Under the pieces are notes generated by a model. It worked only from the letters and a program-made list of their open reading frames with translations. It was not told where the DNA came from and did no database searches. DNA of 64,000 nt from Aplysia californica (lineage: Eukaryota): assembly GCF_000002075.1 (NCBI RefSeq), contig NW_004797279.1, positions 1,721,962 through 1,785,961 on the forward strand. Reading direction: 5' to 3'. Position numbers and translations under genes: made by a program. Each line of letters opens with the position of its first letter. Position 1 is the first letter of the stretch. Positions 1-64,000 of the stretch are shown in pieces.

Positions 1-100
1 TAAGTTTGTGTTTTGTTGAGGCTAGTGTTGCGGCTTGTGTGTCGTAAAACGTGGGTCGTGTGCGTGCTTGTGCTGGCGCGTATATGTTGGCAAGGCTGCG

Positions 101-178
101 CCGGGGAACAGCGACTCATGACGTCATTTTACCGGGGAACAGCGACCGGGGAACAGCGACCGGGGAACAGCGACTAGT
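101..178 (+). repeat. Four copies of CCGGGGAACAGCGA (three in tandem) ending in CTAGT; probably the end of an element that starts before the window
   Basis: Direct reading. Confidence 0.8.
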
Positions 179-506
179 ATTTTACTATATTTCTTTGTTA
201 CAGTTGAACTTGGAGTAATCGCCTACAGTATCGAATACAATTAGACCAAACATGTTACGTTTCGTCTCGATTTTCAGTAAGCTTAACTAGAGCTCAGTCA
301 AATCTCCCGCCACTCTGTTCCTAAGGAGGAACAAAAAAGAGAGAAGTTGATCACAGCGTAAAGCAATACGGAGATGTCGCAGAGAGAATTTTAAAGAAAA
401 ATTTCTTTTAAAATGCTGTGAGCTCAGTAGCAAGTTTGAAAACAGTCTCCAGAATGTTCTTAAAGTTTGAACTTTTGTTTTTCTCTCTTTGCATTGTCCT
501 CTTCAG

Positions 507-593
507 GTGGATGTCATCATTTTCAGTTTAGATGCAGCGATTGCAATTCTTCTTTTCATCTTTGTTTTCCGATTTGGTATTGTTTCTACATGA
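507..593 (+). CDS. Possible terminal exon of an upstream gene encoding a hydrophobic C-terminus (VDVIIFSLDAAIAILLFIFVFRFGIVST*)
   Basis: Strong acceptor (35-nt pyrimidine-rich tract + cttcAG|G at 506/507); phase unknown, family not recognised. Confidence 0.25.
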   Translation: MDVIIFSLDAAIAILLFIFVFRFGIVST

Positions 594-637
594 TTGGTCT
601 ATCATACTCCTACACGACCATACTCTTACTGACATGA

Positions 638-720
<83 letters not shown>
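638..720. repeat. (CA)n microsatellite
   Basis: ~40 CA units with one interruption. Confidence 0.98.
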
Positions 721-724
<4 letters not shown>

Positions 725-1227
725 ATCACATACATTTATAATTGGTTTTATTTTATTAAACATACATGCAGGTGCGTGTATCGACAAAGTACAAATACAA
801 TTTTTTAAAATCACCAAACAAACTGACAAATAAACTAAAAAATTTACGCACACGAATTTTAAAGGGAGTCATTAATTTACGACGCACAGATGTACGTGTG
901 TGTATCATTAAACAAAAATAAGATGAAAACAAAAACACCAAACAAACAAACAAATGAACAAACATGCACATGGATTTATGATGGAAGTCGTTTTATGAGG
1001 CATACATTATACATGTACAGGTGTGTATCAGTAGTGTAGAAATAGAGAGAGAAAAAAAAAGAAAACAGAAACAGAAACAAAAGACAACCAAACAAATAAA
1101 AACACACTGACTCACGAATTTCTACTTGGGATCATTTCACAGAACATAGAAATACAATATCATGTACATGTGTGTATTGTGTATGGGTTTAAAAAACATC
1201 CCTGGGAACAATCAGAACCAAACGTAC

Positions 1228-1672
1228 GGGGCTCTCGTGGTCTAGAGGTACGCGTTCGCTTTACATTCAACAAGTTCCAGGTTTGAAACCTAACAGCGAC
1301 GGAAACATTCAGTTTTTTCTCTAAAATGTTGTGTATTCACCTCCTTTCCTTTTCTCTAGACCTGTTCTGTCGTCTGCTTTCATCTCCACTTTCTCGCTCT
1401 AACCCGGCCCACCCCCGGCCAGTGGGCTCCTCCTTCCTTTGCTCCTTACTATTTCTACAAGTACTGCTTCTCCTTGCTCCTTCTTACTACTGTCTTTCAG
1501 CCACACATCCCTCATCTTAGGGTAACAGTGACCGAACTTATTTGGCTCGAGAAAAAAAATCTCGGAGGTCCCATATGCAAGCTGCCCACTTTAAGCTCTC
1601 TTGGTGGTTCTAAACTCGATAAGAGTAGGCTTCGGCCGCCACCAAGGCAAAATTCAAAATTAATTCATATCA
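1228..1672 (+). mobile_element. tRNA-derived SINE family 2 copy
   Basis: GGGGCTCTCGTGGTCTAGAGGT head; shared CT-rich body and AAGAGTAGGCTTCGGCC..GGCAAAATTCAAAA with 5428-5860, 9985-10395 and 30453-30900. Confidence 0.8.
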
Positions 1673-1894
1673 AAACCTGACAACACTCTAGTCAGTATAA
1701 AGTGATAAACAATACCTTCGAAATCTGAATGTGGCTACCTGAAAGCAAAGGGCCCTACAAAGTATGAAAAGCGGTCACATACGTAAAAATCAATTGTACT
1801 GCAGGTTGAAGAACCAGCGGTCGACTTCCCCTAAGATCTAGAGGAGGAGGAGGAAGAAGAAGAAGAAGAAGAAGAAGAAGAAGAAGAAGAAGAA

Positions 1895-2237
1895 GGTTAG
1901 GCTACCGGACTCGTAGTCGTGAGGTTGCGGGATCGAGGGTTCGAGCCGCGGGTCCGACGTTGTGTCCTTGGGAAAGGCACTTTACACGAATTTTCCTCAA
2001 TTCACCCAGGTGGGAATAGGTACCCGGCCATAGATAGCGAAATATCTTGTCAGTATGTTATTTTAACACCTATAAATAGCTGATTGCTCTGTATGTTTCC
2101 CAGGAAATTGAGTTTGTTTCAGAATGCTCTCAGGTCTGCTGGGGTAAAAGTATAGATTGTGAAGCACATAGAGCTTGCTGTTGAGCTGTGATTTGTGCTA
2201 CAAATGCCATCTATTTATATTATTATTATTATTATTA
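1895..2237 (+). mobile_element. SINE family 1 copy, slightly 5'-truncated, embedded in a (GAA)n microsatellite
   Basis: Colinear with 37124-37474; B box GGTTCGAGCC; (TAT)n tail; (GAA)n on both sides (1851-1894, 2238-2291). Confidence 0.88.
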
Positions 2238-2713
2238 AGAAGAAGAAGAAGAAGAAAAAGAAGAAGAAGAAGAAGAAGAAAAAGAAGAAGAGAATCAAAC
2301 GTCAGAACAACTTAATTATCCTGAGCATGATGCATAGATCAGTAAGAGGTTCCTAGTGCTAAGCCTAGCGTGAGCTTGACATTGTGTTTACTTTTAACAG
2401 GGTAACTGACCCAGAATTTAGACCAAACAAGGTTTCCTCCTTTGTAGAATCAACCGCAGATGGCAGTATCTATCGTTTTCTCAATGAGCATAGGAGAAAA
2501 GCATCTGTCGTTGGGGACAGAACATGATGAGTAAATGGAGTACGATTTTGTTTTTGTTTTGGGGGGGGGGGGGTCACAATGTTTTTGCTAGGAGTACTTG
2601 CCATGGGGAAATGCTGAGCGTTAGGCAGCTTTTTGAGTAAATATGAGCTCAACTAACAAAGAAGAGTTGGATTTCTTACACCCAGATGTAAGTTGAGTAC
2701 ATGTTTTACTGTA

Positions 2714-3419
2714 CAGTGGTGTCCAAAAGAAACTTGAAAATGTAATCACCCAATCATCGTGTTAAAACCTTGCACTTGTATACCCACTCATGCAGCATGC
2801 CAATTTAAAGCTAATTAAATCCTGCATCATCTGACACAATAATATTTCACGTATGTAAAGAGATGATCGAGATATGGTCACTTAAATCTGACCTTAAAAA
2901 TTCAAGCTTGGCAAAATTGGGCGAAATCAAAGAAACGTAAAAGTGTGTTCGTGCGTGTATTTAGGTTCATCAACGTTGGTGGAATAGATATGTATTGAAT
3001 GTCATATGAAAGGGAAATATTATTGTCTCTGCAATGAGCAACATCTTCTGAAATACATTTTCAAACAAGTTAGAAAACAGATTACTTACAAATACCATGC
3101 TGAACTTAGATTTAACATTGCATATACTCATTAGTATGATTTTGTTTTTGTTTAGGAGCTATTGGTCTTCTTGTAGAGCACAAACCTTTTAGAACATGGC
3201 TGTGTAAGTTAGATTTTGGAAAAATCATCTGTCAGTGAAGAGCAGAAGCCATGAAACTGTCATTTTTTGGGGTGGTGGGACGGAATGAACAAAATCGTCC
3301 GCATGTGAATCATCGGATGCCTTGCTTTAGTTGAATACATCGCGCAAGTGTTGGAATGTCATGTCTTACCCTTATTTCCCTCATGATGTCATTCAAAGTA
3401 GACATCTCCATTCATGGCA
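2714..3419. mobile_element. Probable Tc1/mariner-type non-autonomous element running into the assembly gap
   Basis: TA|CAGTGGTGTCCAAAAGAAAC left end; no partner TIR visible before the N-run. Confidence 0.35.
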
Positions 3420-5427
3420 NNNNNNNNNNNNNNNNNNNNNNNNNNNNNNNNNNNNNNNNNNNNNNNNNNNNNNNNNNNNNNNNNNNNNNNNNNNNNNNNN
3501 NNNNNNNNNNNNNNNNNNNAAATAAGGTCACCCTAAAATAAAACGAAATAAATAAATAAATAAAAAATAATTAAAAATTCTTGAACACAATATTGATACC
3601 AAAGATCAAGAAACCGCAATAAAAACAAAAGTTGGGCTTAGTACATTGACAGCTGGCAGATTATGTGGACTGAAAGCCCAATGTTTCGCAATTTATCCTG
3701 CTTCTGTGCGGTCATATTGTCTTGCTTAGTTTAGGATTGAAAGAAGAATTTGTAAGGTGCCCTCAGTTTGTCAAACATGTATTTTTTGTTCTATATTTTT
3801 AAAATAAAGTATTACACATACAGTTAATATTTAAAATCAGCTCAATAAATCTTTCCAACGTCAGCATCAAATTGACAATCAGTGCAGTGTCTTTTCACGA
3901 GAGAAACCTGCTCAGACCGCTGGACTTAGGCTACAGCTGCATTATTCAAGAAGGAAGTTATACATACCTAGAATTGGGGCAGGGAAAAAGATTACTATAT
4001 ATATATGTGTCCTCTATGTCTTACCCAGGTTATGCCTCTTCCCCTAAAAAAAATTGGAGCGCATGCGCGAAGTTTGGATTTAGCTTATTAAAATAGAAGC
4101 AAAGGCATAAAATCTAAGATAGCCATCAGCAGAGTTCGAACTAGCCCCCCCAAAAAAACAAAAAAAACAACAACCCAACCCCAAAGCAAACAACAACTCC
4201 AAAAAACAAAAGCTCTTTGACTTAATTGTAATTTCTTAAAGACTGAATTTATTCCAAATCGCTAGAGGCCATAGTCACTACTGTGCTTCAGTTAACATAG
4301 AAACTGAGACAAAAAAAAATTAGAACAAAATACTGTTTCCTGGTGGTATCAGGCACAGCACTCCTGTGCACAGTAAAACACCATTGTTTTGATTATAAAA
4401 GTAGGATTGTGTTGGACATATAAAGTTCAAATAGAAAGGATATCAGTGTGCATTAGCATAAAAGGAAAATACTAGACACATTTTATAAATGGGGCATAAA
4501 TTTGCAATATACAGGGCCCAATTTATTAAAACAAATATATGAACATCATGGGTATTTGCACCAAAATCCTGTTGATCATATAACAAAAAACCCCAACAAT
4601 TTTTGTTGATCGAGGCGTTTAAAAAAAATTGAATTTTCTTCTCAGCCTCAAAAAATATGAATCACCTTGTAACATGGCCAACTTCAATATATTACAATAT
4701 AACCTGAGAAGCTAACATTTTTTATCTGTTTTGAGTCTCAAAAGTAAAATTTTGAGTCTAGGATGTATGAAATGATACTATGAATAGCTCACTTGACCTC
4801 AAAGTTTGTGTAAAAAGCACAAAAAAGGTAACTGTAACCTGCCCTAACAAAACCACTTCATTCACTTGACCCTGGACCCTGGACTCTGACAAGATGAAAT
4901 GCTCAAAGGGGAGTTCCCAACTTCAAATAAAACTCCACCACTGGTAGACGATGCATAAAAATAATGGGAAAGATGCAACATGGATGATCCTCAGTTACTA
5001 TTTTAAAAACGACTATTTTTCACGACTATAATTATCAATATTACTGTAATATTTCTCTTTTATTACATCATTTCTATCACTAGTGCTATCCTTGTTATAA
5101 CTACATGTACTACTATTATTAACAGTATATTAATATACTTTTTAATCTAAAACTTACAAGTTACTACAAGATGTGTTTATTGGAGAAGTCATGATGTGTC
5201 ACAAAATCATTACTGCTTGAAGGTTCTTTGCTGGTGTCTCTGATCACCCAGTACAGCTAAATTAGTTTATAAGACTACAGTACCCTTAACCTTTAATACT
5301 TACTAAGAGAAGGCTCAGTGTCTGTACCAAGAAAAGTCTCATATAGGAAAGTAAGGCTTCATTCCCACCACCGTGTAATCGTAAAAAATGTGCTTCAGTC
5401 GTCAGTGTCATTATCTAGGCCAGGGAT

Positions 5428-5860
5428 CATTTTTGGAAAGTGTTTTGCCGCGCTCACAACTGCATAAGGTCATATGAGGGCGCAGGACACATTAAGCATA
5501 ATTTTTAGTTGGTAGGAAATTTTGAATTTTGCCCCGGTGGCTGTTGAAGCCTACTCTTATCGATTTGAGACCACCAAGGGATCTTTAACGAGCGCAACTT
5601 GCACACGAGACCTCCAAGATTTTTCACCCTTGTCCGAGAAGGCTAGGTGTAGATCTTTCCTACCAGAAGACCAGGGGTGTGGCTGAAAGACAGTAGTAAG
5701 AAGGAACCAAGTAGTAGCAGTAGAAACGCTACAGAAAGAGTCAGAAGCCAAGAGGAGGGGTCAAAGGGGGTGAGGGGGTTGGGGGAGAAAGTGGAGACGA
5801 AAGCAGATGACAGAACATTGCTAGAGAGCTGGAAAAAAGGTGAAAGAAGACAATTTTAGC
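5428..5860 (-). mobile_element. SINE family 2 copy (head missing)
   Basis: Shared body and tail (..TGACCTTATGCAGTTG.GAGCGC.G.AAAACAC on -). Confidence 0.8.
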
Positions 5861-5953
5861 TGTCATTATTTTTATTCCATACAGGAAGTTCATCTCTACC
5901 CAAGTATTAACACATTTTTGTGTTTTAAAAAAACTTCATAATACATCTTTCTA

Positions 5954-6813
5954 AGGCCGGTCCCAGAGTGGCTCTGTAGGTCTGACCTGTAGCTTGCCTG
6001 GCTCGCACCGTGCTAATTAATGTATACATTATCGTGTGCTTAAGTAACGTCGCTGTGTCGTCTGTTTTTTGTCAGCTGAGCTGCGCGATGAGTCAGACGT
6101 GCTATTCAACAGTGTTGTAAAAATGGCGGACATGTGTCGCCTCGCTTCGTGTTTATTTCCGACTGAAACTCTTCACAGATCATCAAAATCAACAAGAAGT
6201 AAGTATTATTAGGTGCTTTACTATTAAATATCGATGCTAGCATCAACACTTGGCCACAAAATCACCCAGAAATGCACTTTATCATACTTTGAAACTTCGA
6301 ATCGAGAGGTTGACCTAGTTTCGACTGTTGTCGTAGGCCTAGGCCTAGGCCTAGATCTAGGTGTGCTTCTCTAGATTCTAGATCTAGATCCCGTGACCCC
6401 GAGCCGAACCTTACTGTGCATTCAGACAAAAGATCTGCATCCATCTACGTCCTTCATTCAGACAAATGCATTGAAACCAATGTAAACTATCGCCACGCGC
6501 AGCTGCAAGTGTGTTTGTGTGTGTGGGGGGGAGAGGGGGTTGCACTTGGCTCAAGACGTAAAGAAGAGTTGTCCCGTCTTGGTATAATTGGTCTTGGATT
6601 ACACAGTACTTAAATATAGCAAGGCAGACCCATCAGTTGCACACCTAGCCTACACACGTCAACACACAGTGCGGCTGTGCTGAGACGCAGCGAGTGTGCC
6701 TCGTGCTCGCTGAGAAACAGGCGCCAACCCACAGTGCGGCTGTGCTGACACGCACACGGTGTGCGCCAGGCGAGCTACAGGTCAGACCTACAGAGCCACT
6801 CTGGGACCGGCCT
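5954..6813. mobile_element. MITE with ~58-bp TIRs (AGGCCGGTCCCAGAGTGGCTCTGTAGGTCTGACCTGTAGC...), TA flanks; superfamily uncertain
   Basis: First ~40 bp of the TIR are a perfect inverted match; CpG-rich interior. Confidence 0.9.
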
Positions 6814-7344
6814 TAGTTGTATGCAAGCTGCCACAGACACAGCATGATTCATGAACAAACGCAGAGTAACTTTCTCTAGTTTAATGGTAGAAATAGAGGT
6901 AATGCTGAGTGTCTTTAGTTTAAAAAATGCAGACGTGCATCTTTCTTCTCTTATAACTTGACAATTACTACTCACGCAGATTTAAGATTTCTCATGGTAA
7001 AAAGGCATGATATTTGTAGTCAGTAACACAGATTCTGGAGAGATCTGTTGTGCCTTTTTAAAATAAACAATAATTTATTCATAAGTATGTAACTAAAATA
7101 GGACAAATTGGGTACTCTACAAACACTTCTAGAACAAAAACTAAGGCACAGAAATTAACCATTCTAACGCTAAATAAATCTCAGGACATTGAGCTTTTAG
7201 AACATGATGCGCGAAATGGTTTGCTGTGTGGAATGGGGAAGAAGTTATATCGTTTCAAATGTAAACAAAAATGAAAACTTCTTAACCGACAGCGGCAAAG
7301 TCGCTTCAAGGCTCATTAACCCTGTGACCCCGAGCCGAACCTTA

Positions 7345-7788
7345 CTGTGCATTCAGACAAAAGATCTGCATCCATCCACGTCCTTCATTCAGACAAATGG
7401 ACCAATTTAGTTCAAGATCTCACCTGCTGGTGTTCAGACCTAAGTCTCACATTCATCGCCTCATGCGTTGAAGGGAGTTGACGGGAGTCCATCTTGTGCG
7501 TTAATGATGAGCATAACATTTCTTCAATCAAGTCTAGCGAAGAGGGGCAAAATTTTTTTTTGAAATGGTTAAATCTGACAGGTTTATCTGAAAATTTTGA
7601 TGCGAAAACATACCAAGATATAATTGGAATTGACCTCAGTTTGTCGATTAAACTGAATTCCTGAATTTTAAAAAAATCAACCCGTTCTGCAATTCGCCCG
7701 AGGTTGGAGGTGAAAAAGGCACACCAACAAAGGAACAGTTGGTGAGACTTGAGAAAGACGGACGTAGGTCTTTGGTCTGAATGCACAT
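7345..7788. mobile_element. PIF/Harbinger-like MITE
   Basis: TIR TGTGCATTCAGAC(A/C)AAAGA..., TTA on both flanks. Confidence 0.75.
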
Positions 7789-8443
7789 TTAGATGGGAGG
7801 AAGTCTTAGAGATGGGAGGAAGTCTTAGACTTTCATTAATTTAAAAAAAATGCAAAGTTGACTAGATAGTGGTTACTTTTATAAACGAGTAGGTGATTGT
7901 CTAGGACAGGTAGCCGTTGTAGAAGCAGAAACAACTGTATCAGGCGGGCCTAAAATAAATTAGATTAAATATACACATCTGTTGACATTGAAGGCCGGAG
8001 ACCTTTCTGTTTAGTGATTTGTAAATAAATTTGGTAAGTTTTAATTTTCACTTTCGCACACAGGATGACTGCTTCGCGGGTCAAATTGCACAGTTATTGT
8101 TTGCTGCAGATCACACATAAAGCCACTAAAACTGTTGCAAATAAATTTTTTTCAAGAAAATTTCAAACCTAACTGTAAAATATCAAATATGGGTTAAAAC
8201 AGGCATGCCCCCATGTAACCGCCCTGATTTTCTTTACGAAGAGACTATTTCTCCGAACGTAAACTTGACCTAGATCTAGATCTATATTTCTCCGGCTTCC
8301 ATTCTCGAGACTTTTTGGTTATTTGTGAAAGTTCAGCGTAATATTTCATTCTCTGCCATTCTACGAGGACTGGGAAGAAGTATTTTTTGAATTGAATTCA
8401 ATTTCTAGAGCTAGAGATTTTTAAACGTCTGAATATGCAGATA

Positions 8444-9272
8444 CAGTCCGTGCCGGCTATAAGCACACCGCCTTAAGCACGTTTCGGACTCAAGCACGCT
8501 AAACGGCTCTTACCGAATTTTTGCTATATAAATTACACGCCTATAAGCACGGTAACTTCGGCTTCAAGCACGCTTCATTTACAAGACAGTCAATATTATG
8601 ATGACCCATCGAAGTTCGAACACAGTTTACACTGCAGCAGTGGAGTGTGTCAAGAGAAACACAAAGAACGCAAGTGATGGACACGCACACTCACACGGGC
8701 GGAAAGGAAGGCAGAGAGATGCACACAGCCGTGCGCACGGACATAGGATCTAGATCTAGCCTAGGCCTAGGGCAAAGCTACACACGACCCCCCCCAAAAA
8801 AATACAAAGAGAGTCAGGGAGACGAGAAAGGGAGGCTGGCTGAGATTTTACATTTGACCCTCGCTATCCATTAATCTTTATTGTGTATCACGCGCGAGGT
8901 GGGATGAAGGCGGTGGTATGAGTGGCACAGCAGGCAGTGGTACGCACAGGCAGTGTGTTACAGTAGGCCTAGTGTGCTGTATCGTGACTGGCCGTCTAAA
9001 TTAAGTTTTCATTTCCCATTCGACCACAAAACAAAAACAAACAAGCGAACAAAAACAAACAAGCGAACAAAAACTACCATGGCGGGTGTCTAAATAACAG
9101 TGCACACTTTTGCGGGACCGCTATAGGCCTACTTACAAACAAAGGGAAATAGCACGGGGAATTTTCTATATGAAAATCTCTGGATTGTGTCTACTTCGCA
9201 CTTAAGCACGCTTCGGCTTTAAGCACGCTTAAGCTTTCTCCCGATGACCGTGCTTAAAGCCTGCATGGACTG
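8444..9272 (+). mobile_element. MITE family C copy 1 (pogo/Tigger-type)
   Basis: TIR CAGTCC(G/A)TGC(C/A)GGCT..AAGCAC, TA flanks, subterminal AAGCACG repeats; closely similar inverted copy at 34496-35301. Confidence 0.92.
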
Positions 9273-9984
9273 TACTTCAATTGTAGTTGGGGCAATGTTC
9301 CTGGACTATAGCTTAATTTGCGACGGAAATGAAGTTGATATTTGTGTTCAGCGCTTCAATATTTAGATCTAGTGGAAAATGGACAACTGGCAGCTAGATT
9401 CTAGATCTTATAGATCTAGATGTGAGACAGGAGGGAAAGTAAAAAGAACACAGAGACTATTTGAAACGCTGCATTCTGATTAGCTCCCATGCTATTTGAA
9501 ACGGAGCCATCATTTCTACATAATACTGTAGTTCTGCCTGAATTGTGGAGGCTTTCTCAGTTTCTTGATAAACCTCCTAGGATTTGACTCCTTTTTATGA
9601 CGTTGTCTTTTAATTCCGATCAATATTGGCATTAGTCTAGATCTCGATCTAGATCTAACAATATTTTGTTTCTGACATGGTTTGCACAAAAGTAGCCTTG
9701 TTCATCTCTCATAATCATAATCATAAAATTGAGTTTGACCAAGTAGATCTAAGTCAAAAGACGCTTGGATAATAATATAATAACAAGACGGTGAAACTCG
9801 GTAAGCACTATTTCCTGTCCGCAGTGTCGTCATACAATACCTAAAAATATTATCACTGCGTGCACATTATATTTTGCCATCACATTCACGAATGACGTCG
9901 CCTGATCTAGAATTCTAGATATCTAGATCTAGATCTAGACTCTAGACATCTAGACCTAGATCAAGATCTAGAGATCTCAGGCTA

Positions 9985-10395
9985 TTTTTTTTTGGTAAGT
10001 GTTTTACGGCGCTCGCAACTGCATTAAGGTAATGAGCGCGCAGGACACATTAAACTTTTGAATTTTGCCCAGGTGGTGGCCGAAGCCTACTCTTACGCTT
10101 ACCACCAAGTGGGACCTTTAACATGCGCAACTTGCACATACGGGCCCTCCGAGATTTTTCGCCCTTGTCTGAGAAGGCTAGAGGTGTAGATCTTTCCTAC
10201 CAGAAGATCAGGGGTGCGCCTGAAAGACAGCAGTCGAGGAACCAAGGATATCACTGAATATCAGTAGAAAGGCTGCAGAAAGATCAGAAGAAGCCCAGAG
10301 GAGGGGTCAAAGGGGGTGAGGGGTGAGGCGTGAGGGGTGGGGCAGAAAGTGGAGACGAAAGCAGATGACAGAAGACAAGAGTAGGAAAAAAGATT
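9985..10395 (-). mobile_element. SINE family 2 copy (head missing, A-tail at 9985-9993)
   Basis: Colinear with 5428-5860. Confidence 0.8.
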
Positions 10396-11033
10396 AGGCC
10401 GAAAAGATCCGTAATCAAATTACTGACTGAGAATGGAGAAAATCACAACTTACCCGTTTTGCTGCTTGGCTTCCACCAACACTCCAGCGTCTCAATGCCT
10501 CATAGATTCTAGATCTACGAACATCTCATAGGTGACTTGGTTATAATCTATGATAAATTTTTTTGTGTCCCAATTAGTCACACGATTCGGACTGTGGTCT
10601 TGAACAAACTATAACAATAATAATTAGGCCTATGTGACCTTTCACCAGGTCAGTTTCCATATCCGTCTTTCTAGTAAGTTGTTTAATTGTCCAAACTCCA
10701 CAATCTTAAACAAAATCATTCTGACTTTTGTAAGCGTAACAACATTCAAAAATACATTTTGAAAATGAAGTTTCAAATATCTTAATTCAAAAAGTACATA
10801 GTACACAGCATGAGCTCTAAAAAAATAATATTCAAGCTTGATGTGAAAAATAATTTTTGAGTCTCAGTTGTTTTTGAAATACATTGGTATTTAGTATTTT
10901 TAGCAAGGGAAGCCACTCTGTAAATAAATTTTCAACTCTACAACTCTCTCTACAATGTGTGGATGTTCGTCGTGGTGTGTTAAGTGTAGTGTACGTCGTG
11001 CCAAGGTCTGGCCAAGACTTTGCTTCAAACTTT

Positions 11034-11284
11034 GGTAAGATTGAAGAATACCGGACCAGCGGACTGACTTTGCCTATGTCCCAACCTTAGGAATTCATAA
11101 ATTTCCCGTTTTTAATATTAATATCTCTCAATGGACCGGTCTAGATTCTAGATCTAGATCTATTCTTTAAAATTTTGTCCCCCTGAACCCCCCCTCTCCC
11201 CTCCTCCACCCCAACCACCCGCCCCACCAACCCCGCTTTCTCGCGCAATAATGTATGAGTGGTCCGGTATTCTTCAATCTTCCC
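11034..11284. mobile_element. Small MITE (~250 bp)
   Basis: 22-bp perfect IR AAGATTGAAGAATACCGGACCA (11037-11058 / 11260-11281), GG..CC termini. Confidence 0.75.
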
Positions 11285-11314
11285 ATGGAAACATACATGT
11301 TTAAGCCATTGCCT

Positions 11315-11413
11315 CTAGAGTAGAGTCTAGATCTAGATATAGATATAGATCTAGATTCTAGATTAGATCTAGACTTAGATCTAGATCTAGATCTAGATCT
11401 AGATTTAGATCTA
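11315..11413. repeat. Array of TA-GA(N0-2)TC-TA palindromic units ((TAGATC)n-like); similar arrays at 9908-9970 and 6334-6390
   Basis: Direct reading; see findings. Confidence 0.95.
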
Positions 11414-11488
11414 AAAATCTACATTTCGTCTCGTCTCATTTATGTGTTTTGGCTTTGGTGTGAATTGATATTGATGAATGAATTTTTC

Positions 11489-11662
11489 GGGAGGACTTCC
11501 GTAACGAGCGACCACTGCCACTATGAGACAGAGCAGAATTGAGGGCTTGGGCTAGGGGTAGGGGTAAGGGTAGGGTTAGGGTTAGGATTAGGGTTAGGTC
11601 TAGATCTAGGCCTCTTCTTTATTGTATTTGATGGGGTGGTCGCTCGTTACGTAAGTCCTTCC
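11489..11662. mobile_element. Small MITE containing telomere-like (TTAGGG)n repeats
   Basis: 27-bp imperfect TIR GGGAGGACTTCCGTAACGAGCGACCAC; AATTTTT direct repeat on both flanks; GGGTTA-like array at 11551-11598. Confidence 0.8.
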
Positions 11663-12239
11663 AATTTTTAATTTCATTTTCATGATTTTAGTCATCAAAT
11701 GGTCAAAATCACCGGTCACCAGCAAATAAATCGGAGTATTTATTTTGGAAGCTACATGATGATATTTCATTCAATCTATTTTTGTTGTCTACGGGGGTTT
11801 CCCCCAAGACTCTTGGGTTTCCCTCGCCAGTAACTGTTGANNNNNNNNNNNNNNNNNNNNNNNNNNNNNNNNNNNNNNNNNNNNNNNNNNNNNNNNNNNN
11901 NNNNNNNNNNNNNNNNNNNNNNNNNNNNNNNNNNNNNNNNNNNNNNNNNNNNNNNNNNNNNNNNNNNNNNNNNNNNNNNNNNNNNNNNNNNNNNNNNNNN
12001 NNNNNNNNNNNNNNNNNNNNNNNNNNTGTGGACGATCAAATGGACAAAAACAAAGAAAAAAAATGATGTTGTGGCACAAAAAAGTAAATGAACTCTTTCC
12101 GGACGAATCGCTGATACGGCGCGAGTCTACACCCCTTGCGGACGTATCGCAGATATATCGGCTGTGATAGGGTGCCTCAGTATTGTTTCGTTTTAACTCG
12201 ATCCATCATTTATAATAACTTTATATTGCTATTGAAAAA

Positions 12240-12997
12240 GTCGGAAAGGAGTTCAACGAAAACTTGGGTTTAAGTAACGAGATGTGAGATTCTCCCTTTT
12301 TTTCTTCTTTAATATCTTCTGTAAAAATAACCTGGATTCAACAAGCACTTAAATCAGTGAGCTGGGATTCAACGAGGTCCCTTTCAGGGTGAACAGCCCC
12401 CGCAAATGTGGCTTCGATTATTTTTCTCCCAGAACGAACTTTATCTATTCCTGGAAACCGTCCATTGCACCTACATCGTGAACCACTATTCACATTAAAG
12501 CCATTTGCATGCGACCAATCAGCGGCCTTTTTTCATACCAGCGGCTGTGTGTGCGTGTCGGGGAGGGGGGGGGATGGGGCACTCGCGATCCGGGCGTCGA
12601 ACGTCGCAGATACAAACGCGTCACAGTCTTCCCTTCCCTGGCAACTGATCATTATCACAATGATTTGATAGTCTTGGCGTAGGTCTACGTATTGAATTGT
12701 GCGCTGGTCTATGGAATCAAAAGTTGCCGTATGCTAGGCTCTACACAGCAACACTAACTTTTTGGTAAACAATCGAGATGACACAGGCGTTTCCATTTGA
12801 ACGAATAGGTCTTTTTTTTACACAGCTCATAATATACAGGCATTTCATGCCCCACTTGTTACTCTTCTCTTTATACATTACTTGCTCAGTGCCTGTAATT
12901 GTCTACACAAAACCTCATATTTTTGCTATAACGAACCCTCGGATTCAATGAAATTTTAGGTCAGACCCGGCAACCTCGTTGAATCCGAGTTCGACTG
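12240..12997 (-). mobile_element. MITE family D copy 1, ending ~207 bp upstream of the LYAR ATG
   Basis: End ...CTCGTTGAATCCGAGTTCGACTG; GGATTCAAC repeats; diverged inverted homolog at 28566-29190; left edge approximate. Confidence 0.75.
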
Positions 12998-13203
12998 GAC
13001 ATCTTTTAAAAATAATTTTAAAGATATCTCATGTTCACTTTTTGTTTCTTTTTCAGATAAATTTCAGAGCACACAAACTGGTTTCTAAAGTGTGAAGTTT
13101 GCAGCTGCCCTGGCTCAGCGGACTGGTGGATAGCACCGTTTGCCTCTTTCCTAAAAAAACAATTTTTGATATTGGTTAGACTGACGTGTGCTGTAGTTTG
13201 AAG

Positions 13204-13325
13204 ATGGTGTTTTTTACTTGCAATGCCTGTAGCGAAGCTCTGAAAAAGAATCAAGTTGAAAAACATACATACAAATGTAGGCAGTGTCAGTCTTTGAGCT
13301 GTGTTGACTGTGGGAAAGATTTCTG
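13204..13325 (+). CDS. LYAR: LYAR coding exon 1 (MVFFTCNAC...CGKDF, phase 2 donor GTAAGG)
   Basis: ATG at 13204 in AAGATGG context; CxxC..H..C..CxxC zinc ligands; donor TG|GTAAG at 13326. Confidence 0.95.
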
Positions 13326-16300
13326 GTAAGGCCTTTTGCTATTTTTTTTTCATGTTCTTGACAACTGTAGGTTTTTGCACAGCTCATTGTAATGGGTTTT
13401 TGTGCCTTCGATCTCTTGAAACAGGTAGACTACAGGGCAAGTGTCCAAATATCACAATTAAGAATGGATATAATATATGACCAAAAATTTGGTACAAAGC
13501 TTGTTTTTAAGGAAATATGCCCTTACTAAGTAACTGAGGATATGATGCTAAATAGCACACCCTTGCAAGGTATTTTCTTTACTCAGTCTTGAAAATGTTA
13601 CAGCAATCCAGTTTTTCAAAATATATATGCATGTGTAGTCAGTATTGTGCTTTTTAAAAAACTTTAGAAACTGAATGTTGTTTTTTTTTACTTTAAAGTT
13701 GAGTAGATAATCATGCAACACTTTCACAGGAAAGCTGAAGGAAAAAAAGTGTAAATACTGTAATTAGGATTGTCAGGCTTGTTCCGGTATGGCGTATTAG
13801 ATAACATGGATGCTGGAGAAAGCATGCCCAGAACCTTGTAGCTGAAACTGAACTAGGTTTGTACCCACATGAGGAACTGGTTGCTTTACCCCCCACACAA
13901 CCATAGAAGTCTACATCATGCAATATGACCTTTAGCACCGATCTCGTTCGTCGTGGACTGCAAGCGTGCTAATGAACCAGCTGTCAGGAAGTCAGCAGCA
14001 GAGGCTACCATTCGATTGCTCCCCCTGCCTGATGTTGAATTCTGGACTGACGGTTCAGCGAAACACGGTACCGAGTATGGAGGCAGCAGAATACTGATCA
14101 AGACCTGTGATTCAGAACTCGACCATTGTGTAACCGCGGGCTGGTATTGTTCCAGCTACAGGGCTATGCTTGTAGCTCTCGACACAGCGCCGGGCATGCT
14201 TGATTCACTACATACAGCAGGCAGTCTTTAGAACAGTGTATGCCTTCATGTATACACTGATTCCAGATCAGCAGTCATACGCCTCTCATACGGCCCCACC
14301 AACCAATCGGAAAAGTGGCGTGCTCTATCTGGCAGCGTCTGCACACCCTCTGTAATCGCTCGGAATGTTCCATCCACTTACAGTGGATTCCAGGCCACGC
14401 TGGACTAGCTGGGAACGAGGAAGTTGACAGCATCGCTAAAGAAGCAACAGCGCTTACCCAGACTGACATGCCAATAGATTTTTCAACAGCTGAAACCTTC
14501 ATCCACCGGTCGACCTGCGCAAAGTGAAAAAGAGGCGAAACCCAAACTGCCGCTTGCCCAGCCGCCATCATACCAGCTTGAGGCCTCGCTCAGACGGCAG
14601 GACCGCCAGCTTCTCTCCCAAATGACAACTGGTGGAAAATCGCCCAAACTGAGATCATATCTCCACAAAATTGCACCAGCGGACTTCCCAGATCCGCCCT
14701 GTCGAACCTGCAAGGAGGAGGACGAGACTATAGACCATGTGTTCCTGAAATGTCCTGCCAACTATCATGCCAGAACACGTCTGCTGGGACATTTCAGTGA
14801 CCCACGCTCACCACTTTTCAAGGGCCCCCGAGCAAGTGTTGAGTTCCTGGGTGCTGTCGGCATTGCTGACCTTTTATGACGCCACAGTGCCAGAAGAGAG
14901 AGAGAGAGAATGCTGATTCAGCGTATGGTCATGCAAATCTTCACCTGCCAGGTTCTGGGGACCTGGGCTCAGAAAATTGAATTTGTCAGAGAACACGTGA
15001 GTCCCAAGCCCCAGTGTAGGTTTAGAGCAAAAAGGTAAACCATTTTATTAACATGGTGATCTTCTTGTGACAGGTACAGGAGACTGGCGTCGGTAGTCTA
15101 ATGGTTAGGCTACCAGACTCGTAATTGTGAGATTGCGAGTTCGGGGGTTCGAGCCTCAGCTCGGTCTGACATTGTGTCCTTGGGAAAGGTATTTTGCACG
15201 AATTTCCTACTTTGCTTGGTCCTTTCGGAGATGGACGTTAAACTCTGAGGTCCCGCCTCTTAAATGACCTAATAGTGTTGATAGGACCCTTAATAAACTC
15301 ATACCATCTTTGTGGTAAAGGAGAAGTGCAGAGAGCAGCACAAACCCTTGTGTACATTGTCTTCATAGACCTCGCCAAAGCATTTGATCATGTCAGTTGC
15401 GAAGAACATTGAATCTCTGGAGTTACTTGGATGTCTGCTGTCCCTCCTACGGATCTTTTAATCATTTTACATTTGTAATGAAGGCAGAGTCATCTTTAGA
15501 AAATCCTCGGAGGAGTTTGAGACTGAGATAAGAGCAGAATCAAGCAAGGACATGACCTTGCTCTTTGGCGCTCCCTCTACGGAATTTATTTCTTATTTCT
15601 TGCTTCTGCTCTGACATGCTTTCTTTTTCTAGAGTGACATGAGCTTTATTCCAGCTCCTATGGTGGACTCTACAACACTGAATGACTGAAGACAAAGATG
15701 AAGATCAATGTGTTATCTCATCAGAAAACTACCATTGCTGCAGGACATACAGCAGTTGTGGCCCACACAGAGAAAGAACGACTTTTTCTTCTTCTCGTTC
15801 ATCTCTCAATGGATGTCCCAGTTAGTTGAGTTAGGAAGAATTTAAAAAGTCGGATTTTTGAAAGTTCAGCCGAATGCTGGCAATTTGACTCGACTGTCAG
15901 TAAGAAAAAGACACCATGCTTTCTATCAAGGAGAAGCTACAGAACTGTTAGAAGTTCCTGTTTCAATTGAAAAGTGAGAATTGTTTATCTGCAAAAATGT
16001 GCAAAACCTGCTGGCTAACGTTAAGAATGAAAATAAAATGCTGGTCATTGGTATTCACTACATGTTTTATATTTCCAGGGGCTCTGAGTACTTAACACAC
16101 ACAAAGTGCATAACAGAAGATGAGAAGTATTGTGGTAAAGGCTTTGTGGCCAAGGTCAACAAAGGAGAAGTGAAACAAGAACAGTGGATTGAGGTACTGT
16201 AATGCATGTGCTGAGATCTTTAGAAATATCTTTTTTTATTCAGTTGAGTGTGCCTAACTCGTAATTGAGAGAGAGAGACGGAGAGAGTTTTTTGTAAATG

Positions 16301-19300
16301 TTCTGGATATATTTGGGTCAGATAAAGGAAGGGTTGCATGGGGAGGAGGAGGGTGGCGAGAGAACACATGATAGATGAGATAAGAGTAATGATGTGCTGA
16401 TCAGGTCGGGAGGAGTTGTCTCTCATAATTATGATAATTTCACTGATACTGATTCGGGTTTGGCAGCCATGGATTTCCTGAAACTGAAATTACTTGTCCA
16501 GTCTTAGAAAAGTGACTCTGATGCCAGTCTGTCTTCCAAGTCTGCAAGCCACACACTCTTCCCAAGCCTCATATGCTTCTCTAACCTTTTGATCCCCATC
16601 TCAGTTAACAACTTGTCTCTGCTGTCCATGTCTGTCTCATTACTAATTACCCTGTAATGACCCTTTTAACGGATCAAAGTCAACTGGCATTACACAAGGC
16701 CTATTGTGTACTGTCAATCTAGAGCTTATCATTAATGTTTCTTGTCTAAGGCAGGAATAATAGTCTAATCTTTTACTTTTTCTGTTTGTGTTGTTAAAAT
16801 GGTTTTGAAGATGGGACTGTATTAACTTCTTCATATTGGCCTTGATTTTGAAATGAACCCCTTGAGGCCAGCCATTTTGATCAAGTTTGGGAAAACCTCT
16901 GTCATTTTACTTTTCTAAAGTTTTAATGTAAAGAAAGAAACAGCAAACTGTTTTTCATGTAATACATTTTGAATAATTGTGTTTATCCCTTACTTTAAAA
17001 AAAACTTTTGAAAAGGAGTATCACAGAGAAGTTTGGGTATCACAAAAGTATTTTGTTTATGCCATTGCTGTACTTTGATTCTACTAACTACAATGTATCA
17101 AATTGAGTCTTTATTATAGTCTAGACCCAGAAATAGAAAATTAAATGTGTACATCTAGCTATGTTTGTCCATGGTAAGTCTACAAGAATCATCTAGACCT
17201 ACAAAATGGATCCAGATGGTAAATCTGACTTAGATCTATTTATAGTAAACTAGTCTAGATCTCGCAAACTGAACCTTGTTGTATTCTGTAAAAACGATAA
17301 AAAGGGAGCAAGGTTCAATAAAAAATTAATTAAAGGGCGATTTCCCATCCCGTCAGGAATGGTTTGGATCAATAAAACATACATTGGCGGCATCGAAACA
17401 CATGCGGATAACTTGAGAACAACAGATGTACGCCATTGGCTGATATTTATAGTAACAGCCATCTTGTTTGACGTCATTGAGGGATTTCCACTTTGTTGTC
17501 GTTCACAGTGGCAACACGACCGCAAAGCACTATTGCAGTATTTTTAAAGCCTGTAGCCTACAGTGGCGTGGTGGTGGAGTGGTTAGTGCGCTTGTCTCCA
17601 AAGCAGAAAGTCCAGGTTCGAGCCTCGGTTCGGCGACAGATTTTTTTTCCCCCTCCGGCCCACCCACCTATAAAGGGTACATGACTTCGAGTTGGGGAAA
17701 TACAGGACTAATTTTAACCCAAAAATTTTTTTCTAAAGAAATATGTAAGATAACTGAAAAAGCATGTGATGTCGTGACTTTGATGGATTTAAAAAACGTA
17801 CAAAAAATTGGTCATTTTCCTACAATGGCCGCCATTACCATGGCAACCGCTAGATTCATCCACAAAATAGATGATTGCAAATTACTCACAATACGACCTT
17901 TAATATATGAAGTCAGGTACCCATTACAGGTTGGTGGGCAGGAGGGGGCGGAAAAAAATAATCCGTTGCCGAACCGAGGCTTGAACCTGGACTTTCTGCT
18001 TTGGAGACAAGCACACTAACCACTCCGCCACCACGCCACTGTAGGCTATAGGCTTTAAAAATACTGCAGTAGTGCTTTGCGGTCGTGTTGCCACCGTGAA
18101 CGACAACAAAGTGGGAATCCCTCAATGACGTCAAACAAGATGGCTGTTACTATAAATATCGGCCAAAGGCGTACATCTGTCGTTCTCAAGTTATCCGCAT
18201 GTTATGGAAACATAAGTTGAGTGTCAGACTGAGATAGAATGTCTGTGCTTTGGAAATAGGAAACAGAGATTTCTTAATTTTAATTTTGGTCTTAAGTGAC
18301 TTAAAACTGTTCTGTCCAAGTGAAAAAAATTTCTTCGTTTTGCATTTTTATTTTTATTTTTCCCCTTCAGAAAGTCCAAGGAGCAATAGAGAAAGCTTCA
18401 TCAAATCCAAAACTGAAAGGCCTGCTCGAAAGACTCACAGATTATCCTAACATTCCCCGGAAAAAAGCAAAATTTGAGGTATTCATGTATAATTAGAAAT
18501 TGCCGGCTTATTGCATTGTATTGCATTAATAATTTGATGAATGTCTTAGTTCAGATGACTTTGTAAGAAATGATATGCAGTTAAAATTGTCTGAGACGGT
18601 CACCCAATGGTGAGGAGAAAAATGGTTGTCTTAGACATACATGTGAATGTCTTGGGAAGTGTCATAATATATAGAAGAAACGAAAGGGCCGGAATGGGAT
18701 GTGGATGTTTGTATAGGTGATTGTCTTGAACAGATGGCCATTAAAACAGGTATTTTAATCTTAGTCATAATAAAAGCATGTCTGAGTTTGTTTGAAGCTG
18801 ATACTGTAGTCTCTGCCTAAATGCATGCCATACAAAAGCATGCTCCGCTCAAACGCACGCTTTTGTCATGACGTTTGAAAAAACTAGCCATATAATTTAG
18901 ATGTACAAATGTACAGTCACTCCCTCTACTTTACTTTTCTTTTCCGATCCAACGGCCATCTGGGTTCTAGCCCTTTGTACTGTCGAAATGACAAAGAATT
19001 TACAGGTTTGTATCAGCTGTGTTTTATCGCTGTATAAAGCAGACCTGCCACTCATCCCGATTTAATCGGGATATCCCGATTTTGTGCCCCAAATCTCAAG
19101 CATCCCGATTTTCCCGATTTCGATCGCCAGTATCCTGATTTTTCATGGTTGCGTCTGTTGCGTCCGATTCATAGAAAAAAATATAAAAAGTTCTGCAATC
19201 TCTTTTGCTTGGAAACACCGATTGGACTTTTTATCTGCAGGAACTTGGAACTCTATTTTCTAAAGCATCTTTGCCGAATCTAGGTCTAGTAGATGACTAA

Positions 19301-22300
19301 CACACGCTATTTAAACTAAAATCGACCTAGTTTCAAACGCTCACTCGCATCACATGACATGACTTCGTACGTGTGGTGAGTAGCACGTGTGTCAGGGACC
19401 GTCGGTTGTCGGGGTCAACAAAGTTAATTCACACAGGTTGTGTTGGTCGAGGTGTTTTTCGGGACTTAACCAGTGTGGACGGCCGGGGGGAGGGGGTGGG
19501 GGTATTGTTTTGACACGTGGGCTTAAAGTGCGTGCCGTGATACAGATACTAATTAAGGGGAAAGGAATAAGAAAAAAAATGAACAACCTTGGCGCGATCT
19601 TTTTTTCGATGTGATGGAAGTCAAACGTTAAAACACGGGTGTTTTGCGTGGATGATTAGAGTTACGTGTCAGCTATTTTCAAGACTACGAGTGTTTCAGC
19701 ATCACTGGGACCTTCGCTCCCCCAGTCTATCCAATTTCAACTCGAGTACATATATGCTGTCAAACTTTAGCCTTGCATACTTGCCTCTTAAAGGGGAACC
19801 AGGACAACCCCTTCCCTAGTGCCCTTTATGACTGAATTTTCGTTGATCCCAATTTTTTTCACCGGATCCTGATTTTTTAACTCAGAAATCCTGATTTTTA
19901 GATTTCATAGAGTGGCAGGTCTGTATAAAGTATTTCCGATATCTGGGGAGGCAGTTAGGTTGGTACTACACAGGTTGCTAAGTGCACGACAGGAAAAGAG
20001 ATGGTGTGATACTGTTTCATCCTGGCAGTTACACAACAGACAGTCAAGTGGGATATCCTTGCGGATCCTATTTAGGTAGGAATTCAGATGGATGTGCTGT
20101 GTTTGCAGGTGAAAGATAGGGACTTGTTCTCTTCTAATCAGGGAGTTTAGTTAGTCTTTGAGTTAGAAGCTGTCACTCTCTCGAAACGCACGCTCCGATT
20201 CGCGAAACACGCCGACAGGTAAAGCTTGACAAAGGGAAATTTTCACTACAACCTGCACTGCTTGTATACGACAACCCTAGAAAACCGGATATTTGGTGAG
20301 AATGCCTCTCACGCCGAATGAAGAGATTGATGGACAGAGTTTTCACACCCAGCTTTCCACAGACAGTACTTAAGTCTAGGACTGGTTGGTGAAATGTTGG
20401 GGGGTTGGGGGACTGAAATGTTTTTTTATTGGTCACTCGAAATGCATCTTTGAGAGAAGGTTTCTGACTGGTGTTTTGGTGACTGCATGTAATGTTTAGT
20501 TAGATCTAGGCCTATGATGCGCAACACGCAAGAATGCTGTAAAACACTAGATAGGCCTCTATAAGATTAAAGATTAGTCAAGTAAGCCTAATCAGCTGCG
20601 CTCGAAGAACCTATAACGTACTTGTTCAACGAATCACAGAGAAATGTTTCTCTGAATGTAGAGATCTATGATCATGGTTCTGATGTCATTCATGATTATA
20701 AATTACGGTCAGGGGTGGTCGCTTGGAAAGCCATGTCGTTGGGCTGTCGTCTCTTTGACTATCACCAACAGTTTCTTCTTATCTTTTTAGGCTATCTGTT
20801 CCCGACATTTTATGGTGCATATCATTGCATTGAGGCTGTCCTTCTGCACCCCCCCCCCCCATGTCGTCACATTATTGGCCCAAAGTGACCCCCACCCCAA
20901 AGGGAGGTCACTAGAATATCAAGAAATTGAGATGACTGCATCCCTTCCTCCCTTTGCACTGTTTCATGTAAACATACACTCCATATAAACACACGCTAAA
21001 GAGCCTTCCCGAGCACTGTGCGTTTAGGCGGAGACTACTGTAGTCTTGAAGAATTGTAGTGTTATCCTTTTCAGACTGGAGGATTTTTAAAGTTACTCTC
21101 CTATACATCCTTTAGTTTGTTGTTTGTTTTTTGGTTCCTTTTTATCATTGATTATGTGAATGAAGGCAATGGAGTATTGACACTGAACATTTAAGATTGC
21201 CCTTTGTTCTTCAAGTAAACTCGCACAAAAAAGTTAAGGAACAAAAATTCAAAGCAAGATAACTGAAAAACTGTAGAACCGAATTTATTCATTTTTTCAA
21301 AAAAGATGCTTTCGACTCTCTAGTTTACGAGTGTATAATTTCAGATTTCAACAACAAAGAGAAATGCATGTAAAATTAGTTTAAATTACACTGGTCGCAT
21401 TTCAAGAGTCTGAGCAGCCGTAGTTCTTCATAAACATTGTCAATAGTGGGTGTAGCCACCCCGATTGGTCAAACACTCAGTACAGCGTAGACGCATGGAC
21501 AGGACATGCATTCGGAGATCTTGTTGCGGTAGGTTCTGCCACTCCTGGACGAGGTAGCCCAAGAGTTGTTGAACGTTTTGTGCAGGAGGGTGGTTATCCC
21601 TAATCCGCCGGTCAATGTGATCCCAGATGTTCTCGATTGGGTTCAAATCCGGACTACAAGCTGGCCAGTCCATGCGGGTGACACTTCGCTGCTGCAAGTC
21701 CCTCACGATGCGTGCGCGATGTAGTGTGGCGTTGTCGTCCTGCAGAACAGCGTGGGGTCCAATCTGCTGCAGGAGAGGAACAGCAACGGGAAGCAGGATT
21801 TCGTCCCTGTACCTTGCAGTGGTCAAATTGCCCTGTATATGGTACAGGGGGGTCCTGTGGTGAGCCGAGAAGCCTCCTCACAACAGAACGGACCCTCCAC
21901 CGTAGGGCGCCACCTGCTGGATGCACTCAGGGTGGAACCGCTCTATTCGGCGCTTCCAGACGTGGGCTCGCCTGTCTGGGTGCAGCAAGTTGAATCTGGA
22001 TTCGTCCGAGAAGACAACCTGACGTCGTGTCCATGGAAATGTCGAGCAGACCACGCCAAGCGAGCTGCTCTGTGGGCCGGCGTGTGCCTTGGGCGTCTGG
22101 CAGGAACACAAGAAGCGAACCTGGCTCTACGGAGACGGTTCCTCACCGTCTCCTCGCTCAAGTGGACATTGGCTGTCCCCCGTAGTTGGCCCCTGATGCG
22201 GTTTGCAGTGGTGGTTCGTGACGTCACGGCCTGTCTGGCGATGAACCGATCGATCCTGTCCTTGGTCAAACGGGGCCGCCCTTGTCGAGGCCTGTCCTGG

Positions 22301-25300
22301 ACCCTTCCTGTCGCTCGCCATCGTTCTTGCAGCCTCCATATGAGTGACGGGGACACCCCAAGTTGATGTGCAACGACTTGGAACGTGGTTCCATCTTGGA
22401 GCCAGGCAAGAGCGCGTCCTCTGTCGACATCAGGCTGCAAGCGTCGTTGGACCATCGTGTTGTAATGAAACATGGCTGAAAAACGCTGGCTTATAAAGGG
22501 TTGCAAGTGAGCGATATTAACAACCAAGACATCTGTTTAGCACGTGCCATGCTCAGTTTTAGCCACCAGCCCCAATGCCAATGTTGCAGAGGCAGAGAAA
22601 TTTAGCCCATTTTTCATGCTTTTCAGCTGTGTTTGGGCATGCCCTGCCTCGTCGTTGTGAAGCTCGTGCGGGTAAATTTGCTGTACAGGCAAACTGTGTC
22701 AAGTCGTCAGTGCATGTGTCAAGTTTGGTTGACTGAGCTTTACGGGATAGCGAGATATTGAAGTTTAAATTTGACAGGTGGAAACACAAGTTGTTCCTTA
22801 ACTTTTTTGTGCGAGTTTATTTAGCAGTTGGTTGATAAAAACAATACGTATCATGTAATCTGTTGTTTGCTGGGTGCTTTGATATTGTTGCTATAAATGA
22901 CTGAATTAACGTTTTCTGTTCTTGTCTATTACATCTTTGTTTAACTGAAGTTTTATGTCTGTTGCCTAGTACTAAAATACCATTCAAACTATGTGTGACA
23001 TTCTCTTCAGAATTTCTTAAAGAACAGTCTTCGAGTGCTTAGCCCTGCCCTAATTTCACAAGTGTGGGACCTCCTGATGACAGCAGCAAACAATGTGAGT
23101 TTTACAAAGTCAAAGGGTTAGAAAGTTCTTTCAGCATACTATTTAGTGGTAAAATTTGTCTCTCAGTTCTCTTGGAAAGATAAGAAAATAGTTTTTTTTC
23201 TTACCGTTTATTGATACCAGTAGTGAGTACGTTGATGATGATAGTGCTGAGTTACTGGTACTGAAAAGGGGCTTACTTGATGCTGTGGAGAGTGAGGAGA
23301 GGTTGCAGACAAGTAAAAGTATGAGTTTTCCTTGGTGTCTGTACTAAGCTTGTTCATTAGCTTATACCATCTGTATTTAATTTCCATGGAATTGAACATA
23401 GCTGATGTTGGCACTTTCCTATCACAACAGACCATAACGTTTATGCTGGATTGGTCTTCTTTGATTTGTCCTTTGATGAAAGTGCTTTTGTTTAACTTGG
23501 CTAGGCCTATCCATGTCAGAAAATGGCTGTTGTAATGAGTTCAACGAAAGAATCAATGTTCTACTCTGTGTTACATTGTCTTCTTCCTCTTTGATGTTAC
23601 CTTCAAGCTTTTTCTGCTGATCATTACTCTTTCATCTTTAGGCAGGTTTTAACTTCTCTCTCCTATTGGTCTTGAGGCCATAAATCACATGATGTCGTGC
23701 AAACATCGATGTTCTGTGCCTTGTGGTCATCTCAATCTCACTGCCAACTGTGTTTGAACCAAATGAGCTGACACTTTTCTGCATCTTATTTCATTTTTAA
23801 AAAGTGTGACTATTGACCTAGAAAGATCTAGGATCTCAGCAATGTCATGAATTTTGAGCCTCCTGTCATCACGAATGAGTTTCCTAATGATTTCAGCATT
23901 TTTTCTGTGTTGGCAAACAGATGACAACCCTCTAATTTTCCCATCGTGCAGATTTGTATGCCCCTCTTTAGATAAATTGCACCAATGTTAGACCTCACCA
24001 TAAATACTTTCAAGTTCTGTCTCAGTTTCTGTGGCAATTTCCTTTTTCACGTAGAAACTGAATAACATTTCTGTTGTCTTCTTTTGACGAATTTTATGTA
24101 GTGGTGTGTATTAAATAGTTGCATTCATTTTGTTCATTTTAATGGTGGGCCCAAATGGAGTATTCCCTGAACTACTAAAATCTTTTTTCAGAATTGAAAA
24201 ATATCGGAGTTATTTGAATTTTGATATAGTCATTTTCCTGTTATTTCTGGGACAGCTCTCTTTTTTAAAAGTAAATATTTTCATTTCATTAACTTACACT
24301 AAAACTGTTTTTCATCTGCTGAAAGAAAATTAAACTGCTTTGATGTTTATTTGTCATTACAGGCTGCAGAAAGCAAACATAATGTACCATCCGCTCAGTC
24401 TGCTCAAACTAATGGCGAGACCAAAAGCAATGTTGACCCTTCCAAAACCAGTGATGGCCACATGGAGGTGGAAAATGAAAATGAGGAAACAGCGAAACTG
24501 AATAAAAGAGAGAAAAAGGAAGAACGTCAGAAGAAAAATAAAAAGGAGAAGAAGGATAAAGAAGTTCCAGAAAGCAATGGAGATGTTGAAAAAGTTAAGA
24601 AAAAGAAAAAACGAAAACATGAAGAAGTTCTGGAAGATCAGAGTAACGTGTCTGAGGAGCCTGTGTCTGGGAAGAAAAGGAAGAGGAATGAAGAGCCAGC
24701 AGAGGAGGATCCCGGCAGTGAGCTGAGCCCAATTGAGAAAAAGAAGAAAAAAAAGAAACATGACAGTTCTCAAGGTAATGATGCTTTGAAAGGTGCAGTA
24801 GAATATGGTGGGATGTTATAAACAGTATTTATGCTGGGGGACACTGTCCGGTGCCCCAGTTGTGAGGGAATTCAGGTTCACAATGGTCATCAAGCAATGC
24901 TAGTGACACAGCTTTTAGGTATGTGGTCTCTGATATGTGTCCTTGTGGAAGTGCTCAAGAGAAGGCCTTGCCATTAAGTAGACAGTAAGGGTGTTAGTAC
25001 ATGACAATGACAACAAACTACTGGTCTCATGGCAAGAAGTTAGTTCTGGTCATCTACAACTGTTTATGAATGTTTCTTAAACCTGAACATGCTCGTCCTC
25101 TCACTCTCTTTGGGTCAATTGTGGCAAGTGAATTGATCATTGAAAATTAAAAAAACAACAACTTTGTATTCTGGATTATTGTATTCTTAGAATGTATGTT
25201 AGGTGATGCTCCTATGTAAACAAGATTTCCGGACAGGTGAATAAATGTAATCTTTTCTTTTTTACTTCTCATCTTACCATTTCAGTATGTTCATGAGTGG

Positions 25301-28300
25301 AAATATGAGATTTAGTTAAAAACAAAGTTTGTAATAATATATCACCAGAGCAAGCAGAAAATGGCAGCTGTGATTTGCAGGAAGATGCAGCTGACAATGA
25401 CCAGTCAATTGATACATCTTCAGGAAAGAAAAAGAAGTTCAGATGGGGAGCAACAATCACTGCTATTCTCGAAAAGAAGGGAGAAATGCCATTGAAAAAG
25501 TTGCGCAGAAAGGTGTGTCTTGTCTTTTTGTTTGCACAGTTTACATGTATTTAAAAAAATATGTATCAAGTTAATGTTCTATATTTACATTGACTATGAA
25601 ATAATGAACTTTTGAGAGAATGCTTGTTGTTGGTTCCACTGGCATTTCTAATATCAAAATGGATGATTGCAGTTTCTTTTTGATTGTTCTTGACCCTAGT
25701 GTCTTCATAAACTCACGTTTTTAGCTAAAATTATGCCTTCAGGCAGCGGGAGCGTCTACCCAAAATTTAGTTACGCCAAAAAGTTTACTCAAAAGCGGTT
25801 TCTACAAGTAGAATGGTTAGTGGACAGCTTTCACACAAGAACATAAAGTTATTTAAATGGATGATCTATGGTGTCAACCATCTGTCTTTTAGGACTTTAA
25901 TTCAATTGAGGTGAAGAACTTGATCCAAGTGGCACTTTGTGACTGAAACTTTTAGAAACTTATAAAGGCTGCAGCTATTTTGTTTTTCAATATTTTCATC
26001 TTTCTTTTATCTAGTACTAGCAATATGTACAGTCAAACCTCGTTGTACGCACCCCCCCCCCCCCAACTCCGTTGTACCGCCACGTGTTGCCAGTATACGA
26101 AAAAATCTCTCATATGAACATAGTATTTTGTGCCTTTACACTGCCATCCGCCAACTGTCTCAGTTGTATGGTCCTTATTAAACTACTGTAAATTTACCCT
26201 GTTTTACCACCAGTGAACTGGCCATTAGAAGTACACAGTACACACAAGGCTACACACGGTGCACGGCACATCCACTAGGTGATAGCTTGACAATCTTAAC
26301 ACACAAATCTCTACGAGCTAGGTCTAGGTCTCGATCTAATGCTTTTCGCTGATTTGCTCCATCTCTGCCCATCCCATCTCCCCACCCTTGTCTTGTAGAT
26401 TTCAGGCAATATAATGGATGAATCTAAAGGGATGTAGGGTGTCACCAACGAACTCAATACAATGTGTAATGTAGAAGAGTACAATAAAAAAAACCCATAA
26501 CTTTGCAATTCAGCATCAAATTTCTCTCCCCGTGTGAATCCGACTAAATTTAATACGCTGATTATGAAAATGCTATTATTTTGAGGCCTTGGTCAATATA
26601 TAAAAAAAAATGGAATTAAATTTATAAGTTGCCTGGAGAAACTTTAAAGAAACCTCGCCATCTTGTCCTCCCCTCCAACCTCTGGCAAAATATCTGGCGT
26701 CGCCAGTTATAAGCGCAAAACTTATAGGCTGGTGAATGCCCATGGGGCTTTTATTTAGTGGACTTGCACTCAAGTCTAAATGACATGGGAGAGAACTCGT
26801 TTTATAAATGTGTGTGATTGAGGTGATGTGATGTATGGTTGTATGTATGTATGTATGTCTGATGTATGTATGTAGGTAGGTGGGTGGGTGGGTGAGTAGG
26901 TAGGTAGGTAGGTAGGGAGGGAGGGTAGGTAGGTAGGTAGGTAGGTAGGTAGGTATGCATTCATGCATGCATGCATGCATTGAAAGAGATTGTACATGAT
27001 TTAATTTTTAGGCATTAGAAAAGTACTTTTTAAGACCTTGCAAATTTTTGTTCAACCATTATTAATTCAATTTAAACCCACCTGTTGCCTGCTGCTGACT
27101 GACTGGTGCTAACAAAAGGATAAATAGACATACATTAAGTTTCAGTTTTTACATACGAATAAAGGAGCATGTTGAGTAGTCAATGCCAATTTGTAAAGTT
27201 TGGCCATTTGTTATTTCACTTTTACTCTCTTTTCTAATATTAGATGTCCTTTGGTTGAGTTTTATGAAATGATTTGTAAAGACCACTAGCCCTTTGAGCC
27301 CTGACCTTCTGACACTACTGTGCCCTTCAGCCTGAGCTCCTGAGAGATATTACTAACATTTATATGATCGCGAGAATCACATTCCATATCCCACTCAGGG
27401 TAATAATAATAATAATAATAATAATAGATACATTTGTATAGCGCATATCCCCGCTCAACAGCAGGCTCTATGCGCTTCACACTAGTCCTTGTCATTACCA
27501 GTATCTAATTCAGAAAGATCTTTAAAATAATCAACAATGTCTTGTTTAGTAAACGCTCACTGCTGTACCAGTGGCTAGGCATACGGGCATTAAAATCAGC
27601 ATATCGTGATGTGGCAACCTGTAATGTGTGCGTTTAAGTGAGAATTTGTTTTGCTGTTCTGCTGTATAAGAAGTACAGTAATTGTGATATATGCTATGAA
27701 CCGTATTTTCCTTATTTTCTTTTATCTTTTTTTTTGAGAATGTATTTTGCTCTCCTTTCAGAGCCAGCCACATTTGTTTATCATTTCTTTTGCTTGCTTG
27801 TCTCTATTTTTTATGGCACAGCACTCAATATCTTAGACAGATAGACTCTTATCAAAGACAGTCTGCTGTATCGTAGTTTTGTCAGTTTTGAAAATACTCT
27901 GACTAAAGTTTAATTGATGTCAAGATGGCACCTTAAATACATCAATTTAATCTTTGAAAATTTTCTTCTCAGTTTCTAAATTCTGAGCTTCTTTTTAACG
28001 GAGTTAGGTGACAAAACAAAAAAAGAATATTTTCACCAGAAATCAGTGTTCAGAGTTGAATTTACTGGAGGGTCCTCTGTTTAAATGAGTAAATGGGTTG
28101 GCTGCGACAGCAGAGATATCAGCAGAAATATCAGGAACTCATATGTATGATCTTACTCATGAGAACACCTAAAGTTCCTCACTATTTGAATATTTTCACT
28201 TTCTGTCAACAGGTGCTGAGTGAATTTTCTGCCCAGGACGCTGCTAATTACAATGAAGAGAATCTGACTGCCAAATTCAATAAAAAGATCAACAAGATGC

Positions 28301-28341
28301 CAGGAGTCAGTGTGCTGAAGGAAAGAGTAAAACTAAAATGA
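13204..28341 (+). CDS. LYAR: Cell growth-regulating nucleolar protein LYAR, complete spliced CDS, 7 exons, 377 aa: join(13204..13325,16079..16193,18371..18478,23011..23094,24363..24774,25349..25512,28213..28341)
   Basis: N-terminus MVFFTCNACSEALKKNQVEKHTYKCRQCQSLSCVDCGKDFWGSEYLTHTKCITEDEKY is the LYAR-type C2HC zinc finger pair; NIPRKKAKFENFLKNSLRV motif; Lys/Glu-rich middle; C-terminal KFRWGATITAIL...LKKLRRKVL domain. All introns GT-AG with consistent phases; 1134 nt including TGA. Confidence 0.96.
13780..14908 (+). mobile_element. 5'-truncated non-LTR retrotransposon (RNase H + CCHC C-terminus; I/Ingi-like group) with (GA)n tail, LYAR intron 1
   Basis: RNase H motifs WTDGSA, CSSYRA, TDSRSA, LQWIPGHAGLAGNEEVDSIAKEA; zinc knuckle CRTCKEEDETIDHVFLKC; stop at 14879 then GAGAGA tail; internal stops and frameshift. 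Confidence 0.9.
15085..15300 (+). mobile_element. SINE with a family 1 head but a different 3' half
   Basis: Matches family 1 to ~15208, then switches to GGTCCTTTCGGAGATGGACGTTAAAC..GAGGTCCC and a TGACCTAATAGTGTTG tail. Confidence 0.75.
15318..15780 (+). mobile_element. Degenerate RTE-clade LINE reverse transcriptase fragment
   Basis: EKCREQHKPL / YIVFIDLAKAFDHVS, IKQG and DGGLYN remnants typical of RTE RT; many disablements. Confidence 0.75.
16079..16193 (+). CDS. LYAR: LYAR coding exon 2 (WGSEYLTHTKCITEDEKY...QEQWIE)
   Basis: Acceptor tttccAG, donor GAG|GTACTG, completes the second zinc finger. Confidence 0.95.
17400..18202. repeat. Long inverted repeat: ~290-bp arms (17400-17688 / 17909-18202), ~220-bp spacer, each arm containing a tRNA-like Pol III unit
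   Basis: Arms are reverse complements at roughly 90% identity by eye; mirrored ORFs 17468+/18134- have near-identical translations. Confidence 0.95.
18371..18478 (+). CDS. LYAR: LYAR coding exon 3 (KVQGAIEK...NIPRKKAKFE)
   Basis: Long pyrimidine tract + cttcAG, donor GAG|GTATTC, conserved NIPRKK motif. Confidence 0.94.
18929..20171 (-). mobile_element. 5'-truncated LINE 3' end (CCHC zinc knuckle, AAAG/AAAGT tail) inside MITE A1
   Basis: Minus-strand translation RREQVPIFHLQTQHIHLNSYLNRI...CLLCNCQDETVSHHLFSC...PDIGNTLYSD continues in frame once the 19040-19923 insert and one duplication are removed; ~12-bp flanking duplication GTCACTCCCTCT / GTCACTCTCTCG. Confidence 0.85.
19040..19923. mobile_element. 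hAT-like MITE
   Basis: Perfect 14-bp TIR CAGACCTGCCACTC; flanking duplication TATAAAG (7 bp, or 8 bp GTATAAAG if the terminal G is shared); subterminal ATCCCGATTT repeats. Confidence 0.88.
21218..22817 (-). mobile_element. Tc1-family DNA transposon, 1600 bp, in LYAR intron 3
   Basis: Perfect 27-bp TIRs AACTCGCACAAAAAAGTTAAGGAACAA (21218-21244 / 22791-22817); TA on both flanks; internal Tc1 transposase. Confidence 0.95.
21440..22455 (-). pseudogene. Tc1-like DD34E-class transposase, disrupted by a frameshift near 22030 and an in-frame stop at ~21878
   Basis: HTH N-terminus with RPRQGRPR; FSDESRF; LQDDNATLH; WPACSPDLNPIENIW; RGGYTHY C-terminus. D-to-E spacing here is 33, probably one deleted codon. 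Confidence 0.92.
23011..23094 (+). CDS. LYAR: LYAR coding exon 4 (NFLKNSLRV...VWDLLMTAANN)
   Basis: Acceptor ctcttcAG, donor AAT|GTGAGT, conserved NF.KNSL and VW motifs. Confidence 0.93.
23530..24170 (-). mobile_element. Decayed mariner-like transposase fragment (N-terminal HTH region), LYAR intron 4
   Basis: Residual IRKLIRDDRRLKIHDIAEILDLS...RKVSAHLVQTQL resembles mariner DRR.T...IA...RK..ARWVP..L; multiple stops and frameshifts. Confidence 0.7.
24363..24774 (+). CDS. LYAR: LYAR coding exon 5 (Lys/Glu-rich low-complexity region, likely nuclear/nucleolar targeting)
   Basis: Acceptor ttacAG, open frame (ORF 24351..24821), poly-Lys clusters, donor CAAG|GTAATG (phase 1). Confidence 0.92.
25349..25512 (+). 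CDS. LYAR: LYAR coding exon 6 (EQAENG...KKFRWGATITAILEKKGEMPLKKLRRK)
   Basis: Phase-1 acceptor caccAG (weak pyrimidine tract, so the 5' edge is less certain), donor AAG|GTGTGT, conserved KF.W...I..IL and LKKL.RK motifs. Confidence 0.88.
26030..26770. mobile_element. Old pogo-like MITE in LYAR intron 6
   Basis: TA|CAGTCAAACCTCGTTGTAC left end with repeated GTTGTAC motifs; right end degenerate. Confidence 0.5.
26830..26980. repeat. Compound tetranucleotide microsatellite (TATG/TGGG/TAGG/TGCA)
   Basis: Direct reading. Confidence 0.95.
27402..27482 (-). mobile_element. SINE family 1 (or partner LINE) 3' tail only
   Basis: (ATA)n plus CATTTGTATAGCGCA...CTCTATGCGCTTCACA matches 37124-37188. Confidence 0.75.
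28213..28341 (+). CDS. LYAR: LYAR terminal coding exon 7 (VLSEF...KFNKKINKMPGVSVLKERVKLK*)
   Basis: Acceptor tcaacAG, conserved FNKKI...VLKE.VKL C-terminus, TGA at 28339-28341. Confidence 0.94.
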   Translation: MLSEFSAQDAANYNEENLTAKFNKKINKMPGVSVLKERVKLK

Positions 28342-28394
28342 TTATTTTTAGATTTGTAGTGCTTTGTTGAAATTGGGATGTTGAATGAAGAAGA

Positions 28395-28400
28395 AATAAA
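28395..28400 (+). terminator. Probable LYAR polyadenylation signal AATAAA
   Basis: AATAAA 54 nt after the stop, followed by T-rich sequence. Confidence 0.5.
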
Positions 28401-28565
28401 ATCTCTAAAACAATATTTTTCCTTTTTTTGTAGTATTTTATTTAATCTTACCATGTCCTTCTGCAAACCCTAGGTTCTATTCCCATTTTGTTTGAATTAA
28501 CTTAGTGCTTTTACAAGCTACTTCTGAAAAACTTAGTAAAATATAGAAATATTACAACAGTGACA

Positions 28566-29190
28566 CAGTGGAACTCGGATTCAATGAAGTCGACGGGCCT
28601 GACCTTCGATTTAGTTGAATCTGAGTGTTTGTATAGATAACAAACATGAGGTTTTTGTGTAGATAATTTCAGGCACCGAGCAAGTAATATTATCTATAAC
28701 GTATTGTTTGCCGAACAAGTTATGTTGCATGCGGCAATGTTTGATTCCACAGTCCAGCACGCAATTCATTAAATAGATTTGTGTCAAGACTTATTTATCT
28801 TTGTGATACTGATTAGTAGCCGGGGAAAAAAATAGCTGATGAGTTTGTATCTCTAGCGACGTTCCATATGTGGGCCATTTGTACCCCATCTCCCCAGACA
28901 TATGCACAGTCACACATGTGCTGGACGCTCGTTCGATCTCCGCTCACACTAAGACAAGTGTGCGTGCTAACAACACGTGTGTTGGTGTGAAAGGAGGTTG
29001 CTGATTTGTTGCAATAGGCAGTTCACTCTGCAAGCGACTTCGTTGAATCCGAGCTTGGTCATTTATGTGTTAGTTGAATCTGAGTTATTTTCATTGATTT
29101 TTATGAATTTAAAAAGAAACAAGGGTGCAAACTCCTTAAGTTCAATCCAAGTTCGTTGGGAAGATCAAGATCCGAACCTTTTCATTCCAA
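28566..29190 (+). mobile_element. MITE family D copy 2, ~225 bp downstream of the LYAR stop
   Basis: Starts CAGTGGAACTCGGATTCAATGAAGTC; aligns with the reverse complement of 12240-12997; right edge approximate. Confidence 0.75.
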
Positions 29191-30452
29191 GAATTACGGC
29201 TAGATAAGTGAAGATCTGTTCAACAGTTCAAGGTTAAGTTAAAGAGGCGTACATTGACGTAAAAATTGTCATTTTTAGATGGGGAAAAGGTTAGATGGTG
29301 AGTAGAGGGATAGTAAAAAAAAAGTTGGACCTACCAGTGGGGATCCCCAACCACCTGCAAGAACCATTTTCGAAAAGGGTGCAAGCCTCCGGTAGGCCTA
29401 CAAACAAATCTCAGCAAAGTTAAAGTCACTGTCCCCATGGTTTTATGCGCCTTGCATAATTCAATCATTTTTTGCATAATTTCTGATTATTTTCCTTTAT
29501 CATTCTTTGTTAAAACTAACAGAATCGCTTAATTTCACATTTTTGGGCTCAGTTTGCATAATTTCAGAATTTTTCTTGCATAAAACAACGGGGACAGAAG
29601 TTGGGATGCCATCATCATGCTAATAACTAGGAGTAATTCTTTCTAACAATAGATTTTTAAAGATGTTTTGTTTATCAAAACTCATTTTTCCAAACATATC
29701 ATGCTGTATTTGTGCAACTATGTTTTTGTTTTGTTTTTTCTCTTTATTATAAAGAGAAGCACATCGACTCGATACTCAATAGTGGTCATTTAGTGCTGAG
29801 AAAAACGTAAGACAGACAGACAGAAACAGCAGAGGGAAAGTAAAGTGAAGAAGTAGGACCTACCAGTGGCACCTTCCTTCCGCCCACAATTATTTACGTA
29901 TTTTGCTAGGATGGCATGGGCTGTTTGGGTCCATCACAAATGTTAAAATAATACAATTTGTAAGTGACACAATGTTCCAAGTTAATTTCCACATCATGAG
30001 AGCACAAATCTTGATCTGGTACACTAAATGTTCGTACTGTAACCGCATACAGTATAAAGTATGCACTTTTATAGTTATACTGTTATAGATTAAAAGAAGA
30101 CTGACATCCATATTTTTTGTGCATTATCAGCATTTTCATATGCCATCTTTTCAGTTCAAGACGAAAACATTTTTGTGCAATGAGAAATTTACCTCATTTT
30201 CAACTGCATATTTTTGTAAAATATTATGGACTCCGTGGTGTTACTTTCCAGTTCAACTTGCTCATTTCTCATTTTCATGAAAATGTCAGGACCTTAAATC
30301 AGTTTATGAAAATGCCATCAAAATGTTGGTAATCTGAATTGTGCTCCTTGGCTCAGTGGCTAGCTCTTAGTTGATGGGCTCTGTAAATCTTTGAACAAGT
30401 GTTTACGGGGATGTCTATAGCGCAAATACAATTTCGTATTCTGTGAGTACAA

Positions 30453-30900
30453 GTGGGCTCTCGTGGTCTGGAGGTTATAATGTTCGCTTCTCATTCAATA
30501 GGTCCTTGCTTCGCATACTGACCGCAACAGAAAATGTTCTTCTTTAAAATAAACATTTTCTCCTTTCCTCCTTTCTAAAATCATGTTCTGTCGTCTGCTT
30601 TTATCTTCACTTTCTGCCCCACCCCATGCCCCCTCCTCAGTCCTCTGGGCTCCTGACTCTTTCTACTGCTACTCCTTGGCTCCTTCATATTGGTGTCTTT
30701 ACTTTCAGCCACACCCCTGATCTTAGGGTGGGTAAGATCGAACTCCTCCTTGCTTTCTCGGTTAAAAGTAAGCTTTGGCCACCACCTGGGCAAAATTAAA
30801 TTCATTCTTACCAAACTGAATATGCCTAATGAATGTGTCCCCCACACTCATGTGACCGTACGCAGTTGCCAGCACCGTAGTAAAACACCCACAAAAAACA
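30453..30900 (+). mobile_element. SINE family 2 copy, head to tail, between the LYAR and DCTN1 3' ends
   Basis: Head GGGCTCTCGTGGTCTGGAGG; tail GTGACCGTACGCAGTTGCCAGCACCGTAGTAAAACAC + A-rich end. Confidence 0.8.
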
Positions 30901-30958
30901 AATATTTTTTTTTAGTACAACAACACAACCAGAAGAGAAGCAAACATAAATCAATGTA

Positions 30959-30964
30959 TTTATT
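30959..30964 (-). terminator. Probable DCTN1 polyadenylation signal (AATAAA on -), implying a ~2.9 kb 3' UTR
   Basis: TTTATT on + at 30959-30964, followed on the - strand by a GT/T-rich tract (tttatgtttgcttctcttctggttgtgttgttgt); I see no TE between here and the stop. Confidence 0.5.
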
Positions 30965-33861
30965 GATTTCCTCACAAACCACCAGCAGAAAGAAATCAAA
31001 GCTCTTAAACAAGATAAATTTTATGCAAAAGCATTTGAAAATGATAAATAGATTCCTTCCAGCACCTGCTAGCATATAACACAATTGTGACGCTATCTAC
31101 TCTCTTCTTGAAAGTCATGAAACAACTTATCATAAATATAAGTCTTCAACACTTTTCAAAGAAATTGCAAAAGCTAGTAGAGCTAGGCTTAAACCTGGGA
31201 TGGACAAAATGAACAGTCTATTTTCAGGGGCACATTACTACCATAGTTTTTTCATAAACTTACAGTGCATGAAAAATGTGAAAGGATAAGATAAAACAAC
31301 ATACATTAAATACCTTCAAGTAGGCCTACATTCAAGATTATTAGTATCATAAATATGTTAATAGGTCAAATTATGAATTAATTTTTTCTACAATTCTATA
31401 TTTCAAAGGTTATCCCCCCCCCCCCCCCAACCAAAACAATAACAAAAAACTCCCAACAAAACCAAATAGACAAAAGAGGCACTAAGCCTTTCCAATATTA
31501 AGTTAAACCTTATTTGGTTATGTGCAACAGAGGATTCAGTAACCTTGGTCTTCTGCTTGTTTCGTAACTGTTACATTCTTTTAATGCAACTTCTAAAACC
31601 AGATTGACACAAAAATGACTTGAAAAGAAACCTTAAACTTTGCACCTAAGTCAAAGACTGTAAGACAGAACTTAAAAGGGTACGAGAGTAGTAACAGGAT
31701 TTTAAAAAAGTGATTGCACTAAACCCCTTAGTAAAAAGAACTTGTCTACACATTAAACATAAGAACAACTAATGACCAACCCTTTCAAAACTGGACCATT
31801 CGTCATTTCTTTGGAAAAACCATATTAAATGTTCTCATTTAGGTCTCTTATTTATCTCTTCTCCTCCTACCCCAACCAAACTTTTCATGAACTTGAATGA
31901 GTAAACAGGTGAAAAAAAAGGTAAGTGTTACCACTTGGAGAATTCATATTGTATAACATTTCTTTCCCAGCATAAGACTAATAAGAAACTTTTTAAATCT
32001 GCGAAATATAAGTACCGGTAAACTACAAATTTTCTCAAAATAAGACTTTCATTGTAACGAAAGGGCTAGTACCTGTAGAATGGCAAGACAATTGAACAAA
32101 TACCAAGCTCTCAAAAAATTCTCTCTTTAAGACTTCACACACAACAACACAAAGGGAAGGCGGTCACTCTTATACAGAACACAGGTAGAATTATCAGAAG
32201 AGAATGTTCACTCCATTTCTCCCAAATTACATCTTGACACCCCCCCCCCCCAAAATAAAATAAAAAATCACTTCCTGAAACAAGAAACATAGAACACAAC
32301 AATAAAAACAGACAGGCCAGTTACACAACCTGATAAACTTCTGTGGTCAAATGAATAAGAAGTCATGAAACATCATCCAATTTCAAGTACATGCATGGTA
32401 ATGCCGATTTTCTCCCTACTCATGAGTCTTGATAAAAATAACCAACAGACCCTTCAGAAAACCCCGCCTGACAGTCTGCAACAGGAGTATAAAGTACTTG
32501 GCTTTGGGAACATGACGAAAAATCCCCAATTTTAGTAGACTTGTCGCTGAACCCACTTGTTACAGAAGTGTCCATGTAAATCTACAAAGAGTAGACATTT
32601 TGTAGGGCACAAAACAAGTACCACAGCTGATCTAAAAGTAAAACCTACTTGCCATCGAAAAAGCACTTTCAATCCTGTGAAAAACTGTTCATGCAGGGAA
32701 ACTGTAGTCCAAGGGAAAATGAGATACAGTGGAATTAAATATGTGCTGTCTCAGTCTCTGTTTGACAAAACATCTATAGCCTCAAAGTGTTACAAACCGA
32801 TTGTTTTTCATCTAAAAGTTGTAAAATATCAGGTCTCACTTTCTGCCAAGGAAATATTTTCACAAAAAATATTTCAATGCCACTCTAAACACATGATACG
32901 TCATGTCGAAGCAAAGTGCTCCCCCAACAGAAAAAAACTATTTTGACTCTGAAAGGAACCGATCCTGGACAAACCAGATGGATCTGGCTTCAACTTCAAT
33001 TTCGCATACGTCTGTCAAGTTGGTCACTGACTGTGTGACAACAAAACACCCACTGGGTGACAATACAACTCCCAAATGAGTATTATGAGGAACATTTAGT
33101 TACATTTGACAGGTACAATAAACAAAGGACAAATGACAGTACAATGACTGGCTCCGTATCACTAGCGAAAGAATACAACAATCACAGTTTGCAACCAACA
33201 AAAATTGTGCTGGAAATCATACCAAAAAAAAAAACCCAACTAAAGGGGGACCAGGGTTGTTGATATAAGCGTAACAAATTTGTTCACAATGCACAATCTT
33301 GGCAGGGATAAGGTGAGTTAGTTTTTGTTTGTCAGCAGACTTGAAGAGAAACATATCACCATGAAAAGGGCTTTACTGTCTAGGGGAGAGAGAGAGAGAT
33401 CCACACAGGAGAGGAGAGAGAAACACTGAGACAAAGCATATCCAATTGGCAGTGCAAAGGCACTGTCACAACAACATCAGATCAATTTTTGCTCTAAATC
33501 GACTACCATGCCCTCTAGGACCATCAGAGACTACTTTTTTGTCAATCTTAACCAAAATGTGCACATACTCGGGCTTCCCAATAAACAGCATATTAATTTT
33601 CCTATTAATGATTTGCTTCATTTATGGATATTTTTCTCATAGTAACATTTTTTCTCATTCAATCATGAAACTTTAACTTAAAGTAAACTAGATCCATTCT
33701 AGATAAGGCCTTTAATGATGATGTGATTCTCTTCAAAGGGTTGGAAGCCAACTTTTTGTCAATGCTAACACAAACACATACAGAAAGAGGAAACACTACA
33801 GATACATTGGCAGGGAAAAAGCATTAAGTCATGAAAATATATAAACATAAATCCTACAAAA

Positions 33862-33999
33862 CTACATGATAAGTTTTCCATGAATTCGGCGTAGCTGGTC
33901 TGGTTGCACACTGATTGGGATAACGTCACCTTTTCCTGATGGGACTGGTATCCGAATGCTTCCGATCTTGACACTATCACTGGTCTTCTCATGGAGCAT
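33862..33999 (-). CDS. DCTN1: DCTN1 terminal coding exon (MLHEKTSDSVKIGSIRIPVPSGKGDVIPISVQPDQLRRIHGKLIM*)
   Basis: gtccAG acceptor, TAG stop, matches the p150 C-terminal QL..(I/L)H..LI motif. Confidence 0.93.
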   Translation of the reverse strand: MLHEKTSDSVKIGSIRIPVPSGKGDVIPISVQPDQLRRIHGKLIM

Positions 34000-58200: not shown

Positions 58201-61200
58201 TAGAACGCGAGGGCGAGAATAGAATAAGAAGTGTAGCTTTCCACGACTCAGAAACGAAAGCTTTCATCAGTGCAGCAATGAACTATCATGATGGAGGACA
58301 GACAGGGATATCCACCCAATACATTTACAAGGTGACCAGACCATACTTAGCCCTGTTCAGTTTGTTTTGTATTGTTTTATCACCTCCGAGACACAGACAG
58401 GTTATTTCAAAGTGAGAGCGCTAAGAAAGACAGCAAAGATGGTACACTACACTGTAATGAATATCACACATATATATGCACTTGAACATATATGATTATG
58501 TGAGCCTGACTTGCGTAAGAAAGTAGCATCTTCTGCTCATGTATAGTAGGTTTTTTCATTACCTACCAATCTTACAGAATGATGTCCGAATTTTCAACAT
58601 ACACATTAACATTGAGAGGACCATCAGTGATAGATGGTAAGGACTATTAATGTTTTACGCACCCTTCCACACAACTAAACCATCTAGGAGGAGGGCTGCT
58701 TAGACCTTATCTGTGAATGATTCTACATAACAACATAAAGGCAGAGGTACTTGATAAAACATCGTACCCATGCCACCATCGAAGTCATATCTTTTGCATG
58801 CAAAATGAAAAGCCTAAACATAACACCACAGACGCTAGTCAAGAAAAGTTTGTCAAAAAGTAAGACAACGCAATGTAAATAACATATGAGCAGACCCAAG
58901 ACTATTTGTCTGTTTATATTTTTTTTGTTCCACATACGCAGAAGCACATCGATTTGAACATGGATATTGAGCTCTGAGGAAAAGCAAGACAGAATGAAAC
59001 GACAGGAAGGTAGAAAATATGTAAGTCCCACAAGTCTGAACTTTCAACCACTCACTCTATTTCCTTTGCTAGACAATCCATATGGGTAATAAACAAGCAC
59101 ACAACACAACACCTGTTACACGGTAGAACAAAAGGCAGCAAAAGTAGTTGTAGAAGGGAAAGAAGTAGGAACAACCAACTGATCCTCAAAGCACCAACTC
59201 ACTGAGTGAACAGAACAAAAATGGAATAAGTCCCCTGTTATGAGACAATTACCAAGATTTTCCACATTATCTCTGTAAGATTTTTTTCCGTAAACTCAAA
59301 TAGAGTAACTTCTCTGTCCAACTCAGTCCAACAAAGTGAAATAAATTATTTAAACCTGAAACAATACAACGCTTAACTGCACATTGATCAACATTTAACG
59401 TGCCATGGCTTTGCAGTTGAAGCAGCATATTAAGAAAGAACATACTGCAAAAGAAAGGTGATGCACTTTTGATGAAGCCATGATTTTGACTTCATCCAAA
59501 TAATTACAACTGGCCTCAACAAACTCAGCAACTCAAATGGCTTTCTTCTTTTTTTCAAAGTGAATGTAGTAGGGCAAGGCCTCCACAAAATCTACAAAAA
59601 CTCCCTTGCTGACAAATTGAAAAACTTCCCGACCATAATATCAGTTACATTAACAAATTAGAATTGCTGTTTTAACATTATTGAACAAGCATTAATGTGG
59701 AGTCTGAAGTCTTATACATTAACATTTGATTATGATATTTAAGCACAGTTTACAGATTAATGCTTTGTTTAATTAAGACATTCAAACTAAGCACATATGG
59801 CATAATCAATTTCTTTAACATCTGACGGCAAAGGCAAACGGCAAAGCCAAAAACAGTTACCCTCAATACCTTTGTTTCAGCTTGATTGGTCAAAATGGCA
59901 TTGCTTTAAAAAAAAAAAGCACTGAGAGCAAAAAACATTAGCTAGAGCGCATACTCAGAATCCTTCAAATTCTGAGATTGGTCAAGTGATAAATAAATAT
60001 ATACAAACAATTTGAAACAAATATTTGAGGCAAAAGCATACTGCAATGTTAAAGCAATTTTAAGCCAGATTGTCAATCATGTAAAACTCTTACATTGCTT
60101 GTTCACCTGGAAAGTGTGACTGAGGGTAAATTAAAAGGATCTGTTATATAATGAAAAGGGCAACAAAAAACAAAACATGTACCTGTCATCACAGCCGCCT
60201 GCTGCATTGCGCCAGCAGACACAATCTTCAACACCCGAGCAACTGAGCCGATCTGCTTACAGGCATCAGTCAGGAGATCCTGTATCTATAAGTATAATGT
60301 AAACAAAGAGTCAGATCTCTGAAAATGTGTGCGTGTGCGTGTTGATTTGCATTGATTTGATGCTTTTCTATACACAAATATATATCTCATTTAAAAGTTA
60401 AAGCAATGGATGTGAAAGAGTAAAAAATTAAAAAAAGAAGAAATGACAAACTTCCTGTTTCTAAATGAAAACGTTTTCCCTTCCTGAAAGAATCAAAAGA
60501 AGTTGGTTTCATTTGAAGCTTCAAATTTGGTACATTCTGACAAGGTAGAAAAGGGCTTGACCCTTGAATCTTTCACAATGAATGTTAATGTAGAAATCAA
60601 AAGGTACTTTTGTGATAAAGTGAACCAAGGCAATAATAAAAATCATCATTCTCATTCTGACATTCAACTTGTACTATGAAGAGTCAGATGGGGCAGTCAA
60701 CTATCAAAAGATGGGGTAGTCAACTATCAAAGTGACATGACAGTAATGACATTTACTGAGACTGACACCTCCAGCACAAATAGCAATCATCATACTAGGC
60801 CTAGACCTTTGTCACATGGCAATGATCAAGTTCAACACAATTTGATACTTCAATTCTTAATGATTATAGTGGATGTGAGTTAACTGAGATAAAGCCATAG
60901 CCAGAGAAGGCCATGTGCATTAAAATCTCACTTACATTATGAATGAGAAAAGCAACAATTTGACCGAGTCATATCTTGGCAAACTGAGATCATAAATGAG
61001 AGTTTTATTTGCAACATGTTTTCATCTGGAAAGACGGGTTTAAAGTGAACTGGACTGTGGGATGTTCAGAGTAGATGGATTACTGTACAAAATTTTTACA
61101 TTGGAAATGCCAAGCAGGTTAAAGATGCGTCAGACATCCATATGTTAAAAACATAAATAGTGAAAATATACGGCCCAACAGCAAAAGACTCTGCTTAAGG

Positions 61201-63278
61201 AACAAGTAAGACAACTGCAAAAGCATTCACTTTTCTCACCTCTTTGCCATACTTGAGAGGCGTGGCAACGGCAGATCCCTCTTGTGGTAGTCTTCTCTTG
61301 ATCTGATAGATGTTGACCAAGTAAAAATATAACCATCCAAACACACATCACTATGCCGTTTTCATTGACAGTGATCAACTTTATTGACCCCACAATCAGA
61401 AATTTGTTCTAGTTGAGATTAACAGTACTTATATAACTAGTAAATGGACCTACTCTCTCTCTCTCCCTCCCTTACCTTTACAGCTCTCTTAATTCTCCAT
61501 GAACTCATTCACTGACTTGAGAATGTAGATACGCTTCGCACAACAGCAATTAAACACAAATTCCGTACAGCAAAAATCTTATGTTTATGTGTCCTGATAT
61601 AGTGGAATCATACTGATCAACTTAAAAAAAAAAGTAAATTTGGAGTTTCATGGACACTACAGCTTTGGAAATCACCAAACTGGCCGCCATTTTCTCATCA
61701 ATATTACATCTGACACCACGCGACCCCCCATTTCCTTCAATAAAAAATATCTCAACTTCTATTCACAACAGATGGTTATTTTTTCCATCAAACGCAAGGC
61801 AAAAGGACAGGCTTTTAGATGATACCAATAACTTCATCAGCCCAAAAACAGCTTAGTGACACATACATTTCAATGTGGAAGAATTAGACTTTGTAAAGTA
61901 GTTTACTTTGAACAAGTCATTGTAATGGTGATGTTTTAAAACGTAAATAGAAGCAGATGAGGCTGACCACACCAATCCACCTACCAAAAACCCACTCAGT
62001 AGATTGAATTTTATGTCTTCTCCAAAGGAGGTCCTCTTTATATTAGCCAAAATGACGACAAATTCGTCTTCTTTGGCTATTTTCAGAGACCAGTTTAACT
62101 GGAACTCATTACAATTTGTGTTGGAGAGAATTTAAACACTTAACATTTTGGTGCAACAGCAGTAACAAATGCTTCGGGGCTAACCTATGTGGCACACACA
62201 GCAAAACATTTAAAACACACATTAACAAATATCCACAGAGCACAGAAGGCTCCACAGATAGCCTACCTTTCTGGCACAAGTACGTGTGTCATTGTTGCAG
62301 GTCTCCAGATCCTTGAGGAGGATTGAGAACTCGCTCTGCTCCTGGCCAGGCTGGGGAAACAAGTCACAGGCTTAACAAAGGTACATAGCAAGCAATCTCT
62401 CTATAGCAAGAGATTTCTCTATAGCAAAGAAAGGATCTCTCTACATTAAGGAACTTTTCTACATCAAGCAATCTTTCTACATCAAGGAAACCTTCATCTA
62501 ATGCAATTATTAAAAGCAGCCATTTCACGAACATATCAAGGGTGTGGATACAATAAGACCAAGCCTGACCCCCTTACCCATCCCCATATACATTTTTAAA
62601 AAAAAGAATTAATATTAGACATACAGTTTAACAAAGTAAATCAAAGACAAACTGCTTTCTTTTCTAAACACATTGCCATCTGTCTTTGAGAATGTAGAGA
62701 GTCAAGAAGATGGAAACAATACATCAGCAACTAAGTATAAAACTCCATAGTGTTACTGTAGAGAATTCAGGCAGGTTATAGACAAGAGAAGAACATTTTA
62801 ACACTTTGCAGTCACACAGCCAGCAGTACAAAATACCCCATCTGGACACCCAGACAGGAGAGAGACTGAACAGACTTCTCGGGCTTCTGCGTCAGGTGAC
62901 CAGAATGGATAATTTTCATCAGCGCATTATTGCGCCAAGAGACCGCAAAGTGTTAAAAAGTTGCTGCTTTGATATGGGCAGATAAAGATTGTTAAAACAG
63001 CCAATGGAGAAAACTGAAAAAGTCACCCACTCTCCTTTTATCTTTGGAAACAATAGCATTAGCCACAAAGGAGGATCTAGGAAGTGACATCTCATTCAGA
63101 CATTTAGAAATACGTAAAGGAATCTGTCGAAAGCAACTTTACTCACCAACAGCAAAACCTTGAGACGGCTGGTCTCGGTCGATATCGCATCACAGGCAGA
63201 GAGAACAACTTTGACATCATCCCCCATCATGTAGGTGCAGTCGACCTTCTCATGGGACAGGTGAACTGAGTACAATTG
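33862..63278 (-). CDS. DCTN1: Dynactin subunit 1 (p150Glued), 5'-partial, last 16 coding exons (557 aa): complement join 63278..63147, 62350..62267, 61302..61240, 60285..60183, 52181..52082, 50979..50886, 49146..49018, 47821..47679, 43613..43471, 42678..42608, 41360..41289, 40952..40797, 40079..40022, 38994..38903, 38512..38417, 33999..33862
   Basis: Spliced translation is colinear with the C-terminal half of p150Glued: [101 protein letters not shown]. All introns GT-AG with matching phases; upstream exons lie beyond the window end. Confidence 0.96.
34496..35301 (-). mobile_element. MITE family C copy 2
   Basis: Reverse complement of 8444-9272 (the same spurious MSRETQ.. ORF appears in both), TA flanks. 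Confidence 0.92.
35581..36588. mobile_element. Non-autonomous Kolobok-like element B copy 1
   Basis: TTAA|AGTAGGTA ... TACCTAG(T)|TAA termini; colinear with 43838-46583; superfamily inferred from TTAA flank plus AG terminus. Confidence 0.75.
37124..37474 (-). mobile_element. tRNA-derived SINE family 1, full length (CORE-like middle, L2-like tail)
   Basis: A box TGGCCTAGTGG, B-box-like GCTCGAGCC, TGTGTCCTTGGGAAAGGCACTTTAC...AAATGGGTACC middle, GCGCTATACAAAT..(TAT)n tail. Confidence 0.88.
37560..38213 (-). mobile_element. One end of a piggyBac-like element with a remnant acidic N-terminal coding stretch
   Basis: On -, TTAA|CCTTTTGCCACTCGG terminus; subterminal repeat CGGCGCACATCGGC x2; acidic NYDSDVDGEIVAGGDDLEDSDEK remnant at ~37650-37730; partner TIR not found. 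Confidence 0.5.
38417..38512 (-). CDS. DCTN1: DCTN1 exon ([32 protein letters not shown])
   Basis: tgtcAG / GTGAGT, phase 0-0, TDF.TFP motif. Confidence 0.92.
38903..38994 (-). CDS. DCTN1: DCTN1 exon (AAPPVTDKAGPMKQLIGRTSQLTSLEKQTQE)
   Basis: ctgcAG / GTGAGG, phase 1-0. Confidence 0.9.
40022..40079 (-). CDS. DCTN1: DCTN1 exon (EANNLSACPRVVDITSRKP)
   Basis: ccacAG / GTAAAA, phase 0-1, VVDIT motif. Confidence 0.91.
40797..40952 (-). CDS. DCTN1: DCTN1 exon (RQVASLRPLAIPKKPTGL...KKTKDLLQ)
   Basis: ctgcAG / GTCAGA, phase 0-0. Confidence 0.9.
41289..41360 (-). CDS. DCTN1: DCTN1 exon (VASLCDALQYNKQEVIHLKAERMK)
   Basis: ccccAG / GTAAGT, phase 0-0. Confidence 0.9.
42608..42678 (-). CDS. DCTN1: DCTN1 exon ([24 protein letters not shown])
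   Basis: ctccAG / GTAATG, phase 1-0, SPLL.QQ motif. Confidence 0.9.
43471..43613 (-). CDS. DCTN1: DCTN1 exon ([28 protein letters not shown]...QSSGQG)
   Basis: ttacAG / GTATGC, phase 2-1, strongly conserved p150 motif. Confidence 0.95.
44733..45410. mobile_element. piggyBac-like MITE nested in B2
   Basis: TIR CACATTACACCC / GGGTGTAATGTG with TTAA on both sides; B1 has a single TTAA at the homologous site. Confidence 0.88.
45507..46524. mobile_element. MITE family A copy 2, inserted in Kolobok-like element B2
   Basis: TIR CAGTAGTCTCCGCCTAAA(C/T)GCAC, TA flanks, subterminal AAACGCACGC repeats. Confidence 0.92.
47679..47821 (-). CDS. DCTN1: DCTN1 exon (QDEMSEQQIRVGLVEKKLENK...QLKKKE)
   Basis: atacAG / GTAAGT, phase 0-2. 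Confidence 0.94.
48097..48954. mobile_element. Two adjacent MITEs: a small TA-flanked element (48097-48269) and a hAT-like element (~48281-48954)
   Basis: TAGTCGAAC / GTTTGACTG|TA ends; GCTGGGCGG / CCGCCCAGCACTA ends with GTACC-type subterminal repeats. Confidence 0.55.
49018..49146 (-). CDS. DCTN1: DCTN1 exon (KQAPVKQRAAAVKAQSADIEVVKSKVDLKEEEVKELKKQLKLK)
   Basis: ggtcAG / GTAAGA, phase 0-0, start of second coiled coil. Confidence 0.93.
50386..50470 (+). pseudogene. tRNA-like remnant or SINE head
   Basis: CAGCTCAATGG A-box-like, GTTCGATCCCC B box, followed by T7; stems do not pair. Confidence 0.5.
50886..50979 (-). CDS. DCTN1: DCTN1 exon ([32 protein letters not shown])
   Basis: tcacAG / GTTGGA, phase 2-0, TMNKLA..M..GEYD motif. 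Confidence 0.93.
52082..52181 (-). CDS. DCTN1: DCTN1 exon (DREGLLPQKMEEMAHQAASEVYSKENTGAYESL)
   Basis: ctgcAG / GTAACG, phase 1-2. Confidence 0.92.
54620..54790 (-). mobile_element. Decayed tRNA-derived SINE head
   Basis: On -, GTTCGATTCCC B box preceded by a degenerate A box; no intact cloverleaf. Confidence 0.5.
57907..57939 (-). CDS. DCTN1: Candidate 33-nt DCTN1 cassette microexon ((R/G)GKLYELEQLL), phase 1-1
   Basis: Acceptor ctctgtttgttcccaccaAG, donor AG|GTAAAA, frame-preserving with no stop. Confidence 0.45.
   Translation of the reverse strand: MVNCTSWSNC
58938..58973 (-). CDS. DCTN1: Candidate 36-nt DCTN1 cassette microexon (ELNIHVQIDVLL), phase 1-1
   Basis: Acceptor ttcattctgtcttgcttttcctcAG, donor GTATGT, frame-preserving with no stop. 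Confidence 0.5.
60183..60285 (-). CDS. DCTN1: DCTN1 exon (IQDLLTDACKQIGSVARVLKIVSAGAMQQAAVMT)
   Basis: ttatAG / GTACAT, phase 0-1. Confidence 0.9.
61240..61302 (-). CDS. DCTN1: DCTN1 exon (IKRRLPQEGSAVATPLKYGKE)
   Basis: tatcAG / GTGAGA, phase 0-0. Confidence 0.9.
62267..62350 (-). CDS. DCTN1: DCTN1 exon ([28 protein letters not shown])
   Basis: ccccAG / GTAGGC, phase 0-0. Confidence 0.93.
62387..62488. repeat. Degenerate ~18-bp minisatellite (~5-6 units, consensus close to AGCAAGCAATCTCTCTAT) just upstream of a DCTN1 acceptor
   Basis: Direct reading. Confidence 0.7.
62802..62952. mobile_element. Small piggyBac-like MITE (151 bp)
   Basis: TTAA|CACTTTGCAGTC ... GACCGCAAAGTG|TTAA. Confidence 0.75.
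63147..63278 (-). CDS. DCTN1: DCTN1 exon ([44 protein letters not shown])
   Basis: ggcAG acceptor, GTGAGT donor, homology to dynactin domain. Confidence 0.93.
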
Positions 63279-64000
63279 CTGCCAGGGGATGCAAAAAACA
63301 AAGATGTCACCAAAACTAACCCTCAAAACACAAATCCTCTCATGAAATCAATGAGAGAACATCACATCTTCCATTTCATTACATATTTATCATGTACCAT
63401 TGTAATGTCTTTTTTGTTTATGGACTTACCTTTCATCAAAGATAACATTGATTCTCTGTCTCTTTTACAATGGTTATTCATTTCTAACTTTGAACTTCCA
63501 TCTTGTCTATAAAAAAAGTTTGTTTTTCAGTATTTTGTGTACATTTATTATCTCCAACAACAGCTTAATACAGAGATGCAACTTGACTCAGTATTCCGAC
63601 TTCAGGATCTGAGGAAGATTTTGCTGTATGCGTCCATCATCTGTTGGTTCTCAAGTGTGTCCCATTTCTTTGAATATTTATGGCTGCTATTTAATGCAAC
63701 AAAAGGTAGCCTTGTGTCATTCTCATTTTCTGTTTAATGCAAAGATCCTTTTCAAATAACCTTTCTATCTCATTTGAGCACAGTATTTACACTCTAAACA
63801 TCTTTTTCAATGAATAATGCACATCCATGAAATATTTAGTTAAATCATAGCTGCCACTCAGGAATTTCAAAAAAGGAGGAAATTCACGCAAAAGTGTACA
63901 CGCGCTCTCCGAAGGCCGGAGTAAAAACTGAGATCCAGAGGCAATATATTCTGGAAAATCTAACCTACGGTTTTGGAAGAGAAAAACTGTCATATTTGAT

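Follow-up and report, generated by a model that had tools for sequence, protein, structure and literature searches.

Transposons of the Tc1/mariner type cleave the non-transferred strand a few bases in from the end of the element, and after end-joining 2-4 terminal nucleotides remain between two TAs (PMC6943129); for the pogo element Passer a footprint of 0-4 bp is reported (PMC9976928). The footprints described for Sleeping Beauty (PMC6943129), ZB (PMC7913693), Passer (PMC9976928) and Tc1 (PMC13148408) resemble the units considered here, a TA being doubled around 2-4 terminal nucleotides. Empty Tc1 sites of C. elegans are made by end-joining mainly in the soma (PMC13148408). Table S1 of Gao et al. 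2020 (PMC7386202) contains protist Fot-like elements with GAGTA, GAGTG, GAGTC and GGG ends and TA duplications, the GGG rows being partial; among the 29 GAG hits in that table there is no animal Fot-like element. The terminal nucleotides of the P element restore its preferred target motif, with hotspots as the result (Linheiro and Bergman 2008, PMC2577343), and IS630 is tabulated in the same source as duplicating TA within CTAG. In Triticeae, Stowaway elements have been inserted and lost repeatedly at one TA, and an element was found beside an earlier footprint (PMC1925063).

The window analyzed here, a stretch of 64,000 nucleotides from Aplysia californica (assembly GCF_000002075.1, contig NW_004797279.1, positions 1,721,962 to 1,785,961), contains many short palindromic units bounded by TA (Table 1). 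Comparison of sequences suggests that these units are very probably excision scars of Fot-like pogo elements with TA-GAGT...ACTC-TA ends, and that the scars rebuild the target of the element so that repeated visits stack them into arrays. In contrast to the Tc1/mariner and pogo footprints cited above, the units are fixed in the germline, occur at about 130 per Mb above chance, point to GA and GG rather than CA ends, and form stacked arrays. Since empty Tc1 sites arise mainly in the soma, fixed germline scars at such a scale are notable. For the P element, PMC2577343 describes restoration of the target by the ends that have been inserted; in the present case the excision scar would do so, and the product is a growing array of hexamers. 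The Stowaway case in PMC1925063 concerns one locus and few events, as opposed to thousands of arrays genome-wide. The footprints are thus of a familiar kind; their scale and the self-targeting loop are unusual. No literature on genome-wide TAGATCTA scars or on arrays built from footprints was found in a search whose scope excluded Repbase/Dfam and most subscription journals, and the element may therefore already be catalogued.

Table 1. Coordinates of scar units, host repeats and the neighboring exon in the window.
Feature	Coordinates	Strand	Evidence
Mixed arrays: three GGCC and one GATC, then GATTC and GATC	6334..6386		sequence
MITE1, TA-CAGT...ACTG-TA; CA..TG-ended TA element, main polarizing substrate	8444..9272		30 copies aligned
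Internal GATC/GCC/GGCC run of MITE1; one additional GATCTA in window copy, tandem-ambiguous	8747..8769		MITE1 alignment
Single TA-GATC-TA at a lone TA, within repeat 9313-9395; +6, not a tandem copy	9364..9371		six bases missing in 3 paralogues
Scattered GATTC and GATC units	9395..9418		sequence
Array GAATTC, GATATC, GATC, GATC, GACTC, GACATC, GACC; likely stacked excision scars	9908..9958		sequence; history deduced
Very high-copy interspersed repeat; second polarizing substrate	9986..10370		genome copies
Two-unit array GATTC, GATC in single-copy DNA	10503..10517		sequence
Sole TAGGCCTA within 9360-11620	10625..10632		sequence
MITE2, GG..CC ends, one seed TAGATCTA; 8-bp target duplication in other copies, not a TA element	11034..11284		copy alignment
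Three units GATTC, GATC, GATC; one unit in most other MITE2 copies	11142..11162		30-copy alignment
Longest array; GAG and GAGTC first, then GATC and variants	11316..11413		sequence and element ends
Small TIR element	11489..11662		sequence
GATC unit within TIR element 11489-11662	11601..11608		sequence
Coding exon with ATG start, LYAR-like gene (zf-LYAR)	13204..13326	+	Pfam zf-LYAR match

The region from 8.0 to 11.7 kb is a mosaic of repeats, consisting of a CA..TG MITE, a very high-copy repeat that appears to be SINE-like, a GG-ended MITE (MITE2, which we take to be Merlin-like) and a small TIR element. It is contained in a CpG-undepleted block upstream of the LYAR-like coding exon, the arrays lying 1.8-3.3 kb upstream of that exon. 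When 150 ORFs of the window were scanned with Pfam (the LYAR exon and 149 from the list of 252), no minus-strand gene upstream was revealed. Reads from 4 runs on the window were dominated by repeats, and in one contig 10346-11058 contained 6 gap letters. The CpG observed/expected ratio of bins with GATC units was 0.68 versus 0.63 (p=0.12), which gives hypomethylated hotspots no clear support, and the ratio of GGCC bins was opposite in direction (0.55 versus 0.64, p=0.012).

In the first-pass annotation the stretch 9908-9970 had been parsed into GAATTC, GATATC, GATC, GATC, GACTC and GACATC with shared TAs. This parse was borne out at 9908-9952, and a GACC unit follows, up to 9958. The second array had been described as a longer one of the same kind; a long TA-spaced run is present at 11316-11413, but its GA, GAG, GAT, GACT and GATT units do not fit GA..TC. 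This array opens with TA-GAG-TA-GAGTC-TA, and its GAG and GAGTC fillers correspond to the three bases with which the GAGT-ended element described below begins. The field 9360-11620, described as a mixture of three palindromes, holds 27 TA-GA..TC-TA units, but GGCC and CATG units are nearly missing (one TAGGCCTA, no TACATGTA), and in composition the field is almost purely GA..TC.

In the whole window, 33 copies of TAGATCTA were counted (0.9-1.4 expected under Markov orders 1-3), together with 18 of TAGGCCTA (0.5-0.7 expected) and 5 of TACATGTA (1.1-1.9 expected). Sixty unselected 10-kb stretches at fixed positions of large contigs, with 503 kb of non-N sequence, served as a genome sample, and an order-2 Markov model as background. 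The anticipated excess over background was present for GATC (10.5x), GGCC (14.6x) and CATG (4.8x) units; TACCGGTA, with a CCGG filler, was enriched 5.1x in the same sample. GATC octamers exceed chance by about 133 per Mb, which, extrapolated to the genome of 927 Mb, gives an excess of roughly 100,000. One array pattern had 7,253 matches genome-wide.

Units originate as insertions at lone TAs. By comparison with 29 other copies of MITE1, the change from a lone TA to TAGGCCTA is seen once and that to TACATGTA at two sites, and the alignment of MITE2 copies contains TA to TAGGCTA and TA to TAGCCTA changes. Next to the single seed TAGATCTA of MITE2, non-identical neighbor units were gained in the window copy and in others; the seed has grown to 2-9 units in nine listed copies, at most to 9 heterogeneous ones. 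An all-against-all comparison of 1.56 Mb, of which 349 kb were covered by at least three homologues, yielded 209 unselected insertions 4-12 nt long once those chosen by the analyst's own patterns had been discarded; some calls have 2 homologues only. As had been predicted, most polarized insertions of the canonical classes were not tandem copies (23 of 27: 7 GA..TC, 10 GG..CC and 6 CA..TG); the other 4 are compatible with tandem duplication. The caller under-samples events within arrays, where slippage would act. Only 17 of the 155 TAGATCTA within covered repeats were called derived, so that most of these are inherited passengers.

An element with GA..TC ends flanked by TA, predicted from the units, was found among DDE_1 (PF03184) hits with long ORFs, for which 8 loci were fetched. 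It is of low copy number, has TA-GAGT...ACTC-TA ends and sits inside arrays. Three loci (L358, L359, L362) have terminal inverted repeats of about 24 nt that start with GAGT and end with ACTC between TAs, and L359 is bordered by TAGATCTA on either side. In a related group (L356, L357), GAGT ends are likewise found within arrays or next to them, and the boundaries are less clear. The spacing is DD35D in L359 and L360 and DD36D in the related L356; L358 and L359 encode HTH_psq, HTH_Tnp_Tc5 and PHD domains, the PHD finger being C-terminal, and the elements are 4.1-4.5 kb long. By the domains, spacing and ends given in PMC7386202, they are assigned as putative Fot-like pogo elements. With the Fot and Fot-like pogo elements of that source they share DDE_1 with DD35D, HTH_psq as well as HTH_Tnp_Tc5 domains, probably the TA duplication, and GAGT or GGG ends; they differ from the Fot-like elements listed there in their animal host, the C-terminal PHD finger, the length, the CTAG preference and insertion into their own scars. 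The nearest named relatives of one of the transposases are from gastropods, and Table S1 of PMC7386202 has no entry for the genus named among them; no match to the transposase was found among solved structures.

A genome-wide terminus pattern in which the TA was not specified returned 30 termini, and the reversed control none; this number is a lower bound, as the pattern misses copies with a C ten bases upstream and mismatched ends. TA precedes all of these at least 30 termini, 28 of the 30 following C-TA (17% background) and the other 2 having A or T before TA. Fourteen of the 30 directly adjoin TAGATC (hand count; 0.22% background, p about 1e-29), or 13 of 27 when a segmental duplicate and a shared flank are merged (hand count), and 8 further termini come after GAATC, GAC, GTC or GCTC (hand count). 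The flanks of five such loci contain 12 unit clusters in 12.3 kb (2 expected). Within one repeated unit, a site occurs among paralogues in three states: it is empty and reads AATAC-TA-GTCTAGG, it bears two GATC units as scars, or it holds a GAGT element with matching flanks. Fillers also correspond to resident ends, GATC, GAGTC and GACTC to GAGT..ACTC, GGCC to GGG..CCC and CATG to CAG..CTG.

TA-flanked elements with GG..CC ends, likewise predicted, exist as well: L349, L351 and L352 have TA-GGG...CCC-TA ends with HTH_psq and DDE_1 domains, and L351 is DD35D (hand count on the translation). They are a candidate source of GGCC scars; the base before their 5 termini is A in three cases, T in one and G in one, and does not mirror the G favored by these scars. 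With an excess of units over background, non-tandem gains and TA-flanked elements of both kinds, the proposal of the first-pass annotation that the units are scars of TA-targeting elements is supported.

A de novo search for TIR elements had also been suggested; TIR and boundary searches of up to 1.39 Mb gave no TA-GA or TA-GG MITE family, as would suit the low copy number of the GAGT elements, and it was the DDE_1 hits that led to them. Several other candidates were rejected. ISL2EU has apparent AATA-GAC..ATC-TATT ends that would even predict GACATC, but two empty paralogues show an AT duplication and AG..CT ends; an AT duplication is also described for ISL2EU in PMC4482050. The GG ends of MITE2 are associated with an 8-bp duplication and not with TA. 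Tc1-type DDE_3 elements (50 of 150 listed hits) had AAC, CAC, TAC, CAG or TAG as resolvable ends and none with GA. Among the PHIS (Harbinger) loci, 21 of 105, one copy had GAG ends and a TTA duplication, and another had GGC ends and a TTA on a single side. Trap patterns for the SINE TA and for positions after arrays gave no element start among the 100 matches listed; the reversed control of the latter is not valid, as arrays are matched by the reversed pattern too.

The units follow a consistent grammar. Where a unit one base longer stands beside a GATC unit, the extra base is central in 99 of 109 cases (GAATC 42, GATTC 41, GACTC 10, GAGTC 6); the non-central cases include 3 G/C duplications and 4 duplications in TA. 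GAATC/GATTC fillers (130 seen, 14.3 expected), GATATC (26 seen, 2.0 expected) and GACTC/GAGTC (40 seen, 12.7 expected) are in excess, while GAATTC was seen 2 times and GAGCTC once (2.0 expected). Isolated GATC scars are followed by G on 35% of sides versus 17% in the background (207 sites, p 2e-18), isolated GGCC scars by C on 46% (130 sites) and isolated CATG scars by T on 48% (112 sites). A neighbor of the same class was found on 12 of 148 sides of isolated scars for GATC, 0 of 80 for GGCC and 1 of 124 for CATG; stacking with their own kind is confined to the GATC class.

According to the proposed mechanism, the transposase would cut about 2 nt inside each end, and germline end-joining would leave TA-GA-TC-TA, sometimes GAG-TC or GA-CTC; on GAG..CTC ends a 2-nt offset would give GA+TC and a 3-nt end GAGTC or GACTC. 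Invariant ends with variable centers had been taken as the mark of such scars: the ends do match the element found, but the common centers mostly do not report its third base. GATTC, GAATC and GATATC centers do not match GAG ends and are probably made by repair, the central T or A being added in that step. In the CA class, CAATG/CATTG are enriched (42 seen, 22.8 expected) but CACTG/CAGTG are not (20 seen, 20.5 expected) although CAG-ended elements are abundant in the genome, and this same non-terminal center suggests that repair adds the base. From this parallel, and from 26 GATATC versus 2 GAATTC, the central base is read as a repair-added T. In a GA..TC scar the left TA would be followed by G and the right TA preceded by C, and a second visit would turn interior TAs into full CTAG targets; by supplying C and G beside TAs the scar likely rebuilds the preferred CTAG, and arrays grow. 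GGCC and CATG scars would stem from GG- and CA-ended relatives and may rarely stack because their preferred flanks, G-TA-C and A/G-TA-T/C, would not be rebuilt by their own scars. Some perfect units may be due to slippage, and many others would have been copied as passengers within MITEs.

Arrays could instead be mainly microsatellites grown by slippage from one seed, with single scars as true footprints and elements landing afterwards. Among interior units perfect GATC is indeed the most frequent, accounting for 30 of about 70 fillers that have a GATC unit on either side, perfect copies account for the MITE1 gain in the window and for 3 of the 9 listed MITE2 expansions, and the insertion caller misses in-array events. 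Slippage, however, predicts duplications of A, T, G or C anywhere in the hexamer, and 83 central A/T units stand against 7 made elsewhere by duplication; the 16 GACTC/GAGTC units cannot be duplications at all. Moreover, GGCC and CATG seeds almost never expand, asymmetric units alternate in both orientations within one array (GAATC and GATTC in one expanded MITE2 copy), and expanded MITE2 copies lie in denser loci (1.9 versus 1.25 clusters per kb in 10 versus 24 loci, 3 skipped, p=0.046; random DNA, 0.16), all of which makes slippage as the main process improbable. Even less credible, as the least probable of the readings, is an origin without any transposon, by templated insertion at generic breaks or by selection of protein-binding sites, although 141 of 165 non-tandem insertions lie outside the GA..TC, GG..CC and CA..TG classes. 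One SINE TA site has 194 insertions genome-wide; among the 100 listed, one is GATC (TAGATCTA) and one GACTC (TAGACTCTA) and the majority are AT-rich or locally templated, so that canonical scars are a minority of all small insertions. Against this reading, identical fillers recur in unrelated contexts without a local template, every filler prefers flanks of its own, elements whose ends match adjoin units about 200-fold above background, and the units pile up inside dispersed repeats.

The excess of GAATC/GATTC and GATATC is more in keeping with GAT..ATC ends than with the GAG ends observed, since GATTC/GAATC, GATATC and GAT/ATC would be the 3+2, 3+3 and 3+0 products of GAT ends. Most GA..TC scars might then come from another family, with the GAGT family a minor one sharing its target, and ends were examined in only 28 of 123 DDE_1, 50 of 150 listed DDE_3 and 21 of 105 DDE_Tnp_4 hits. 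The CA-class pattern nevertheless points to repair, and no TA-GAT family appeared in up to 1.39 Mb; we regard this family as unlikely, though less so than slippage. It is very improbable that the element duplicates the 4 bp CTAG and has AGT..ACT ends, its scars being CTAG-AT-CTAG. At CTAG sites the 2-bp and 4-bp duplications are indistinguishable, C-TA-G is found at 28 of 30 termini, and the sole empty site fits both readings. However, 5 of 7 non-tandem GA..TC events occurred at TAs outside CTAG, 2 termini have A or T before TA, and the Fot-like GAG-ended elements in Table S1 of PMC7386202 are given TA duplications. Further observations weigh against scars of the GAGT-ended element: no excision event was seen, nor for any unit an allele segregating between individuals; 93% of extant termini follow C-TA while isolated scars have G on only 35% of sides; and about 100,000 excess octamers (extrapolated) face 30 matched termini, a ratio above one thousand. 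Passenger copying supplies a share of this surplus, and the remainder must stem from long turnover.

With the GAGT-ended Fot-like element as the maker of the scars, we lean towards the further view that a low-copy, high-turnover transposon would write a genome-wide palindromic hexamer satellite by positive feedback, its own scar being its preferred target. In concrete terms, a tandem repeat would here arise and lengthen through transposition and not through slippage, and the view accounts for a strongly over-represented octamer that could be taken for a binding site by motif finders. It suggests cut-and-paste activity far above the surviving copies (about 100,000 excess scars versus tens of matched termini) and the fixation of canonical end-joining scars in this germline, and it names a testable maker for the scars, a natural transposase with a CTAG bias. 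If true, germline transposition and end-joining would be mapped cumulatively by the roughly 100,000 scars and the thousands of arrays, repair-added center bases recording polymerase action, and Fot-like elements with GAG or GGG ends would also make TAGATCTA and TAGGCCTA octamers in other animals.

A candidate maker of the GGCC scars, here the TA-flanked palindromic fillers read as likely transposon excision footprints, is a pogo family with matching termini (listed in the table). One copy of the GAGT element, the Fot-like pogo transposon proposed to make the GA..TC scars, carries two left ends approximately 3.9 kb apart (locus L362; G000 C325:90250-98681). Since the outer of the two left ends agrees with the empty site, the unit that moved was apparently an 8.4-kb composite. 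Besides the Tc1-like element in the window, there are abundant relatives that start with AAC, CAC or TAC.

The ISL2EU family encodes a THAP-HTH-DDE_Tnp_4 ORF and a convergent YqaJ ORF, has copies that are 99% alike, and is young. Its target duplication is AT, mostly within AATT, and 18 termini were found genome-wide. In contrast to the usual GG ends of ISL2EU, this family has AG..CT ends.

Transposable elements and other features located in the window and in genome loci (L)
Feature	Location	Strand	Details
ISL2EU family members	L156:3706-8329 (G000 C1092), L157, L158
Pogo family	L351, L352, L349		TA-GGG...CCC-TA; ~3 kb, 596-aa reading frame
Tc1-like element	window 21213-22822		ends start AAC after TA
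Degenerate (TTAGGG)n tract	window 11549-11598		within small TIR element 11489-11662
Inverted repeat	window 17400-18202		249 nt, 95%, 305-nt spacer
Splice-donor-like site	window 10446-10460	minus	in single-copy DNA

The inverted repeat is a foldback-type element. The donor-like site may belong to a putative divergent transcript opposite the LYAR-like gene. At window 10346-11058, aligning one contig of read run X8 with the window gives a difference of 6 gap letters, possibly a segregating unit; runs X6 and X5 do not show this difference.

Within a second copy of MITE1, the CA..TG-ended TA element, TACATGTA at window 34824 is a scar passed down in a MITE1 subfamily; three other copies carry it at this site too. 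Further footprint-like insertions with duplicated non-TA edges of 3-5 nt were found in MITE1 copies L012, L017, L023, L027 and L029, which suggests scars from additional transposon superfamilies. The GG-ended MITE2 is itself located in scar-rich regions, its flanks (L032-L060) containing 1.25 clusters of units per kb versus 0.16 at random, and these are therefore hotspots common to unrelated transposons.
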